Part shown: positions 1-64,000 of the stretch, piece by piece
Position numbering within the stretch: the first letter of the stretch is position 1
Layout: every line of letters starts with the position of its first letter
NCBI GenBank assembly: GCA_964463045.1
Contig: CAYXAU010000007.1
Location: 39,916-103,915 of the forward strand
Source of the DNA: an uncultured Candidatus Sumerlaeota bacterium
GTDB taxonomy: Bacteria > Sumerlaeota > Sumerlaeia > MVZB01 > JAJFLK01
DNA length: 64,000 nucleotides
Direction: 5' to 3'
Made by a program: the position numbers and the translations under genes
Notes under the pieces: model-generated
Told to the model about the DNA's origin: nothing
Database searches by the model: none
Seen by the model: only the letters and a program-made list of their open reading frames with translations

Positions 1-1
1 G

Positions 2-1918
2 CTGATCGGCGAGAGTGGGCATCTCCTGCTGCGGGCCTTCGGCGCGCGCCCGCGGGCGGCGCTTATCGGGGCGTTCTTCCTGACGTGGGCCGGAAATCCG
101 CAGGCGTTTCTCACGGCGCTGGATCAATACGACTACCACGTGGGCCGGTCCCTGGAGCCGCTCGAACGCCGCGGCTTCCTTTTCGCGCCGGCCTACCTGC
201 GGGGGCTCCGCGAGAAGGAATGGCGCTTCGTCGATTATCCGTTCTGGAATCCGTCGCGCGTTCTCAGTCAACCCCGAGCGTCCGGCCAGACTATCCCCGG
301 CACGATCACGGAGTTCACCGCCTGGTCGGCCATCCTGGGGGACTTCCACGCTCACCATCTGGCGCTTCCGTGGACCATCGGTTTGGTGGCCCTGCTTCTG
401 GGAGGCGATCGATGGTTTTTCCTCGATCGGCGGCGTCGCGGCCGTGGGTTCTCGGCGGGGGGGGAAAGAAATCGTGAGAAAGGGCCCCCTCCCGGGGAGG
501 GTGCGAGATCGAAGGCTGCCTTCGGCGACGGACAGTCCGCCCCCGGGCTGCGATTCCTCCTCTGGGCGGGGCTGGGGATGGTCTTGGCGGGAGCGGCCAC
601 GCTGGCCAATCTCTGGATCGGTCCGCTTATCGCCCTTACGCCGGCCCTGGCCGTTCTCGGCCGGCGAGGGCTCGGATGGCGCGGTTGGTCGGCTCGCCTC
701 GCCTTCTGGCTGATCTTGGGGGCGGCGCTGGGGGCGGGGGCCTATCTGATCCGCCAACCGGCTTCGGGCTTGAGGAGAACGCCACCGCGCGAGTCGTCGG
801 CTTCGCAGAAGGGGGTCTGGGAGACGATTCGGTCGCGGGCCGAGGACGTGCCCATCAAACGCCTTCCGCCGATCAACCGTTCGTCGACGCGGGAATTGAT
901 TCGGATGTGGGGCTTTCATGCGGGGTTGCTCGGGCTCGCGATCGTCGTGGCTGCCGCCCGTCGTCGGCCCACGATCCCTCAAGCCCTCCTGCTGGGCGGG
1001 GCGATCGGGATCGCCGCCGCGCAATGGCGCCTGCTGACCGAGGAGCCGGGCCTCTTGTGGGTTGCGCTCGCCACGGCGACGCTCGCGCTGGCGGGGGGTC
1101 GCCGCCCCTGGTTCCGCCGCGAGGCGATGATCGCGACGGCCGGAGCCTGCCTGCTGCTGGGGGGACTGGAGATGCTCTACATTCAGGACACGATGGGGAG
1201 CGGTTGGCTCGCGCGGTATAACAGTTACTTCAAACTAAGTTATCCGGCCTGGCCGGTTCTGGGGGCGGGGGCATGGATCGGCGTGGTTCGAGTCTGGCAA
1301 CTTCGGGCGCCGATGCCGGTCCGCGCCGGCTTGCGGACGTTCCTCATCCTGATGATCCCGCCGGCCATGGCGATGGCCTTGTTCGGGATTCCAGCGCGTC
1401 TGCTGCAGGCGCGCATCGGCGACAAGTCGCCCCGGGGGCCGACGCTTCACGCCGGCGCCTGGCTCAGCAATCGACCCGGTTACGAGGCCGAGTCGGCCCT
1501 GCTCCAATGGATCCGCGACAACGTCCCGCCGCGCGAGCGCGTGGCCGAGGCCGCCCTCCCCGCCGCCTACGGCTACATGGGGCGGGTGGCGAGCCTCGCG
1601 GGACGGCCCGTTCTGCTCGGCTGGAGCCATCATGAAACCCAGTGGCGGGGGGCGGCCGCCGGGCGCCCCATCGAGGAGGCAGTCCGGCGGACGAGGGCGA
1701 TTTACGAGGCGCCGACGGCCGACGCCCTGCGCCAAGCGGCCCGCGAGGCCGGCCTGCGATGGATCGTTCTCGGCAAAACGGAGATCGAGCATTACGGACG
1801 GGAACGGGCCGCCGAAATTTATCAAACGCTTCGCCAGGCGGCCGTTGCTCGCGCCTGGTATCCCCCGGAGCGGCCCGAGGCGTTCATTTTCGAAATCCCG
1901 CGGGCCGAAGGGGAGTAA
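2..1918 (+). CDS. Polytopic integral membrane protein with C-terminal soluble domain (GT-C-like / putative glycosyltransferase). It is 5'-truncated by the window edge.
   Basis: The frame is open from nt 2 with no stop before the listed GTG at 140. There are many hydrophobic helices. The C-terminal ~130 aa are a hydrophilic domain (GWSHHETQWRG...). No specific family is recognised. Confidence 0.5.
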   Translation: MIGESGHLLLRAFGARPRAALIGAFFLTWAGNPQAFLTALDQYDYHVGRSLEPLERRGFLFAPAYLRGLREKEWRFVDYPFWNPSRVLSQPRASGQTIPGTITEFTAWSAILGDFHAHHLALPWTIGLVALLLGGDRWFFLDRRRRGRGFSAGGERNREKGPPPGEGARSKAAFGDGQSAPGLRFLLWAGLGMVLAGAATLANLWIGPLIALTPALAVLGRRGLGWRGWSARLAFWLILGAALGAGAYLIRQPASGLRRTPPRESSASQKGVWETIRSRAEDVPIKRLPPINRSSTRELIRMWGFHAGLLGLAIVVAAARRRPTIPQALLLGGAIGIAAAQWRLLTEEPGLLWVALATATLALAGGRRPWFRREAMIATAGACLLLGGLEMLYIQDTMGSGWLARYNSYFKLSYPAWPVLGAGAWIGVVRVWQLRAPMPVRAGLRTFLILMIPPAMAMALFGIPARLLQARIGDKSPRGPTLHAGAWLSNRPGYEAESALLQWIRDNVPPRERVAEAALPAAYGYMGRVASLAGRPVLLGWSHHETQWRGAAAGRPIEEAVRRTRAIYEAPTADALRQAAREAGLRWIVLGKTEIEHYGRERAAEIYQTLRQAAVARAWYPPERPEAFIFEIPRAEGE

Positions 1919-2019
1919 GCGTGGCCCGAGGGCCCGGCCCCACGCGCCGTGTTGGCGCTTGCGCGCCCGACGGGAGCGGCCAATAATGCTCGGCGACCGT
2001 TGAGACGCTTGGCCATCCG

Positions 2020-2460
2020 ATGACGCGACGGCCCCGCACTTCCACGCCGCACAGCCCCCTGGCCGGTCAATTCTTCTCCGCTCAGGCCCCGTTGTTCTCG
2101 CTCAGCGCGGGTCTCTGGAACCCGCCGACGGACATTTTCGAGTGCCAGGAGGCCGCCGTGATCCGGATGGAAGTGCCGGGCGTGCTGCCGGCAGATCTGG
2201 AGATCATGGCCCGGGGGCGGCGTCTCATCGTGCGGGGTCACCGTTCGGAGCCGCGCGCCGCCGAGATTCTCTGCTACCACTTGACCGAGGTGCGCTACGG
2301 CCGATTCGTGCGCGTCTTTGAGTTTCCCTTCGCCCTCGACCAGCGGGAGATCGAGGCGACGTTCGAGGCGGGATTCTTGGTTATCCGCGTCCCGAAGCAA
2401 CGCCCGGCCCCCAGCAGCATCACAATCACGTTATTAAGCGAGGAAGACTCGGGGCTCTGA
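2020..2460 (+). CDS. Hsp20/alpha-crystallin family small heat-shock protein
   Basis: Alpha-crystallin domain pattern (DIFE...AVIRMEVPGV...DLEI...L.VRG...RYGRF.R.F.FP...D...I.A.F..G.L.I..PK). The size is 146 aa. Its stop overlaps the lon start (TGATG). Confidence 0.85.
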   Translation: MTRRPRTSTPHSPLAGQFFSAQAPLFSLSAGLWNPPTDIFECQEAAVIRMEVPGVLPADLEIMARGRRLIVRGHRSEPRAAEILCYHLTEVRYGRFVRVFEFPFALDQREIEATFEAGFLVIRVPKQRPAPSSITITLLSEEDSGL

Positions 2461-4967
2461 TGCCCGGCTCAGGCACCAGTCCGGCCGAGGCGATGGGCGC
2501 GCTGGAGGGCGGCGAAGCCGTCGGCGCCCCCGAGCCCGGATCGAGCTGGGTCCAGGATGTGCGGGTCCCGGAGGACCTGCCGATCCTCCCCAACGAGAAC
2601 TACGTTCTCTACCCTTCGATGATCGCGCCGTTGGTGGTCGAGGAGGAGGCCCAGATCGCCGTCATTGACGAGGTGATGAAAGGCGACCGGATCATCGGTC
2701 TCTTCGCCGTTCGGCCGGCCGAGCCGGCCCCGGAGAGCCCCGCCGAAAGTGCGCTCTACGACGTCGGCACGGCGGCCATCATCCTCAAGATGCTCAAGAT
2801 GCCCGACGGGACCGTTCGGCTGCTGATCCACGGGTTACGGCGCGTGCGGATCGTCGAGCGGGTGTCGACGCATCCGGTCCTGCGCGCGCGCATCGAGCCG
2901 CTCCTGAGCGTGGCCTTGGAGGACAATGAGACGAAGGCCATGATGCGAACGACGCAACAGCTTCTACGGCAATTCGTCCAGGAAAGCGGTCAGCCGGAGG
3001 ACGTGGTGATCGCGGCCACGAACCTGGCTCATCCGGGCAAACTCGCCGATCTGATCGCCTCCAATCTCTCGATCCCGCTGGAGGAACACCAGGCGTTGCT
3101 GGAGCTGGCCGACCCCAAACAACGTCTCCTTAAAATCGAAGAAATCCTGACGCGCGAGCTGGAGATCGCCCGTCTGGGGTCCCGCATTCAGGATCAGATC
3201 AAATCGCGGATGGACAAGTCCCAACGGGAGTTCTATCTCCGCGAGCAGATGAAGGCGATCCGCCGTGAGCTGGGCGAGGAGGAAGAAGGGCTCTCCGAAA
3301 TCGACGAGCTTCGGGGGCGGATCAAGAGCGCCCGCATGCCCGCCGAAATCCGCAAAGTCGCCGAGAAGGAACTGGCCCGATTGGCCAGCATCCCGATGGC
3401 CAGCCCCGAACACACCGTCGCTCGCAGTTACCTGGGCTGGCTCCTCGCCCTCCCCTGGGCCAAACGGACGCGGGAGACCCTCGACATGGAGCGCGCCCGG
3501 CGCATTCTGGACGAGGACCACTATAACCTGGAAAAGGTCAAGGAGCGGATTCTGGAATATCTGGCCGTCGTCAAGCTGCGGCGGAGCCTGAAGGGGCCCA
3601 TCCTTTGCCTGGTCGGAGCGCCGGGGACGGGCAAGACGTCCTTGGGACGTTCGATCGCGCGGGCCATGGGCCGACGATTCGCCCGTATTTCGCTGGGCGG
3701 GATGCGCGACGAGGCCGAAATCCGGGGCCACCGCCGGACCTATATCGGCTCGATGCCGGGGCGGATCATCAAAGCGATCAAGGATTGCGGGACGGTCAAT
3801 CCGGTCCTGATGCTGGATGAGATCGACAAGCTGGGGGCGGACTTTCGAGGCGACCCGGCCTCGGCCCTCCTGGAGGTCCTCGACCCCGAACAGAATCGGA
3901 ACTTTACCGATCACTACCTCGACGTCCCCTATGATCTCTCCCAGGTGATGTTCATCACCACGGCCAACGTGCTGGACACGATCCCCGGCCCGCTGCTGGA
4001 TCGGATGGAAGTCCTGCGCCTCAGCGGCTACACCCTGCAGGAGAAACTCAAGATCGCGCGGGCTTTTCTCATCCCGCGGGCCGTCGAAGGGACCGGTCTC
4101 AAACCGGGCGATCTCGAGTTCACCGAGGAGGCGTTGGAGCGGATCATCGAGGGCTACACGCGCGAGGCGGGCCTGAGGAACCTGGAGCGGGAAATCGCCA
4201 ACATCTGCCGGAAGGCCGCCCGGCGGGCGGCGACGGGCGATCGCTCGAAGACGCGCGTCGACGCCGCCCACGTCGAGGCGGCGCTCGGCCCCCGGCGCTT
4301 CATGCCCGAGGACGCCGGCCGGGCCGCCGTCCCCGGCGTGGCCATCGGCCTGGCCTGGACGCCCGCCGGCGGCGAACTCCTCTTCATCGAGGCGACCTCC
4401 ACGCCCGGCGACGGGCGGCTCATCTTGACGGGTCAGTTGGGCGACATCATGAAGGAATCGGCCCAGGCGGCGATGACCTGCCTTCTGGCGCAGCGTCGCG
4501 CGCTCGGGATCGATCCGGCGCGCCTGAAAGGCCGCAATTTCCATATCCACGTCCCCGCCGGCGCCACACCCAAGGATGGACCCTCGGCCGGGGTGGCGAT
4601 CCTCATGGCGCTGGCCTCGCTGGCCCGCGAGCAGCCGATCCGGGCCCAAACCGCCATGACCGGCGAGATCACGCTCAAGGGGTCGATCCTCGCCGTCGGT
4701 GGGATCAAAGAGAAGGTGCTCGCGGCCCACAGGAGCGGGATACGACGGATCATCCTGCCGAAACTCAACGAGCGGGACCTGAGCGACGTGCCGGATGAGA
4801 TCCGACAGAGCCTCCATTTCCACCTGGTCGACCGTGCCGAGGAAGCCTTCGCCGTTTCCTTCCCGGACGCGCGCCCCCAACGCCCTCCAGCTCGCCCTCA
4901 ACGTCGCCCGCGCGCCCGAGGCTCCGAGCGGCGTCGGCGGCTCCCGCCAGCCCGGGTCAAGGATTAG
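2460..4967 (+). CDS. lon: ATP-dependent Lon protease (La)
   Basis: Lon N-terminal substrate-binding domain ([13 protein letters not shown]), AAA+ Walker A (GAPGTGKTS) and C-terminal S16 protease domain with PKDGPSAG Ser-Lys dyad motif. It has a basic Arg/Pro-rich C-terminal tail. Confidence 0.95.
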
Positions 4968-4988
4968 GCCGCCCGGAGGTTGCCCCCG

Positions 4989-6008
4989 ATGGATGCCCGT
5001 TTGACCGCCGGCCTGAGCCCGCCTGCCGCGGCCTCCGTCCAGGCTCCGGCGCTCCTGCGAGTCAAAGAGCTGGTTAAGCACTTTCGCCTGCGTGGGGGGC
5101 TGCTGGGGGGCCGGGCGGCCGTCGTTCGCGCCGTCGATGGAGTCTCCCTTGAGGTGGCCGAGGGAGAGACGCTGGGTCTGGTCGGAGAAAGCGGCTGCGG
5201 CAAGACGACGCTGGGGCGGACGATCATCCGCCTGATCGAGCCGACGGGCGGCGAAGTGTATTTGGAGGACTCCCCCAACCTGCTCAGGCTCACCTCACGA
5301 CAGATGCTTCCCTATCGACGCAAGCTTCAGATGATCTTTCAAGACCCCTACAGTTCGCTGAACCCGCGGATGACGATCGGGGGGACGCTGGCCGAGCCGC
5401 TTAAGATTCACGGACTGGCGCGGGGCCGTCGTCTGGAGCGCGTGGCCGAATTGCTGGAGTGCGTCGGGTTGCCGTCGGACGCGGCCGGGCGATATCCGCA
5501 CGAGTTCAGCGGCGGGCAACGCCAGCGCGTCGGCATCGCCCGGGCCCTCGCCGTCGAGCCGCGTCTGATCATCGCCGATGAGCCGGTCTCGGCGCTCGAC
5601 GTCTCCATCCAGGCTCAGATCATCAACCTCTTGCAGGAGCTTCAGGAAAAGTTCGGGCTGGCGTTCCTGTTCATCGCGCACGATTTGAGCGTCGTCGGCC
5701 ACATGAGTCACCGCGTGGCGGTCATGTATCTGGGGAAGATCGTTGAGCAAGGCCCGAAAGGCGCGATTTTCGGGGCCCCCTTGCATCCTTACACCGAGGC
5801 CCTCCTCAAATCGGTCCCCAAAATGGACCCCGATTCGGGTCGGAAGAAAATCGTCCTCGAAGGCGACGTCCCCAGCCCGATCAATCCCCCGCCCGGCTGT
5901 CCCTTCCATCCTCGCTGTCCGAAAGCCCTGCCCGCCTGCGCGACGACGGTCCCGCGGTTTCTGGAACATCGGCCCGGTCATTGGGCCGCCTGTCTGCTGT
6001 ACGAATGA
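4989..6008 (+). CDS. ABC transporter ATP-binding protein, oligopeptide/dipeptide OppF/DppF type
   Basis: Walker [13 protein letters not shown] signature LSGGQRQRV, Walker B IIADEP, and the oligopeptide-transporter C-terminal extension ([17 protein letters not shown]). The ORF track starts at TTG 4980. ATG 4989 with GGAGG upstream is preferred. Confidence 0.85.
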
Positions 6009-6028
6009 AGCGCGCCCGCGCGGCGGCC

Positions 6029-7939
6029 TCAGGCGGGAGCGGCCGCACGGGCCGATCCCGGCGAGGGGGGCAGCAGAACGGTGAAGATCGAACCTTGGCC
6101 GGGGGCGCTCCGGACCGCGATGCGCCCGCCATGGGCCTCGACGGCCAGCTTGCAGAAGGCAAGCCCCAGGCCGGTGTCAGTCTTGGCGCCGGTGGCGCTC
6201 AACTCGGCCTGGCCAAATTTTTCGAAGATCTTCTTGTGAAACTCGGGCGGGATGCCGTGGCCGTCATCGGCCACCTCGAGCGCGATCTCGCCTTCGGGCG
6301 TCCGGCGGGCGCGCACGGCGATCCGGCCGTCCGGCCGCGTATGCTTGATGGCGTTGCTCACCAGGTTGGTCAGGACGCGCTCCATGAGCCCCACGTCGAC
6401 GTTGATCCGGGCCTCCCCGAGGTCCGGGGCCACGTCCACGACGAGGCTCCGCCCGCCGGCGGCCAGCCCGAGATTCTCGACGACGACCGTCAGCAAGGGG
6501 CCGATCGAGGCGTCATTGCGTTCGAGTTCCAACACCCCGGCTTCGAGCCGCTCGATGTCCAGCAGATTCATGATGATCCACTGCATCCGGTTCGCGTTGC
6601 GTTCGATGAGTTCGGCCGTCTGGCGGGCCCGGGGGTTACCCTCGCCCACGAGCCCGCGCAACATATAGGCCCCGCCCTGAATCGCCATCAGGGGGCTTTT
6701 CAGGTCGTGGACGATCATGTGGGTGAGATCGTTCTTGAGTTTCTCGTTGGCGAGCTGGCGCGTCACGTCGGTGAAGATCCAGAGCCGGCCGATGGCGTCG
6801 CCCGCCGGATCGTAGACCGGACCGACCCGATACCGGATGAGCCGGGGGGGGTCGATGCGTTCGAACTGACCGACTTGCTCGCCCTGAAGATCGGCGTAGG
6901 CTTCTCGGACGGCCCGCAGAAACCCCTCGGGGTCCCGGAAGTTGTGTTTGACCTTCTCCCGGAAGGCCTGCATGTCCCCCCCCTGGATTTCTTCCGGCGG
7001 CGGATAACCGAGCAGATCACAGGCGTGCCGATTGATGCGCTGGATGACGCCGCCGGCGTCGGCGAAGATCAGGCCGACCGGCGAGGATTCGAAGATGGCG
7101 TCCATCGTGGCGCGTCGGGCGGCCAGTTGCCGCTCGAGCCTTTTGGTCTCGGTCACGTCCTGGAAAGTCGCCTGAAAGCCTTGCGGTCGCCCGTCCACGT
7201 CCCGCACGAAGCTGACCGAAGCCCAGAGCGCCAAATCCCCCTTATACGGGCAGAAGGCGCGGATTTCGCGGCCCTCGACCTGGCCGGCTGATTCCAGCTC
7301 GCTCAGGAGGCCTTCGATGTCGGCTTCCGAAACGCCGACCGACCGGAGCCAGGCCGGCAGCGGCTGGCCGATCGTCCGGGCTTCATCCAGCGGCAGACAG
7401 ACGCTGGCCACGTGGTTGACCTCCCGGATCGTCAAATCCGGCGTCCCCATCATGGCCGGGAACGGCAGGTTGCCGAAGAATTGATGATGAAGCTGGGTGG
7501 CCTCCTCGGCCCGGCGTCGCCAATAACTCTCCAGGGCCGCCGTGAATTCGTCGAAGAGCGCCCGCTCGTAAGCGTCGATCATCCCGAAGGCTCGGGCAAG
7601 CTGCTCCGGCTCGCCGCCAAGCTGCTCGACTAACTCCAGCTTCCGGCGCGCCGAGGTCGCGTAAAGGACGCGGGCGTAGGCGTCCAGTCGGATCCCCCCT
7701 TCGGCCGTCCTTCGGCAGATCTCCCGCAGGCGCGGCTGGACGGCCTCGAGGGAACCCGCCTCGGCGTAGGCGTCGAACAGATCGACGTATTCGCCGAGCA
7801 GACTCTCCATCCACGCGCGCCCCTCGGGGTCCATCGCCGGGGCAACTTCGAGGACCTTTTCCATCATCTGGGTCACGCGCGCGCTGCGATCCTTTTCCTT
7901 GAGGCGCTCGACCGGCAGTGAAAACGTCGTCGGAGCCAT
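6029..7939 (-). CDS. Cytoplasmic sensor histidine kinase with tandem PAS domains (orphan, no adjacent response regulator)
   Basis: HisKA H-box (HDLKSPL), HATPase_c N/G boxes (NLVSNAIKHT, DDGHGIP, GTGLGL), and two PAS-like segments upstream. No transmembrane helices are seen. Confidence 0.85.
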   Translation of the reverse strand: MAPTTFSLPVERLKEKDRSARVTQMMEKVLEVAPAMDPEGRAWMESLLGEYVDLFDAYAEAGSLEAVQPRLREICRRTAEGGIRLDAYARVLYATSARRKLELVEQLGGEPEQLARAFGMIDAYERALFDEFTAALESYWRRRAEEATQLHHQFFGNLPFPAMMGTPDLTIREVNHVASVCLPLDEARTIGQPLPAWLRSVGVSEADIEGLLSELESAGQVEGREIRAFCPYKGDLALWASVSFVRDVDGRPQGFQATFQDVTETKRLERQLAARRATMDAIFESSPVGLIFADAGGVIQRINRHACDLLGYPPPEEIQGGDMQAFREKVKHNFRDPEGFLRAVREAYADLQGEQVGQFERIDPPRLIRYRVGPVYDPAGDAIGRLWIFTDVTRQLANEKLKNDLTHMIVHDLKSPLMAIQGGAYMLRGLVGEGNPRARQTAELIERNANRMQWIIMNLLDIERLEAGVLELERNDASIGPLLTVVVENLGLAAGGRSLVVDVAPDLGEARINVDVGLMERVLTNLVSNAIKHTRPDGRIAVRARRTPEGEIALEVADDGHGIPPEFHKKIFEKFGQAELSATGAKTDTGLGLAFCKLAVEAHGGRIAVRSAPGQGSIFTVLLPPSPGSARAAAPA

Positions 7940-8197
7940 CGCCAGGCCCTCACGAAATCAGCTAAGGGGGCTCCTCGCCCGGGCAGCGCCCATGGGAGAT
8001 TACCAAGCCCCCCAACGACGGCGCAACCTCGCTCGTCATGGCCGACCGTTTCGATCGGATGAAGACGGGAGCATGGCCCGACGAGAGTCTCATCTCCGCC
8101 TCGCGCCCCAAGGGCGAGGGTTCCGAGACGCGAGCCGGGGCGTTAGAATCCCGCCGGTTCGCTCTGATCCCCTTAGCCGCCCTGTGGACGCTTCACT

Positions 8198-10933
8198 GTG
8201 ATCCATCGCCCACGATTGCAAGGCTTCATCGAACGAGCGTGGGTGCCGGTCGGTCTCGCGTTGATCGCCCTCGGTTTTCACCGGTGGCTGCCCAGCGGGC
8301 GCCTGCCCGTCAGCTCCGACATGACGATGATCTATGCCCCGTTCTACTCGCTGCGATGGGACCACGGCCCGCCGCTCTGGAATCCCCACGTCGCCGGCGG
8401 GACGCCGATGGACGGCAACTTCCAGTTCAGCCTCGCCTATCCGCTGCGCTGGCCGTTCTTTTTCCTCGATGACTGGCGGTCTTACTTCAGCCTCTTTCTC
8501 TTTCTCCACTATCTGATCGCCCTCTTCGGGGCCGTGGGGGCGCTGCGAGCGTGCGGCCTTCGGCGGGGTTCGGCGGCGCTCGGCGCCATCGTTTTCGCCT
8601 GCGGCGGCTACATGATCGGCCGGATCATCAATACTACGATCTTCCTGGCCAGTTGCTGGTTCCCATGGCTCATCTGGGGGGCGGTCGGTCGCGGCCGCGC
8701 CGCTGGGCCGATCTCGGCTCTGGCCATCGCCGCCATTATCTGGATCGGCTCCCCTCACCTGATGATCTACGGGACCGTCGGCTATGCGGTGGCGTGGGGT
8801 TTCGCCGGCGGCGCTTTCGTGGAGCCGAACGACCTCCCCGGCGAGAGCGGGCCGGCCCGCCGAACACCCTGGCGTCACGGGCTCTATTTCGCCCTCGGCG
8901 TCGCCGCCGGAGCCGTCGCGCTGATCCCGGGCCTGGCTCAGGTGAGGGAGTCCGTCCGGGTCGAGACTACGATTGAGAACAATCTGGCCGATTCCCTGAC
9001 CTGGGGGGAGCTTCCCTTTTCGCTGCTCGGCGGGGCCGGGGGGTTCATCACGCCGGAGATCAATGACAAATGCCTCTACGTCGGCGGCGCGGCCTGGACG
9101 CTCATCCTGCTCGCCGCCGCGCAGGGCCGCGCGTGGCGTGATCGCCGTTGGTGGCTGGGCGTGGCGTTAACGGCCGTCGGGCTCGGTCTGGCGTTGGGTC
9201 GCGCGGTCGGCTGGCAGTTCTTGATGCCGTACGTCCCGGCGCTGCGGTTGCTGGAGGGCCCTTCGCGAGCGCTCGTCATCTCAGCCTTTGGACTGGGGTT
9301 GATGACGGCGGTCGGTCTGGAGAGCCTCATGACGCTGCCAACGAGTCGGCGGCGCGTCGTTGGGGCGGGGCTCCTGCTGACGGGAGTGACGGCTCTTTCG
9401 GTGATCGCCGCCGCGCTCCGAACGGCCGGTCTTCTGGGGGATGCGCTGCGGGGATGGCTTCTGGTCCCGGGGTCGGTCTTCGGCTGGGTCCGGGGCCCGG
9501 TCGGCCTCGCGCTGCCGATTTTTCCGCTCCTCGACGGGGGGCTGACGTTGATCCCGGCGGTCGGGCTGGCGCTGGCGTGGCCGGGTTCGGGCCGAGGGCT
9601 TGGCCCGGCGCTGGCCGCTCTGGTCGTCCTGGAACTTCTCCACTTTGCGCCGCGCGTGGGCCCCCGGACGGTGTCTGGGGATTTCTTTGAACTGTCGGCG
9701 ACAACTCGCTGGTTGACTCTGCGCTCCGGAGAGGCTCCTTTCCGAATCGCCGGTTTCGATCCTCTGCAACATCATGACACCGAATGGGACGGGCTTCATA
9801 AGCTCAAATTCCTGACGCCCAACCTGGCTACCCTCCCTGGTCTCGAGGACGCTCGGGCCTTCGATCCGCTGACGAGCCGGGCCTACCGGGACCTGCTCGC
9901 CCGGACGGCGGGCCAAGCCCCGTTCAACGATCCCATCCGCAATTTCGATCTCGGCCGGCCCGATGAAGACCTGTTTCGCCTCCTCAACGTCCGATATCTG
10001 ATCGGGGACCCCTACAGCCGCCGGCTGACGCATTTTCCCCAGATCGTCGGGCCCGGCTCAGGGCTGGTTCGCGTTGAGGCCTGGGAGGCGGCCGCGGAGG
10101 AGCGAGCGGTGACGGCCTGGGCCATCGTGAGTTACGTTGACACCGATCGACCCTTGAGGCCTGGCGAAGAAGTCGCCCGATTGATCATCGAGGCCGAGGA
10201 GGGGGTTTTCCGCTTCCCTATCCGTTATGGGCGCGAGACGGCCCATCTTCTGGATTCCCCTGAACGCGCCGCCGAGCTGGGCGTCACGGCCGCGATGCGG
10301 TGGAGCCGGTTCGGCGGGCCGGCCGAACGGGGCTTCCGGCTGAGCCAGACCAATTACCGCGCCCGCATCGAATTTCCGCGACCGCTTCGAGTGCGCGCGG
10401 CGGCGTGGGAACCCGGCCGTCAGGGAGCCCACCTGGTCCTCGCCGCCCAGGCTTATTCGGTCGCGCCGTCCGAGGGTCCACCGGCGTGGCGTCGAGTGTT
10501 CGACGATCCGGTGGCCCCCATTTTCGAGTTCATGGAGGCCCGGCCGCGGGTCGCGCTTCTGCCTGGCCGCGAAGCGACGGGTTCACTCGATCTCACCGTC
10601 GCGGACTGGACCGAACTGCCGGGGATCAAGCGGGTCGGTTATACCTCGCCGGCTTGGCTGACGGTCGAAACGGAAAGCGAGGCCGGAGGTCTTCTCGTCG
10701 TGCGTTCGGCCTGGGCGCCGGGATGGCAGGCGCGGGTCAAGGGAAAGCCGGCGCCGGTGCGGCGCGTTGACGGCTTTCTTCAAGGGGTCGTCATCCCCGG
10801 CGGTGAAGTCCTCGTTGAGTTGCGTTACGCTCCCGGACGATTCAAGGCGGGCTGGGCGCTCAGTCTGCTGGCGCTTTTCGCTTTGGGGGCGCTCCAGATC
10901 GCCGAGGGCCGACGAAGGAAGGGCCGTTCATGA
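8198..10933 (+). CDS. Large polytopic membrane protein, YfhO-like/GT-C-fold family (putative glycosyltransferase)
   Basis: The N-terminal ~500 aa contain more than 10 predicted TM helices with a WPFFF motif region, followed by a ~400 aa soluble C-terminal domain. The 3' end overlaps the next gene start (ATGA). Confidence 0.6.
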   Translation: MIHRPRLQGFIERAWVPVGLALIALGFHRWLPSGRLPVSSDMTMIYAPFYSLRWDHGPPLWNPHVAGGTPMDGNFQFSLAYPLRWPFFFLDDWRSYFSLFLFLHYLIALFGAVGALRACGLRRGSAALGAIVFACGGYMIGRIINTTIFLASCWFPWLIWGAVGRGRAAGPISALAIAAIIWIGSPHLMIYGTVGYAVAWGFAGGAFVEPNDLPGESGPARRTPWRHGLYFALGVAAGAVALIPGLAQVRESVRVETTIENNLADSLTWGELPFSLLGGAGGFITPEINDKCLYVGGAAWTLILLAAAQGRAWRDRRWWLGVALTAVGLGLALGRAVGWQFLMPYVPALRLLEGPSRALVISAFGLGLMTAVGLESLMTLPTSRRRVVGAGLLLTGVTALSVIAAALRTAGLLGDALRGWLLVPGSVFGWVRGPVGLALPIFPLLDGGLTLIPAVGLALAWPGSGRGLGPALAALVVLELLHFAPRVGPRTVSGDFFELSATTRWLTLRSGEAPFRIAGFDPLQHHDTEWDGLHKLKFLTPNLATLPGLEDARAFDPLTSRAYRDLLARTAGQAPFNDPIRNFDLGRPDEDLFRLLNVRYLIGDPYSRRLTHFPQIVGPGSGLVRVEAWEAAAEERAVTAWAIVSYVDTDRPLRPGEEVARLIIEAEEGVFRFPIRYGRETAHLLDSPERAAELGVTAAMRWSRFGGPAERGFRLSQTNYRARIEFPRPLRVRAAAWEPGRQGAHLVLAAQAYSVAPSEGPPAWRRVFDDPVAPIFEFMEARPRVALLPGREATGSLDLTVADWTELPGIKRVGYTSPAWLTVETESEAGGLLVVRSAWAPGWQARVKGKPAPVRRVDGFLQGVVIPGGEVLVELRYAPGRFKAGWALSLLALFALGALQIAEGRRRKGRS

Positions 10934-11724
10934 AGGCAAATGAGGTCGAAGTTCAACGCCGGGGGGCGGTCGCCGTCGCGCGACTCAATCGGCCGGATCG
11001 GATGAACGCCCTGAGCGTGGGCTTGATGGAGGAGATCACGGCCGTGGCGCGCGCTTTCGCCCTTGAGGCCGATCTGCGGGCGATCGTCTTCACGGGCGAA
11101 GGCAAGCACTTTTCGGTCGGGGCGGACTTGGCCGATCCGGCCCGCGAAGAACGTCAGAGGGCTCCCTTGGCGCTCAAGCGGCGGCTGCTGCGCGTCGGGC
11201 CGGAGATGATCCGCGCCCTCCGGGAAATTCCCCAGATCACGATCTCGGCGGTGCACGGAATGGCCCTGGGAGGGGCCGCCGTCATCGCCAGCGCCCTCGA
11301 TTTCCGCCTCGGCACGGCCGATTGCCTCATCGGCTATCCCGAAATCAATCGGGGGATGAACCTGAGCTGGCTGGGCTTGCCGCTCCTCGTCAGCCTCATC
11401 GGGCCGGCGCGAGCCAAACGGATGGTCCTCCTGGGGCGGCCCGAAAGCGCCGCGACGTTGGCGGCATGGGGGTTTCTCGATGAAGTCGTCGAGCCGGAGC
11501 GACTGATGCCGCGGGCGATCGAACTGGCCGAGGCCTACGCGGCTCAGCCTCCCGTGCAGGCGCAGATGATCAAGGCCAGCGTCAATGCCATCGCCTCGGC
11601 CCTCGACGCCCCCCTCATGCACATGGAGCTGGATCAGTTTCTTCTGGCGGCCTCGACCGAGGATCACGCCGAGGCCGTGCGGGCGTTCTTTGAGAAGCGC
11701 CGTCCGACCTTTCGCGGTAATTGA
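10930..11724 (+). CDS. Enoyl-CoA hydratase/isomerase (crotonase superfamily)
   Basis: Crotonase fold signature (VAVARLNRPDRMNAL...FTGEGKHFSVGADL...AVHGMALGGA). Confidence 0.85.
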   Translation: MKANEVEVQRRGAVAVARLNRPDRMNALSVGLMEEITAVARAFALEADLRAIVFTGEGKHFSVGADLADPAREERQRAPLALKRRLLRVGPEMIRALREIPQITISAVHGMALGGAAVIASALDFRLGTADCLIGYPEINRGMNLSWLGLPLLVSLIGPARAKRMVLLGRPESAATLAAWGFLDEVVEPERLMPRAIELAEAYAAQPPVQAQMIKASVNAIASALDAPLMHMELDQFLLAASTEDHAEAVRAFFEKRRPTFRGN

Positions 11725-11739
11725 AACCCGGCGGGAAGT

Positions 11740-13269
11740 TCACCGGGCGGCCAGCGGCCCCGCCAGGACCTCCTGGCGAATCTCCCGTTTCTGGATCTTG
11801 CCGGTCGGGTTCTTCGCCAGCGCCGGAAGAAAAACGATGCGCGAGGGAACCTTGAACTTCGTGACGTAGCCCGCCAGGTGTTCCTTGAGGGCCGCCTCGG
11901 TGGCGCGGCGGCCGGGCTTGAGCACGACGGCGGCGACGATTTCCTCCCCAAAGGTGGGGTCGGGCACGCCGAAGACGGCCACCTCGGCCACGTCCTCGTG
12001 TTCCTGAAGCCCCTCCTCGATTTCGCGAGGGGAAATGTTCTCCCCCCCCTTGATGATGAGGTCCTTCTTCCGGTCGGTGATGTAAACGTAGCCTTCGGCG
12101 TCCATGAAGCCGATGTCGCCGGTGTGGAACCAACCGCCGGCCATGGCCTCCCGCGTCGCTCCTTCCAGCTTCCAGTAACCCTTCATGACGTTGGGCCCGC
12201 GGGCGCAGATTTCGCCGCGCGCGCCGGTGGGAAGGGCCCGGTTCTCGAAATCCATGATGCAGACCTCGACGCCGGGAATGGGGCGCCCGACCGAACCCGG
12301 GCGATAAGGTTCGTCCTCGTGATAGCCGGTCAGCGTCGGGGCCGTCTCCGACAGTCCATAGCCCTCTTTGACGATGACGTTGAAGACGCGCTCGAACTGA
12401 GTCCGGATTTCGTTGAGCAGCGAGGCCGCCCCGGTGTTGACGCGCCGAAGCTTCGAAAGGTCGTACCTTTCCCGCTCGGGGAAATTGATCATATAGGTGA
12501 GCATCGTCGGGACGACGGAAAACCGCTCAACGCCGAAGTCCTGAATGGTCTGGAAGACCCTGGCCGTGTCCCAGTGGGTCAACAAGGCCGAATTCGTCCC
12601 CAGCACGTAACCCAGGTTCATCATCAGGATGCCGTAAGAGTGGCTGAGCGGAAGGACGTGCATCGTCCGCAGGCCCGGCGGCAGGGGGTTGTTCTGCGCC
12701 ACGGCGTGCACGTTGCTCCAAAGATTCATGTGCGTCAGCATGACCCCTTTGGGGACGCCGGTCGTGCCGGAGGTATAGAGAAGAAGGGCCAAGTCGTCGT
12801 CGGCACGGTCCAGGAGGCTCGGGATTGGATCGGCGGCGGCGATCTCGGCCTCGATGTCAACGGCCCCGGGGGTCTCGGTCCGGCCGATGACCAACATCTC
12901 GCGAAACTCCGGAGCGCGGGCGGCGGCCTCGGCCAGCCGGCCCGCCAGCGCCAGCGACGTGACGGCCACGCGGGCCTCTGAATCCGCCAGGATGAAGCCG
13001 ACTTCGCGCGCGCTGAGCATCGGCGTCACGGGAATCACGACGGCGCCGATTTTCCAAATGGCCTGAAAGGCGGCCGTGACGGCCGGAGAGTTCGGCATCA
13101 TGACGACGACCATGTCATCGGGCTTGACGCCGTGGGCCTGGAGCGCCCGGGCCAGCCGCCCGGCGTAGGCGTCGCGCTCCACGTTGGTATACGTGTTCCC
13201 CTCGAAGGAAAGCGTGGGGGTCTCGCCGAAGCGATCGATGTTGTCAAGACTGAGGCGTCCGACGTTCAT
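11740..13269 (-). CDS. AMP-dependent synthetase/ligase (fatty-acid or aromatic-acid CoA ligase)
   Basis: AMP-binding motif [25 protein letters not shown] and C-terminal PxGKIxKR motif. Confidence 0.85.
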   Translation of the reverse strand: MNVGRLSLDNIDRFGETPTLSFEGNTYTNVERDAYAGRLARALQAHGVKPDDMVVVMMPNSPAVTAAFQAIWKIGAVVIPVTPMLSAREVGFILADSEARVAVTSLALAGRLAEAAARAPEFREMLVIGRTETPGAVDIEAEIAAADPIPSLLDRADDDLALLLYTSGTTGVPKGVMLTHMNLWSNVHAVAQNNPLPPGLRTMHVLPLSHSYGILMMNLGYVLGTNSALLTHWDTARVFQTIQDFGVERFSVVPTMLTYMINFPERERYDLSKLRRVNTGAASLLNEIRTQFERVFNVIVKEGYGLSETAPTLTGYHEDEPYRPGSVGRPIPGVEVCIMDFENRALPTGARGEICARGPNVMKGYWKLEGATREAMAGGWFHTGDIGFMDAEGYVYITDRKKDLIIKGGENISPREIEEGLQEHEDVAEVAVFGVPDPTFGEEIVAAVVLKPGRRATEAALKEHLAGYVTKFKVPSRIVFLPALAKNPTGKIQKREIRQEVLAGPLAAR

Positions 13270-13372
13270 GCTGGCTCCTCATTTCCCCGCCGAGTTCGCC
13301 GAGGGCGCTCATTGTGAAGGGAACCCCGCGAGGCTGTCAAATGATCCGGGTTCGGGCGGCGGGCCGGCGGCC

Positions 13373-14347
13373 TCAGGAGCCCTCGCCGCCGACGAGGGCC
13401 TCGTGGGCGAAATGCGTCGCCCGGGGCTGCAGGAGCGCTCCCAGATGAGAGGCCATGAAGTAGAGCGAGCGGAGGCCGACGTAATCGTATCCCTTCCGCC
13501 GGTCCTGGCTGTCCAGATAGATAAATCCGAAATACTGGCGGCCGGCAAGAATGGGACAGGCCACGAAGGAATGGATGGGGTATTTGCCCCGGGCGGCGAT
13601 CCGGGCGAACCGGTTGTCGTTGAGCACGTTCGGACAGAAGACGCACTTTTCAGCCCCCAGGACGACCCGCAGCACGGCCTGGGCGATCTCGATCGAGGCC
13701 TCTTCGCCCTCGGGGGACTCAAGCGCCAGCACTTTGAGCCGCTCCTTGGCCGGGTCGGCCTCCATCACGACGCCGTGATCCCCCCCCAGAATGCGCAAGG
13801 CGTGCCGGAGCGTGGCGCTGAACAGGTCGGTCGAGTCCGTCGCCGCGCCCATCTCATAAAAGGCGCGCAGAAGCTCGATGGCGTTAGGCAGCGTAAAGAA
13901 CGTCGCCCCCTCGGGGTCATGGAGCAGCCGGTGAATGACGCTCTCCATCTGCCCGGCCGGGAAAACCGTCACCGGCTCGGTCGAGAGCGCCGGCCGTTGA
14001 CCGGCCCGGCGATGAAAGAGGTACTCCCCCCGGCGGGAGAGCGCGCGTTCCAGGTCAAGCCCTTCCGGCGGATTGAAGAAAAGGATCGTTGAGCCGAGGA
14101 TGATCTCGTCGCCGTTCTGGAGGGCCTGCTCGGCCACGCGATCGCCGTTGACGAAGACGCCATTGCGACTGTTCAGATCCTTGATGATCGTCTGATCCCC
14201 CTGGCCGAAGATGATGGCGTGCGTCCGAGAGACCTCGGCGTCTTGCAGGCTCAGGGAATTGAACACGTCCCGCCCGATCGTGAGCTGCTGATCCAGGGGG
14301 ACCTCCATGTAGCTCTCGGCGTTGATGACCAGCAGTTTGTTCGCCAT
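13373..14347 (-). CDS. FHA domain protein with C-terminal GAF-like domain
   Basis: N-terminal FHA (TIGRD..NSLSLQD..VSRTHA.I......II.DLNSRNGVFVNG.RV). The C-terminal 180 aa are GAF-like. Confidence 0.7.
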   Translation of the reverse strand: MANKLLVINAESYMEVPLDQQLTIGRDVFNSLSLQDAEVSRTHAIIFGQGDQTIIKDLNSRNGVFVNGDRVAEQALQNGDEIILGSTILFFNPPEGLDLERALSRRGEYLFHRRAGQRPALSTEPVTVFPAGQMESVIHRLLHDPEGATFFTLPNAIELLRAFYEMGAATDSTDLFSATLRHALRILGGDHGVVMEADPAKERLKVLALESPEGEEASIEIAQAVLRVVLGAEKCVFCPNVLNDNRFARIAARGKYPIHSFVACPILAGRQYFGFIYLDSQDRRKGYDYVGLRSLYFMASHLGALLQPRATHFAHEALVGGEGS

Positions 14348-14428
14348 CGGCGTCGGTTCGCGACGGTGGTCTTCCTTTTGCCCGGCCCGCCGGCGGCCCG
14401 CCCCCCGCCTCCGGCCTGACGTTCGGTC

Positions 14429-14442
14429 CTTAAATTATAAGG
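14429..14442. promoter_or_regulatory. AT-rich near-palindrome in the divergent intergenic between the FHA-GAF gene and the secreted hydrolase gene
   Basis: CTTAAATTATAAGG stands out in about 70% GC DNA. It is nearly self-complementary (CTTAAATTATAAG vs CTTATAATTTAAG). It could be a -10 element and/or operator. Confidence 0.2.
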
Positions 14443-14514
14443 CCGCGTTGAGCCGCCGGCCACCGTTTCCGCCCGCCGAAGATTGTCCATTGATCCGCCG
14501 CCGGAACGACGACT

Positions 14515-15729
14515 ATGCTCGATCCCGCCTGGCCACACCCATCGGGAAAGGATGAATCCATGATGCGCCCGCGGACGCTCGCACGCTGGAGCCTGATCGG
14601 GTTGGCTGCGCTGGCCGCTCCGTCCCGCACGCGGGGGGGCGAAGAAGAAGGGGCCCTTCAACTGCGGCGCCTGGCCGAGACTTACCGGACGGCCGAACAA
14701 TGGCGGGCTCGCGCCGAGGCCGTCCGCCGCGGCATTCTCCGCGGAGCCCGGCTGGATCCCCTCCCCCCTCGGACGCCGCTCAACCCCATCATCCACAGCC
14801 GCCGGGAACATGACGGCTATAGCGTCGAGAACGTCGCCTTCGAGAGTCTCCCCGGCTTTTTTGTCACGGGCAACCTCTACCGGCCCCTGGGGCGGTCGGG
14901 CCCCTACGCGGCCATTCTAAATCCCCACGGCCACTTCCGAAACCCGACGGGGCGGTTCCGGCCCGATATGCAGGCCCGTTGCGCCACGTTCGCTCGGATG
15001 GGGGCGATCGCCTTCGCCTACGACATGGTCGGCTGGGGGGACTCCACCCAGACAACCCACGAAGACCCCAACGTGCTGACCCTGCAGCTCTGGAACAGCA
15101 TCCGAGCCGTGGATTTCCTCCTCTCGCTGCCTGAGGTCGACGCCGAACGGATCGGGGTCACGGGGGCCTCGGGCGGGGGGACGCAGACGTTCCTCCTGGC
15201 GGCCGTCGATGAGCGGGTCCGGGCGAGCGCGCCGGTAGTGATGGTCTCGGCGCATTTCTTTGGCGGCTGTCAGTGCGAATCCGGCCGCCCGATCCATCAG
15301 GACCCCGAAACGAACAATGCCGAAATCGCAGCCCTGGCCGCGCCCCGGCCTCAGTTGATCGTTTCGGTGGGGGGGGATTGGACCCACAATGTCCCCGGCG
15401 TCGAGTTCCCTTACATCTGGAACGTCTATCGGCTGCTCGGGGCCGAGAAGAACGTTGAAAACTTCCACCTTCCTAACGAACAGCACGATTACGGCTTCTC
15501 CAAACGGGAGCCCGTCTATCGCTTCTTCGCGCGTCATCTCGGTCTTGACCTCTCGGCCGTCGAGGTCTCGCCCGATCGGACGCCGCCGGAGCGCCTGGTG
15601 ATCGAACCGCCCGAACGTCTGGCCGTTTTCGATGAGGCTCATCCCCGGCCGGCGGGGGCGGTCGAAGGCGCCGAGGCCATCGCCCGCGCCCTGTTCGCTC
15701 ATCTTGAATCGGCTCGGCCCCTGGACTAG
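14515..15729 (+). CDS. Secreted alpha/beta-hydrolase (acetylxylan-esterase/dienelactone-hydrolase-like)
   Basis: Signal peptide ([21 protein letters not shown]). The start is more likely at the MMRP Met near 14557. GxSxG nucleophile elbow GVTGASGGG, with downstream Asp/His. Confidence 0.65.
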
Positions 15730-15858
15730 GTTCGACCTTGATGGGGTCCGGCCTGCCGGACGCCTCCCCCGGCCAAACCCGGGGCACGGGCGGGCGGTCC
15801 GGTCGATCGGCTGGGCCGGTGGGTCGCCGGCCGCTTCCTGATTCCCGCTGACGGTCCT

Positions 15859-16503
15859 GTGGCAGCGATGGTTCCCCGTGCATCGACCCGTCCCGTTCCG
15901 CCGTCGCCGACGGCGCCCGCTTGGCGTCTCATCAGCAGCTATGCCGCCGTGGTGGGGCTGAGCGGGGCGATGGCGGGGTTCCTGGCCTGCGCCACCGCGC
16001 CCGAAAGGGGGTTCTCGCCCCTGGTGATCGAGCCGCCCCGGCCGTATTCGAAGGGGCGAGAGGCGGCGGCGCCGACGCCGCTGCCCGCCCCGGGTGTCTC
16101 GCGCCTCTATCTGCGACCGGAGCCGGGCCCGGAGGCCTGGCCGATGATCGAGAATGCGGGCGTGGGCTACCGGTTCGGGGTCGAGGAAGGGATCGTCTCC
16201 TGGTACGGCTACGACCACATCGGCCGTCGAACCGCCACGGGGACCTGGTTCAACCCCGAAGGGATGACGGCGGCTCACAAGTCGCTTCCCTTCGGAACCC
16301 TCGTCCGCGTAACGCGCCTGGACACGTCCGAGAGCGTCGAGGTGACGATCAACGACCGGGGCCCTTACGTGGACGGGCGCATTATCGATCTGGCCCGCAA
16401 GCCCGCCCGAAAGCTGGACCTCATCGGAAGGGGAATCGCCCCCTGCCGCGTCGAGGTCCTCCGCTATCCGTTGGTCGAGCTGGGCGGCCCCACCGGAAGA
16501 TAA
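15859..16503 (+). CDS. rlpA: RlpA-like lipoprotein (double-psi beta-barrel domain)
   Basis: DPBB domain (GIVSWYGYDHIGRRTATGTWFNPEGMTAAHKSLPFGTLVRVT...VEVTINDRGPYVDGRIIDLA). Possible lipobox FLAC. Confidence 0.8.
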   Translation: MAAMVPRASTRPVPPSPTAPAWRLISSYAAVVGLSGAMAGFLACATAPERGFSPLVIEPPRPYSKGREAAAPTPLPAPGVSRLYLRPEPGPEAWPMIENAGVGYRFGVEEGIVSWYGYDHIGRRTATGTWFNPEGMTAAHKSLPFGTLVRVTRLDTSESVEVTINDRGPYVDGRIIDLARKPARKLDLIGRGIAPCRVEVLRYPLVELGGPTGR

Positions 16504-16800
16504 CGACGCGGGAAAGATTCTCCCATTGGGCGGGAGGGGCCGTCGCCGTTGGCCGGGCGAGAAAAGGTGTTGTCCCGACGCAATGGGTTTGGATAATGAA
16601 TCGCCTCTTAGGCGCCGTTGTGGAGCGTTGCGTTGGGCGCCGGCCGTGAAGTCGGCCGGGGCGGTTGCGCCGCGTCGCCGATGGGCGAGAGAGGGCCGGC
16701 CGCGGGGCTGGGCGCGCTCGGTCGCATGGGGGTTGTCGCTTGGCATGGGTCGGAGTTGCTCGCCAGAAGGCCAAAACCTGAATAGAGAGGATGACGGACG

Positions 16801-18735
16801 ATGAACCGGACGGGACGGAGGATCGGGCGGGTCGGGGCGTTGATGGCTCTTGGGTGGATCGTCGCCGCCGAAGGGATCGCTCAAAGGGGAGCGCAGGACG
16901 GCCAGTGGCCCACCTATGGCGGCGACCTGGGCAGCGCCAAGTACGCCGCGCTGGACCAGATCAACCGCGATAACGTGAAAGACCTCAAAATCGTCTGGCA
17001 ATGGGAGGCGCCGGACAACCAGGTCGCGGCCGAGGACCCCCGCAGCCGCCCCGGGGCCTTCAAGGTGACGCCGATCATGATCAAGGGCGTTCTTTATACG
17101 AGCACCTCGCTCGGCTTCGTGGCCGCGATCGACGCCGCCACGGGGCAGACGCTCTGGGTCTTCGACACCGAAAGCCGCAAGATGGGGCGGCCGACTAACC
17201 TGGGCTTCAATCATCGCGGCGTGGCTTACTGGACGGACGGCACGGAGGAACGCATTTTCATGCCTTCCAACGACGCCTTTCTCTGGGCCATCGACGCCAA
17301 GACGGGCAAGGCGGCGGCCGGCTTCGGCGACAACGGCCGCGTCGATCTGACGCAAGGGATGCGCCGGCCCGTCGAACGACGCCTCTATACGATGATCTCC
17401 CCGCCGCTAGTGATCCGCGACCGCGTCATCGTCGGCTCCTCGATCTTCGACGGCCCGACCACGCCGGAGATGCCGCCGGGCGACGTGCGCGCCTTCGACC
17501 CGCGCACCGGTCAGCTCATCTGGACGTTTCACACGGTCGCTCAGCCGGGCGAGTTCGGCAATGAAACCTGGGAGAACGGCTCGTGGGAATACACCGGCAA
17601 CACCAACGTCTGGACGATCATGAGCGGGGACGAGGAACTGGGGCTGGTTTACCTCCCCATCAGCACGCCGACCAACGACTGGTACGGCGGCCACCGCTTG
17701 GGGGATGGCCTCTTCGCCGAAAGTCTCGTCTGCGTGAAGGCCGAAACCGGCGAGCGCGTCTGGCATTACCAACTGGTGCATCATGGGCTCTGGGACTACG
17801 ACAATCCGGCGGCCCCCACGCTGGTCGACATCACCGTCGACGGACGGAAGATCAAGGCGGTCGCCCAGGTCACCAAGCAGGGCTTCTGCTACGTCTTCGA
17901 CCGCGTGACCGGCCAGCCGGTCTGGCCGATCGAGGAACGGCCCGTCCCGCAATCCAAAGTTCCGGGCGAGCGCACATCGCCGACCCAGCCGTTCCCAACC
18001 AAGCCCGCCCCCTACGAAAGCCAGGGCGTCACGCTGGATAACATCATTGACTTTACGCCGGAGCTGCGCGAAGAGGCCCTCAAACTGCTGGAGAATTATG
18101 AGTGGGGACCGCTCTTCACCCCGCCGAGCGAGAAGGGGACGATCTCCAACCCCGGCTGGGGGGGCGGCGCCAATTGGTGGGGAGCCTCCTTCGACCCCGA
18201 GTCGGGGCTCCTCTATGTCCCGTCGGTCACGTCGCCGATCGTCATTCAGCTCGGCAAGCCCGACCCGGCCCGATCGAGCTTTCAATTCGTGCGCGTCGGC
18301 GGCATGGGGATGGGCCCTCGGGGACCTCAGGGTTTGCCTCTCCTTAAGCCCCCCTACGGTCGGATCACCGCCATTGACCTGAACACGGGCGACCACGCCT
18401 GGATGGTGCCGCATGGGGATGGACCGCGGGCCCGGATCAGCGAAGTCGTGGGCCGGGACGTGGGGCCGGTCGGCGGGGGGGGGACGGGCCCGGTGCTGAC
18501 TAAAACGCTCCTCTTCATCGGCCAGGGGGGGGCGACCAGCCGCGGCCGGGGCGAAGAGGCGACCTCCGTCCTTCGGGCTTACGACAAGGCCACGGGCGAG
18601 GTCATTCATGCCGTGTCCGTGCCGGCGCCGCCCGCCGGGACGCCGATGACGTACATGTGGCAGGGCAAGCAGTACATCGCGCTGGCGGTCGGCGGAGGGA
18701 CCAACGCCGGTCTGATCGGCCTGGCCTTGCCCTGA
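16801..18735 (+). CDS. PQQ-dependent dehydrogenase (quinoprotein alcohol/glucose dehydrogenase family), secreted
   Basis: Signal peptide, then an 8-bladed PQQ beta-propeller with repeated W-motifs ([13 protein letters not shown]...LWVFDT...LIWTFHT...[14 protein letters not shown]). RBS GAGAGGA lies upstream. Confidence 0.85.
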
Positions 18736-18760
18736 GAGCCGCGCTGAGGCAGAATAAGGG

Positions 18761-20503
18761 TTGATTGGCATCCAGGGGGACGGGAGGAGGCGAAGCCTCA
18801 TGCGCTGGAGAGGGTGGTTTTGGGCAGCGGCATTGATCGCGGGGGCGGCGTTCGCCGTTCGGGCGGGGGCGCAACTTCCCGCCGACGCGGTCATGCTCGA
18901 CAAGGTCAAAATCCCGGAAAAGATCAAATCCGAGGACCTCTGTCCGGTCTATCTGGAGCCCTCGGCTCCCGACGGACCGACCTGGGAATACCAGGGGGTT
19001 GGCTATCGCGGAGCGAAGCCCGACGCCAGGGAGAAGTTCTTCCAGGACCCGGACGGTTACGCCGCCAAGCACGCCGAAAAGCGCTACATCGACAATTTCG
19101 TCCAGGCCATGAGCATCATCTGGTGCCCGGTGACCGATGAGGTCAGCCCGGGGGGCTTGGCCGCGTGGACGGCCCTCGGGATCAAGTGGGAAGCCTGCTG
19201 TGAGTTCTGCGAAAGCCAGGTGACGGATCAGGACTTCGAGGGCGCGCTGGACCGGCTCATCGAACGCGCCCGGATCAGCTACCGGCTCACGGGGGGCATA
19301 TACACCGAAGGGGCCTCATCGCCCGTCGAAGGGGCCGTCAAGGGGATCGCCAAGATCGACGGGGAGGGCGCCGCCCCGGCCGCCGCGACCGAGCCGGACG
19401 AACCCGCCTATCTCGCGGGCCGGACGCTCAAGCCGACCTACGCCGAAGGGATCGGGCTGATCTTCGAGAACCGTTGCGTCGAATGTCACCGACCGGGTGG
19501 CCTGGCCCCCATGAGTTTCGCCTCCCTCGGCGAAATCAAAAAATGGACGAAGTCGCTCAAGGAAACCATCGTCAATCGGGCGATGCCCCCCTGGCCGGCC
19601 GAGCCCGGCATCGGACGATTCGCCAACGACCGGAGGCTCACGCGGCAGGAGATCGATCTGCTGGTCCAGTGGATTGAGGCGGGCTATCCCCCGGGGGAGG
19701 GCCAGTATGCCCCCAGCCGGACCGCTGCCGAAGCCTGGACGATCGGCGAGCCTGATCACGTCTTCCAGCTTCCGGAAGCGACAGTCGGCGAGAACGTCGT
19801 CGGCGAGGTTCAGACGTTCAGCCTGGAAACGGCGTGGGATGAGGACCGATGGGTCGTGGCCGCCGAGGTCAGGCTGGGCGACGAATTCACGATCCTGGGG
19901 GTGGAGGCCGGGCCGCTGGGGGCGTTTTATCCGGGGGCGCGCGTCGTGCGCCATCTTCCGGGGACGGGTCGGCTGCTCAAAGCCGGGGAGAAAGTTCCCG
20001 TCCACGTGCATTACCTGAAGGAAGCCGGTTATTCGATCACCGACCCGGGGACCAAGATCGCCGTCCGCTTCGCTGAGGACGCCGCGGCGATCCGCTCGCC
20101 GATTCTGAGCCACCGCATGACTCCGGGAGAGTTCGCCATCCCCGCCGGGGCCGCTGATTTCCAGATCACCGCCCGCTTCGAGTTGCCTCAGGCCAGCCGG
20201 ATCGTCTCGCTGACGCCCATCCTGATGCAACGCGGCAAAAGCGTTCTTTTCCGCGCGATCCTGCCCGACGGCAAGCACCAGCCTCTTCTCTCGATCCCCC
20301 ATTGGGATCCGAACTGGAAACTGCACTATCAGTTGGCCGAGCCACCGGTCCTGCCGGAGGGAGCGGTCATCGAGATGACGGCCGTTTACGACAATTCCAA
20401 GCTCAACGTCCGCAACCCCAACCCCGACGTGGCCGTTTCCTCAGACCCATCAGGGGAATCGGCCGAGGGGTGGATCGACTACGTGCTTGAGCCGGCGGAC
20501 TGA
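18761..20503 (+). CDS. Secreted mono-haem c-type cytochrome domain protein with Cys-rich N-terminal region and beta-rich C-terminal domain
   Basis: Signal peptide. One CxxCH haem motif (CVECH). N-terminal cysteine cluster (CPVY...WCPV...WEACCEFCES). The C-terminal ~300 aa are not assigned. Confidence 0.6.
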   Translation: MIGIQGDGRRRSLMRWRGWFWAAALIAGAAFAVRAGAQLPADAVMLDKVKIPEKIKSEDLCPVYLEPSAPDGPTWEYQGVGYRGAKPDAREKFFQDPDGYAAKHAEKRYIDNFVQAMSIIWCPVTDEVSPGGLAAWTALGIKWEACCEFCESQVTDQDFEGALDRLIERARISYRLTGGIYTEGASSPVEGAVKGIAKIDGEGAAPAAATEPDEPAYLAGRTLKPTYAEGIGLIFENRCVECHRPGGLAPMSFASLGEIKKWTKSLKETIVNRAMPPWPAEPGIGRFANDRRLTRQEIDLLVQWIEAGYPPGEGQYAPSRTAAEAWTIGEPDHVFQLPEATVGENVVGEVQTFSLETAWDEDRWVVAAEVRLGDEFTILGVEAGPLGAFYPGARVVRHLPGTGRLLKAGEKVPVHVHYLKEAGYSITDPGTKIAVRFAEDAAAIRSPILSHRMTPGEFAIPAGAADFQITARFELPQASRIVSLTPILMQRGKSVLFRAILPDGKHQPLLSIPHWDPNWKLHYQLAEPPVLPEGAVIEMTAVYDNSKLNVRNPNPDVAVSSDPSGESAEGWIDYVLEPAD

Positions 20504-20555
20504 GGGTCGCCCGAGGCCGAAGCGGAGGCGGGGGCGCCCGGCCCAGCCGCCGAGA

Positions 20556-20588
20556 GTCGCCGCCGGAACGGTCGGCACCATTTTTTCG
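20556..20588 (+). terminator. Candidate rho-independent terminator after the cytochrome gene
   Basis: GC hairpin (gccgccggaacggtcggc) followed by a TTTTTT run at 20581-20586, about 55 nt after the stop at 20503. Confidence 0.3.
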
Positions 20589-20854
20589 CCTTGAGGGGCG
20601 GCGCGGGCTCCTGTAGGATTGCGCGTTCGGGTTCCGGGGGGCGCCCCGGTCCGGCGGTTCGTCGGCGACAAGGGTTTCTTGCCGGCTGGACGGGGGCGGC
20701 GGCGGGCGGATAGTCGCGTCCGGTCCGGCATCGGGCTTTTCCCTGCACGCAGCGAACATTCCCGAACGCGCCCGTCGCCTGACGGGCCGCGTGGCTGAGC
20801 GGGAGAGGGGGGAACCGCAGCCGGAACGAACGCCTGGGAGGTGACGGCGAGCGT

Positions 20855-21805
20855 ATGCTTCTCGGTCAGATCACCATGAAGCAGTTGTTGGAGGCGGGGG
20901 TCCACTTCGGCCACCAGAGCCGGCGCTGGAACCCCAAGATGAAGAAGTACATCTACACGGAACGGAACCAGATCTACATCATCGATCTGAAGAAGACGCT
21001 GCGCCTGTTGAGGGAAGCCTATTCCTTCGTCAGGGACGCCGTGGGCGATGGGGGGATGGGGGTGTTCATCGGGACGAAGAAGCAGGCCAAGGACGCGATC
21101 GAGCGGTGGGCGCACTACTGCGGGATGTATTACGTCAATAACCGCTGGCTGGGAGGCACGCTGACGAATTTCGCGACCGTGCGGAAGTCCATCAACCGGA
21201 TGATCGAGCTCCAGGCCATGGTCGCCGACGGCTCGATCGAACGCTACTCGAAGAAGGAGCAGAGCCGCCTGCTCAAGGAGAAGGAGAAGCTGGAGAAGAA
21301 TCTCCAGGGCATCCGGGACATGGATCGTCTGCCGGCCTTTATCTTCGTGATCGACCCGTCCAAGGAGCAGATAGCCGTCCATGAAGCCAACATCATGGGC
21401 ATCCCGGTGGTCGCCGTCGTCGACACCAATTGCGATCCCGATCCGATCGACTACGTGATCCCCGGCAACGACGACGCCATCCGTTCGATCAATTTGAGCT
21501 GCGAGAAAATGGCCGAAGCCTGCATCGAGGGGAAGCTCTCGCGCGTTGATCAGGGTCTGGAGCCGTACGATTCGTTGCCCGAGGCCGCCCGCCAATTCCT
21601 GGCCCAACAGGAAGCCGAGCGGGCCGGCGCCCCCGAAGAAACAAACCTGGCCGGCGCCGCTCCGGCGCCGGCCTCGCCGACGGCCCGTCCGGCCGGTCTG
21701 ATGGCTCCCGTGCCGGGCGACGCCGAAGCCGGCGGAGCGGCCGCGGGCGTGCCGGCTCCTTGGGCGGCCCCGCCGTTTGGGGGACCCCCGTCCGAGGGGT
21801 CCTAA
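20855..21805 (+). CDS. rpsB: 30S ribosomal protein S2 with Ala/Pro-rich C-terminal extension
   Basis: [27 protein letters not shown], nearly identical in pattern to bacterial S2. RBS GGGAGGTGA. About 60 extra low-complexity residues at the C-terminus. Confidence 0.95.
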
Positions 21806-21934
21806 CGGAGGGGGAACCGCTAGATTGCCCAGGTCGGCATCCGGGAGGGGCCGCGGGCGAGCGGAGGCGCGATTGCCCCGGGCGGGCGTGCTCAGGCCCG
21901 TCGGGGGAAAACTGATGGAAGAGGGTTCCAGAAG

Positions 21935-22831
21935 GTGACGACGATAACTCCGGCTCAGGTCAAGGAGCTGCGCGAACTGACCGGAGCCGGGATGATGGAC
22001 TGCAAGCGGGCGCTCGCCGAGTCCGACGGCGACGTGGAGAAAGCCAAGCAATGGCTGAGGGAGAAGGGCCGGGCGATCGCCGAGAAAAAGGCCTCGCGCA
22101 CGGCCTCGGAAGGGTTGATCCGCGCCAGGATCAGCCCCGACGGGCGGACCGCCGCCATCGTCGAGCTCAACTGCGAAACCGACTTCGTCGCGCGCAACGA
22201 AGGCTTCGGCCGTCTGGTGGAGGAGCTGATGGCCCACGTGCTTGACGGCGGGGCGCAGATCGCCGAGGGGGACGTCGAGGGGTTGCTTAACCGGAGGTCG
22301 GCTCCGGAGGGCTCAACGACGCTGCGCGAGAGGATTGGCGAGGCGATCGCCGTGCTCGGCGAGAACATCGAGCTGCGGCGCTTCGTCCGTTGGACGGCCC
22401 CGGACGATCGATCGCGCTTCGACAGTTACATCCACCCGCCGGGGAAACTCGGCGTGCTGGTCGAGCTCCGGGCCGGGCGTCGCGAGACTCTGGAGAACCC
22501 CGCCTTCGGCGAGCTGACGCAGGACCTGGCGATGCACGTGGCGGCGGCGGCGCCGGACTATCTGAGCCGGGCCGAGGTTCCGGCCGAGGTCATCGAACGG
22601 GAAAAGCGCATCTACCGGGAGCAGGGGCGCAACGAGGGGAAGCCGGAGAAAATGCTGGACAAGATTGCCGAGGGAAAGCTCGGCAAGTTCTACCGGACGA
22701 GTTGCCTCCTGGAGCAGGATTTCGTCAAGGACCCGGAGGTCACGATCGAGCAGTGGCTGGCGAAAGCCGGCCAGGCGCTCGGCGACCCGGTCGCCCTCCG
22801 ACGGTTCGAGCGGTTCAAGGTCGGCGGGTGA
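21935..22831 (+). CDS. tsf: Elongation factor Ts
   Basis: GTG start. N-terminal ITA.LVKELRE.TGAGMMDCK.AL is the EF-Ts signature. Confidence 0.95.
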   Translation: MTTITPAQVKELRELTGAGMMDCKRALAESDGDVEKAKQWLREKGRAIAEKKASRTASEGLIRARISPDGRTAAIVELNCETDFVARNEGFGRLVEELMAHVLDGGAQIAEGDVEGLLNRRSAPEGSTTLRERIGEAIAVLGENIELRRFVRWTAPDDRSRFDSYIHPPGKLGVLVELRAGRRETLENPAFGELTQDLAMHVAAAAPDYLSRAEVPAEVIEREKRIYREQGRNEGKPEKMLDKIAEGKLGKFYRTSCLLEQDFVKDPEVTIEQWLAKAGQALGDPVALRRFERFKVGG

Positions 22832-22881
22832 AGCCCTCCGGCGAAGCGGCGGCGCGAGCCGGGGGGTCGGTTGAGGCGCCC

Positions 22882-23601
22882 ATGACGACGGCATCGGCCC
22901 AACCCCGCTACCGGCGAATCCTTCTCAAGATCAGCGGTCAGTTCATGAAGGGGGATCAAGCGTTCGGGCTGGACGCCGAGACGTTCAAGTGGGTGGCCGG
23001 CGAGATTCGGGACGTGGCGGTCAAGGAGGTCCAGATCGGCGTCGTGATCGGCGGGGGGAACATCTTCCGGGGGGCGGGGGCCCTCAACATCAACCGGGCG
23101 GCGGGGGACTACATCGGGATGATCGCGACGATGATCAACGCGCTTACGCTTCAGGCGGCCCTGGAAGGCCTGGGGCTGGAGACGCGCGTCATGAGCGCGA
23201 TCGAGATGCGCGAGGTGGCCGAGCCTTACATCCGCCGGCGCGCGATCCGTCACCTCGAGCGCCAACGGATCGTGATTTTCGGCTGTGGGACGGGCAATCC
23301 CTACTTCACGACCGACACGGCGGCGGCCTTGCGGGCGAACGAAATCGAGGCCGAAGTGCTGATGAAGGCCACGCAGGTCGACGGCGTCTACTCCGCCGAC
23401 CCGCGCCGGGACGCCCAGGCCGTCAAACTCGATCACCTCTCCTATCAGGAGATGGTGACCGGGAATCTGGGGATCATGGACACGAGCGCGGTCTCGCTTT
23501 GCCGGGATAACCGCCTCCCGATTTTGGTTTTCAATCTGAAGCGAACCGGCAATATATGGAAGGCCGTCATGGGGGAGAAGATCGGCACGCTGGTGGACTG
23601 A
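22882..23601 (+). CDS. pyrH: UMP kinase
   Basis: YRRILLKISGQ...GVVIGGGNIFRG. The start is assigned at the MTTASAQ Met (22882). The upstream 160-codon Arg/Gly-rich extension of the ORF is not credible. Confidence 0.9.
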   Translation: MTTASAQPRYRRILLKISGQFMKGDQAFGLDAETFKWVAGEIRDVAVKEVQIGVVIGGGNIFRGAGALNINRAAGDYIGMIATMINALTLQAALEGLGLETRVMSAIEMREVAEPYIRRRAIRHLERQRIVIFGCGTGNPYFTTDTAAALRANEIEAEVLMKATQVDGVYSADPRRDAQAVKLDHLSYQEMVTGNLGIMDTSAVSLCRDNRLPILVFNLKRTGNIWKAVMGEKIGTLVD

Positions 23602-23617
23602 GGAGCAGGCGAACCCC

Positions 23618-24175
23618 ATGGCCGAGGCGCTGCTCAAGGACGCCGAAGAACGGATGCGCAAGGCCGTCGAACAGGTCGAACACGAATTGCGGGGGTTGAG
23701 AACGGGGCGAGCCTCAACGGCGGCGCTCGAAGGGATCCGGGTGCCGGCTTACGGCGGGGAGAGCCCGCTCAATCAGATCGCCACCGTGACGACGCCGGAC
23801 GCGACGACGCTGGCCATTCAGCCGTGGGACCCGCATCTGGTCGGGGCCATCGAGAAGGCGCTCCTGGCGGCCAATCTGGGGATGACCCCCCAGAACGACG
23901 GCAAGGTCGTGCGGCTGCACGTGCCCGCGCTGACCGAAGAGACGCGCCGCGAGATCGTCCGCAAGGCTCACCTGATCGCCGAGCAGGGGCGCGTGGCCGT
24001 CCGCAACGTCCGCCGGCACGTCAACGACGAGATCAAGCGCAGGGAGCGGGATCATTCCATCGGCGAGGACGATAAAAAGCGCCTCCTTGACCAGGTTCAG
24101 AAGAAGACCGATCAGCAAGTGACGCGGATCGACGAACTGCTCCAGAGGAAAGAAAGGGAGATCCTTCAGGTCTGA
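23618..24175 (+). CDS. frr: Ribosome recycling factor
   Basis: Full-length RRF pattern (RTGRAS...LE.I.V.AYG...L..IA....PD...L.IQPWD). Confidence 0.95.
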   Translation: MAEALLKDAEERMRKAVEQVEHELRGLRTGRASTAALEGIRVPAYGGESPLNQIATVTTPDATTLAIQPWDPHLVGAIEKALLAANLGMTPQNDGKVVRLHVPALTEETRREIVRKAHLIAEQGRVAVRNVRRHVNDEIKRRERDHSIGEDDKKRLLDQVQKKTDQQVTRIDELLQRKEREILQV

Positions 24176-24231
24176 GCGATCTGGAGGGTTTTCCGGCCCC
24201 GCCCGGCCGCCCTCCCCCGGGAACACGCCCG

Positions 24232-25074
24232 ATGACGCGCGCATCGAGGAAGGTCATCGAGTGGCCGCCGGTTGCCGTTGAGCGCTGGACGCCCGCCGAT
24301 CGCCGCCTGGCCGAAGCCCTGCGCCCGGCCGACCTGCCGCGGCACATCGCCATCATCATGGACGGCAACGGCCGCTGGGCCCGCCAACACGGCTACCGCG
24401 ATCGCATCCGCGGCCACGAGGCCGGCATCGAGGCCGTCCGCCAGACCACCCGGACCTGCGCCTCCCTGGGCGTGGACTTTCTCACGCTTTTCTCCTTCTC
24501 GAAGGAGAACTGGCAACGCCCCCGGCGGGAGGTCCTGGCGCTCATGCGCCTTCTGCAACGCTTCGCCGTCGATGAACGCCCCGAATTGATGGAGAGCGGC
24601 ATCCGGCTGCGCGTGATCGGGCAGCTGGCCGATCTTCCGGCTTACGCCCGCGACGCCCTCCTGGAAACCGTGCGGTTGACGGCGGCCAACAAGGCGACGA
24701 CGCTCACGCTGGCCTTGAGCTACGGGGGGCGGGACGAAATCCTTCGGGCGGCGCGCGCCCTGGCCGAAGCGGCCGCCGCCGGAGAGATCGACCCCGCGCA
24801 AATCAATGAAGCCGGCTTCGCCGCGCGGCTGGATACGGCGGGCGTTCCCGACCCGGACCTCCTGATCCGCACCAGCGGCGAGATGCGGGTCAGCAATTTT
24901 CTCCTCTGGCAGATCGCTTACGCCGAGATCCACGTCTCACCGGTCCTCTGGCCGGACTTCCGGCGGCGGCACCTGCTGGAATCGATCCTCGATTTCCAGC
25001 GGCGGGAACGTCGGTTCGGAGGAGTGGGGACCGCTCTGCCGCGCTGGCTGGCGGGCCCGCGGAACCGGCCATGA
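24232..25074 (+). CDS. uppS: Undecaprenyl-diphosphate synthase (cis-prenyltransferase)
   Basis: PRHIAIIMDGNGRWA, the FSFS.ENW.RP motif and the ...RTSGE.R.SNFLLWQ motif. Confidence 0.9.
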   Translation: MTRASRKVIEWPPVAVERWTPADRRLAEALRPADLPRHIAIIMDGNGRWARQHGYRDRIRGHEAGIEAVRQTTRTCASLGVDFLTLFSFSKENWQRPRREVLALMRLLQRFAVDERPELMESGIRLRVIGQLADLPAYARDALLETVRLTAANKATTLTLALSYGGRDEILRAARALAEAAAAGEIDPAQINEAGFAARLDTAGVPDPDLLIRTSGEMRVSNFLLWQIAYAEIHVSPVLWPDFRRRHLLESILDFQRRERRFGGVGTALPRWLAGPRNRP

Positions 25075-25919
25075 CATCGACGCGGATCGCTTCCGGCGTG
25101 ATCTTTGCCGTGGTCTTCCTGACCGGCCTTTTCGTCCGGCCGTTGTTCTGGATCCCGGCGCTGATCATCGCCGCCTCGGCCGCCATGGGGGTTTGGGAAT
25201 TCATGCACCTGGGGCGAAGACGCCCGCCGGCGGGGCAACTGGCCGTCTCGCTGGCCGGGGCGGCCGCCTTGCTGCTGGACGGCTACTTCTATGCCCTGGA
25301 GCACGGCGTGGCGATCATCGCCTGTCTGGTGGTCGTCGCCCTGGTGGCCGTGCTGGCCGTGGGGCCGCCCGAGGCGGCCGCGCTCGCCGGCCGGACGATT
25401 GCCGGGCCGATCTACGTCGCCCTCCCGTTCGCCCTCATGATGGCCATCTGGCAGGGGAACCTGATTCCCGGCTCGCCCTTTCCCAACGCCGGGGCTCATT
25501 ACCTCATTTTCCTCGTCATCGTCACGTGGGCGAGCGACGTAGGGGGCTACTTCATCGGCCGGGCTTTCGGCCGGCACAAGCTGGCCCCACAGGTGAGCCC
25601 CGGCAAGTCCCTCGAAGGCTTCATCGGGGGCATGGCCTTCACCTTCGCCGTGGCCATCGCCGCCAAACAAGCCTGGAACAACATCGACGCCCTGTTCTCG
25701 TGGGTCGACGTCGTGGCCCTGGCCCTCGTCTTCAGCCTCCTGGGGCCGCTAGGGGATCTCTCCGAGAGCCTGCTCAAGCGCGAGGCGCACGTCAAGGATT
25801 CGGGCCGGACGTTCACCGGCCACGGCGGCATGCTCGACATCGTCGACAGCCTGCTCTTCACGACCATCTTCTATTACGCCTATCTCTCGTTGTTCCATCC
25901 CTACGCCGTGCAGGCGTGA
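25071..25919 (+). CDS. cdsA: Phosphatidate cytidylyltransferase (CDP-diglyceride synthase)
   Basis: Eight TM helices. C-terminal signature SD.GGYF.GR.FG.HKL.P.VSP.KS.EG..GG. There is a 4-nt overlap with uppS. Confidence 0.85.
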   Translation: MTSTRIASGVIFAVVFLTGLFVRPLFWIPALIIAASAAMGVWEFMHLGRRRPPAGQLAVSLAGAAALLLDGYFYALEHGVAIIACLVVVALVAVLAVGPPEAAALAGRTIAGPIYVALPFALMMAIWQGNLIPGSPFPNAGAHYLIFLVIVTWASDVGGYFIGRAFGRHKLAPQVSPGKSLEGFIGGMAFTFAVAIAAKQAWNNIDALFSWVDVVALALVFSLLGPLGDLSESLLKREAHVKDSGRTFTGHGGMLDIVDSLLFTTIFYYAYLSLFHPYAVQA

Positions 25920-26039
25920 GGTTGCCCCGCTTCGCCGGCGGGAATAGGCTTGCGACCGGCCGGTGGCGGCCCCAGAATCGGCCGGAACGAGCCCCCCTAT
26001 CCCCAACCGCCCCCCCAGGGCGAAGGAGGCGAAGCGTCA

Positions 26040-28213
26040 TGCGATCCGGCGCGAGGAGCTTTCGATGGATGCTGATCGGCGCGGCGCTGCCGCTGGCGTT
26101 GGACGCCGCGGCGGCGTCGGCTCCGAAACCGGAATGGGCTGACCTGGCCGCACAGGTCGAAATCCGGCGAACGGCCTACGGCGTCCCGCACATCAAGGCC
26201 GAGAACGAGCGCGCCCTCGGTTTCGGTTTCGGCTACTGCCAGGCCGAGGATCATCTGCTGAGCATCCAGCGGCTCGTTCTGACGGCGCGGGGCGAGCTGG
26301 CCCGGACCTTTGGCCGGGCCGCCGACGTGGAGTCCGATTTCTACGTCCGGCAATTCCGCGTCCGAGAGCGAGCCGTCGCGACCTACCACAAGCTTGATCC
26401 CGATTTCCGCGATCTCATCGAAGGCTTCGCCGAAGGGATGAACGCCTATATCCACGCCCATCGCGAGGGGCTGCCGGCGTGGGTCCGGCCGGTGACGGCG
26501 CATGACGTGGCCGCCCACGGCATGACGGGCGTCATGCGCTTCGCCTTTAATCGCAACCGGATCATCGAACGCTTCCTGCGCGCGCAGCGGGGGGAGGCCG
26601 AATCCGAGGAGACCGCGGCGCTCCAGGCCGAGGAGGCCGTCGTCGGCTCCAACCTCTGGGCCTTCGGCCCCAGCCGCACCCGCTCGCGCAAGGCGATTCT
26701 GATGGGCAACCCGCACCAGCCGTGGTCCGAGGTGGCGACCTACTACGAGGCCCATTTGACCGTCCCAGGCGTGATCGATTTCTACGGCTCGACGTTCGTC
26801 GGCCGGCCCGTCCTGACCACCGGCTTTAACGCTCACCTGGGCTGGACGCACACGGTCAATTACCCCGATCTCGAGGAAATCTATGAGCTCAAGCTGGACC
26901 CGACGCGGCCGGAACATTTCCTCTTTGACGGGGACGCGCTGCCGATCCAACGCGACGACGTCACGATCGAGGTCAAGACCGACAAGGGGCTCGCGCCGCA
27001 AACGCGCGCCTTCTTTCACACGGCCCTCGGACCCGTTATTCACCGGACCGACGACCGGATTTACGTTCTCCGTTCGGCCAGCTACGAGGAGTTCCGGTTC
27101 TATCAGCAATGGTTCCGGATGAGCCAGGCGCGCAATTTCGCCGAGTTTCAGGCGGCGCTCGCCCTTGGCGCCGTCCCGATGTTCAACACCGGCTACGCCG
27201 ACCGCGAAGGGAACATTTATTACCTGTGGAACGGGACGGTCCCCGTGATCCCGCACGAGAATCAGGACGCCCGCGCCGTCCCCGCCGCCCGTTCGGCCGA
27301 TATCTGGACCCATTTCCTGCCGCTCAAGGAGTTGCCGCAGTTGCTCAACCCCAAGGGAGGCTACGTGCAGAACTCCAATGATCCGCCCTACTTCACGAAC
27401 TTGAACGAGCCGCTCGACATTCGATCCTTCCCCCCTTATTTCCCGCCGCATCGGCTGAGCCTCCGCACCCAACACAGCCTCGAGCTGATTCACAACCGCA
27501 AGCGCTTCAGCCTGGAGGACGTGGTCGATCTCAAGTTCAGCCCCCGGATGCTGCTGGCCGACCGGGTGAAGGACGATCTGATCGCGGCGCTCAAGCTCAA
27601 GGCGGCCGAGGCGGAGACTCTGCGCGCCCGCGAGATGCTCGAACGCTGGAACAACACGACCGAAATGGACAGCCGAGGGAGCGTGCTCTTTGAAATCTGG
27701 TGGACCCGCTATCAGACCGAGTGCCGCCGGGCCGGCATCGAGCCCTACGCCGTCCCGTGGAGTCCGGAGGCCCCGATCACGACGCCGCGCGGCCTGGCCG
27801 ACGCCGAGCGGGCGGCGCAAGCCTTCGCCTGGGCGCTGGGTGAAACTTCCCGCCTGTATGGCGCGTGGGACGCGACATGGGGGGAGGTCCATCGTCTGCG
27901 CAAGGGGAAGGTGGAGGCGCCGGTGAGCGGCGGCGGGGGGGCGATCGGCTCCTTTCGCGTTCTCGATTTCCGGCGGGACGAGACCGACGGCAAGCTCGTC
28001 GTCCGCGGCGGAGATAGCTGGATTTTCGCCGTCGAGTTCGGCGATACGCCGCGGGCCTATACCGTCGTCGGCTATAGCGAGAGCGAAGTCCCCGACTCGC
28101 CCCATTACGATGATCAAGGGGAGCTGTTCGCGGCCAACAAAATGAAGCGCGCCGCCTTCACCGAGGCCGAAATCGAAGCCCAGCTTCTGCGCCGCTATCG
28201 GCCGAGCTTCTAA
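26040..28213 (+). CDS. Penicillin-amidase family Ntn-hydrolase (AHL/aculeacin acylase-like), secreted
   Basis: Signal peptide, alpha-subunit, then beta-subunit beginning with the Ser nucleophile in GSNLWAFGP. Length is 724 aa. The ORF-track entry 25193..28213 is an artefactual upstream extension overlapping cdsA. Confidence 0.8.
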
Positions 28214-28305
28214 GGGCGGACAGGGAAAAAACGACCTCGAAGACGCCACGACACGGAGCGGAACTGAGTCCAACCTTGTCTTCGCGTCTTCTGGGTTCTC
28301 TCTTG

Positions 28306-31300
28306 TTAATCGGCGTTGACGGCTCCGTTCACGTCGGGCCGGTCGCGACCGAGCCCCCCGCGCTTCCAGACGGCGAAGATGGCCGGATAAACGGTCAGTT
28401 CGAGTAAGAACGAGGTGAGCAGGCCGCCGACCATCGGGGCCGCGATGCGCTTCATGACGTCGGCTCCCGTCCCGGTGCTCCACATCACCGGCAGAAGACC
28501 GATAAAACTCGTCAGCACCGTCATGAGCTTCGGGCGGATCCGGCCGGCGGCCCCCTCGACGATGGCCGCTTCCAGATCGGCGAACGTCCGCAGGGTCCCC
28601 TCGGCCGCGCGGCGCCGATGAGCCAGCGTCAGATAGAGGAGCATGACGACGCCCGTCTCGGCGTCCAGACCGGCCAGGGCGATCAGCCCCACCCAGACGG
28701 CCACGCTCAGATTGTAATTCAGCAGATACAAAAGCCAGACGGCGCCGATGAGCGAGAAGGGAACGGCGAGCAGAACGATGAACGTCTCGACGACCGATCG
28801 CGTGTTGAGGTAGAGGAGAAAGAAAACGACTAGCAGGGTGGCCGGGACGACGATTTGGAGCCGGGCCTTGGCGCGCTCGAAGTATTTGAACTGGCCGGAC
28901 CACTCCAGGCGCGTCCCCGGCGGCAGCGCGACGCGCTCGGTCACGACCCGGCGGGCCACGTCCACATAGTCGGCGATACCCATCCTCACGACGTCGACGA
29001 AGACGTACCCCAGAAGCTGGCCGTCCTCGCTGCCGATCATCGGCGGCCCGACGCGGAACTCCATCCGCGCCAGTTGCGCCAGCGGCACTTGCGCCCCCGA
29101 AGGCGAGGCGACCAGCACGCGCTTGAGCGCCTCCGGGTCCTCGCGGAAATCGCGCGCGTAGCGGACGTTGATCGGGAAACGCTCGCGTCCTTCAATCGTT
29201 TCGCTGACGTTCTCCCCGCCGATGGCGGCCAGGATGACGTCGTTCACGTCGCCGACGGTGAGGCCGTGGCGGGCCGCTTCCCGCCGGTCCACGTCGAAAT
29301 CCAGGTAATAGCCGCCGGTGACCCTTTCGGCGAAGGCGCTGCGCGTGAAAGGCCGCGTCCTCGCGTCTTCGAGCAAGGCCCGCTCGACGCCGACGGCCGT
29401 CGCCTCGATCGATTCCAGGTCCGGGCCGAACACTTTGACCCCCAGCGGGCTCCGGATGCCCGTGGCGAGCATCTCCGTCCGCGTTTGGATCGGCATCCAC
29501 CAGATGTTCGGCATGCCGGGATAGCGCAATTCCTCGTCCATTTCCTGAATGATGCTGTCCCAGGTCAGGCCGGGCCGCCAGGCCTCCGGGGGCTTGAGCG
29601 TGACGACGGTCTCGACCATGGACATCGGGGCGGGGTCCGTGGAGGTCTCGGCGCGGCCGATCTTCCCGAAGACCGACTGCACCTCCGGGAAGCGCCGCAG
29701 CCGCTCATCCATGGATTGCAGGATGGCCGTCGCTTCGGTGGCGGAGACGCCCGGCAGGGCCGTCGGCATGTAGAGGATGGAACCCTCGTTAAGCGGCGGC
29801 ATGAACTCGTTGCCCAGCCGCATGAAGGCCGGGACGGTCAACCCCATCGCCGTGAGGGAGAGCGCGATCACGAGCCACCGATGGCGGACGACGAGACGGA
29901 CGACCGGCGAATAAAGCCAGATCAGGAGACGGTTGAGCGGGTTGCGCTCCTCGCGGCGGACGCGGCCGCGGATCATCAGGGCGGCCAGCGCCGGGGTCAA
30001 CGTGACGGCGAGCCCCGCCGCGAACGCCATCGAGTAAGTCTTGGTAAAGGCAAGCGGCCGGAACAGCCGGCCCTCGGTTCCCTCCAGCGTGAAAACCGGC
30101 AGGAAGGCGATCGTGATGACCAGGAGGGAGAAGAAGATCGTGGGGCCGACCTCCTGCATGGCCCCGATCACGACCTCCCGGCGCGGTCCGGCGGCCGGGG
30201 CGGCCGTCTCCAAGCGCTTATGGATGTTCTCGACCATGATGATCGAGGCGTCCACCATCGCCCCGATCGCGACGGCGATGCCCGCCAGGGACATGATGTT
30301 GGCCGTCAGCCGCTGCTCGACCATCGGGATGAAGGCCAGGAGGACGGCGATCGGCAGGGCGACGATCGGGATGAGCGCCGAGCGGGCGTGCATCAGAAAA
30401 ACGATGATCACCAGGCTGACGACGAGCATTTCTTCCAGCAGCGCGCGCCGGAGCGTGTGGATCGACCGCCGAATCAGCTCGGAGCGGTCGTAGACAATCA
30501 CCACCTCCACGCCCTCCGGCATCGAGGCGCGCGCCTCTTCCAGCCGCGCCTTCACGCGCTCGATCACGCGCAGCGCGTTCTCCCCGTAGCGCATGACGAC
30601 GATCCCGCCGACGGTTTCCCCTTCGCCGTTCAGCTCGGCGATGCCCCGCCGCGTCTCGGGGCCGATCTGCACCGTGGCCACGTCCTTCAGATAGACGGGC
30701 ACGCCCCCTTCGCCGGTCATCAAGGGGATCAGTTCCAGATCCTCCCGGGACCGGATATAGCCGCGGCCGCGCACCATCTGCTCGTGTCCCGCCAGCTCCA
30801 GAACGTGCCCCCCGACGTCCTGATTCGACCGGCGGATGGCGTGGATCACCTCTTGCAACGGAATGTCCAAGGCCAGGAGCTTGTTCGGGTCGACGGTCAC
30901 CTGATACTGCTTGACGAATCCGCCGACGGAGGCGACCTCGGCCACCCCCTCGACGCTTTCGAGCCAGTAGCGCAGGCGCCAATCCTGAAGGGCCCGCAGC
31001 TCGGCCAGGTCGTGGCGGCCCGTCTTGTCCACCAGCGCGTATTGGAAGACCCACCCGACGCCGGTGGCGTCCGGCCCGAGGGTGGGCGTCACGCCTTCGG
31101 GCAGCCGGCCGGCCAGGGCGCTCAGGTATTCCAAGACGCGGCTCCGCGCCCAGTAAACGTCCGTTCCGTCCTCGAAGATGACGTAAATGAAGGAAAGGCC
31201 GAACGCCGATTGCCCTCGGACGTAACTGACGCGCGGGGCCGCCAACAGCGACGAGGCGATCGGATAGGTGATCTGGTCCTCGACGAGGTCCGGGCTCCGG

Positions 31301-31500
31301 CCGGGCCACGCGGTGAAGATGATGACTTGCGTGTCGGAGAGATCGGGAATGGCGTCCAACGCCACGCGGCCGACCGACAGCCAGCCCCAGAGCACGAGCC
31401 CGCCGACGGTAAAGAGCGTCAGAAAGGGATTCCGGGCGCAATGGCCGATCAGTTTCTGAATCGGCCCGAGCGGAGGTTCCCAGGTTGAAGACATCCTCAC
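28306..31500 (-). CDS. cusA: Heavy-metal efflux RND permease (CusA/CzcA family)
   Basis: 1064 aa and 12 TM helices. HME-RND family features include a methionine cluster region and conserved charged residues in TM4. It is last in a three-gene minus-strand operon with the adaptor and OMF. Confidence 0.9.
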   Translation of the reverse strand: MRMSSTWEPPLGPIQKLIGHCARNPFLTLFTVGGLVLWGWLSVGRVALDAIPDLSDTQVIIFTAWPGRSPDLVEDQITYPIASSLLAAPRVSYVRGQSAFGLSFIYVIFEDGTDVYWARSRVLEYLSALAGRLPEGVTPTLGPDATGVGWVFQYALVDKTGRHDLAELRALQDWRLRYWLESVEGVAEVASVGGFVKQYQVTVDPNKLLALDIPLQEVIHAIRRSNQDVGGHVLELAGHEQMVRGRGYIRSREDLELIPLMTGEGGVPVYLKDVATVQIGPETRRGIAELNGEGETVGGIVVMRYGENALRVIERVKARLEEARASMPEGVEVVIVYDRSELIRRSIHTLRRALLEEMLVVSLVIIVFLMHARSALIPIVALPIAVLLAFIPMVEQRLTANIMSLAGIAVAIGAMVDASIIMVENIHKRLETAAPAAGPRREVVIGAMQEVGPTIFFSLLVITIAFLPVFTLEGTEGRLFRPLAFTKTYSMAFAAGLAVTLTPALAALMIRGRVRREERNPLNRLLIWLYSPVVRLVVRHRWLVIALSLTAMGLTVPAFMRLGNEFMPPLNEGSILYMPTALPGVSATEATAILQSMDERLRRFPEVQSVFGKIGRAETSTDPAPMSMVETVVTLKPPEAWRPGLTWDSIIQEMDEELRYPGMPNIWWMPIQTRTEMLATGIRSPLGVKVFGPDLESIEATAVGVERALLEDARTRPFTRSAFAERVTGGYYLDFDVDRREAARHGLTVGDVNDVILAAIGGENVSETIEGRERFPINVRYARDFREDPEALKRVLVASPSGAQVPLAQLARMEFRVGPPMIGSEDGQLLGYVFVDVVRMGIADYVDVARRVVTERVALPPGTRLEWSGQFKYFERAKARLQIVVPATLLVVFFLLYLNTRSVVETFIVLLAVPFSLIGAVWLLYLLNYNLSVAVWVGLIALAGLDAETGVVMLLYLTLAHRRRAAEGTLRTFADLEAAIVEGAAGRIRPKLMTVLTSFIGLLPVMWSTGTGADVMKRIAAPMVGGLLTSFLLELTVYPAIFAVWKRGGLGRDRPDVNGAVNAD

Positions 31501-33125
31501 CAGGCCTCCACCGCCGCCTTGAGCTTGCTCTCGGCTGCGATCAGGAAGTTGGCCGACGTGACGACGACCTCTCCCTCCTCCAGCCCTTCGAGCGCCTCGA
31601 CGCGGTCCGCCGTCCGGACACCGACGCGGATGGGGCGGGGTTTGAGCCGGCCGCCGCCCAGATCGACGAAGACGAGCCGGGTCTGGCCGGCGTAAACGAC
31701 GGCGCTTTCCGGCACGACCAGGCGCTCCCCGAGGGGCCGGGCCAGCTCCACATTGGCGTACATGGCCGGCTTAAGCGCCCCATCGGGGTTGGGGGTGATC
31801 AGCCGTACCCGTCCCGTGCGCGTCGTGGGGTCCAGATACGGGTAGATATAGGCGACTTCGCCCGCGAAGCGACGGTCGGGTAGATAGGAAAGCGTGATCT
31901 GCGCCCCCAGCCCGGGCTTGACGAGCGGCACCTCGAACTCATAAACGTCGGCTTCGACCCAGACGACGGACAGATCGGCCAACCGATAAAGCAACCGGCC
32001 CGGCTCAACGGCGCTCCCCTGGACGATATTCTTCTCGATGACCACGCCGCCGACGGGCGCGCGGATCGGGACGTATTCCCAGGCCCGACCGGCGCGCGCA
32101 ATCTCCTCCAGCACGTCTTCGCCGATGTCCCACAGGCGCAGGCGGCGGCGCGAGGCCTCGACCAGCCGGGATCCGCGGGCTGCGTTCTCCCTCGCCTCGC
32201 CCAGCGCGCGCAGATATTCCTCTTGGGCGGCCAGAAGCTCTGGACTATAGATCGTGAAAAGCGTGGAGCCGGCCTCGACGCGCTTGCCCGTGTAATCGGC
32301 CTCGACTGCGCCGATCCAACCGCCGAACTTGAGCGTCACATCGGCTAGCCGGGTCTCGTCGTAGGCGACGCGGCCCACGGCGCGGATCACGGCGGTGAGC
32401 TCTTCGCGTCGCGCGGAGGCGGTTTTGACGCCAATCAATTGGCGGCGGCCTTCCTCGACGACGATCGCCCCGACGCGCAGCTCTTCGCGCGTGACGGGGG
32501 TCAGGTCCATGCGGCAGATGGGGCACGTGCCGGGCTCGGCGGATTTGACTGAGGGATGCATCGAACACGTGTAGTAAGCGACGCCGCCCTCGGCCCCCTC
32601 CCCGCCGGAACCCGTGGCCGAGATGACCGTCAGCCCCTTGAGCCGGGGAGCGAGCGTCATATCCAGGTCGGCGTGACCCTGCTCGGGGTGCTCGACGCGC
32701 CCCCTGAGATTCCAGGTTCCCCGCATGGAAAGCTCGAAGGCGGCCCGGTATCGGCCGGGGGGGGTCTCCTCAATCTCGGCGGCCGATCGCATCTCCGGCA
32801 TGCTCCCCATGGCCGCCATCACGGCCTGGAATTCGACCCGTACGCCGGCCAGAGGTGACCCCGCCCCATCACGCACGGTCAGGACGAGCGCGTTCTCGCC
32901 CACGACCGGAGGGTCGGGCGCCAAGGCGGCCTCGATTACGAACGGGCCGGCCGGGATGGTCTGGGCCTCGCCGATGGCCTCAGAGGCTGAACGGCCGCCG
33001 AGGCCGGCCCATTCCAGAGGCAGGACCGAGAACCAGTCGGCAAGCTGCGACCGATAGACGGCCCCAGCGACGAGCAACGCGACGATCACCAGCAACGAGG
33101 GGATCGATCCGATCAGTCGTTTCAT
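31497..33125 (-). CDS. cusB: RND efflux periplasmic adaptor (CusB-like) with heavy-metal-binding CxxC domain and an extra N-terminal beta-rich domain
   Basis: YYTCSMHPSVKSAEPGTCPICRMDL is the HMBD found in CusB/Cu-ATPase N-termini. The membrane-fusion-protein barrel/lipoyl regions follow. About 150 aa upstream of the HMBD are an additional domain. Confidence 0.8.
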   Translation of the reverse strand: MKRLIGSIPSLLVIVALLVAGAVYRSQLADWFSVLPLEWAGLGGRSASEAIGEAQTIPAGPFVIEAALAPDPPVVGENALVLTVRDGAGSPLAGVRVEFQAVMAAMGSMPEMRSAAEIEETPPGRYRAAFELSMRGTWNLRGRVEHPEQGHADLDMTLAPRLKGLTVISATGSGGEGAEGGVAYYTCSMHPSVKSAEPGTCPICRMDLTPVTREELRVGAIVVEEGRRQLIGVKTASARREELTAVIRAVGRVAYDETRLADVTLKFGGWIGAVEADYTGKRVEAGSTLFTIYSPELLAAQEEYLRALGEARENAARGSRLVEASRRRLRLWDIGEDVLEEIARAGRAWEYVPIRAPVGGVVIEKNIVQGSAVEPGRLLYRLADLSVVWVEADVYEFEVPLVKPGLGAQITLSYLPDRRFAGEVAYIYPYLDPTTRTGRVRLITPNPDGALKPAMYANVELARPLGERLVVPESAVVYAGQTRLVFVDLGGGRLKPRPIRVGVRTADRVEALEGLEEGEVVVTSANFLIAAESKLKAAVEAW

Positions 33126-33127
33126 GG

Positions 33128-34570
33128 TTAATCTCCTTCCTGAGACGGACGCGCCTCAATGGGCCCGCCGACGGCCCGCTCAAGGTCCGCCTCGCGTTGG
33201 AAATACTCGGCCAGGGCCTGACGTCGATTCAGTTCAAGGGTGAGAAGCTTGCGCTCGGCCTCGATCAGCGTGGCCCGGTCGCTCCGGCCCGCCTCATAGT
33301 TGGATCGCGCCGTGGCCAGGGCCTCGCGCGCCGGGGGCAGAAATTGAGCGTCATACAGGTGAATCACGTGGCGGCTCTCCTGGAGCTGATCGAACGCCAG
33401 TTGCACCTCCGCCTCCAGCTCCCGGCGCATCTGCTCAAGTTCGGCGGTCAGGCGTTCGAGCCGGGCGTGAGCCTCTTCCTCAGCGGCGCGCCGGCGCCGC
33501 CGCTGGATCGGAATGTTGAAGCCGAGCCCAATCATGGGCCGCAGCTCCCGCACGTCCCAGAAAGCGTCATAAGCGGCCATCAACGTGAGATCAGGAAAGT
33601 ATTCCTTGCGCGCGAGCGCGACGTCAGCCTCTGCGGCCCGGAGCCGCGCTTCCAGCGCGCTCAACTCCGGGCGGCGGCTCAGGGCCACGGCCCGCAGCGC
33701 TTCGGCCGCCGGAGATTCGGCCTCCGGGATCTCCACCAAGGGCGGTGGGGGCGGGAACGCAAGCTCCGGCGATTGATTCAGCAGGGCGCTCAGGCGGGCC
33801 TCCGCATTTTTGCGGAGGCGATCCAGCGACAGGCTCCGGTGGCGAACATGGGCCAGCTCGATCTCGGCCTCCAAAGCGTCTTCCTTCGAGCCCAGCCCGG
33901 TCTCATAGCGGCTCCGGGCATTGGCCAGCAGCTCCTGCGCCAGCGCCGATTCCCTCTGATTGATGGCCTCGGCTTCGTGGACGAACGCCAACTCGAAATA
34001 GGCGAGTTTAGTCTCGTGGATGAGCTTCTGGCGGGCGGTCTCCACGTCCTCTCCCGCCGCTTCAGCTTCCTCCAGGGCCGAGCGCCCGCGCAGCCGCAGC
34101 TTCCCCGGCCAGGGCACCCGTTGGGAAAGGTCCAGCCGATAGGCCACGTCCAATCGTTCCCCCATTTCCGTCCGTGGCCGATCCAACGTCTTCGGCCCGA
34201 CCATGCCGGAGATCATGGGGTCCTCCAAAGAAATCACCTGCGGATAACGGGCCACCGCCTCGCGCCAGGCCTGACGCATGGCTTCGAGCGATCCGTTGCG
34301 CGCCAGGACCGTCTCGATCAGCCCGTCGAGGCGAAGAGCCGACCCGGCCAGGGCCGGCTCGCTCTGCCCGGGCGAGGGGCTGGACCCGAGCGGCCGGGTC
34401 TCAGCCCACGTGGCCGAACCCGGCTCCTCCCAGGCACGGGCTCGCAGGGTCTCGTAACGTCCATCCGGCCGCGCGCAACCGGTGGCCATCAATAAACCGG
34501 CTAAAACCCAAGGAACTTGTTGTCCGCGTTTGGCGTTCCGCATCTCGCCCTTCCTCATCCTTCGTTGCAA
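33128..34570 (-). CDS. cusC: Outer-membrane efflux lipoprotein, TolC/NodT family (CusC-like)
   Basis: Lipobox (LMATGCA) and two OEP repeats with coiled-coil periodicity. It is located upstream of the adaptor and RND pump. Confidence 0.8.
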   Translation of the reverse strand: MQRRMRKGEMRNAKRGQQVPWVLAGLLMATGCARPDGRYETLRARAWEEPGSATWAETRPLGSSPSPGQSEPALAGSALRLDGLIETVLARNGSLEAMRQAWREAVARYPQVISLEDPMISGMVGPKTLDRPRTEMGERLDVAYRLDLSQRVPWPGKLRLRGRSALEEAEAAGEDVETARQKLIHETKLAYFELAFVHEAEAINQRESALAQELLANARSRYETGLGSKEDALEAEIELAHVRHRSLSLDRLRKNAEARLSALLNQSPELAFPPPPPLVEIPEAESPAAEALRAVALSRRPELSALEARLRAAEADVALARKEYFPDLTLMAAYDAFWDVRELRPMIGLGFNIPIQRRRRRAAEEEAHARLERLTAELEQMRRELEAEVQLAFDQLQESRHVIHLYDAQFLPPAREALATARSNYEAGRSDRATLIEAERKLLTLELNRRQALAEYFQREADLERAVGGPIEARPSQEGD

Positions 34571-34778
34571 CGACGTGGCGCCCTCAATCCGCTGAAGCGA
34601 TCGGGCTCGGCGACGCGGCGCCGACGCCCGAGGGCATCGCCGCCGACGGCCTGGCTCATCGGCAGCCCCGCCGCCGGAGAGAACTCGTCCCTGCTACCGG
34701 GAATCGGCCAAGCCAGGCCCCGCGCGCGAGCGAGGTCTCCCCTCAGGCGCGGCCGCGCAGATACCGTTTGTTACGGTT

Positions 34779-35252
34779 TCAGATCAGAAGGGCGCGATGA
34801 AGAAGAAAGCGAGGAGGCGATGGGTCACGAACAGAGTGGTGAAAGCCAATCACGGAGGGCAGCGGCGTCGCGTGGATCATCGTCGCGTGATAACCCAACC
34901 CCAGAATCACCCCCGATTTGCCGACTTTGACCTTGCCCGGATCCGCCGCGGCTAGCGTCGTGGGATTCGGGCCGGGCCGGGCGGGGGCGCCTTTGGCCGA
35001 GCAATCGCAACGCAACTCCGTTAGAGGCTGGGGGTGACAGGGGGCGTCGGCGTCCTTCCGGGCGCGTTGTCCGCCGCAACAATCAGCGCCGGCCCGGGCG
35101 ACCGCCTGACAATCAGCCGGACGAGGATCGCACGGCCCCAGCACGGCAGCCCAGGCCGAGGCGTTCAGGGCGACAGCGAGAAGGCTCGCCAGAGCCACCC
35201 AGCCGGCCGGGCGACCGCTCCACGTGAATTCGGAGGTGAGGCGCCTCATCAA
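34779..35252 (-). CDS. Hypothetical small secreted Cys/His-containing protein upstream of the cus operon
   Basis: Predicted signal peptide (WVALASLLAVALNASAWAA). Cys cluster (CDP..ADC...ADCCG...CHP...CDC). His-rich C-terminal patch (HATMIHATP...GFHHSV). No homology is recognised. The coding status is uncertain in a GC-rich 880-bp intergenic region. Confidence 0.3.
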   Translation of the reverse strand: MMRRLTSEFTWSGRPAGWVALASLLAVALNASAWAAVLGPCDPRPADCQAVARAGADCCGGQRARKDADAPCHPQPLTELRCDCSAKGAPARPGPNPTTLAAADPGKVKVGKSGVILGLGYHATMIHATPLPSVIGFHHSVRDPSPPRFLLHRALLI

Positions 35253-35448
35253 CCGGAGAGTTTAACCCTGACGCCGCCGAGCCCGCCAGCGGAATCTTCG
35301 CCCTCGACGGGTCCGGCGACCGGCGGGCGAGGCGGGCCATTCCCTTATGGAAGCGGGGATTTCCAATTCGATAGGATGGACCCTGGGGCGGGCGTGTTCA
35401 TTCTCCGGAAGCCGGACGGGGCCGCAGCGGAGACTCAAATCAGGCGAA

Positions 35449-36297
35449 ATGTTGGCCAAACGGATCATCCCTTGCCTCGATGTCAAAGACGGCCGGGTCG
35501 TCAAGGGCGTCCGCTTCGTCGATCTGATCGACGCGGGCGATCCCGTGGAAGCAGCGGCCGCCTATGACGCCGCCGGGGCCGATGAGCTCGTCTTCCTCGA
35601 CATCACCGCCTCCAGCGACGGCCGAGAGATCATGGCCGACGTCGTCCGCCGCACCGCCGATCGCGTCTTCATGCCGACGACCGTCGGGGGAGGGCTCCGC
35701 ACCGTCGAGGACGTTAACGCCATGTTACGGGCCGGGGCCGACAAGGTCTCGCTCAACACGGCGGCCGTCCAACGACCGGCGTTGATCGGCGAGGCCGCGC
35801 GCCGGTTCGGCTCGCAGTGCATCGTCGTCGCCATCGACGCCCGGCGGCGGGACGCCGCCGACCCGACCCGCGGCTGGGAGGTGTTCACGCACGGAGGACG
35901 CACGCCGACGGGGCTCTCGGCGCTCGAATGGGCCCGAGAGGCCGAGCGGCTGGGCGCCGGCGAAGTCCTCCTGACCAGCATGGATTGCGACGGCACACAG
36001 GCGGGCTATGACCTCGAACTGACGGCCGCCGTGGCCGACGCCGTCTCCATCCCCGTTATCGCCTCCGGCGGCGTCGGGAATCTGGAGCATCTCTACGAGG
36101 GGCTGACCCGCGGAAAGGCCGACGCCGTGCTGGCGGCTTCGATCTTTCACTTCGGGCAATTCACCATCGTCGAGGCCAAACGCTACCTGGCCCGCCGGGG
36201 AGTGTGCGTGCGTCCGGTCCGGCGGCCAAGGACGCGCCGTCTCACGGACGGACCCGGCGGCGCGGCCCTGGACCGCCCCCGAGGCCGCGCGGCTTGA
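35449..36297 (+). CDS. hisF: Imidazole glycerol phosphate synthase cyclase subunit
   Basis: [22 protein letters not shown]......GDPVE.A..Y...[10 protein letters not shown]. Basic ~30 aa C-terminal tail. No other his genes are adjacent. Confidence 0.9.
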
Positions 36298-36375
36298 GCC
36301 CGGGCGGCCTGCCTCAGATTTCTCCCGATCCACCGCCGCAGGGCCTCCGCGGCCCCGGCCCCAGCCGCGCAGCCC

Positions 36376-37563
36376 GTGGGTGAACCCATCCGCATCGCCT
36401 ATATGATCGGTTCCATGCGACGCGGCGGCGCCGAAGGCCAGGTCGTCGAGCTGCTGCGGCATTTCAACCAGGGCGACTTCAGGGCCTCGCTCTATCTGCT
36501 GGCCGAAGCGGGAGAACATCTGGAGACGGTCCGCGCGATCGGCGCGCGCGTCCGCGGCTTCGACTTCGAGCGCCGCCACCGTTGGTATGATCCTCGGCTC
36601 GGTTGGCACGTCTTCAAGACCGTCCGGCGCATTGAAGCCGCCCTCGGCGAGGACCAGCCCCAGATCTTTCACGCCTTCCTTTACTGGGCCAACGTCCTGG
36701 GGGCGTGGGCGGCCTCCCGGGCGCGCGTTCCCTGCGTCATCGCGAGCCGACGGAGTCTGGGTTTTTTCAAGGACGGCCGGCCCTGGCTCCAAAGCCTGGA
36801 GAACTGGGCGAACGGCCGCGTCCATCGCGTAACGGTCAATTCGAAGGCGGTGCTGGAGGACGTGCTCGCCCGCGAGCGGATCCGGAGCGAGAAAATCCGC
36901 CTCATTCACAACGGGGTCGCCGTTGAAGCGACGCCGCGTCCGGAGGAAATCGCCCCCTTCCTCCGGAACCTGGGCCTTTCGCCTGAAAGCCGGGCCGGGC
37001 TGAGTCTGATCGTCTGCGTCGCCAACCTCATCCATTATAAAGGGCATCAGACGCTGATCGAGGCGATGGCCGAGGTGGTCCAAGCCCTCCCGAACGCCCG
37101 ACTGATCCTCGTCGGGCGGGACGGCGGGATGGAGGCGGCTCTGCGCCGCCGCGTGACCGAGTTGAACTTGGAGCGCGCGGTCATCTTTGCGGGGCCCCAG
37201 TCGGCGCTTCGACCCGTTTACGCCGCCGCCGATCTGGTCGTCCTTGCGTCGGATGAAGAAGGCTTCTCCAATGTGATTCTGGAAGCCATGGCGGCAGGCC
37301 GGGCCATCGTCGCCACGGCGGTCGGCGGCGTCCCCGAAGCGATCGAGCACGGTCGCCAGGGGTTGCTCGTCCCCCCCCATGATCCGACGAGCCTCGCCCG
37401 CGCCATCATTGAAGCCTTGCGGGAGGCCGGGCTGCGGGCGCGGCTGGGGATGGCCGCGCGCGAACGCGCCTCGGGCGAGTTCTCCCTCGATCGCATGCTG
37501 GCGGCTCATGAGGCGCTTTACCGCGAGTGCCTGCAGTCGGCCGCCGGGGGGCCTCACGCCTGA
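36376..37563 (+). CDS. Glycosyltransferase family 4 (GT-B, retaining)
   Basis: N-terminal RIAYMIGSMRRGGAEGQVVELL Rossmann start. C-terminal GT4 EX7E-type region (EGFSNVILEAMAAGRAIVATAVGGVPE). Confidence 0.8.
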   Translation: MGEPIRIAYMIGSMRRGGAEGQVVELLRHFNQGDFRASLYLLAEAGEHLETVRAIGARVRGFDFERRHRWYDPRLGWHVFKTVRRIEAALGEDQPQIFHAFLYWANVLGAWAASRARVPCVIASRRSLGFFKDGRPWLQSLENWANGRVHRVTVNSKAVLEDVLARERIRSEKIRLIHNGVAVEATPRPEEIAPFLRNLGLSPESRAGLSLIVCVANLIHYKGHQTLIEAMAEVVQALPNARLILVGRDGGMEAALRRRVTELNLERAVIFAGPQSALRPVYAAADLVVLASDEEGFSNVILEAMAAGRAIVATAVGGVPEAIEHGRQGLLVPPHDPTSLARAIIEALREAGLRARLGMAARERASGEFSLDRMLAAHEALYRECLQSAAGGPHA

Positions 37564-38324
37564 TGGGCGAGCGAAGGCCCCGACGCTTCGGCGCGCGCCG
37601 GAGGGGAGCCGATGCCTCCCGGACGGTGGCCGGCGGCTTGAGCCTTGTGCTTTACGATCTCGACGGAACCCTGGTGGACGCCTTTGAGGACATCGCGGCG
37701 GCCTTGAACCACGGGCTTCGCGAAGCAGGCCTGGACGAACAGCCGATCGAGCGCGTCCGGGCCTGGGTCGGCGACGGAATCCTTCGCCTGGTCGAACGCG
37801 CCGCCGGGCCGGGGAACCGCAATCGCGCTCGGGAGATCGTCCCCGCCGTGCGGGCTTACTACAACGCCCACGCGACCCGAACCGCTCGACTTTATCCGGG
37901 CGTCAAGGCGACGCTCCGTCGTCTGCGCGTCTCCGGACTGAGGCAAGCTATCCTCACCAACAAGCCGCACGACGTGGCGCTAACGAGCTGCGATCGTCTG
38001 GGGCTGACCCCCTTGGTCGACGCGATCCAGGGAGAAACCTCCGGGGCCCCCCTGAAACCCGACCCCCGATCGGCCCGCCGCCTGATCCGCCGCCTGAAGG
38101 CCACCCCCGCCGGCACGGTGATGGTCGGCGACGGCCCCGCCGATCTCGCCTTGGCCAAGGCCGCCGGGATCGCCATGATCGGTTGCGCGTGGGGAACGAC
38201 CCCACGGCAACGCCTGCTGGCGGCGGGGTGCGATGTCGTAATCGAGGCGATCGAGGAGCTGCCGGGGGCGCTCGAGCGCTTGCGGGACCGGACGCCGCCT
38301 CCGCGCTCGCGGCCGCTGCGATGA
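37563..38324 (+). CDS. HAD-superfamily hydrolase (phosphoglycolate-phosphatase-like)
   Basis: Motif I LVLYDLDGTLVD, motif II TNK and motif IV GDG..D. The start is placed at the ATG overlapping the GT4 stop (TGATG) rather than the upstream 37527. Confidence 0.75.
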   Translation: MGERRPRRFGARRRGADASRTVAGGLSLVLYDLDGTLVDAFEDIAAALNHGLREAGLDEQPIERVRAWVGDGILRLVERAAGPGNRNRAREIVPAVRAYYNAHATRTARLYPGVKATLRRLRVSGLRQAILTNKPHDVALTSCDRLGLTPLVDAIQGETSGAPLKPDPRSARRLIRRLKATPAGTVMVGDGPADLALAKAAGIAMIGCAWGTTPRQRLLAAGCDVVIEAIEELPGALERLRDRTPPPRSRPLR

Positions 38325-38349
38325 GGCGCTCCGGCCGGCGAGGCGCCGG

Positions 38350-39852
38350 TCAGTCCCTTGAAGCGTTGGCGTCGGAGGCGTCCGGGATCGAATGCCCGAG
38401 ACGCCGAAGATGAGCCTCCAGCGAGTGCTCGGCCCAGCGCCACATCTCCCGCGGCACGTCGTCATAGGCCGCCGACATCAATTCCTGCCGGGTCCGAGGG
38501 CCGTCGGCCAGGGCGGCCCGGATGCGCTCTTCGCGCCAGAGGCGATGGTCGATGTACTGACGGAGGACGGACGCGGGGTCGTGGAGCGGCGCGCCGTGCG
38601 CCGGAATCATGAGCGTGGCTTCCAGACGGGTCAGCCGCTCCAGACTCCGAAGGTAGTCGGTCATGTCGCCGCCATGGCGGGGTGAGACGACGATGGTGCT
38701 CCCCTGGGCGACCATGTCGCCGCAGATGAGCGTCCTCGAGGTCTCCTCAAAGAAACACAGGTGACCGGGATCGTGGCCGGGGGTGTGCAGGCATCGGAGT
38801 CGCCAATCGGGGCCGCCGGGAACGATCAGGATTTCGTCGTCCTCCAGCAGGCGATCCACGGCGAACCGGACGCGCTCGGCGGTCCGCGCGTGCGCCCAGA
38901 CGGGAGCGCCGAAGACCTGCCGCACGAAATCGGCGGCGCCGACGTGATCGGGATGCGAGTGCGTCAGAAGGACGGCCTCAAGCCGCCCCCCCGCTTCCAA
39001 CAGATGCTCGAGTTGCCGGCGCAAGAGCGCTTGATCGGTTTCGTAAGGCGTCCCGGGGTCGATCAGGAAAATCCGACGCTCGCCGACGGCGATCATGTTG
39101 GTGTGCGTCGCCGGGGGGAGCGTTGGCGTGCGCAGGGGGAAAACGTAGATTCCCGCCCGATATTCGATGCGGCCCGGTTCGGCCGGCTCCAGATGGGTCG
39201 TCCGTCGCAGCGGCGCGAGCGCCGCCGGATAACCGAAGTCGCTTAATTGCTGAAGGGCGTAAGCCACGGGGGCCGGCAGGAGGATGTCCCCCTGACGCCA
39301 GCGCCGACGCGCCTCGGCCGGGTTGATCCAGAGGAGTTCGTCGAGTTCCCCCTCGATGAGCTCTTCGGAACGGGGCCCCAGGTGCCGGTAAAGGAAATAA
39401 CGCGTGTGGAAACGGATCGGGCTCATCCGAGGGGTGATCCAGAGCCCCGCGGGTTCGAACCGTCGGGCGTCAATCCGCAGCGCGTGACGACGGAGAAAGA
39501 CATCGAAGGCCGACTCCTCGCCCAGGACGGCGCGACGCGCCTGCCGCAGAATGTCCGCTGACGGCGCCCGTTCGACGCCAAGCAGCAAGCCCGTCTCCTC
39601 GAACACCTCGCGGACGAGAGCGTGGATCGCCGCCGCCGTCTCGGCGTCCTCCGCCCCGGTGATATGGGCCGCCCCTTCGGCATCGTGAATGCTGCCGCCG
39701 GGAAAGGCGTGATACCCCCCCATGAAGCGGAGCTTGTCGCTGCGCCGGACGAGCAACAGTTCGTCCCGGCGGGCGTCGTCGAGAATAATGGCGGCAGCCG
39801 CCTTGCGGGGTTCAGCCACCCGGGCCCGATCTGAAATCGAGGGCTCGTTCAT
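38350..39852 (-). CDS. Bifunctional NUDIX hydrolase (CoA-pyrophosphatase-type) / MBL-fold (glyoxalase-II-like) hydrolase
   Basis: The N-terminus has the NuCoA motif LLVRRSDKLRFMGGYHAFPGG and the Nudix box REVFEETGL. The C-terminus has the MBL motif LLTHSHPDHVG with downstream GDMV and PAHG. The start is assigned at MNEPS (39852), overlapping the YceD-like stop by 4 nt. Confidence 0.8.
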   Translation of the reverse strand: MNEPSISDRARVAEPRKAAAAIILDDARRDELLLVRRSDKLRFMGGYHAFPGGSIHDAEGAAHITGAEDAETAAAIHALVREVFEETGLLLGVERAPSADILRQARRAVLGEESAFDVFLRRHALRIDARRFEPAGLWITPRMSPIRFHTRYFLYRHLGPRSEELIEGELDELLWINPAEARRRWRQGDILLPAPVAYALQQLSDFGYPAALAPLRRTTHLEPAEPGRIEYRAGIYVFPLRTPTLPPATHTNMIAVGERRIFLIDPGTPYETDQALLRRQLEHLLEAGGRLEAVLLTHSHPDHVGAADFVRQVFGAPVWAHARTAERVRFAVDRLLEDDEILIVPGGPDWRLRCLHTPGHDPGHLCFFEETSRTLICGDMVAQGSTIVVSPRHGGDMTDYLRSLERLTRLEATLMIPAHGAPLHDPASVLRQYIDHRLWREERIRAALADGPRTRQELMSAAYDDVPREMWRWAEHSLEAHLRRLGHSIPDASDANASRD

Positions 39853-40463
39853 GAGGCGGGATGCTCTCCGAACCGGCGGAGGGCGCGCTTCCACTCCGGG
39901 ACGTCGGCGGCCTCGGGCGAGGCCGCGCCTCGGCAGCGACACGTTTCCACGTTGAGGTTGGCGCCGCAGCCCGGACACAAACCTTTGCAATCGGCCCGGC
40001 ACCGCGGGTAATCGGGCAAAGCGGCCATGATCAGCTCTCGCAGCGTTTCCGCCACGTCGAGCTCCTCCCCTTCGTAATAGGAGACGATATCTTCGACGCC
40101 GGCCGGATCGAGCGGCGAGACCTCCCGCTCGGCCGAGCGCCAGAGCCAGACCTCATCGACGGGCACGCGCAACTCCAGACGGACCGGAGCCAGACATCGA
40201 ACGCAGGGAGTCTCCACCGTTACCTTCAGCCCGCCGTGGCCCTGGACGTCACGGCCCACGAGCGCGAACGTGACGGCCCCCGTCACCGCCCCGACGAAGG
40301 CGTAGGCGTCGTCTTTGAGATCGAACCACTCCGGCCGATGGTCCAGAGGGAGGGTCTTCGGACCTTCGCGGAGATGGTCGATCAGGACTTTGAGCGGCTG
40401 AACGGCCATGGCACTGACTGGCCGGGCCGGGCGGCCCGACGACGGGAAGACCTCAACGAACAA
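39849..40463 (-). CDS. DUF177/YceD-family protein
   Basis: C-terminal Cys cluster RCRADCKGLCPGCGANLNVETCRC typical of YceD/DUF177. It lies between mreB and the NUDIX-MBL gene on the same strand. Confidence 0.75.
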   Translation of the reverse strand: MFVEVFPSSGRPARPVSAMAVQPLKVLIDHLREGPKTLPLDHRPEWFDLKDDAYAFVGAVTGAVTFALVGRDVQGHGGLKVTVETPCVRCLAPVRLELRVPVDEVWLWRSAEREVSPLDPAGVEDIVSYYEGEELDVAETLRELIMAALPDYPRCRADCKGLCPGCGANLNVETCRCRGAASPEAADVPEWKRALRRFGEHPAS

Positions 40464-40471
40464 AGGGCGGC

Positions 40472-41491
40472 CTAGTAGCCGACCGATCCGTTGAGGCTCT
40501 TAAAGATTTCGATGGATTCCAGCGATTTGCCCGTGCCGAGCACGATCGCCGTTTCCGGATTGTCGGCCAGGCGGACGTTGAGCCCCGTCTCGGAGCGGAG
40601 CAGCCGATCCAGCCCGCGCAGTTGCGCCCCGCCGCCGGCCAGCACGATGCCGGAATCGACGATATCAGCGGCCAGCTCCGGCGGCGTGCGCTCCAGCGTC
40701 GATTTGACGGCGTTGACGATGGCCATGACCGGCTCGGTGAGAGCCTCCCGGATTTCCTCGCTTGAGATTTCCAGCGTCCGCGGCATCCCGGCGACCATGT
40801 CGCGCCCCTTGATCACCATCTTCGTCTCGTGCGGCAGGCAATCGGCCGAGCCGATCTTGATTTTGATTTCCTCGGCCGTCCGGTCGCCGATCAAGAGATT
40901 ATACTTGCGCTTGATGTGCTGGACGATGGCGTCGTCCATCCGGTCGCCCGCGATCCGCTCGGATTTGCTGACGACGATCCCGCCGAGCGAGATGACGGCC
41001 ATCTCGGTCGTCCCGCCGCCGACGTCGATGATCATCGAGCCGGCGGGCTCGGTCACCGGCAGCCCGGCGCCGATCGCCGCGGCGAACGGCTCCTCGATCA
41101 GATAGACCCGGTGAGCGCCGGCCTGTTGGGCCGATTCCTCAACGGCCCGACGCTCGACCTCGGTAATGCCGGAAGGGACGGCGATCACGACCCGCGGGCG
41201 AACCGTCGGCAGCGTCGGCCGGACGGCCCGCGCCCGGCGCAGAAAGTATGAGATCATCGTCCGCGTGATGCCGAAATCGGCGATGACGCCGTCCTTCATC
41301 GGCCGGATCGCCGTGATGTAAGCCGGTGTCCGCCCCAGCATCCGCTTGGCTTCGGAGCCGACGGCCAGCACCTTGCGCGTCTCGCTGTTGATGGCGACGA
41401 CCGACGGCTCGGAAAGGACGATCCCCTCCCCCCGGACGTAGACAAGCGTCGTCGCCGTCCCCAGGTCGATCCCGATGTCGAGCGTGAACAC
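40472..41491 (-). CDS. mreB: Rod-shape-determining actin homologue MreB
   Basis: [21 protein letters not shown], and AVGSEAK.MLGRTP are the MreB signature. Length is 339 aa. Confidence 0.95.
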
Positions 41492-41726
41492 TCCCGCAGC
41501 CTTGCCTAAAAGCGTTGAGCGGTGATCTCTCCGGCCTGAAACCGTAAGAGCCGCGCTCAGGCTTTCACGTACGCCCTTGAGCGCCCCGAGAAGCTCCGAA
41601 CCTCATCGGACCACATCCCGCGCGGGCTTGTCAATCATGGGCTTGCGCCGGCCCGACGGAGCGTGCGGACCCGGCCGCCGGAGATATCGATTCGAAGCAC
41701 AGGAGACCGGGGGAATCAAAAACTTG

Positions 41727-41792
41727 TTCACAGCAAGTTTCACAGACATTTTCACAGGGTTATCCACAGAATTTTCCACAGGAAATCCACAA
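41727..41792. repeat. Phased array of six DnaA-box-like motifs (T[TC]CACA[GA]) at 12-bp spacing in an AT-rich island
   Basis: Copies start at 41727, 41739, 41751, 41763, 41775 and 41786. They include a perfect TTATCCACA (41761-41769) and TTTTCCACA (41772-41780). All are in the same orientation. The array sits 236-300 bp upstream of the mreB start. Confidence 0.4.
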
Positions 41793-41889
41793 GGCGGGAC
41801 TCCCTCCCACGACGCCTCGCCCGCCTCAAAACCGCCGCTCTCGGCCTTCTACGATGTGAACCCTCGCGCCGGAGATTGATTCCGGACGT

Positions 41890-42738
41890 TCAGAGCCGAC
41901 GCTCGATCCATCGACTGATCCGCTCAATCACCCCCCTCCGGCCCGTCTCGTTCAGAATCTCGTGATACATCTCGGGGAAGGAGATGAACTCCTTATCCGG
42001 CGACCCCAAACGCTCGAAAAAGTCACGCGCCCGACTGGGGTCGGCCACTCGGTCCTCGGCGGCTGACAGAATGAGCGTCGGCAATCGCAATTCGGCGGCC
42101 GCATCGAACGCCGCGGCGATCGCCCGGCTCGTCTCGAAAAACCAACCGGCCGTCGCCGTCCGGAAAACCAGGGGATCCGCGGCGTAGGCCCGCCCGACCT
42201 CGGGATCGTGCGAGAGCTCCTCCGGGCGAATCCCCGAGGCAAACGCCAATGAGGGAAGAACGATCGAGGCGAGGCGCCCCAAAGCCCTTTTCCAGGGCGG
42301 GACGGGCCGAGCCACGCCGAAAAACGGGGAGGACAGAATCAGACCGCGCCAGGGGGGGCTTCGTCGCCATGCATAATCGGCGGCCACCAGACCGCCGAAG
42401 CTGTGCCCCAGAACGAACAGCGGCTCCGAATCGATACGCGCCCCCAGGGCCGCCAGCCAGGCGTCCAGATCGGATCGATAGTCCTCAAACCGGCGCACGT
42501 GACCGCGTGCCCCGCCGGAGCGGCCATGCCCGCGCAGGTCGAGCCCCGCCACGCCCCACCCGCGCGCGTTGAAGTCCGCCGCCGTCAGCCCGTAACGGCC
42601 CGCATGTTCGGCGTAGCCGTGAATGATCGCTATCCAGGCCGCTGGCCGCTCGACCGGCCAGCATCCCCAGGCCAGGCCGAGCCCGTCGGGAACCGTCAGC
42701 CAAGACTCTTCCTCCGATGGGTGGCCCGCGTTCGTCAT
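41890..42738 (-). CDS. Alpha/beta-hydrolase, lysophospholipase/monoacylglycerol-lipase-like
   Basis: HGYAEHAGRY, nucleophile elbow GHSFGG, and a C-terminal Asp/His region (YHEILNE). Confidence 0.75.
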   Translation of the reverse strand: MTNAGHPSEEESWLTVPDGLGLAWGCWPVERPAAWIAIIHGYAEHAGRYGLTAADFNARGWGVAGLDLRGHGRSGGARGHVRRFEDYRSDLDAWLAALGARIDSEPLFVLGHSFGGLVAADYAWRRSPPWRGLILSSPFFGVARPVPPWKRALGRLASIVLPSLAFASGIRPEELSHDPEVGRAYAADPLVFRTATAGWFFETSRAIAAAFDAAAELRLPTLILSAAEDRVADPSRARDFFERLGSPDKEFISFPEMYHEILNETGRRGVIERISRWIERRL

Positions 42739-44561
42739 TGGCGGCTCGGCCCTTCCGCCGCCCCGGCTGGCGCCGATGAGCGGAACCTTCCGCGGCTGAG
42801 CGCGACGAGCCCCGCAAAGGCCCAGAAACCCCAGGCGCCGTAGGAAACCGCGAGCCCGCGCCGGCCCGGCGGCGAATGCTCATACCGCAACTCGGCCAGG
42901 TGCTCGCCGGCGGGGAGCGCCAACTCGATCAGGCCGTCGGCATCCGGGCGGATGGCCTCCGGGGCCCGCCGACCGTCCAGCGCAAACGACCAACCGGGAA
43001 AATAGAACGCGTGGACGCGCGCGCGGGCGGCGGGCGCCGCCTGATATCGCCAACGGTAACGGGTCCCCCGGCGGGAATGCTCGAGCAACGTCAGGCTTCC
43101 CTCGACCAACGTCAGGCGGTGCGGCGGCGCCGGATAAGCCTCCCAGAACGTCGGCGTGACGAGGGCATAATGAGAAGCGACGGGGCGATACTCCCGAATC
43201 ACTGACCCGATGAAACCGTCCAAGGGCCCTTTCGCCTCGGTCCAGACGCCGATCGTCCCTTCCGGATCGGGCAGATCAGCGGGAGGCCCCTCAATGAGCC
43301 CCGTCCTGGCGGGCGGCAGAGAGAGGGCCACGGCCAGGGCCGCCAGAACCAGAGGATGGATCCAGCGGGCGACCACCGGCCCGGCCAGCGCCGTCGCGGC
43401 CGCTCCGAACCAAGCGGTCAGGATTAGAAGTCGCCAGGGAAATTGGATGTAGAGGAAAAGTTCAGGAACTCGCCCCCAAGGCATCCAGCGGGAGACCATC
43501 AGCAGCGATAGCGCGAACAAAGCGAGCAAGACGCCGAGCCGATACCGCGCGGCGCGACCGAGACCGGGCCGAATCAGGGCCACGGCAGCCAGAAGAGCCC
43601 CCGTCATGAGCGCCAGACCCGGATTGACGGCGAAATCCCGCTCCACGCCGCCCAGGCTCAGCCCGCGTCCGTAGGCTTCCATGAAGAATTGAATCGGATA
43701 GAGGGAATGGCCGTGCAGGGCCCGAGCGCCTCCGGTCATCCAGCTCGCGTCCCCGGCATCGACGAGCCCGCGGAGCGCGAGGGCCGGATACCAGAAATAC
43801 GCCGAGAGGGCGAGCCCGAGCAGGGCGCTCCCGGCGACGCTCAGCAGCCAACGGACGGAACTCGCCGTCAGAACGGCGTAGAGCGCGATCAGGATCGTGC
43901 CGAAGAGGGCCAGAGCGTTATGGCTCAGGACGAGGAGCGCATAGGCGGGGGCAACGAGGAGCTGTCGGCCGGCCCCGCCGCCACGGCTCCATTCCAGCGC
44001 CACGAAGGCCCCGCCGAGGGTCGCCCAAGCCCAACATTCGGCCAGGCTCACGCGAACGAACAAATCCGTCAGATGATAGGGATTGAGGCCATAAACGACG
44101 GCGGCGACGAAGGCCCAGGCTCGCGGTCGGGGGGAGCCGTATCGGCGGCCCAAAAGCAGCCCGAAGCCATAGGCCGCGATTCCGCTCAGGACGAAGGCCA
44201 GATAGAAACTCATTCGCGTCGCCGGCCCCGTTCCGCTCCCCAAACCGACGACCATGGTCGCCGCGACGTAATACCCGAGCGGGGCGTAGAACGTGAAAAA
44301 CGGCCAACCGTAGCCATGGGCGACCTGGGGCAACCAGGGGACGTGGAACGGCCCTTGCGCGCGCCAGACCTCGCTCATGGCGGTCACGCGTTCCTGAGGG
44401 GCGTAACCTTCGTGGCCGGTCCAGCCGTATCGCCCGAACGTGGGGGCCAGGTAGATCAGGCATAGGGCAAGGATGAGGGCGGGCCAGCCCGTCGCGCCGA
44501 AGGCTGAGCGGGCGATCCTGCGCCGATCGGGGGGGGATTCGGTTCCAAGATCGGCCTTCAA
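42735..44561 (-). CDS. Polytopic membrane protein, YfhO-like/GT-C-like (paralogue of 8198..10933)
   Basis: More than 10 TM helices. Shares the WPFFTFYAPLGYY / PxWxP motif region with the 911-aa protein. C-terminal soluble domain. It is translationally coupled (4-nt overlaps) to the MFS transporter upstream and the hydrolase downstream. Confidence 0.55.
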   Translation of the reverse strand: MKADLGTESPPDRRRIARSAFGATGWPALILALCLIYLAPTFGRYGWTGHEGYAPQERVTAMSEVWRAQGPFHVPWLPQVAHGYGWPFFTFYAPLGYYVAATMVVGLGSGTGPATRMSFYLAFVLSGIAAYGFGLLLGRRYGSPRPRAWAFVAAVVYGLNPYHLTDLFVRVSLAECWAWATLGGAFVALEWSRGGGAGRQLLVAPAYALLVLSHNALALFGTILIALYAVLTASSVRWLLSVAGSALLGLALSAYFWYPALALRGLVDAGDASWMTGGARALHGHSLYPIQFFMEAYGRGLSLGGVERDFAVNPGLALMTGALLAAVALIRPGLGRAARYRLGVLLALFALSLLMVSRWMPWGRVPELFLYIQFPWRLLILTAWFGAAATALAGPVVARWIHPLVLAALAVALSLPPARTGLIEGPPADLPDPEGTIGVWTEAKGPLDGFIGSVIREYRPVASHYALVTPTFWEAYPAPPHRLTLVEGSLTLLEHSRRGTRYRWRYQAAPAARARVHAFYFPGWSFALDGRRAPEAIRPDADGLIELALPAGEHLAELRYEHSPPGRRGLAVSYGAWGFWAFAGLVALSRGRFRSSAPAGAAEGPSRQ

Positions 44562-46027
44562 GAGACGGTCCGGGCCGTCGAGGGCTTGGGGGCCTGGGCA
44601 TCCTGCCAGACCGTCAGATAGTCCATGCTGCGCTTGAAAGACGGGAGCCCCAGATAAAGCAGGATGGCCGCGAGGAGATGGGCCGTGGTCGCCACCGAGA
44701 AGAGCGAATATCGGAGGGGTCGTTCAAGGCCCAGACCGTCTCGGAAGATGTAGTCGGTCGCCAGGGCGACGGCCGTCGGGCCGATCGCCAGGCCGACGAT
44801 ATTGACCACGAAAAGGTAAAGCGCCGAGGCCTGGCCGCGCATGCGAACCGGCATCATCTCCTGAATCGCCGCCGGCGCGACGCCGAACGGCATGCTCGCC
44901 ATGAACACCGACGGGATGAGGAACACGATGGCCAGCTCGGCCGTCGGCACCAGCGGGTAGAACATGCCGAACGGAGCCCAGATCCAGGAGGCGATAAAGC
45001 CGGAGCGCATTTTGGAGTCCGTGTAACCTCGCTTGGCGAGCCAGTCGGCCAGATAGCCGCCCGCTGCGATGCCGAGCGTGCCGGACACGGCGATGATGGT
45101 CCCGTACCAGATGCCGGCCTGGCGTTGGGTCCACCCGTACTCACGAATGAAGAAGGCGGGGATCCACGCCGAGCTGCCGTAAGCCGAAAACGACAGGAGC
45201 GAGAACCCGAAGTTGTGGCAGAGGATCGTCCGCCCATTGGCCCGGAAGTAGCGCAGGACCTCCCCCACGGGGACTTGGCGCGCGGCCGCCCCGCGGCCGC
45301 TCACGAGGGCGCGCCGGACGGGCTCGGCGAAGGTGTAAAGCAAGGGGACGACAAGCAGGCCGGGCAGGCCGACGATGATGAACACCTTTTGCCAGGCGGG
45401 GATGGTCCCCACCAAAGGAAGCGTCCAATCGGGCCCCTCTTTCACCAGGGCGACGGCCACGCCGCCGACGATCAGCGCGAGGCCGGAGCCGATGTAAATG
45501 CCGGTGCCGTAGACGCTGATGGCGGTGGCGAGCCTCTCGCGGCGGAAATAGTCCGTGATCAGCGAATAGGCCGCCGGGGAAAGCGACGCCTCCCCGACGC
45601 CGACACCGATCCGATAAAGCGCCATCTGGAAATAATTCTTGGCCACGCCGCAGCCGGCGGCCATCAGGCTCCAGGCGGCCAATCCGGCCGCGATCAACGT
45701 TCGCCGGCTCATCACGTCGGCCAGCCAGCCGAGCGGAAAACCGAAGATCGCGTAAAAGACGGCGAACATCGGCCCCATAAGGATGCTCACCTGCCAATCG
45801 TGCTCCAACGAGAGCCCCTGCTTCAGATCGTCGACCAGAAGATTCATGAGCTGGCGGTCGGCGAAGGAAAAAATGTACACCACCATCAAGACGCCCACGA
45901 CGTACCAGGCGTAGAGGAGCGGCGGATAGGGGACCTCGGCTGGAGCCGCCGGCGGCGCTTCGGCCGAGGGGGGTTCTTCGCGACGCTGTTCCGGGGAGAT
46001 CGCCACCATGTTCCTCCCGAGGATCAT
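44558..46027 (-). CDS. Major facilitator superfamily transporter
   Basis: 12 TM helices and the MFS motif A (G.L.DR.GRR). It is first gene of a three-gene minus-strand operon. Confidence 0.8.
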   Translation of the reverse strand: MILGRNMVAISPEQRREEPPSAEAPPAAPAEVPYPPLLYAWYVVGVLMVVYIFSFADRQLMNLLVDDLKQGLSLEHDWQVSILMGPMFAVFYAIFGFPLGWLADVMSRRTLIAAGLAAWSLMAAGCGVAKNYFQMALYRIGVGVGEASLSPAAYSLITDYFRRERLATAISVYGTGIYIGSGLALIVGGVAVALVKEGPDWTLPLVGTIPAWQKVFIIVGLPGLLVVPLLYTFAEPVRRALVSGRGAAARQVPVGEVLRYFRANGRTILCHNFGFSLLSFSAYGSSAWIPAFFIREYGWTQRQAGIWYGTIIAVSGTLGIAAGGYLADWLAKRGYTDSKMRSGFIASWIWAPFGMFYPLVPTAELAIVFLIPSVFMASMPFGVAPAAIQEMMPVRMRGQASALYLFVVNIVGLAIGPTAVALATDYIFRDGLGLERPLRYSLFSVATTAHLLAAILLYLGLPSFKRSMDYLTVWQDAQAPKPSTARTVS

Positions 46028-46336
46028 CCACCGCGGGCACGTTTCGGCGCCGGCAGCCGAGCGAGCCTCCGCCCCCGAAGGCCGGAATCGCCGCGGCTCT
46101 TACCTTGAGCCCGCCCGTCGGCGGGCCGCTAAACGTCCCTTCGGTCTGCTCCGTCCGACTTGCCTGAAATCGTTGTTCAGCGACCGCTAGAAAAACTCAA
46201 CGGCGAGCGGAACGTCAAGCACTTCCGACCCCGCCCTGCCGCGCCCGGACCTTGTCCCCAGCCAGAGCAAAGGTTACCATCGGCCCGCCGCCCCCCTTTC
46301 GGCCAAAGAACGAACCCCGGCTAGAGGAGGCGAAAC

Positions 46337-47830
46337 GTGAGGAGCGAACGGATTCCAGCGGCGCAGGGCGTGTTCCCGACCCGGTCGAGAACCGACCTCC
46401 GGGACGTCCTCATCCTCGTTCTGGCGACGATCCCGGCGTTGATCTCGGGCGCCGGGCCCGCCCGGGCGCAATCCCCGACGCCCAACATCGTGATCCTCCT
46501 GGCCGATCAGATGCGCGGGGACGCGATGGGATGCGCCGGCCATCCGGACGTGAAAACGCCCCACCTGGACCGTCTGGCCGCGCAGGGAATTCTAGTGCCG
46601 AACATGTTCGCCAACGCCCCGGTCTGCTCCCCGGCGCGGGCGACGATCCTGACCGGCCGGTATCCCAATGAGCACGGGATGATCTGCAACGACCTGCGGC
46701 TGCGCGAAAGCGAGATCACGCTGGCCGAGCATCTCAAGGCCCGCGGCTACCGGACCGGCTTCGTCGGCAAATGGCACCTCGACGGCGGTCCGCGACAGCC
46801 GGGCTTCATCCCGCCCGGGCCGCGACGGCAGGGGTTTGACTTCTGGGCGGCCAACGAGTGCAGCCACGCCCACTTCCGCAACCAATACTTTCGGGACGAG
46901 CCGACCCCGATCGTCATGGAGGATTACGAAACGCGCGTCTGGACCGACCGGGCCATCGAGTTCATCGGCCGCGCCGGGCGGGAACCTTTCCTTCTGGTCG
47001 TGGCCTATGGGCCGCCGCACGACCCGTACCGCGCCCCGGAGGACTTCCGCGCTCTTTATGACGCTGAGCGACTCACGCTCCCGCCCAACTGGCAGGAGGG
47101 CGCCGTCACGCGGGATCAGCTCGCTCATTATTACGGCATGATCAGCGACCTGGACGCTCAGGTGGGCCGATTGATGGCGGCGCTGGACGAGCGCGGGCTG
47201 GCCGAAACGACCATCGTCTGGTTCACCTCCGATCACGGCGACATGCTGGGCGCTCATGGGATGCGGCTCAAACGCAAACCGTGGGAGGAATCGATACGCG
47301 TCCCGGGCATCGTGCGCTATCCCGCTCAAGTCCCGGGCGGCCGCCGCCTGGCCGGCTTCGTCTCCCACGTCGATATGGCGCCGACGCTCCTGGGATTCTG
47401 CGGCCTGGAGATTCCGTCGGCCGTCCAGGGCTGGGACCTGAGCCATCATCTCCGCGGCCTGACCGACCATGCCCCCGATTACGTCCTGCTTCAGCAATTC
47501 ACGCCGGAACCCACGACGGGCCTCGAACGCCCGTGGCGGGCCGTCCGGACGCCGACTCATCTCTACGCCGAGCGAGCCGACGGCCCGTGGCTCCTCTACG
47601 ACCTGAGCAACGATCCGTATGAGCTGACGAATCTAGTCGCGCGACCCGAGGCCGCGGGGATCAGGAGCCAGATGCAACAGCTTCTGACGCGGGCAATGCG
47701 CGTGGCGCTCGACGCCTGGGAGCTCAACGAGGATGAGTTCCTGGAAAGCAACCGCGCCCTGTACAGCGAGTGGGCGTTTTACTCCCTGGACGAATATCGC
47801 CGGTGGAAAAAAGCCGCCGAGGCCCCGTGA
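46337..47830 (+). CDS. Cys-type sulfatase (arylsulfatase family), secreted
   Basis: Signal peptide. PNIVILLADQMRGD. Formylglycine motif CSPARATILTGRYP (C-x-P-x-R). GKWHLD. GTG start. Confidence 0.85.
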   Translation: MRSERIPAAQGVFPTRSRTDLRDVLILVLATIPALISGAGPARAQSPTPNIVILLADQMRGDAMGCAGHPDVKTPHLDRLAAQGILVPNMFANAPVCSPARATILTGRYPNEHGMICNDLRLRESEITLAEHLKARGYRTGFVGKWHLDGGPRQPGFIPPGPRRQGFDFWAANECSHAHFRNQYFRDEPTPIVMEDYETRVWTDRAIEFIGRAGREPFLLVVAYGPPHDPYRAPEDFRALYDAERLTLPPNWQEGAVTRDQLAHYYGMISDLDAQVGRLMAALDERGLAETTIVWFTSDHGDMLGAHGMRLKRKPWEESIRVPGIVRYPAQVPGGRRLAGFVSHVDMAPTLLGFCGLEIPSAVQGWDLSHHLRGLTDHAPDYVLLQQFTPEPTTGLERPWRAVRTPTHLYAERADGPWLLYDLSNDPYELTNLVARPEAAGIRSQMQQLLTRAMRVALDAWELNEDEFLESNRALYSEWAFYSLDEYRRWKKAAEAP

Positions 47831-47840
47831 CCGGCGGGCC

Positions 47841-48299
47841 TTACTTTGCCAGCGCCTTCTTCAGGGCGCGGGCGGCCTTGGTCTGATCGTCCGCCGTGTC
47901 GAAGGCGAAATAGGCGACGCACTGCTTGCCGATCGAAGCCGCCGAGAAGCCTCGCATGTTGACGCCCGCCGCGGCCACCGCGCTGGCGATCCGCGCCCCA
48001 AGACCCGGCCGGTCCGGCCCGATCAGACGAAGCGAGTGCATCGACTCGGCCTGCCATAAGCCCGCCTGCCGGGCGGCTCGGATCTGCGCCGCCCCCCGGA
48101 TCGGCGACACGAAGACCAACCCCAGGCCCGGTTTGGCTTCCTGCCGGCGCGCGATGACGAATTCCAGGTTGACCCCGGCGGCGGCCAGCGGTTCGAGCAC
48201 CTGGGCCAGCCCTCCTTTGCGGTCGGCGATCTCCCCGACCCAGACGGTCACCTTCGAGATCCCATAAGGCATGGCGCTTCCTCCTTTCGTCTCCGGCAC
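47841..48299 (-). CDS. Tandem ACT-domain protein
   Basis: Two ~65-aa ACT-like beta-alpha-beta-beta-alpha-beta repeats (VTVWVGEIADRKGGLAQVLEPLAAAGVNLE...; LRLIGPDRPGLGARIASAVAAAGVNM...). Confidence 0.6.
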   Translation of the reverse strand: MPETKGGSAMPYGISKVTVWVGEIADRKGGLAQVLEPLAAAGVNLEFVIARRQEAKPGLGLVFVSPIRGAAQIRAARQAGLWQAESMHSLRLIGPDRPGLGARIASAVAAAGVNMRGFSAASIGKQCVAYFAFDTADDQTKAARALKKALAK

Positions 48300-48332
48300 G
48301 GGCCCGATCGGGCGGCCGGACCCCTCAAGGGG

Positions 48333-51300
48333 TCACTTGAGCGTGGCCAGGAAGGCCACCAGATCGGCCAGCTCCTGGACGTTGATCGCCTCGGTCAGCC
48401 CCGTGGGCATCAGGGAGACGGCGCTTTTGCGCCGTTCCAGAACCTCTTCGGATTTAAGCTTGATCATCGCTCCCGTCGCCTCGACGATCTCCACCTCCTC
48501 TTCGCTCTGGCGGCGCAGATAGCCGCTCAGATAGCCCTGCCCGCGGGCTCGAAAGACCCAGACTTCGTATTCGGGGGCGATCGCGGCGCTGGGGTTGACG
48601 ATCGAGTCGAAAAGGCCGTCGAGGCCGAGCTTGGCCCCGATGCGCGTTAACTCCGGCCCAATCTCCCCTCCGTCGCCGTCGATTCGGTGGCATCGGGCGC
48701 ACTGCGCCCCTTCAGACCGGAAGAAGACCTCGCGCCCTCGAACCGGATCGCCCGCCAGATCGACGAAGGCGGCCTTCTCCGGCAGGGCGGCCCCCTCGCC
48801 GGTTCGGGGCCGCGGCACAAGCTGCTCGGCCATGGTTCGGATTTCCTCGTGGGGGCTCCGGTAGAGCGCCGGCATCACGTCAAACAAAATACTGGGGCGC
48901 ATCTCATTCTCTTCGATCATCGACAGCAGGAGGAGCGCTCCCGGACGGGAGGCGGCCAGCAGATGGGCCGCTTCGATCTGAATCTCCCGATCGTTGTATT
49001 GATCCAACATGACCCGCCGCAAGGCGTGCTGCCCGGCTTCCCCCCGCAGGCGGCCCAGGGCTTCCAGCGCGACGCGCGACAGGGCCGGCGGACGCTCGCG
49101 GACGGTCGCCTCCAGAGCCTCGATCAGCGCCGAACTCGCCGTGGGGTCGAGCCCCGGAGCGGCCACGAGCGTCCCGGCGGATTCCAGGGCTTCGCGCCGG
49201 ACCGAAAGATCGCTCGCCGGATCGCGAGCCACTTCCATCAGTGTCGCTGCGAAAGCGACGCGGCGGGTTTCCCGGATAAACCCGATCGCGCCGGAGCGCA
49301 GAGACTCGGTCTCGAACGCGGCCCGAAGCGCCCGCTCCAACTTGGGATCGTCCAGCGCCGCCCCCCACGGTCGCCCCCGATCCCGCGCTAATTCGGCCAA
49401 GGCGGCGGTCGTCAGCTCTTCGGGGGCGGGCCCAGCCAGAACGCCGATCAACGCCCCCGCGGAAGTTTCTGAAGGGACGGCCCCCAACACGCGAATCGCC
49501 GTGCGGCGCTCCTCAGTCGGTCGATCCGAACTGGCCAGAATCTCCCGCGCCCAGGCGAGGGCGGCCGGGGGATGAAGTTCGAAGGCCAGGCCGGCCGTAC
49601 GGGCGTCCCACCGGCGACCCCACCGGTCGGCCAGTTGGGCGAAGGCTTCGGCGGCACGTCCCTTGAGAGCGATACCGGCCGCCAGACGATAAAACGGATC
49701 CTGGCCATCCCATTGAGCGGTCAACTCAAGCGTCGCCCGTTTCCCCCGCGCTTCGGAGGAGCCGGCCAACGCCAACAGGAGCTGACGCCGAGGGCGCGGA
49801 TCGGCGTCTTCCAGAAGCTTCAGCGCCCGTTCAACCCCTTCGGGACCGGACGGCGTGAGGAGCCGCACGGCGAGCGTTCGCAGCCGAGCGTCGGGGTCGC
49901 CAAGCATCGCGGCCGCCGCCCGTTCCCGCATGGAGGGCCGCCGCCAGGCCAACCATGCGGCCCGGGCGCGCATCAAAGGGTCCGCCGCCGCCAGCAACTT
50001 CTCCAGCCGCGCATCCACTTCGGGATCGGCGAGGACGGCGAGGGCCTCAGCCCCCTGATGGTGGGCGGCGGCGTTCGGCGACCGGAAAGCGCGGAAAGCT
50101 CCCTCGATCGAGGTCGGGTCCAGGGCCAGCGAACGGTAAGGCGCCCCCGGCGGGGCAAGGCGGTAAATCCGCCCGCGCGTGAAGTCGCCGATATCATGGC
50201 CGCCGACGCCGGGATCGTACCAATCGGCCACCAGCACGGACCCATCCGGGGCCACCGCTACGTCGGTGGGGCGGAACCAGGTATCTTCCCGGGCCGCCAG
50301 GAGCACTTCGGGCTCGACGTGATAGGAAGCCCCCTCCGGCGAGAGATGATAAGCCCGGAGGAGGCGCGGCCCGGCGTCAGCGTGGAGCAACGCCCCCCGA
50401 ATTCGTTCGGGCAAGAGGCTGCCCCAGTAGAACGCCATGCCGGTCGGCGAGCCGAAGCCCGTCCTTAGGATTTTCGGGATCACCCCCGGCCGATCCTCGT
50501 TCCAGTGGACCTCGTCGCGTCGGCGATCGCCCTCCCGGCGCGGCCAGTAGCCGTAGTCACCCCCTTCCAGAACATGGAGCAGCCGGGTCTGCTCGTTGCC
50601 GTCGTCGTCGTTGTCGGAGATGAAGACTTCGCCGAAGGGATCGACGGCGGGCTCATAGGGATTGCGGAAGTTCCAGGCCAACAGGTCCAGACGCCGCCCA
50701 TCCAGATCGGTCCTCAGTACGCTTCCCGCTGGAAAAGGGGCGTTGCGGCCCACCCACGCCCGCCGGCCCTCCCCGTCGGTCACGTCGAGGCCCTGATCGC
50801 CATTGCTCATGTAGAGGAGGCCATCGGGCCCTATCATGACCCCATGGAGGCCGTGATCGTTGTCGATGCCGCCGAAGCCGGTCAGGATGACGGTGCGCCG
50901 ATCGGCCCGCCCGTCCCCGTCGGTGTCTTCCAGATAGAAAAGGTCGGGCGACTGACAGACGTAAACCCGCGCGCCGACGACGGCGATGCCGAGCGGGGCC
51001 TGAAGCGACCGATCCTGATAGTAGGTCCAGGCCCGGTCGCAGCGGCCGTCACCGTCGGTGTCTTCCAGAACCCGAATGCGATCCCCATCGGGGTGAGGGG
51101 TTGGATTCTTCCAGATTCGATAGTTGGCCGCCTCAGCGACCCAGACCCGGCCTCGCGGGTCCACGTCGATCGAGGTCGGGTTCACCAGATCGGGCTCGGC
51201 GGCGAAGAGCGTCACGCCCAGGCCGGGGGCGACGTCAAAATCCTCCACGGCCGCTGACGGGGCGCGCTGGGCCCGGCCGGGCCGGGACCCGGCGGTCAGA

Positions 51301-51350
51301 CAACCGATCAGTCCGCCAAGGAGGACGAAGGCGCACGACGCAGGTTTCAT
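48333..51350 (-). CDS. PVC-type haem-binding protein: membrane-bound-dehydrogenase-like beta-propeller + HEAT repeats + C-terminal cytochrome c
   Basis: N-terminal FDVAPGLGVTLFAAEPDLVNPTSIDVDPRGRVWV is the Pirellula/Verrucomicrobium dehydrogenase-domain start. The central part has HEAT-like repeats. The C-terminus has CARCH with SLMP motif, typical of the Planctomycete-type CxxCH domain. Lipoprotein-like signal. Confidence 0.8.
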   Translation of the reverse strand: MKPASCAFVLLGGLIGCLTAGSRPGRAQRAPSAAVEDFDVAPGLGVTLFAAEPDLVNPTSIDVDPRGRVWVAEAANYRIWKNPTPHPDGDRIRVLEDTDGDGRCDRAWTYYQDRSLQAPLGIAVVGARVYVCQSPDLFYLEDTDGDGRADRRTVILTGFGGIDNDHGLHGVMIGPDGLLYMSNGDQGLDVTDGEGRRAWVGRNAPFPAGSVLRTDLDGRRLDLLAWNFRNPYEPAVDPFGEVFISDNDDDGNEQTRLLHVLEGGDYGYWPRREGDRRRDEVHWNEDRPGVIPKILRTGFGSPTGMAFYWGSLLPERIRGALLHADAGPRLLRAYHLSPEGASYHVEPEVLLAAREDTWFRPTDVAVAPDGSVLVADWYDPGVGGHDIGDFTRGRIYRLAPPGAPYRSLALDPTSIEGAFRAFRSPNAAAHHQGAEALAVLADPEVDARLEKLLAAADPLMRARAAWLAWRRPSMRERAAAAMLGDPDARLRTLAVRLLTPSGPEGVERALKLLEDADPRPRRQLLLALAGSSEARGKRATLELTAQWDGQDPFYRLAAGIALKGRAAEAFAQLADRWGRRWDARTAGLAFELHPPAALAWAREILASSDRPTEERRTAIRVLGAVPSETSAGALIGVLAGPAPEELTTAALAELARDRGRPWGAALDDPKLERALRAAFETESLRSGAIGFIRETRRVAFAATLMEVARDPASDLSVRREALESAGTLVAAPGLDPTASSALIEALEATVRERPPALSRVALEALGRLRGEAGQHALRRVMLDQYNDREIQIEAAHLLAASRPGALLLLSMIEENEMRPSILFDVMPALYRSPHEEIRTMAEQLVPRPRTGEGAALPEKAAFVDLAGDPVRGREVFFRSEGAQCARCHRIDGDGGEIGPELTRIGAKLGLDGLFDSIVNPSAAIAPEYEVWVFRARGQGYLSGYLRRQSEEEVEIVEATGAMIKLKSEEVLERRKSAVSLMPTGLTEAINVQELADLVAFLATLK

Positions 51351-51417
51351 CGGTTAACGACTGGGACCGAATAGACCACACCGCCGGGGGCTGGCGCAAG
51401 CCCCGACCCAGAGGCGG

Positions 51418-52800
51418 CTAAGACCGAGGCGGGAACTTGCTGTCGAATCGACGGGCCTCGGCCCCGGCCCGCTGCGCGCCCTGGAGAGCCTCCTCGGGGC
51501 GCTTCAGGCCTTCGAGCGCCGCCACGACTTCGTCCCCGACATCCGTCCGCCAAGCCTCCCAGAAATCGGGCTTGGGCTCGAACTGCGCCGAAGGAACTTC
51601 TCCCACCGGAACGGCGTAGGCGGGGTGTTCGTCCAGGAAGGCCCGATAAGCGGGCTGGGCGACGGCGGAGCGGCGAACGGGACAATAACCGGTCCGGATC
51701 GCCCACCGGGCCGCTCGATCGGGCTCCAGAATAAACTTCATGAAATCCCAGGCGACGGCCCGCTCCTCGGGCTCCCGATCGGCGAAAATGCCGACGTTCA
51801 TCCCCTGAAACAGCGTTCGGCGCGCCTCGGGCGAACCGGCCTCCGGCCGCGGGGTCGGGGCGGCGCGCCACTGAAAGCGCCCCGCGGCGAAGCGATCGTT
51901 GAACGGGAACGCCGCCGAGGAGTAGATGAACATGCCGACGAGCCCCGTGCCGAAGACGCTCGCCGGATAGGCGGCCTCCAAACGCGCCGCGCCGTCCCGA
52001 TGAATCAGATCGCTCAGGAAAGCCAGCGCACGGCGGGCTTCCGGTCTCAAAAGCGTCGGTTCCCAACGCGCGTCGAGGAAGCTCCCCCCCGCGCTGAAGA
52101 GGAGCGTGGCGAAGGATTCAAGCTGGGGACGAACGATCATGCCGCGGCAGGGGCGGCCATCCTCAGCCCGGAGCGAGGCGACGGCGCGGGCGATCTCGCG
52201 CAATTCTTCCCAGGTGCGCGGGGCTTCGCCGAACCCGGCCCGACGGAAGAGATCGACGTTATATTGAAGCACATAGGCGCTTTTGTTCATGGGGAGCGTG
52301 AGGAGGGACCCGCCCCATCGATTGTTTTCGAGGAAGCGGGGGAAAAAATCCGCCCGGTCGGTGGCGTCCCACCCCGTGGGGCCGCTGAGATGGCTCTCCA
52401 CGGCGTCGAGGCGTCCGCGATCGTAAAACCGCGTCGTCCAGCCCTCATACATCATCGAGAGCGGGGGAGGCCGACGGGCCGTCAAGGCCGCGATCAGTTT
52501 CTGGTAGAGGGTTCCGTAGACGCCCTGGAAGACCGGCAACACTCGCGCGTCGGAACGCCCGGCGTTGAATTCATCGGCGAAATCGGTCAGGAGCTCTTGA
52601 TGACCACGTTCTCCCATCGCATGCCAGAACTCGACGACCCGCGGTCCACGCCGCCGCCGCGAAGGGGCACAGGCACCGCTCCCCCAACCCAGGGCCGCTG
52701 CCCCCAGGCCCAGCAGGGCCTTTCGGCGGACGAGACCACGCCCCCCTCGGCGCGGTGCCCCAGGCATTGGGGCGGCCCTGGCGGGAGAAGGCGGTTTCAT
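51418..52800 (-). CDS. ABC-transporter extracellular solute-binding protein family 1 (sugar-type), Tat signal; orphan (no permease adjacent)
   Basis: Twin-arginine motif RRKALLGLGAAAL. SBP_bac_1-like fold length (460 aa). Confidence 0.8.
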   Translation of the reverse strand: MKPPSPARAAPMPGAPRRGGRGLVRRKALLGLGAAALGWGSGACAPSRRRRGPRVVEFWHAMGERGHQELLTDFADEFNAGRSDARVLPVFQGVYGTLYQKLIAALTARRPPPLSMMYEGWTTRFYDRGRLDAVESHLSGPTGWDATDRADFFPRFLENNRWGGSLLTLPMNKSAYVLQYNVDLFRRAGFGEAPRTWEELREIARAVASLRAEDGRPCRGMIVRPQLESFATLLFSAGGSFLDARWEPTLLRPEARRALAFLSDLIHRDGAARLEAAYPASVFGTGLVGMFIYSSAAFPFNDRFAAGRFQWRAAPTPRPEAGSPEARRTLFQGMNVGIFADREPEERAVAWDFMKFILEPDRAARWAIRTGYCPVRRSAVAQPAYRAFLDEHPAYAVPVGEVPSAQFEPKPDFWEAWRTDVGDEVVAALEGLKRPEEALQGAQRAGAEARRFDSKFPPRS

Positions 52801-52815
52801 CGTCCGCGGAGCGCC

Positions 52816-53844
52816 TCACTCCTCGACAGTCTTGAGCTCGAAGGCGTTCAGGAAGAAGCCAAGATCGCGCGGATCGTCGAGCCCGGCCTCGAGCTTGGGG
52901 TTCCAGATCGCCTCAAGTTCGAAGCGGAACAGATAAATCCCGCCGTCAAGAACGCGAGGCAGGGCAACATCGATGGTCGCGTGCTCGAACGGCTCGACCG
53001 TGAAGCGCGTCTGTTGAGCCCCAGCAGGGCCCGCGATCGTCAGCCGCACCACGCGAGATGCAATGGCCTGGGGCAGAAACCCATGCAACCGGAGCCCACT
53101 GTAGCGTTGATGCTCCGGTAGAGGGAGTTCGATCTCAAAGACCCGCTCCGTCCATCGATAATCGGCCGACGGAGGTCCTTCGGCCCGGAAAAACCCCGAC
53201 CGAAGGAAGTGTTGATCCCCAGCTGCCCCAACGTCGAGGAACAACGAGCCGAGCACGGCCAGGCTCAGCCGCTCCGCGTTCGCCGGCTGAGCGCTGACCC
53301 ACACCACGGCCACTCGAGGTCCGGCCTCCCAATCTTGCCCCGGAGAGGGGACGTAACGTGAGGGCAACCGGAGGGTCACGCCGGCCTCGTCCCGGCCTGG
53401 GGGCGCAAGAGCGCCCAGCAGCCTCTCGCCGGACCGCGCGGGAGCCCGAAGCGTCGGTCCGCCCGCCACGGCGTACTCGATGACTTCTCCCTCGGCCGGC
53501 TCAGACAGGTGAAGCCCCAGGAAGATGACGGTATATCGCGATCGCATGGCTTCGGGGAGGGGAAGGGCGATCGTCTGATCCTCGGCCGCCAGGCGGAGGC
53601 CCCGCTGAACGGGATGCGTGGGATGCGGCCATCCGGGCGGATGGACGAGCGGCCTCAGGGCCGGACCATCCCAAAGGCGGGGAGTCGGTTCTGGCATCAG
53701 CCGGAGAGGCTCCTCAGCGGGCGCAACAAGCGGGAGGAGACCCAGGGCCGAAAATGTGGCCCGCATCGTCAGGTCCTTCCGAAGCGAGCGCCGTCGGGGG
53801 TGCATGACAGAGGCACTTTGGGGCGGGGCGACAGCCACTGTCAA
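52816..53844 (-). CDS. Hypothetical secreted protein
   Basis: Probable start at MRATFSALGLLPLVAPA (signal peptide). No recognisable domain. It is located upstream of the SBP on the same strand. Confidence 0.4.
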   Translation of the reverse strand: MTVAVAPPQSASVMHPRRRSLRKDLTMRATFSALGLLPLVAPAEEPLRLMPEPTPRLWDGPALRPLVHPPGWPHPTHPVQRGLRLAAEDQTIALPLPEAMRSRYTVIFLGLHLSEPAEGEVIEYAVAGGPTLRAPARSGERLLGALAPPGRDEAGVTLRLPSRYVPSPGQDWEAGPRVAVVWVSAQPANAERLSLAVLGSLFLDVGAAGDQHFLRSGFFRAEGPPSADYRWTERVFEIELPLPEHQRYSGLRLHGFLPQAIASRVVRLTIAGPAGAQQTRFTVEPFEHATIDVALPRVLDGGIYLFRFELEAIWNPKLEAGLDDPRDLGFFLNAFELKTVEE

Positions 53845-53925
53845 TACGCCTTCAGCAGGGGGGGAGAAGCCTCACCCAATGAGATCGGCCATAGAAGTCT
53901 GGAACCAATTTGAGACTCAGTTTTC

Positions 53926-53938
53926 GTAAATGATATGG
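53926..53938 (+). promoter_or_regulatory. AT-rich Fur-box-like element in the divergent promoter region upstream of the Fur-family gene
   Basis: GTAAATGATATGG resembles half of the GATAATGATAATCATTATC Fur-box consensus. It lies in a locally AT-rich 160-bp divergent intergenic region. Confidence 0.2.
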
Positions 53939-54004
53939 GGTCCAACGAAAGCGCTTGCGAACGGGTCCGTTGGCGCGTAACCTTGAAACAGAGGCGTTTA
54001 GGCC

Positions 54005-54601
54005 ATGTTGGAAGAAGAGCAAAACTCAGGAACCCAGACGGCTGAGTCGCGTCGACTTGGGATTCAGGGCTTCGCCCAGTTTCTAAAGCGTTTTGGCTAT
54101 TTTCTGAAACTGCGAGGTCTAAGCCTGACCAGAGAACGCCAGCAGATCCTGGAGAAGATTTGCGACCTTTCCGGGCGGTTTACGGTTGATGACCTGTTCT
54201 TCGCCCTTCATGCCGCCGGCAGACGCATCAGCAAAGCCACCATCTACCGCACCGTCCAGTTGCTCCTGGAATGCCGGATCATCCGCGAGACGCCTCTGGG
54301 GGCGCGCCAGGGGGTCTACGAGCTGGCCGACGCCGGCCATTATCATGGCCACATGGTCTGCCAGCACTGTCACCGGCTGATCGAGTTTGGCGGGCCGACG
54401 CTGGAACGATTCGTCCACGAGGCCTCCGTCAGTCACCAGTTCCTGCCGCTCTCGGCGCAGATCAAATTCCTCGGCTTCTGCAACGAGTGCGTCAAGGCCA
54501 ATCCCCCGGCCCTGCGAGAACAAACCTGCGTCCCGTTCCTCAAGTACGCCCAAAGCCGTGAGGGAGCCGAACCCAAACCCGCCGAGGCGCCGGAGAATTG
54601 A
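54005..54601 (+). CDS. Fur-family metalloregulator (Fur/Zur/PerR type)
   Basis: N-terminal wHTH (LTRERQQILEKIC.....FTVDDL.......ISKATIYRTVQLL). Metal sites HYHGHMVCQHCHR and CNEC (structural Zn CxxC...CxxC). Confidence 0.85.
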   Translation: MLEEEQNSGTQTAESRRLGIQGFAQFLKRFGYFLKLRGLSLTRERQQILEKICDLSGRFTVDDLFFALHAAGRRISKATIYRTVQLLLECRIIRETPLGARQGVYELADAGHYHGHMVCQHCHRLIEFGGPTLERFVHEASVSHQFLPLSAQIKFLGFCNECVKANPPALREQTCVPFLKYAQSREGAEPKPAEAPEN

Positions 54602-54732
54602 CCCCGCGCCGGGCGCAAGGCGTTCAAGGGCGGCGTTCCGGCCGGGCGGCCGACGCGCGGCTCGCCGCGGCGGTCGCTCTTGCTTCCCCTGGGCAGCCTA
54701 TCGTCGGCGATCACCCTTGAGGCCTCTCAACG

Positions 54733-55518
54733 ATGGGCGACCTGAGCGAGTTCCCCCTAAGCCTTCGCGTTTTTCTGAAGGCGTATCCGTGGCGGCGAGT
54801 CGACCCGGTGCCTTGGGCGCCGCTGGGCAAGCCGCTGGCGCGGTGCCGCTTGGCGCTGGTTTCGAGCGCCGGCTTTGTCCGGCCCGGTCAGCCCCCTTTC
54901 GACGACTCCCGTCGAGGCGGGGACCCCACCTTCCGCCAGATCCCCGCCGAGACCGACGTTTCGACGCTCATCGACTGCCACCGGAGCAAGGCCTTCGATC
55001 ACAAGGGGCTGCGGGAGGACCCCAACCTGGCCTTCCCGCTGGACCGGCTGCGCGAGTTGGTCGAGGCAGGGCGGATCGGATCGCTCAACGGGCGGCATCT
55101 TTCCTTCATGGGGTCCCTCACCGTCGTAGGACCCTTCATCAAGGAGACGCTGCCGGAGGCGGCCGGCTGGCTGGTTACCGACCAGGTCGATGCCGCGCTG
55201 CTCGTACCGGTCTGACCGATGTGCAACCAGGCCGTCGGCCTGGCCGCCGCCGAACTGGAACGCCGCGGCATCTCGACCGTGACCCTTCAGCTCCTGCGCG
55301 AGGTTGCCGAGCGCGTGCGTCCCCCGCGGGCTCTCTTCGTTCCCTTTCGTCACGGTTATCCATTGGATAGTCCCGGCGATCCGGCCCGCCAACGGGCGGT
55401 CATTGAGGCGGCCCTCAAACTGCTTGAAGACCCGGCGCTCAGCCCGCCGGGGCTGGTGGACTACGCGCCTGGGGCGGTCGATGACTGCGGCGAGCCTGGC
55501 CCCGCGGCGGCATCGTAG
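54733..55518 (+). CDS. Candidate selenoprotein, glycine/betaine/sarcosine/D-proline reductase selenoprotein-B-like C-terminal domain; in-frame TGA (Sec) at 55213-55215
   Basis: ORFs 54733..55215 and 55219..55518 share a frame and are separated only by TGA, yielding ...ALLVPV-U-PMC-NQAVG... (UxxC). The patterns LALVSSAGFV, HKGLREDPN, ELERRGISTVTL and FVPFRHGYPLDSPGD resemble the GrdB/PrdB C-terminal region as recalled from memory. A hairpin lies 11 nt after the TGA. Confidence 0.5.
55227..55243 (+). other. SECIS-like hairpin immediately downstream of the in-frame UGA
   Basis: CCAGGC-CGUCG-GCCUGG (6-7 bp GC stem, loop containing G and U) begins exactly 11 nt after the UGA, matching the spacing of bacterial SECIS elements. 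Confidence 0.3.
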
Positions 55519-56612
55519 ACTTCGATCAGTTGGTCAGCCTGCCGGCGGGGGTCGCAGTGGGTCAGCACCCATCGGCGCCCCTCGGCGGCCATCGTCTTCA
55601 TCTCCTGCCGATGATCGAGCGCCCAGACCAGAGCCGAGTGGAGCGCCGGAGCGTCGTTGACCGGGACGAGCAGCCCCGTGCGCCGATCCTCGACGATCTC
55701 ACGATTGCCCGCGCAATCGGTCGAGATGACGGGAACCTCCATGGCGAGAGATTCGCGCAAGACGCCGGAAAGCCCCTCGCGTTCGACGGCCGCAACGACG
55801 GTGAACTCGGCGATCGAAACGAAACGGGGGACATCCGTCTGGTGGCCCACGAACCGACACCGATCGGCGATCCCGAACATCTGGGCAATCGGGCCAATCC
55901 GTTCGGGCACCCCCCGACCGAGAAAGATCGCGTAGACGGCGGGGCGCGCGGCCATGACCTCGGCCATGGCCTTCAGCAGGCACCCCAAACCCTTGGCCTT
56001 TCGATAAGCCGACAGGCTGACGAGCAGTCGGGCATCGTCGGGCAGCCCCAACTCGCCCCTGAGGGTCACATCGGGCGGACGGGGGGCGAACCGTTCCGGG
56101 TCGACGCTACCATAGACGACTTTCGTCTTCCGACCCAGGCCCGGGACAGCCCGTTCCAGGGACTCCCGCACGGCCTCGGCCACGGCGACGATGGCGCGCG
56201 TGCGCGAGGAGGCGAAGACCCGCCGCATCCGCCCTTCAAGCGGCTTCTCGGTGCCCCGCTGCGCCACTAAGGTCGGACGCCGAAGCCCCCACAGGGCCCA
56301 CCAGGCCGCCCACAAGGCTTCGTCCCGATGGGCATGGAGAACGTCGGCCCGGACCCGTCGGGCCTCGGCGCGCAGTTTCCACCAACCCCGCGGATGCGCC
56401 AGATCCACAGCCCCCACCTCGATCCCGCCCTCCCGGAGCGGCTCCCAGCTATCCCAATCCTGCCGCCGTCGCTTGAGCGAAGCCTTGGGGTCGAGATTGA
56501 CGACGACGCGGACTTGGTGGCCCAGGCGGACCTGAGCCGTCGCCATCCGGATCAGTTGGACGGCCCCGCCTCGATGAACGCCAAAATGACTCGCCACGTG
56601 AACAATGCGCAT
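55461..56612 (-). CDS. Glycosyltransferase family 4
   Basis: MRIVHVASHFGVHRGGAVQ is a GT4 N-terminal Rossmann start. The C-terminus has E...E (EGLSGVLRESLAMEVPVISTDCAGNREIV). The 200-codon upstream extension in the ORF track (to 57212) is rejected. Confidence 0.8.
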   Translation of the reverse strand: MRIVHVASHFGVHRGGAVQLIRMATAQVRLGHQVRVVVNLDPKASLKRRRQDWDSWEPLREGGIEVGAVDLAHPRGWWKLRAEARRVRADVLHAHRDEALWAAWWALWGLRRPTLVAQRGTEKPLEGRMRRVFASSRTRAIVAVAEAVRESLERAVPGLGRKTKVVYGSVDPERFAPRPPDVTLRGELGLPDDARLLVSLSAYRKAKGLGCLLKAMAEVMAARPAVYAIFLGRGVPERIGPIAQMFGIADRCRFVGHQTDVPRFVSIAEFTVVAAVEREGLSGVLRESLAMEVPVISTDCAGNREIVEDRRTGLLVPVNDAPALHSALVWALDHRQEMKTMAAEGRRWVLTHCDPRRQADQLIEVYDAAAGPGSPQSSTAPGA

Positions 56613-56635
56613 ATGGGCGCCCGCTGCCCCTGGGT

Positions 56636-57781
56636 CTAGGCGGCGTTGGCCAAGGGAATCGAGGGCGCCGCATGGCCCGCCAATTCGAGCAACCGGCGGG
56701 CCATGCGTTCGGTGGCGCGGCCGGGATCGTGAAAAATATGGGCGGCGGTGGCCTGTCGCTCGGCCGACAGGCGCCCGGGCTCGGCCAACTCCTCCCGGAC
56801 GGCCGGGCCAAGCTCGTCGGCTTCGCCGATGATGCGCCCCATCCGGCGGCCGTGCGTCCGGGTATCCATCGCCGAGCCGGGCATCCGGTCCCGCTGGGCG
56901 AGCAGTTTGGGGACGTCGACGAAGATGATCGGCCGATCCAGCAGGCAGTACTCGTAGGCGACGGAGCTGGCGTCGGTCACGAGCAGGTCGGCGGCGGCCA
57001 GAAGCGGCGTCACGTCGCTTCGCGTCGCCAGGCGGGACCGTGCGCCCAACGCCGGACCGATTTCCGTCCAGAGCGCCTCCAGCGTGATTCCCCGCGGCAG
57101 GTGCGGGTGATCGTGGAGCTTGAGGATGAGGTTGAAGCCCGTGGCCTCCAGGGCTCGAACCCCCGCCAGGCCCAGCAGCTCGAAGCTGTTGTGACGCGCG
57201 CCGGTCGGGCACCAGAGGATCGTCGGGCGGCCCGGATCGAGGCCAAACGTCGAGAGAACCTCGTCGCGGCGGAAGGCGCCGTTGACGAGTCGATCGAGCT
57301 TCGGCATGCCGATGAGCTCCATGCGCGGATCGCCGGGTTCGAGGATTCCCCGTTCGAGGTATTGCTCCATCATGTAGCGGCCGGGGAAGAAGAGTTTGTC
57401 AAAAGCTCGATATTCGGCCGAGACGGCGAAATTGCGGAAGGAGACGCCGTGGAAGATCTGGACGGCGAGGCGGGCTCGGCGCGGATGAATCTTCCGGTCT
57501 CGATTGGAGGTGACGAAAACGTCGTAGGGGTAGGGATCGGCGCCGCTCGTACGAACCAGATGAGCCGGATCGACGTCGAACTCGCCGAAGAGCCGTTCGT
57601 TCCAGTACTGGACCCGCTTGGGGCGCAACCATCCGATCAGCGGCCGGCGCCGGTATCGCCCGGAGCTCAAGCCGAGCCCAAGGCCGGGAACGCGCCTCAA
57701 AAGCTGATAGACCGGCTCAAACATCGCGAAATTGACGCGATGCTTGCCGCAGAAAAGGATCCACGGATGTTTCAGGCCCAT
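56636..57781 (-). CDS. CDP-glycerol glycerophosphotransferase (TagB/TagF)-like polyol-phosphate transferase
   Basis: Size and pattern (PTILWCPTGAR, LILKLHDHPH, LLVTDASSVAYEYCLLDRPIIF) resemble the Glyphos_transf family. The family call is from pattern memory only. Confidence 0.5.
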   Translation of the reverse strand: MGLKHPWILFCGKHRVNFAMFEPVYQLLRRVPGLGLGLSSGRYRRRPLIGWLRPKRVQYWNERLFGEFDVDPAHLVRTSGADPYPYDVFVTSNRDRKIHPRRARLAVQIFHGVSFRNFAVSAEYRAFDKLFFPGRYMMEQYLERGILEPGDPRMELIGMPKLDRLVNGAFRRDEVLSTFGLDPGRPTILWCPTGARHNSFELLGLAGVRALEATGFNLILKLHDHPHLPRGITLEALWTEIGPALGARSRLATRSDVTPLLAAADLLVTDASSVAYEYCLLDRPIIFVDVPKLLAQRDRMPGSAMDTRTHGRRMGRIIGEADELGPAVREELAEPGRLSAERQATAAHIFHDPGRATERMARRLLELAGHAAPSIPLANAA

Positions 57782-57823
57782 CGGTGGGGGAGGGGAAGGC
57801 CGGGGCCTTGCGCGCCGAACCGA

Positions 57824-58897
57824 TCAATCCAGCGGATCATCGGGGCCGGCGGCGTCTTTCGTGCAGCCATCGCAGATCAGACCCTTCACGTCGCCGTTGA
57901 GAAAGCGACGTCGATAGTCGGTGTAGACCGGACCTCGCCAGAGGCGGTCCAGCGGCTCCTTCGAGAGGTCGCCGACGACGCCGGTCTGTTCCCAATCGGC
58001 GCAGCATTGGACGAGCCGGCCGTCGTAGAGGACGTAAATCTGTTCGAAGAGCCGATTGCACCAGTCGAACGTCTGGAGGGCGTGGACGGCGATCTCGTCG
58101 GCTTTGATGCCGCGATGATGGCCTCGGTTTTCCAATTGATTGACGTTGATCTTGACCCCGCGGGCCGCCCAGAAGGCGCGAATCTCGCCCAGCCGATCGT
58201 GAATGTCCGTCGTATCGAGCATGACCACGCGCACGCGGATCTTGTAGCCGCCCGATCGGGCCATCTCCAGAAACCGCTCGATGTTCCGGAGCACACGGTC
58301 CAGCTTGATCCCCATGATCTTCTCGTAGACGACCGGATCGATCCCCTGGACCGAGAAGTTGAGCCGGTCCAGCCCCGCCTCCAGAAGCCCCTTGGCCATC
58401 CGTTCGGTCAGGAGCCCTCCGTGGGTGTTGATCTTGGTGAACTGCCACGGCTGCTTGCGGCGCGTGATGTAGGCGACCCGTTCGGGGAGTTCCGGATCGA
58501 GCATCGATTCGTTCATCAAGTAAGGGGAGAACCGCCGGACGCCCAGATCGACGCACTGATCGACGATCGAGCGGTAAAGATTCCAATCCATCCGGCGTCC
58601 CATGGGGATCTCCAGCTCCGTCTTCTTGTTCGGGCAGAAGACGCAGTTGGCGTTGCAGCCGGAGACGGTCTGGATCTGGACGGCTTTAGGGGCGTCCGGC
58701 ATCGGCTCGCGCCGCTTGAGATGCCGCAACGTGAGGCGCTCAAGGAGATGCCGCGAAAGCTCGGGAACGTAATACTTGGGGGGCATCGGAGCCGGTTGGC
58801 CGGGACGCGCGGGCAGGCTCGGAGGCCGAGGGCGGCCTCCCCCGTCGCCGCGCGGTCGCCGAGCCGCCAGTCTAGGCACCGTGCCGACCGGCGGCAA
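57824..58897 (-). CDS. Radical SAM protein with C-terminal SPASM/twitch-like Cys cluster
   Basis: CNANCVFC (Cx3Cx2C) near the N-terminus. The C-terminus has CC...C..C (VQCCADWE...LICDGCTKD). The likely true start is the internal Met (MPDAPKAVQIQT). Confidence 0.8.
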   Translation of the reverse strand: MPPVGTVPRLAARRPRGDGGGRPRPPSLPARPGQPAPMPPKYYVPELSRHLLERLTLRHLKRREPMPDAPKAVQIQTVSGCNANCVFCPNKKTELEIPMGRRMDWNLYRSIVDQCVDLGVRRFSPYLMNESMLDPELPERVAYITRRKQPWQFTKINTHGGLLTERMAKGLLEAGLDRLNFSVQGIDPVVYEKIMGIKLDRVLRNIERFLEMARSGGYKIRVRVVMLDTTDIHDRLGEIRAFWAARGVKINVNQLENRGHHRGIKADEIAVHALQTFDWCNRLFEQIYVLYDGRLVQCCADWEQTGVVGDLSKEPLDRLWRGPVYTDYRRRFLNGDVKGLICDGCTKDAAGPDDPLD

Positions 58898-59030
58898 GGG
58901 CTTTCCCTCGCCGGGGGCAGCCCAATTTCATTGAAAGCGCGCGGGGCGCAAACGAAAATGACGCGCGAGAAGCGGGCGGGAAATCTGCCAGGGGCGCCCT
59001 GAGGCCGCCCCACGGTTGTAGGAGGGCATC

Positions 59031-59423
59031 ATGAGGAAGTGGCTTTCGGGGGCGATCGTCGCCGCCCTGATCGGCGTCGGGATGATCCTGGGGTCGGCCG
59101 CGCTGGCGCAACGTCAGCAGCGCGTCACGGTCGTGGGTGACGTGGTCGACCTGGTCGGCCTGGCCATGCGCGGCCAGGGGGGGGATTACACGGCCGAGGC
59201 GATGAAGTTCCGCGTCGAGCACGGGTTTCCCGTCGGCCTGATCGAAGAAGAATCGGGGGCGGTCTATCTGGTCGTTTACCGGGACCCGGCCCCGGCGGCG
59301 CATCTGGAGACGGCCAATAAGACGTTGCTCCCGTTTGTCGGCAAGAAAGTCGCCGCACAGGGGCGCATCTACGAGGGCAAGGGCTACAAGGTCCTCGAAG
59401 TCGCCATCGTCGGGGAATACTGA
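59031..59423 (+). CDS. Hypothetical small secreted protein (130 aa)
   Basis: Signal peptide MRKWLSGAIVAALIGVGMILGSAALA with GGAGGG RBS. No Cys. Ends ...AIVGEY. It is divergent from the radical SAM gene. Confidence 0.45.
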   Translation: MRKWLSGAIVAALIGVGMILGSAALAQRQQRVTVVGDVVDLVGLAMRGQGGDYTAEAMKFRVEHGFPVGLIEEESGAVYLVVYRDPAPAAHLETANKTLLPFVGKKVAAQGRIYEGKGYKVLEVAIVGEY

Positions 59424-59432
59424 GCCGAAGCC

Positions 59433-60530
59433 CTATTCGCTCGGCAGATCGGCGGTCCGAGCGGTCGGGTCCGACATGGGAGGGAGCGGCGCGCTGGGAA
59501 TCGGTTCGTACCAGAAGGTCGCCGCCGACCAATCGGCCTGCGTTTCGGCGAGCCCCTGGCGCCAGGCGATTTGCTGGATCGTGACACGGCATTCCCGACG
59601 CCAGAGGATCGGGTCGGGCAGGTGCCAGCGGTACATGGAGTGGAACCGGCCCTGGCTGAGGCTGGCGCCATGATAGAGGAACGGCGTTTGTTGCAAACCG
59701 TAGGATAGGCCGACCCAATCTTCCGTGCCGGTTCCGCAGAGGGTGGGGAAGTCCGTGTCGCCGTCCATATAGACCTTGATTTCCCCTTCGCCCCACCAGT
59801 CGTCGTCGAGTGCGCGCACGCCAACGACGGCGCCAAGGAATCGGCCCGGGCCGCGGCGTTGAGGCAGAAGGACGAAATCCTCCTTGGGCGTCGTCGGATT
59901 CTGCCGGTCGAAGCGGACGTGGAGCCGGCCGACGCGCCGGGGATGACGGTCGCCGAGCGTGTAATCGATCTGATAGTAGATCGTGACCGGCGCCTCAGTC
60001 TCGTTGGTCAGCGTCAGGCGCGCTCGGCGTCGGAACGGCATGGGGAGCCAGATGTTGAGGCCGGCGCGCTCGCCGACCGAATGCGCGGCCGATTGATAGG
60101 CCATGACCTTCCCGTGAGCAAAGCCGAAGAAGTCCCCCAGGGGGCATTCGACGCTCGGGTGGGCCTGATCGTCCCAGTAGGCGCGAATCACGAAAGACCG
60201 GAGGGTTTGGGGCCGGCGATCGCCGAGGGTGAGCCAGATGTGCCGGATCGTCCCGGGGCCCTGGATATCGACCAAGTCGACGGTCTCGCCCGGCTCGAAG
60301 CGCCGGTTCGGGGCCCCCTTGCGGCCGACCCCCAGCCGGCTGGCGGCGCGCCCGCCCATGCCCGGCTCACCGGTCGGATTCTCGAAGGAAATCGACCGGG
60401 AGAAGGCGCGGGCCTCGAGCCGGTAAGGTTCTTCAACGTAACTCTGCCCATGAGGGGGGACGGCGCAACCGCCCAGGCCCAAGCTCACGGCCCAAGGCAA
60501 GAACCCACGAACCATCCGGGCGCGTGACAT
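59433..60530 (-). CDS. Secreted DUF2961-like protein (GH172-like beta-jelly-roll family)
   Basis: Signal peptide. Motifs IWLPMPF, TLCGTGTEDW and YRWHLPDPI resemble DUF2961. This is from memory of the family. Confidence 0.55.
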   Translation of the reverse strand: MSRARMVRGFLPWAVSLGLGGCAVPPHGQSYVEEPYRLEARAFSRSISFENPTGEPGMGGRAASRLGVGRKGAPNRRFEPGETVDLVDIQGPGTIRHIWLTLGDRRPQTLRSFVIRAYWDDQAHPSVECPLGDFFGFAHGKVMAYQSAAHSVGERAGLNIWLPMPFRRRARLTLTNETEAPVTIYYQIDYTLGDRHPRRVGRLHVRFDRQNPTTPKEDFVLLPQRRGPGRFLGAVVGVRALDDDWWGEGEIKVYMDGDTDFPTLCGTGTEDWVGLSYGLQQTPFLYHGASLSQGRFHSMYRWHLPDPILWRRECRVTIQQIAWRQGLAETQADWSAATFWYEPIPSAPLPPMSDPTARTADLPSE

Positions 60531-60589
60531 CAGTTCTCCTCCGTTAAGGGGCTTTGACGCGGCGGCGAGGGGCGTTCAGGCGGCCTTCC

Positions 60590-61807
60590 TCACCCGGCCT
60601 CCATCAACAGATAGAGCCGAAGGAGCTCGTTGGGGAAAACCCATTCTCCCCGGGAGGCACCGGGCCGCAGCCCACCCAATTTCTTCATCCGTTGAAGGAA
60701 GCTATTGAGTTTGCGCTTTTCGCTCTCGCTCAGCCGCCTCTCGACGTCGGCTTTGCTGAAAGAGAGACCGACGTCCATCGCGCCGATCTTCTTCAGGATG
60801 GAATGATAATCCGCGCTCCGCAGGGCGTGTTGAATGGACGCAAAGTATTTTCGTCCGACGGCGTCGGCCGCCGCCAGGATGCCCAATTGGGCCACCTCCG
60901 GCGTAATTAGATGGGCCTGGGATCGCCAAAAGGTCTGCTCCCCGATCTCATGCATCAGCTTGGGCTGGCCACCCGCCCAGCGCGCCATGAGCCCCAAGGC
61001 CTTCTTTTCCACCCTGAAACCGACGCTCTGGAAGGCTTTGACGTAGAACGCCTTGACCTGGACCTCCTCCAAGGGGCTGATCTCGGCGATCTGGAAGATG
61101 CGGGCGATCGAAGGCTGATGACGAATCATCTCTTCGCGCCGCTCGGGGGCGCCCGTGAGGATCAACAGGAGCGGCAGGGGCCGGCCGCCGACCGCGATCT
61201 CGGCAACCGTGCTTTTCAGGAGACTTGCGAATCGCGGTTCGGAGGTAATTCCATTCAAGTCATCCAGGACCAGAATCATACCGGCATGATGCTCAGCCAA
61301 GGAGAGATGGATCTGACGAAGAAACCCGAGGAAACCGCGGGACATTTCGGCGGCGTCGCGGCGAACGGCCTCCAGGTTCAGCGTCACGCCGAATAGGGTG
61401 AGTTCTTTGACGTAGCGACCCAACAAGCCGCGAAGTCGATCGAACTGCCCCCGGGAATGCGCCTGCTGGACGACGCTGGAGACGACCTGGCCGATCATTT
61501 CCTCAAGGGTCGCAACGCCCCCCAGGAAGACGTGAAAGCCCGTCAATTGGCATTCGCGCTCGGCCGCTTCGCGCACAAACGCGGCCACCGAGCTCTTGCC
61601 GATCCCGTACTCGCCGGTGATGAAAACGTTCTCTTGCTTGCGGAGAGCGACCTGCCGAGCCGCCCGCATGATCATCTCGACTTCGGCCTCTCGCCCCACG
61701 AAGAGCTCGGGTGGGACCGGCCGCCCCGGGCTAAAGGGACTCCGGTCCTTCGGGATGGCCTGGTCCCGGCGGCCGGGCCCGCCCCCCGTGAACTGGCTCC
61801 TCCTCAT
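60590..61807 (-). CDS. ATPase_2/Arch_ATPase-type P-loop ATPase (orphan STAND-like ATP-binding protein)
   Basis: N-terminal FVGREAEVEMI followed by Walker A GEYGIGKSS and Walker B ILVLDDLNG. Length is 405 aa. Confidence 0.6.
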   Translation of the reverse strand: MRRSQFTGGGPGRRDQAIPKDRSPFSPGRPVPPELFVGREAEVEMIMRAARQVALRKQENVFITGEYGIGKSSVAAFVREAAERECQLTGFHVFLGGVATLEEMIGQVVSSVVQQAHSRGQFDRLRGLLGRYVKELTLFGVTLNLEAVRRDAAEMSRGFLGFLRQIHLSLAEHHAGMILVLDDLNGITSEPRFASLLKSTVAEIAVGGRPLPLLLILTGAPERREEMIRHQPSIARIFQIAEISPLEEVQVKAFYVKAFQSVGFRVEKKALGLMARWAGGQPKLMHEIGEQTFWRSQAHLITPEVAQLGILAAADAVGRKYFASIQHALRSADYHSILKKIGAMDVGLSFSKADVERRLSESEKRKLNSFLQRMKKLGGLRPGASRGEWVFPNELLRLYLLMEAG

Positions 61808-61835
61808 GGCCTACACGTCCGAGCGGCGCTCGGGG

Positions 61836-63794
<1,959 letters not shown>

Positions 63795-64000
63795 GGGTGA
63801 GGCTCTGTCAGGTTCGGTTCGAGGGACGGGCCCGCGGCCGGTCGGCCCGGTCCGCCCGTCACGCCTGTCGATGGGCCGGCGGGAACCGTACCAAAAAGCC
63901 GGAGAGGGTTCAAGCCCGCGGCGCGACCGAGCGGCCTCGGCGGCCGACCCGCCCCCGGGCGTCGCCCCGTCGGCGGCGCGAATCGGATTATTTCGATGCC

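Follow-up and report, generated by a model that had tools for sequence, protein, structure and literature searches.

The locus lies on the plus strand of a 64,000-nucleotide stretch of DNA (the window) from an uncultured Candidatus Sumerlaeota bacterium. The sequence and its ORF list place ORFs 54733..55215 and 55219..55518 in one frame, joined by a single TGA (55213-55215). Translated past this TGA, the frame reads CCG ATG TGC and continues to TAG 55516-55518; the gene that results (54733..55518) is complete, begins at ATG 54733 and encodes a PrdB-like product of 261 aa with the junction ...ALLVPV-U-PM-C-NQAVGL.... The in-frame UGA is assigned to selenocysteine (U161), and the UxxC redox motif (U-P-M-C) named in a preliminary description of this DNA is present in the fused translation, with Cys at the TGA column of homologues. 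Cys164, which pairs with Sec in the motif, is encoded by TGC at 55222..55224 and its column is nearly invariant in alignments A1 and A3. A SECIS element is located at 55223..55247. A Fur-family transcriptional regulator of 198 aa is encoded at 54005..54601 on the same strand, 131 nt upstream of the selenoprotein gene. We regard it as highly probable that 54733..55518 is one selenoprotein gene of the PrdB/GrdB (Pfam GRDB) family.

The preliminary description foresaw that one gene with an internal TGA would be mis-called as two, and the public calls for 54733..55518 are indeed two products, P0012 of 160 aa and P0121 of 99 aa. Public protein sets store this gene, like most of its relatives, in that form, a 160-aa fragment with a separate orphan ORF (about 85-100 aa); fusion restores the 261 aa. 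Among the top cluster representatives that match the last residues of the query, about 96 of about 102 have public calls that stop exactly at the Sec residue. Taken at face value, the output of all public gene callers describes two genes, the first ending at the TGA as a true stop and the second, the 99-aa ORF 55219..55518, starting at ATG 55219, 3 nt past that stop. This arrangement is extremely unlikely. Cys-form homologues are single polypeptides, and the full-length ones (247-286 aa) share 58-69% identity with the fused product over its whole length. Alignments to the PrdB and GrdB profiles run through the junction, and a covarying hairpin with an invariant GU, described below, would be left without a role. 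Nor did the orthologues turn out to be two conserved genes with an independent start, as 25 of the 78 distinct Sec-form sequences have no ATG, GTG or TTG at the ‘M’ codon after the TGA.

Variation after the TGA is dominated by the third codon position, nucleotide diversity at the three positions being 0.226/0.139/0.573 downstream of the TGA versus 0.267/0.208/0.616 upstream. There is no in-frame stop within 70 codons after the TGA in any of 72 loci, and in the 71 where the next stop is covered by sequence it follows after 83-131 open codons. The stop codon by itself could also point to a nonsense codon in a pseudogene or to a faulty assembly, but nothing else does. Comparative data refute this, since the TGA is identical in four independent assemblies (L001-L004), 78 species have it in that column, and purifying selection acts downstream of it; we give this reading practically no weight.

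The gene is present in all 80 species-representative loci retrieved (GTDB species from at least 10 phyla), with TGA at this position in 78 and TGC in two, and orthologues therefore carry either Sec or Cys, the two residues for which the preliminary description proposed to look. Carriers of the gene include the complete genomes CP070746.1 and CP070694.1. In alignment A1 the column is Cys in 17 of 17 full-length homologues. Sec has been kept in well over 90% of the sampled lineages of the clade, across at least 10 phyla, and this very high ratio of Sec to Cys suggests that the selenol is important for catalysis.

The core hairpin, CCAGGC/CGUCG/GCCUGG, occupies 55227-55243 (nt 15-31, with the U of UGA as nt 1), with 55227-55232 paired to 55238-55243 and an apical loop CGUCG (55233-55237) that includes G55234 and U55235. 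It starts 11 nt after the UGA, as first described, behind the spacer 55216-55226, and two lower pairs, G55223-C55247 and C55224-G55246, complete the extended element. In 73 sequences, explicit pair counting found 97.5% of stem cells paired, versus 18-46% when the partners were slid against each other. There are 43 double-sided compensatory cells in the same set, a value that none of 500 shuffles reached. The pair at columns 19-27 is AU in 36 sequences and GC in 31, and that at columns 15-31 is CG in 52, UA in 11 and UG in 5; in each of these two pairs one partner is a first codon position, where the change is non-synonymous, and the other a third position, where it is synonymous. Loop positions G22 and U23 (G55234 and U55235 of the window) are invariant in 78 of 78 Sec-form sequences, and the positions flanking them co-vary (CG 70, GC 5, AU 1). 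The loop is formed by a Val codon that does not vary in Sec forms; Cys forms have M, S, A or V there. Cys-form DNAs, of which only five are distinct, keep 5-8 of the 9 stem pairs, two of them 8 of 9. From the alignment of the 73 sequences RNAalifold recovered just 4 of the 9 pairs, and explicit pair counting was used in its place.

The hairpin of the window itself is somewhat weaker than the family consensus, from which it deviates in two places, with A.C mismatched at 55226/55244 and C/C at the co-varying loop positions. Folding of 55205-55275 gave z = -0.67 and a minimum free energy structure that does not contain the 55227-55243 hairpin; shorter windows regain it, with z = -0.99 (38 nt) and z = -2.14 (29 nt). 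The fold energy of the window's SECIS copy is -15 kcal/mol. Energetics alone do not clearly set this hairpin apart from chance in sequence of 67% GC, and it is the comparative data (pairing, covariation and the invariant GU) that lift it above chance. Rfam neither confirms nor rejects the SECIS, since no model matched anywhere in the window at gathering thresholds, and with relaxed thresholds the one match in 55180-55300 was to a miRNA on the minus strand, attributable to chance. The element has the features by which a SECIS is recognized: a hairpin 3′ of the UGA, a small apical loop containing G and a conserved structure. The SECIS of Escherichia coli fdhF is a stem-loop of 17 nt at a distance of 11 nt from the UGA, and G23/U24 of its loop are essential (PMC8659212). 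Like it, the window family's hairpin lies within coding sequence, at nt 15-31 from the U of UGA, and has a loop GU. It differs in having no evident equivalent of the bulged U17, in its loop sequence (CGUGN versus GGUC in fdhF, although five family sequences do have GGUC) and in the position of the GU, which is one nucleotide nearer the UGA.

ARAGORN detected no tRNA in the 64-kb window and, in 84 related loci, only ordinary tRNAs and no tRNA-Sec. SelA, SelB and SelD were not found in the window by Pfam scans of 28 predicted genes together with the Pfam annotation of contig L001, from which the window genes from 46 kb onward were read. If the UGA were read through here without Sec, by mis-incorporation of Cys or Trp or after loss of the Sec trait, this gap in the 64 kb and the two deviations of the window hairpin from the consensus would both be accounted for. 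Lineages without Sec are, however, expected to have TGC or TGT at this codon, as L060, L061, L085, L087 and L089 do, and the hairpin core and its GU are intact in the window, which makes such a reading very unlikely. With UGA decoded as Sec, the gene implies that a Sumerlaeota-like organism carries out Sec decoding. Ribosomal protein S2 resembles that of Candidatus Sumerlaeota (BRC1), so the window looks to come from that group and not from a PVC-like genome as previously supposed. Among the papers searched, none mentions both Sumerlaeota and selenocysteine. One further TGA in the window, at 36295, was the only other candidate for recoding with a strong coding signal on both sides; it proved to separate hisF from a glycosyltransferase gene that follows it.

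The fused translation scores above the gathering threshold of Pfam GRDB (PF07355: 35.9 bits for the fused protein and 38.1 bits for its N-terminal part, with a cut-off of 22). The best NCBIfam match is TIGR04483 (PrdB; E = 1.5e-29, 103.1 bits), in an alignment of residues 27-233 with profile positions 19-220 of 238 that runs across the TGA. This score is below the equivalog cut-off of 300 bits for PrdB, and those of the two GrdB models are also below theirs (TIGR01917, 42.1 versus 602.2 bits; TIGR01918, 37.3 versus 65.45 bits). The GrdB match is limited to the C-terminal half of the profile (positions 200-421 of 431) and extends across the Sec position. The GrdB likeness put forward in the preliminary description thus holds as homology to the GrdB/PrdB family, but the idea of a truncated GrdB does not, as the PrdB model of about 240 aa matches end to end. 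Its remark that GrdA and GrdE partners are missing was correct and applies to every locus, none having either gene nearby. With GrdB, GrdF and GrdH the window protein shares the Pfam GRDB match and the UxxC motif; unlike them it has no counterpart of about 200 N-terminal residues, and no grdA, grdE, grdC or thioredoxin genes are near. PrdB of Clostridium sticklandii and Clostridioides difficile is closer in size (about 240-260 aa, with end-to-end homology), has Sec at the same position of a UxxC motif (PMC13188914) and likewise has its Sec encoded by a UGA followed by a hairpin. The window family differs from it in two respects: none of the neighbourhoods examined contains prdA (pyruvoyl proprotein), prdC or any further prd gene beside it, and its hosts are mostly organisms other than amino-acid-fermenting clostridia. 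Given scores so far short of both the PrdB and the GrdB equivalog cut-offs, and with PrdA, GrdA, GrdE and PrdC missing from the vicinity in every locus, we assign the window protein as an orphan PrdB-like UxxC selenoprotein.

Nevertheless, the protein might be a genuine PrdB that serves a Stickland-type D-proline reductase whose PrdA and PrdC genes lie at other sites of the genome. The nearly full-length TIGR04483 match favours this, as does the JGI label of homologues, ‘D-proline reductase (dithiol) PrdB’, and the selenoproteome papers also place the group under PrdB. Set against this are the score of 103 bits where the equivalog cut-off is 300, and the gene neighbourhoods: no PrdA-like gene occurs within about 6 kb in 76 neighbourhoods, three Cys-form contigs or the window, and all-against-all ORF clustering of the 76 neighbourhoods (about 6 kb) yielded no conserved partner gene. 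No neighbour cluster reaches beyond 16 of the 76 loci; those of an alpha/beta-hydrolase and of Liv-type ABC transporters stay within this limit, and several of the loci that have them are Desulfobacterales MAGs. Known prd genes, by contrast, are clustered, with prdB and prdC in an operon (PMC13188914). The hosts also argue against a genuine PrdB, for they include Acidobacteriota, Verrucomicrobiota, Binatia, Myxococcota and Nitrospirota, among others. These groups are not known to be Stickland fermenters. Altogether we consider a genuine PrdB highly improbable and retain the orphan PrdB-like assignment.

A ‘proline reductase PrdB’ with pfam07355 and UxxC is recorded by two metagenomic surveys among the most abundant selenoprotein families of the Sargasso Sea and GOS data sets, with Sec and Cys forms in ratios of 42 to 1 and 235 to 110, respectively (PMC1088965, PMC2398784). 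The same sources and related work also list it in the non-clostridial Anaeromyxobacter and Geobacter uraniireducens (Zhang, Fomenko and Gladyshev 2005; Zhang et al. 2006; Zhang and Gladyshev 2008). By these descriptors (pfam07355, UxxC, Sec forms far outnumbering Cys forms, non-clostridial hosts), the survey group is most likely the same as that of the window protein; the accessible text files it as PrdB without separating an orphan clade that lacks PrdA. With such numbers the family is neither rare nor overlooked. Because the PrdB/GrdB family has been known to hold selenoproteins since 2005, the fused gene is a sound and fairly ordinary correction of annotation, and it leaves knowledge of Sec recoding unchanged. 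Of wider consequence is that an abundant and phylogenetically broad selenoprotein, filed as ‘PrdB’ for twenty years, scores below the PrdB membership cut-off and has no conserved partner.

The upstream gene at 54005..54601 matches Pfam FUR (PF01475: E = 8.8e-20, 71.5 bits, cut-off 23.1), in agreement with its initial identification as a Fur-family regulator, and lies under the cut-offs of all NCBIfam Fur, PerR, Zur and Irr equivalogs. When the protein was compared by tblastn with the 80 other loci, its matches were confined to the lineage of the window itself, apart from a single unrelated Fur-family gene located downstream. The adjacency is thus not conserved in these loci and gives no evidence for the metal- or peroxide-responsive control that had been suggested. 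The interval 53840-54740 contains no Fur-box-like palindrome, and the search for sigma-70 promoters gave no matches.

In the mechanism that we propose, the hairpin 55227-55243 of the mRNA (extended, 55223-55247) would present the GU-containing apical loop and so recruit SelB-GTP-Sec-tRNA(Sec), on which decoding presumably depends here, while UGA 55213-55215 is in the A site; selenocysteine would then be inserted in place of termination. U161-P-M-C164 would sit where an alpha-helix of a Rossmann-like alpha/beta domain begins, and the U161/C164 pair may cycle between the selenol/thiol and selenenylsulfide states, as in the homologous PrdB and GrdB. In those enzymes it is the selenol that attacks the substrate, and the adjacent Cys then resolves the adduct. 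This redox chemistry is less certain for the window protein than the assignment of the gene. The orphan branch is widespread and has no pyruvoyl-proprotein partner near, so its substrate is probably not D-proline. We see an even chance that the orphan PrdB-like clade is an autonomous selenoenzyme and not a proline reductase, one that acts on a substrate of its own without a pyruvoyl partner, and whose invariant polar residues make up a substrate site that sets it apart from the PrdA-dependent mechanism. A search for a solved structure of a homologue found none. In the AlphaFold model of a Cys homologue that is 68% identical (P0001), residue 161 lies between a strand (154-158) and a helix (162-177). 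The invariant polar residues are HRS 83-85, D89, D96, N98, R105, S128, N165, Q166 and R199, and H90, D104 and H122 are nearly invariant.

We show that the locus 54733..55518 (+) is one gene, in which a Sec codon aligned with the Cys of homologues is followed by a conserved hairpin with features recognised by SelB. Sequence, ORF list and frame translation agree that TGA 55213-55215 terminates ORF 54733..55215; beyond it the frame reads CCG ATG TGC and is then open until TAG 55516-55518. Read-through gives a product of 261 residues (...DAALLVPV-U-PM-C-NQAVGLAAAELERRGIS...). The preliminary description had seen two ORFs in one frame joined by a single TGA, a U-P-M-C motif and a hairpin (CCAGGC/CGUCG/GCCUGG, 55227-55243) 11 nt past the UGA, and had proposed a single selenoprotein gene mis-called as two; all of this stands. 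The two halves are stored as separate proteins (P0012, 160 aa; P0121, 99 aa), and four independent assemblies have the identical TGA and identical neighbours. The codon-position GC of the N-terminal part (0.71/0.49/0.85) is typical for plus-strand genes of the window (67% GC), and the GC pattern of the minus-strand ORF 54757..55392 (211 aa) is that of a non-coding antisense (shadow) ORF. The last 58 nt (55461-55518) are shared with the 3′ end of a convergent gene for a GT4 glycosyltransferase (55461..56612, minus), and the C-terminal tail of the protein exceeds that of most homologues by about 14 residues.

A sequence search of 5.8 billion proteins found 2766 relatives in two length classes, one full-length (247-286 aa) and a far larger one of exactly 160 aa, which matches the N-terminal ORF of the window in length. 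The preliminary description had proposed asking whether orthologues carry Cys or Sec at this position, and both occur. The TGA column is Cys in 17/17 aligned full-length homologues (58-69% identity), in the context PV-C-P-x-C-NQ. A scan of GTDB species-representative genomes, from which the best 80 of at least 565 loci were kept, gave 78 TGA and 2 TGC; the hosts of the 80 include Acidobacteriota, Verrucomicrobiota, Desulfobacterales, Binatia, Myxococcota, Brocadiaceae, Nitrospirota, Gemmatimonadales, Spirochaetales, Gammaproteobacteria and others. As an unbiased check the N-terminal 160 aa alone were used as query against 1.84 billion cluster representatives (1322 relatives). Among the matches listed, about 96 top matches that cover the last residues of the query end at the residue preceding Sec and 6 run on; Sec therefore prevails in the family.

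Three orthologous loci depart from the common arrangement. In Verrucomicrobia bacterium AV2 (L063:1917-1928, QHPW01000286.1) two in-frame TGAs encode PV-U-PM-U-NQ (UxxU), followed by the same hairpin, and both UGAs, 9 nt from each other, would have to depend on one SECIS. The orthologue at L073:6481-6525 is UxxS (PV-U-PM-S-NQ), AGC replacing TGC, and so lacks the resolving Cys that is elsewhere nearly invariant. On one contig of a Candidatus Binatia MAG two copies are separated by about 4.2 kb (L027:6481 and L027:10664), both with TGA and hairpin.

The sequence downstream of the TGA behaves as coding sequence. No in-frame stop occurs within 70 codons after it in any of 72 Sec-form loci, and where the sequence extends as far as the next stop (71 loci) the frame stays open for 83-131 codons. 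Per codon position, nucleotide diversity in the Sec-form loci amounts to 0.226/0.139/0.573 after the TGA and 0.267/0.208/0.616 before it, with equal purifying selection on the two sides. A pseudogene is ruled out by this selection and by the open frame. Two separately conserved genes with an independent start were among the findings that the preliminary description had named as speaking against a selenoprotein. The ATG called as start of the 99-aa ORF is the ‘M’ codon of U-P-M-C, and this codon is TTC, ACG, CTC, ATA, ATT or similar in 25 of 78 distinct sequences and therefore has no start function. The missing start codons, the open frame and the codon-position diversity together rule out the two-gene model.

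The hairpin of the window is by itself statistically ordinary. Folding 71 nt gave z = −0.67 and an MFE structure without the hairpin; folds of 38 and 29 nt recovered it at about −15 kcal/mol (z = −0.99 and −2.14). Since the single sequence is indecisive, comparative data were needed. We aligned 73 sequences over 45 nt from the TGA with zero gaps and counted pairs between stem columns 11-12 + 14-20 and 26-32 + 34-35 (numbered from the U of UGA). Standard pairs fill 97.5% of cells, against 18-46% when the 3′ partner is slid by 1-3 columns, and double-sided changes occur in 43 cells, a number reached in 0/500 shuffles. Pair 19-27 is A-U in 36 and G-C in 31 sequences; pair 15-31 is C-G in 52, U-A in 11 and U-G in 5. 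Both couple a non-synonymous first position (Ala/Thr, Val/Ile) with a synonymous third position of another codon, and the constraint is therefore on RNA, not on protein. RNAalifold by itself recovered only four pairs, and Rfam models gave no match to the hairpin region or the window.

In the apical loop (columns 21-25; window 55233-55237) G22 and U23 are invariant in 78/78 sequences, and positions 21/24 co-vary (C/G 70, G/C 5, A/U 1, C/C 2), which suggests that loop positions 1 and 4 may form a closing pair presenting a two-base GU platform. Sec forms all have the Val codon (GUG/GUC) from which the loop GU derives; in Cys forms the residue is Met, Ser, Ala or Val. Only 5-8 of the 9 stem pairs remain in the five distinct Cys-form DNAs, two of which have remnant hairpins, as Zhang et al. 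(2006; PMC1794560) described for Sec-to-Cys conversions. Relative to the consensus the window copy has an A.C mismatch (55226/55244) and, in its CGUCG loop, C/C where the two positions co-vary; neither the six core pairs nor the GU is affected. The 17-nt stem-loop of Escherichia coli fdhF spans nt 15-31 at a distance of 11 nt from the UGA, and its loop G23/U24 are essential for SelB binding (PMC8659212); the core hairpin of the window corresponds exactly to nt 15-31, with the same 11-nt spacing. SelB-GTP-Sec-tRNA(Sec) would dock on this hairpin and supply Sec at UGA 55213.

Homology to the GrdB family, proposed from motifs in the preliminary description, was confirmed by profile scoring with Cys substituted at the TGA. 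The search against Pfam GRDB (PF07355) proposed there gives 35.9 bits for the fused protein (gathering cut-off 22) and 38.1 bits for the 160-aa N-terminal part by itself. NCBIfam PrdB (TIGR04483) matches at E 1.5e-29 (103 bits), with residues 27-233 aligned to positions 19-220 of the 238 in the profile, spanning the TGA; GrdF, GrdB and GrdH match more weakly, through the C-terminal halves of their models. All equivalog and subfamily cut-offs are missed by far (103 vs 300, 42 vs 602, 37 vs 65 bits). The protein is a member of the GRDB superfamily whose architecture is that of PrdB, and an equivalog of neither PrdB nor GrdB. This branch differs from PrdB by score and by gene context, and ‘PrdB-like orphan selenoprotein’ is preferable to ‘proline reductase’ as a label.

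In PrdB and GrdB the selenol attacks a substrate bound to the pyruvoyl subunit and Cys resolves the selenoether (partly summarised in PMC13188914). The AlphaFold model (pLDDT 91) of the 68%-identical Cys-form homologue P0001 places the counterparts of U161 and C164 where strand 154-158 meets helix 162-177 in a Rossmann-like α/β fold; the pair would cycle via a selenenylsulfide. No solved structure was found to be related by sequence or specific fold. Outside the U-P-M-C motif, residues HRS 83-85, D89, D96, N98, R105, S128, N165, Q166 and an RPPRAL segment are invariant, and H90, D104 and H122 nearly so. By these polar residues the protein looks more like an enzyme that has a defined substrate site than like a generic disulfide oxidoreductase. 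That it works autonomously, as a selenoenzyme acting on a new substrate, is in our judgement about as likely as not.

As the preliminary description had noted for GrdA, GrdE and thioredoxin, partners are missing: in none of the loci examined is PrdA, GrdE, GrdA, PrdC or a thioredoxin encoded nearby. ORF clustering of 76 neighbourhoods found no partner common to more than 16 loci, and the neighbours are unrelated in three Pfam-annotated Cys-form contigs. In the window the convergent GT4 glycosyltransferase is followed by other polysaccharide-related genes. The upstream Fur-family gene (54005..54601) is real (Pfam FUR), with no NCBIfam assignment to Fur, PerR, Zur or Irr. Its adjacency is confined to the window's own lineage; the sole other case among the 80 loci is an unrelated Fur-family gene (24% identity) directly downstream in a Verrucomicrobiota MAG (L021:5885-6265). 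Fur-dependent control, suggested earlier from this adjacency, finds no support, the arrangement not being conserved and searches near the gene having found neither a Fur-box-like palindrome nor a promoter match. The 131-nt gap between the two genes holds an imperfect GC-rich inverted repeat (54630-54661; 15-nt arms, 73% complementary) without a T tract.

For ribosomal protein S2 (20855-21802), every one of the nearest relatives with a name belongs to Candidatus Sumerlaeota / BRC1 (≤75% identity), so that the window probably derives from the phylum Sumerlaeota and not, as had been thought, from a PVC-like host. The 64-kb window contains no tRNA and, among the predicted genes scanned, no SelA, SelB or SelD. 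The claim of rarity likewise finds no support: since 2005, selenoproteome surveys have counted ‘proline reductase PrdB’ (pfam07355, UxxC) with the most abundant selenoprotein families of the environment, with 42 Sec vs 1 Cys forms in the Sargasso Sea (PMC1088965) and 235 vs 110 in GOS (PMC2398784), and the label is also applied to Anaeromyxobacter and Geobacter uraniireducens proteins in PMC1794560. The kind is therefore already known. A literature search found no paper linking Sumerlaeota and selenocysteine, and the gene is a new mis-annotated member, apparently the first to be noted in a Sumerlaeota-like genome.

Elsewhere in the window, a recoding candidate from a naive scan (35347-37563) was rejected, being two adjacent genes, hisF and a glycosyltransferase gene, in the same frame with a TGA and 78 nt between them. 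In a three-gene heavy-metal-type RND efflux system (28306-34570, minus), an AcrB-family pump is accompanied by a CusB/HlyD-type fusion protein, which carries YtkA and HMBD domains, and by a 480-aa ORF, taken by position and appearance to be an outer-membrane factor.

Follow-up and report, generated by a model that had tools for sequence, protein, structure and literature searches.

The first of three consecutive minus-strand genes encodes a radical SAM enzyme and is followed by genes for a TagB/TagF-like phosphotransferase and a GT4 glycosyltransferase. This raises the question of what the enzyme acts on: the product of its glycan-type neighbours, a sulfatase encoded elsewhere in the window (the whole 64,000-nucleotide stretch analysed here), or the small secreted protein encoded divergently beside it.

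Organisation of the locus

The following features are referred to throughout.

57824..58786, minus strand: radical SAM enzyme, 320 aa (Pfam; homology to BtrN; start as in homologues)
56636..57781, minus strand: TagB/TagF-like CDP-alcohol-dependent phosphotransferase, 381 aa (Pfam Glyphos_transf; matches to solved structures)
55461..56612, minus strand: GT4 glycosyltransferase (GT-B, retaining-type family), 383 aa (Pfam Glycos_transf_1 and Glyco_transf_4)
58787..59030, no strand: divergent intergenic region, 244 bp, presumed site of the trio's promoter (gene positions only)
59031..59423, plus strand: secreted OB-fold protein, 130 aa, judged to lie outside the module (AF2 model; absent from the other radical SAM loci searched by tblastn)
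46337..47830: Cys-type sulfatase with CSPAR at residue 97, 10 kb from the radical SAM gene

The open reading frames are as described in the initial annotation, and all three minus-strand genes have Pfam matches above the gathering cut-offs. They are closely spaced, with 42 bp between the radical SAM and TagF-like genes and 23 bp between the latter and the GT4 gene. The trio and the 130-aa gene all show the codon-position GC signature of real genes (GC3 0.80–0.85, at a genome GC content of 67%). A 776-aa antisense shadow ORF is also present at this high-GC locus. Neither a cytidylyltransferase nor an inositol-phosphate synthase was found within the window. The host had been thought PVC-like, but every named close relative belongs to the Sumerlaeota (BRC1), and the genome looks like one of that phylum.

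The radical SAM enzyme is related to BtrN

In its maximal form (57824..58897, minus strand) the radical SAM ORF matches PF04055 (Radical_SAM) with 69.6 bits, against a cut-off of 29.5 bits, and the Pfam SPASM model with 40.6 bits, also above the gathering cut-off. The part reaching to 58897 is an upstream extension of the coding sequence, whose most probable start is the ATG at 58786 (MPPKYY, 320 aa), because homologues and public gene calls begin there. The protein belongs to the radical SAM superfamily, having an invariant CX3CX2C motif (CNANCVFC; C44, C48 and C51), and its C-terminal domain contains five further cysteines (C243, C261, C262, C305 and C308). All eight are invariant across 82 homologues at 34–100% identity. 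The initial annotation had called the protein a SPASM enzyme, which is correct as regards the Pfam match but not as regards the cysteines: CX2CX5CX3C is absent, the matched region is twitch-like, and there are five C-terminal cysteines rather than the 7–8 which bind two auxiliary clusters in SPASM enzymes (bioRxiv 10.1101/2023.10.20.563219). The Pfam model matches because it spans the shared half-domain.

The best homologue of solved structure is BtrN, the 2-deoxy-scyllo-inosamine dehydrogenase of the butirosin pathway (PDB 4M7T/4M7S), with a profile E-value of 4.4e-19 and with both the core and the C-terminal domain aligned, followed by MoaA at 3.6e-6. The reaction of BtrN is the oxidation of a cyclitol alcohol to a ketone, and its twitch domain holds one Cys4 auxiliary cluster (PMC10337720). 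BtrN is also the top Foldseek match (TM 0.76), and its C-terminal stretch aligns at E 1.5e-7, with C187, C232 and C235 of BtrN aligned directly to C261, C305 and C308. The spacing of C243/C261/C305/C308 is 18/44/3; that of BtrN is 18/45/3 if its fourth ligand is, as we presume, Cys169, a residue outside the alignment. The two enzymes have in common not only the radical SAM core but also a homologous twitch-type C-terminal domain with four cysteines, where the three aligned residues and the one 18 residues upstream would fit a single auxiliary cluster. They also differ in several respects, as their identity is only about 20%, and the enzyme from the window has an additional invariant cysteine, in a CCADWEQ motif, and a conserved extension, about 35 aa long, at its N-terminus. 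Moreover, BtrN is encoded in an aminoglycoside cluster, the window enzyme among envelope glycoconjugate genes.

High up among the Foldseek matches there are also DesII and BlsE, two radical SAM enzymes whose substrates are nucleotide-sugars and hence carbohydrates, as proposed for the window enzyme. However, neither gave a significant match when the sequence was compared with solved structures, and both have other auxiliary-domain architectures and come from antibiotic pathways.

Improbable maturase functions

The Cys-type sulfatase is present where the initial annotation had placed it, and that annotation had proposed that the radical SAM enzyme might be the corresponding anaerobic sulfatase-maturating enzyme (anSME). 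We consider this extremely improbable. The 23 NCBIfam matches at E<=0.01 do not include TIGR03942, Foldseek places anSME no higher than 20th, and the count of C-terminal cysteines given above also argues against it. Besides, this sulfatase, 10 kb away, is the only one here, and sulfatases are missing from the annotated recurrent neighbour families at 82 related radical SAM loci, where glycosyl- and phospho-transferases and transporters recur.

The other proposal was that the enzyme matures a RiPP or protein, namely the 130-aa protein, by crosslinking its C-terminal Glu/Tyr. The two genes are indeed divergent neighbours, and the protein, which has an N-terminal hydrophobic leader and no cysteine, ends in IVGEY, the terminal -EY being kept among its closest homologues. 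A word-indexed homologue search with this protein returned only itself, while a full scan by HMMER yielded 62 distant representatives of a small family. Its AF2 model (pLDDT 89.5), for which there were only weak OB-fold matches, predicts with confidence a folded OB-fold domain with the EY at the end of the last beta-strand, and this would not be a leader-core peptide. Nor are the two genes conserved together: tblastn of the small protein against the other related radical SAM loci collected at that point turned up no homologue, the pair was never adjacent at the other loci examined, and one homologue has no radical SAM gene in its own neighbourhood. As the enzyme also has no RRE- or PqqD-type Pfam match, and the PqqE model (26.2 bits against a cut-off of 381) and the ScmE/ScmF and WgkB models (19–27 bits against 400–650) score far too low, such a function is very improbable.

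MoaA, anSME, PqqE and the peptide maturases were excluded on score and cysteine count, the equivalogs for MoaA (GTP 3',8-cyclase) giving 48–55 bits against cut-offs of 231–325; none of the three minus-strand proteins reaches any curated NCBIfam cut-off. Two attractive but wrong readings of this window, as sulfatase maturase and as maturase of the small protein, are removed, and the enzyme stands as a relative of BtrN, still uncharacterised.

Gene neighbourhoods of the radical SAM family

The family to which the enzyme belongs is represented by more than 500 loci in species-representative genomes, mostly metagenome-assembled genomes of uncultured lineages, from Sumerlaeota, Desulfobacterota, Aquificota, Acidobacteriota, Gemmatimonadota and others. 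In several phyla and in several gene orders, its members repeatedly adjoin an orthologous GT4 gene, a TagF-like gene, or a gene for a CDP-alcohol enzyme resembling IPCT/DIPPS, the system for CDP-inositol synthesis and inositol-phosphate transfer. The trio itself recurs in rearranged order at a locus with a radical SAM enzyme 76% identical to that of the window (L096). Aquificales and Deferribacteres have an operon in the order GT4, TagF, NTP-transferase, radical SAM, whereas at another locus (L162) the order is radical SAM, GT4, TagF, NTP-transferase. In Desulfobacterium, a GT4–radical SAM pair lies within an LPS-core/lipid A locus. Altogether, orthologous GT4 genes lie beside the radical SAM gene in Sumerlaeota, Desulfobacterota, Aquificota, Deferribacteres and Acidobacteriota. 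This conserved synteny supports and strengthens the original reading of the locus as a surface-polymer or glycoconjugate module.

It may nevertheless be asked whether the adjacency is incidental, with the enzyme serving some other cofactor or metabolite pathway independently of the TagF-like and GT4 genes. Neighbourhood ORFs were called with a GC3>GC1 filter, 9 loci being without a called radical SAM gene, so that the counts, which were cross-checked by tblastn, are approximate because this filter is imperfect: 38 of the 82 non-redundant loci have a glycosyl- or phospho-transferase gene no more than 300 bp from the radical SAM gene, and about 37 have no glycan, phospho or lipid gene within 6 kb. 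The latter group speaks for independence, as do housekeeping neighbours (RecR, DnaX, thiolase) at three loci (L054, L056 and L058) and a further locus (L004) where the gene is flanked by FG-GAP proteins and a B12 radical SAM enzyme. Several Sumerlaeota relatives likewise have other neighbours beside the radical SAM gene. Yet orthologous GT4 genes adjoin it in the groups listed above, and CDP-alcohol enzymes do so in Gemmatimonadota and Cytophagia, again in several gene orders; this would be far above the chance level expected from the frequency of GT4 genes. We therefore regard independence as unlikely.

The partner enzymes

The middle gene encodes a member of the TagB/TagF family, matching Glyphos_transf (PF04464) with 57.1 bits (cut-off 22.1). 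Its best solved matches are Cps3D (PDB 8qoy, ranked first), TarL and TagF. All of these have in common with it a Glyphos_transf C-terminal domain with aligned donor-site motifs, namely PT, K-H (K-x-H) and SD-SS-E/D-Y/F. The family has an invariant FHG motif, and the N-terminal catalytic His lies outside the HMMER alignment. The length of 381 aa corresponds to the TagB/TarB/TarF models (362–388 positions) and not to TagF, TarL and Cps3D (583–1149 aa). The TarF, TarL and TarB equivalogs score 16–19 bits against cut-offs of 500–1000. Such chemistry had been described as unexpected in a PVC-like Gram-negative, but enzymes of this kind are already known from Gram-negative capsule synthesis, Cps3D being an example. 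The TagF-like orthologues usually adjoin a GlmU/IPCT-like NTP-transferase rather than TagD or TarI, so the donor may be neither CDP-glycerol nor CDP-ribitol. Among the TagF-like orthologues the association with the radical SAM gene is weak, only 2 of 28 well-flanked loci carrying it.

The third gene is a GT4 glycosyltransferase with both family domains above their cut-offs (Glyco_transf_4, 56.6 bits; Glycos_transf_1, 79.2 bits). BshA, PglA, PimA and WaaG are the nearest solved structures, and the protein aligns with PimA over its full length; the MshA model matches weakly (47 bits against a cut-off of 462). Where a GT4 gene flanks the radical SAM gene, the identity of its product to the window GT4 correlates with that of the radical SAM enzyme to its own counterpart in the window (Pearson 0.83, n=19).

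Proposed function

Of the possible explanations, we favour, with a probability of about 0.55, one where the trio forms a single operon that builds or decorates an envelope glycoconjugate, with the radical SAM enzyme as a BtrN-like, oxygen-independent tailor of a sugar or cyclitol. We infer the donor, the acceptor, the exact reaction and the order of steps from the observed domains, cysteine architecture, relatives, gene spacing and neighbourhoods. The product would be a membrane-associated glycoconjugate of the envelope, either a glycolipid or an LPS-core-type molecule. The GT4 enzyme would add a sugar, and the TagF-like enzyme would transfer an alcohol-phosphate from a CDP-activated donor to an acceptor hydroxyl, so forming a phosphodiester; the cytidylyltransferase that makes the donor would be encoded outside the window, and at other loci a candidate gene for it lies beside this gene family. 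The radical SAM enzyme would cleave SAM at its CX3CX2C cluster, in the sugar or cyclitol unit the resulting 5'-deoxyadenosyl radical would take a hydrogen from a carbinol carbon, and the single auxiliary [4Fe-4S] cluster would accept an electron. By analogy with BtrN, this would be a two-electron oxidation of a secondary alcohol, leaving a keto group or, through the extra invariant Cys262, possibly an epimer.

An inositol-type alcohol is the leading candidate because distant family members have partners resembling inositol-phosphate cytidylyltransferase and DIPPS. In Gemmatimonadota and Cytophagia an IPCT/DIPPS-like enzyme adjoins the radical SAM gene (231 bits to NF041135; every score in the IPCT/DIPPS and PimA/MshA-type comparisons is below the equivalog cut-off), and these loci also carry Wzx-like, MMPL, MlaC and OEP genes. 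Since the sequences in question come from homologues only 34–38% identical, and the window has no such gene, we treat an inositol-like alcohol as a lead and not as a finding.

The same loci suggest a different role, in which the radical SAM enzyme makes the alcohol-phosphate precursor instead of tailoring the finished product, for example by a radical, NAD-independent conversion of a sugar phosphate to a cyclitol phosphate or a ring-contracted carbocycle, with the TagF-like or DIPPS-like enzymes transferring this product once it had been CDP-activated. Consistent with this, the gene lies between IPCT/DIPPS-like and CDP-alcohol transferase genes in Gemmatimonadota and Cytophagia, and no inositol-phosphate synthase is among the annotated recurrent neighbour families, to which the scan was confined. 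The formation of a carbocycle from a hexose head group by a radical SAM enzyme also has a precedent in calditol synthase (PMC13459092; bioRxiv 10.1101/2023.10.20.563219). However, the nearest characterised relative is a dehydrogenase and not a cyclase, and the most consistent partner is the GT4 enzyme, which co-varies with the radical SAM enzyme, so that we consider synthesis of a precursor quite unlikely.

The tailoring role that we favour may follow the same logic as that of calditol synthase (Cds) and the hopanoid enzyme HpnJ, both radical SAM enzymes that remodel the sugar head group of a membrane lipid after a glycosyltransferase has placed the sugar on the lipid (PMC13459092). The likeness is one of logic; Cds and HpnJ perform a ring contraction, and no sign of such chemistry was found for the window enzyme.

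Most known carbohydrate-tailoring radical SAM enzymes come from antibiotic pathways, the others being the two just named, which act on lipid head groups to give calditol and the hopanoid cyclitol ether. We found no paper in the literature linking a radical SAM enzyme to CDP-alcohol transferases, to CDP-inositol, or to TagF-like enzymes in LPS. It is a long shot that a widespread family of twitch radical SAM enzymes, of which this one would be the first to be recognised, makes modified head groups, cyclitol or sugar, for bacterial envelope lipids or LPS without oxygen, with a TagF-like partner using a CDP-cyclitol; candidate products would be an inosose, an amino-cyclitol, an epimer or a carbocycle. 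To our knowledge, a CDP-cyclitol donor is not a known class of substrate for the TagF-like family. With its wiring to genes for glycosyltransferases, CDP-alcohol transferases and lipid exporters, the family points to a modification of envelope glycolipids or LPS that needs no oxygen and has gone unrecognised. Its product, once identified, would be a new component of the envelope and would place twitch-domain enzymes in a new reaction context.

The three-gene locus

ORF calling placed three open reading frames, all co-directional on the minus strand, at 55461-58897 of the window. The three genes named in the initial annotation were thereby recovered, with every Pfam score of the set above its gathering cutoff:

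57824..58897, minus strand, radical SAM/SPASM ORF (Pfam Radical_SAM 69.6 bits, SPASM 40.6 bits)
56636..57781, minus strand, Glyphos_transf (TagF-like) ORF (Pfam, 57.1 bits)
55461..56612, minus strand, GT4 ORF (Pfam)

In homologues and in public gene calls the radical SAM protein starts at MPPKYY (ATG at 58786, 320 aa), so translation probably does not begin until 37 codons into the maximal ORF. With gaps of 42 and 23 bp between them, the three genes fit a single operon. In all genes examined, GC3 is 0.80-0.85 and exceeds GC1. A 776-aa ORF that overlaps the radical SAM and TagF-like genes in antisense (56672..59002, plus strand) was rejected as a gene because its GC1 (0.81) exceeds its GC3 (0.68); it is a shadow ORF of the kind typical of high-GC genomes. 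The description of the host as "PVC-like" found no support, as the close relatives of the radical SAM protein that carry a name all come from Sumerlaeota/BRC1.

Classification of the radical SAM enzyme

The radical SAM protein brought no NCBIfam model near its own cutoff. The best scores, from MoaA and a metalloenzyme-maturase subfamily, were about 55 bits where the cutoffs are 231-400, and the PqqE model reached 26 bits against 381. Among solved structures, the first match of the single sequence was BtrN (8.6e-10), and a profile of 26 sequences strengthened this to 4.4e-19, with MoaA next at 3.6e-6. The profile alignment to BtrN runs in two stretches, one over the core and one over the C-terminal domain, and pairs BtrN C187, C232 and C235 (chain numbering) with C261, C305 and C308 of the window protein, where C243 precedes C261 by 18 residues. 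An AlphaFold model (pLDDT 88.8) led to the same structure, Foldseek placing BtrN on top (E 7.6e-13, TM 0.76 on target), followed by DesII, MoaA, SuiB and BlsE.

BtrN is a twitch-domain enzyme with a single auxiliary cluster under Cys4 ligation (PMC10337720), whereas SPASM enzymes hold two clusters with 7-8 C-terminal cysteines (bioRxiv 10.1101/2023.10.20.563219). The window enzyme has five C-terminal cysteines (243, 261, 262, 305 and 308), which together with those of the CX3CX2C motif are invariant in each of the 82 family members compared, whose identities span 34-100%. Judged by these residues, the family is twitch-like, with one extra invariant cysteine in a CCADWEQ motif. This cysteine distinguishes it from BtrN, whose own substrate is a cyclitol.

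One suggestion had been that the enzyme is an anaerobic sulfatase-maturating enzyme (anSME) serving a sulfatase 10 kb away. HMM classification speaks against it, the anSME model (TIGR03942) being missing from the NCBIfam match list; with only five C-terminal cysteines, and anSME not appearing before rank 20 in Foldseek, this assignment is effectively excluded.

The small secreted protein

The divergent 130-aa ORF (59031..59423, plus strand) does have the hydrophobic leader, the lack of cysteine and the IVGEY end first described for it. A word-indexed search for homologues returned only the protein itself, while an exhaustive HMMER scan of 1.84 billion proteins gave 62 representatives at E<=1e-3, mostly of 120-140 aa. 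The 12 closest homologues aligned all end in -EY or -EM, an ending absent from more distant ones. In the AlphaFold prediction (pLDDT 89.5) a beta-barrel comes after a leader helix, and the fold matches, all weak, are exclusively OB-folds (SSB, RPA and the periplasmic YgiW). On this model the protein is a folded secreted domain of a sparse OB-fold family, and not a precursor peptide.

Its proposed co-occurrence with the radical SAM gene did not hold: no homologue was present in the other radical SAM loci fetched by the time of the search, and no radical SAM gene lies beside the sole homologue whose contigs extend far enough to include adjacent genes. With a folded protein that is unlinked to radical SAM loci elsewhere, the idea that the enzyme is a RiPP or protein maturase acting on it is effectively excluded. 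Just past the small ORF are genes for a GH172/DUF2961 protein (59433..60530, minus strand, 235 bits) and an AAA_16/STAND-like ATPase (60590..61807, minus strand), neither of which showed any tie to the module in related loci.

Gene neighbourhoods of the radical SAM family

When genomes were scanned, one for each species, 507 relatives of the radical SAM protein turned up, with no cultured isolate found to carry the family. Loci were fetched for 80 of them; neighbours were analysed by ORF calling, clustering and annotation of recurrent clusters. The gene adjoins a GT4 gene in Sumerlaeota, Desulfobacterium, Aquificales, Deferribacteres and Acidobacteriota, and these GT4s share 28-52% identity with that of the window, tracking radical SAM identity (Pearson 0.83, n=19). 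In one fetched locus (L096), with a radical SAM enzyme 76% identical to the window's, the trio is rearranged as TagF-like, radical SAM, then GT4 on the other strand. Aquificales and Deferribacteres have a four-gene operon (GT4, TagF-like, NTP-transferase, radical SAM) with a TagF-like protein at 33-38% identity to the window's. In Desulfobacterium the GT4-radical SAM pair is embedded in an LPS-core/lipid A locus (KdsB, Kdo kinase-like, Wzy_C, GT9, lipid A acyltransferase, LpxK, LptFG), with a TagD-like cytidylyltransferase gene and a TagF-like one at a distance of 2 kb. Downstream of the radical SAM gene in one Sumerlaeota locus is a PLD-type phosphatidyltransferase.

Two CDP-alcohol transferases, one of them fused to an NTP-transferase, flank the radical SAM gene in Gemmatimonadota and Cytophagia. 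By far the best NCBIfam match of the fusion is bifunctional inositol-1-phosphate cytidylyltransferase/DIPP synthase (IPCT/DIPPS), although its 231 bits (E 2e-68) are under the 580-bit cutoff. The cluster further contains a Wzx-like flippase, an MMPL transporter, MlaC, an outer-membrane efflux protein and DUF3047. It is common to seven fetched loci from Gemmatimonadota, Cytophagia and unclassified MAGs, being complete in L076, L079 and L085 and partial in L069, L070, L074 and L083, and has the look of a pathway dedicated to making and exporting a lipid with a modified head group.

That the enzyme functions independently of its neighbours is improbable, but has something in its favour: about 37 of the 82 non-redundant loci have no glycosyl- or phospho-transferase within 6 kb, and some neighbourhoods are plainly housekeeping. 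Against it, GT4, TagF-like and CDP-alcohol enzymes adjoin the gene across phyla, such transferases being found at <=300 bp in 38/82 loci and at <=6 kb in 45/82. These conserved neighbourhoods back the early suggestion of a surface-polymer module, and a conserved envelope-glycoconjugate module is the best-supported reading of the trio.

The TagF-like and GT4 proteins

The reciprocal test used 80 metagenomic loci with relatives of the window TagF-like protein at 32-58% identity, and the count was made on the 28 whose flanks extend 3 kb or more in both directions. A GlmU/IPCT-like NTP-transferase occurs within 3 kb in 19 of these 28, as against a GT4 in four and a radical SAM gene in two. These counts point to a stable core that would activate an alcohol phosphate as an NDP/CDP derivative and then transfer it; the radical SAM-GT4 pair is combined with it in some lineages, including that of the window. 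The full operon (radical SAM, GT4, TagF, NTP-transferase) is present in the metagenomic locus L162, with a radical SAM protein 57% identical to the window's. At L161 (4778..10095), the only annotated locus of its type, a gene for an MsbA-type ABC exporter separates the TagF-like gene from that of the NTP-transferase, and several other loci have a similar gap of about 1.8 kb there.

In the well-flanked metagenomic loci the usual partner of this TagF-like subfamily is GlmU/IPCT-like and not TagD or TarI, which suggests that its donor may be a CDP/NDP-alcohol other than glycerol or ribitol. A search of the 64-kb window for an NTP-transferase and an inositol-phosphate synthase found neither.

The TagF-like profile aligned to the C-terminal domains of Cps3D (2.2e-14), TarL and TagF, with conserved PT, K-x-H and SD-SS-x-x-E/D-Y/F motifs. 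An invariant FHG motif stands at the expected place of the N-terminal catalytic His, but it was not aligned by HMMER. The window GT4 is generic, its nearest structures being BshA, PglA, PimA (full-length alignment) and WaaG. A second GT4 gene, followed by one for a HAD-family hydrolase, is present about 18 kb from the module (36376..38324, plus strand).

Proposed function

In the envelope-glycoconjugate module we propose, the TagF-like enzyme would use a CDP-activated alcohol to form a phosphodiester, the GT4 would add a sugar, and the BtrN-like twitch enzyme would carry out an oxygen-independent hydrogen abstraction at a sugar or cyclitol carbinol. Dehydrogenation would be the likeliest outcome, the extra Cys262 leaving room for epimerisation. 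That the radical SAM enzyme makes the precursor instead of modifying a later product is less probable still than its functional independence. An inositol-type alcohol may be the substrate, a reasonable lead because distant members have IPCT/DIPPS-like partners, BtrN acts on a cyclitol and GT4 enzymes are PimA/MshA-like in character, where the homologues concerned share only 34-38% identity.

Our literature search found no description of this radical SAM family, nor of any link between a radical SAM enzyme and TagF-like or CDP-alcohol transferases. Among enzymes of lipid metabolism, HpnJ is a hopanoid radical SAM enzyme. A review from 2026 on radical SAM enzymes that modify lipids treats calditol synthase as a head-group enzyme and gives hopanoids a section of their own. 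If our reading is true, the family represents radical SAM enzymes that tailor carbohydrates, in an envelope context that is new and widespread.

Other observations around the locus

Genes for S-adenosylhomocysteine hydrolase and SAM synthetase occur on the source contig 5-7 kb past the window end at 64000 (2062..4679 of the fetched locus L006); their closeness to the radical SAM operon is possibly a coincidence.

A gene of the GrdB/PrdB reductase family (54733..55518, plus strand; best NCBIfam match PrdB, 77.6 bits, under cutoff) is cut by gene callers into ORFs of 160 and 99 aa. It has an in-frame TGA at 55213-55215 within V-P-V-U-P-M-C, a UxxC motif, and a perfect 7-bp hairpin (CCAGGCC-GUC-GGCCUGG) begins 14 nt past this codon, where overall folding energy is no better than that of shuffled sequence (z -0.42). 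This gene probably encodes a selenoprotein and carries a SECIS-like element.
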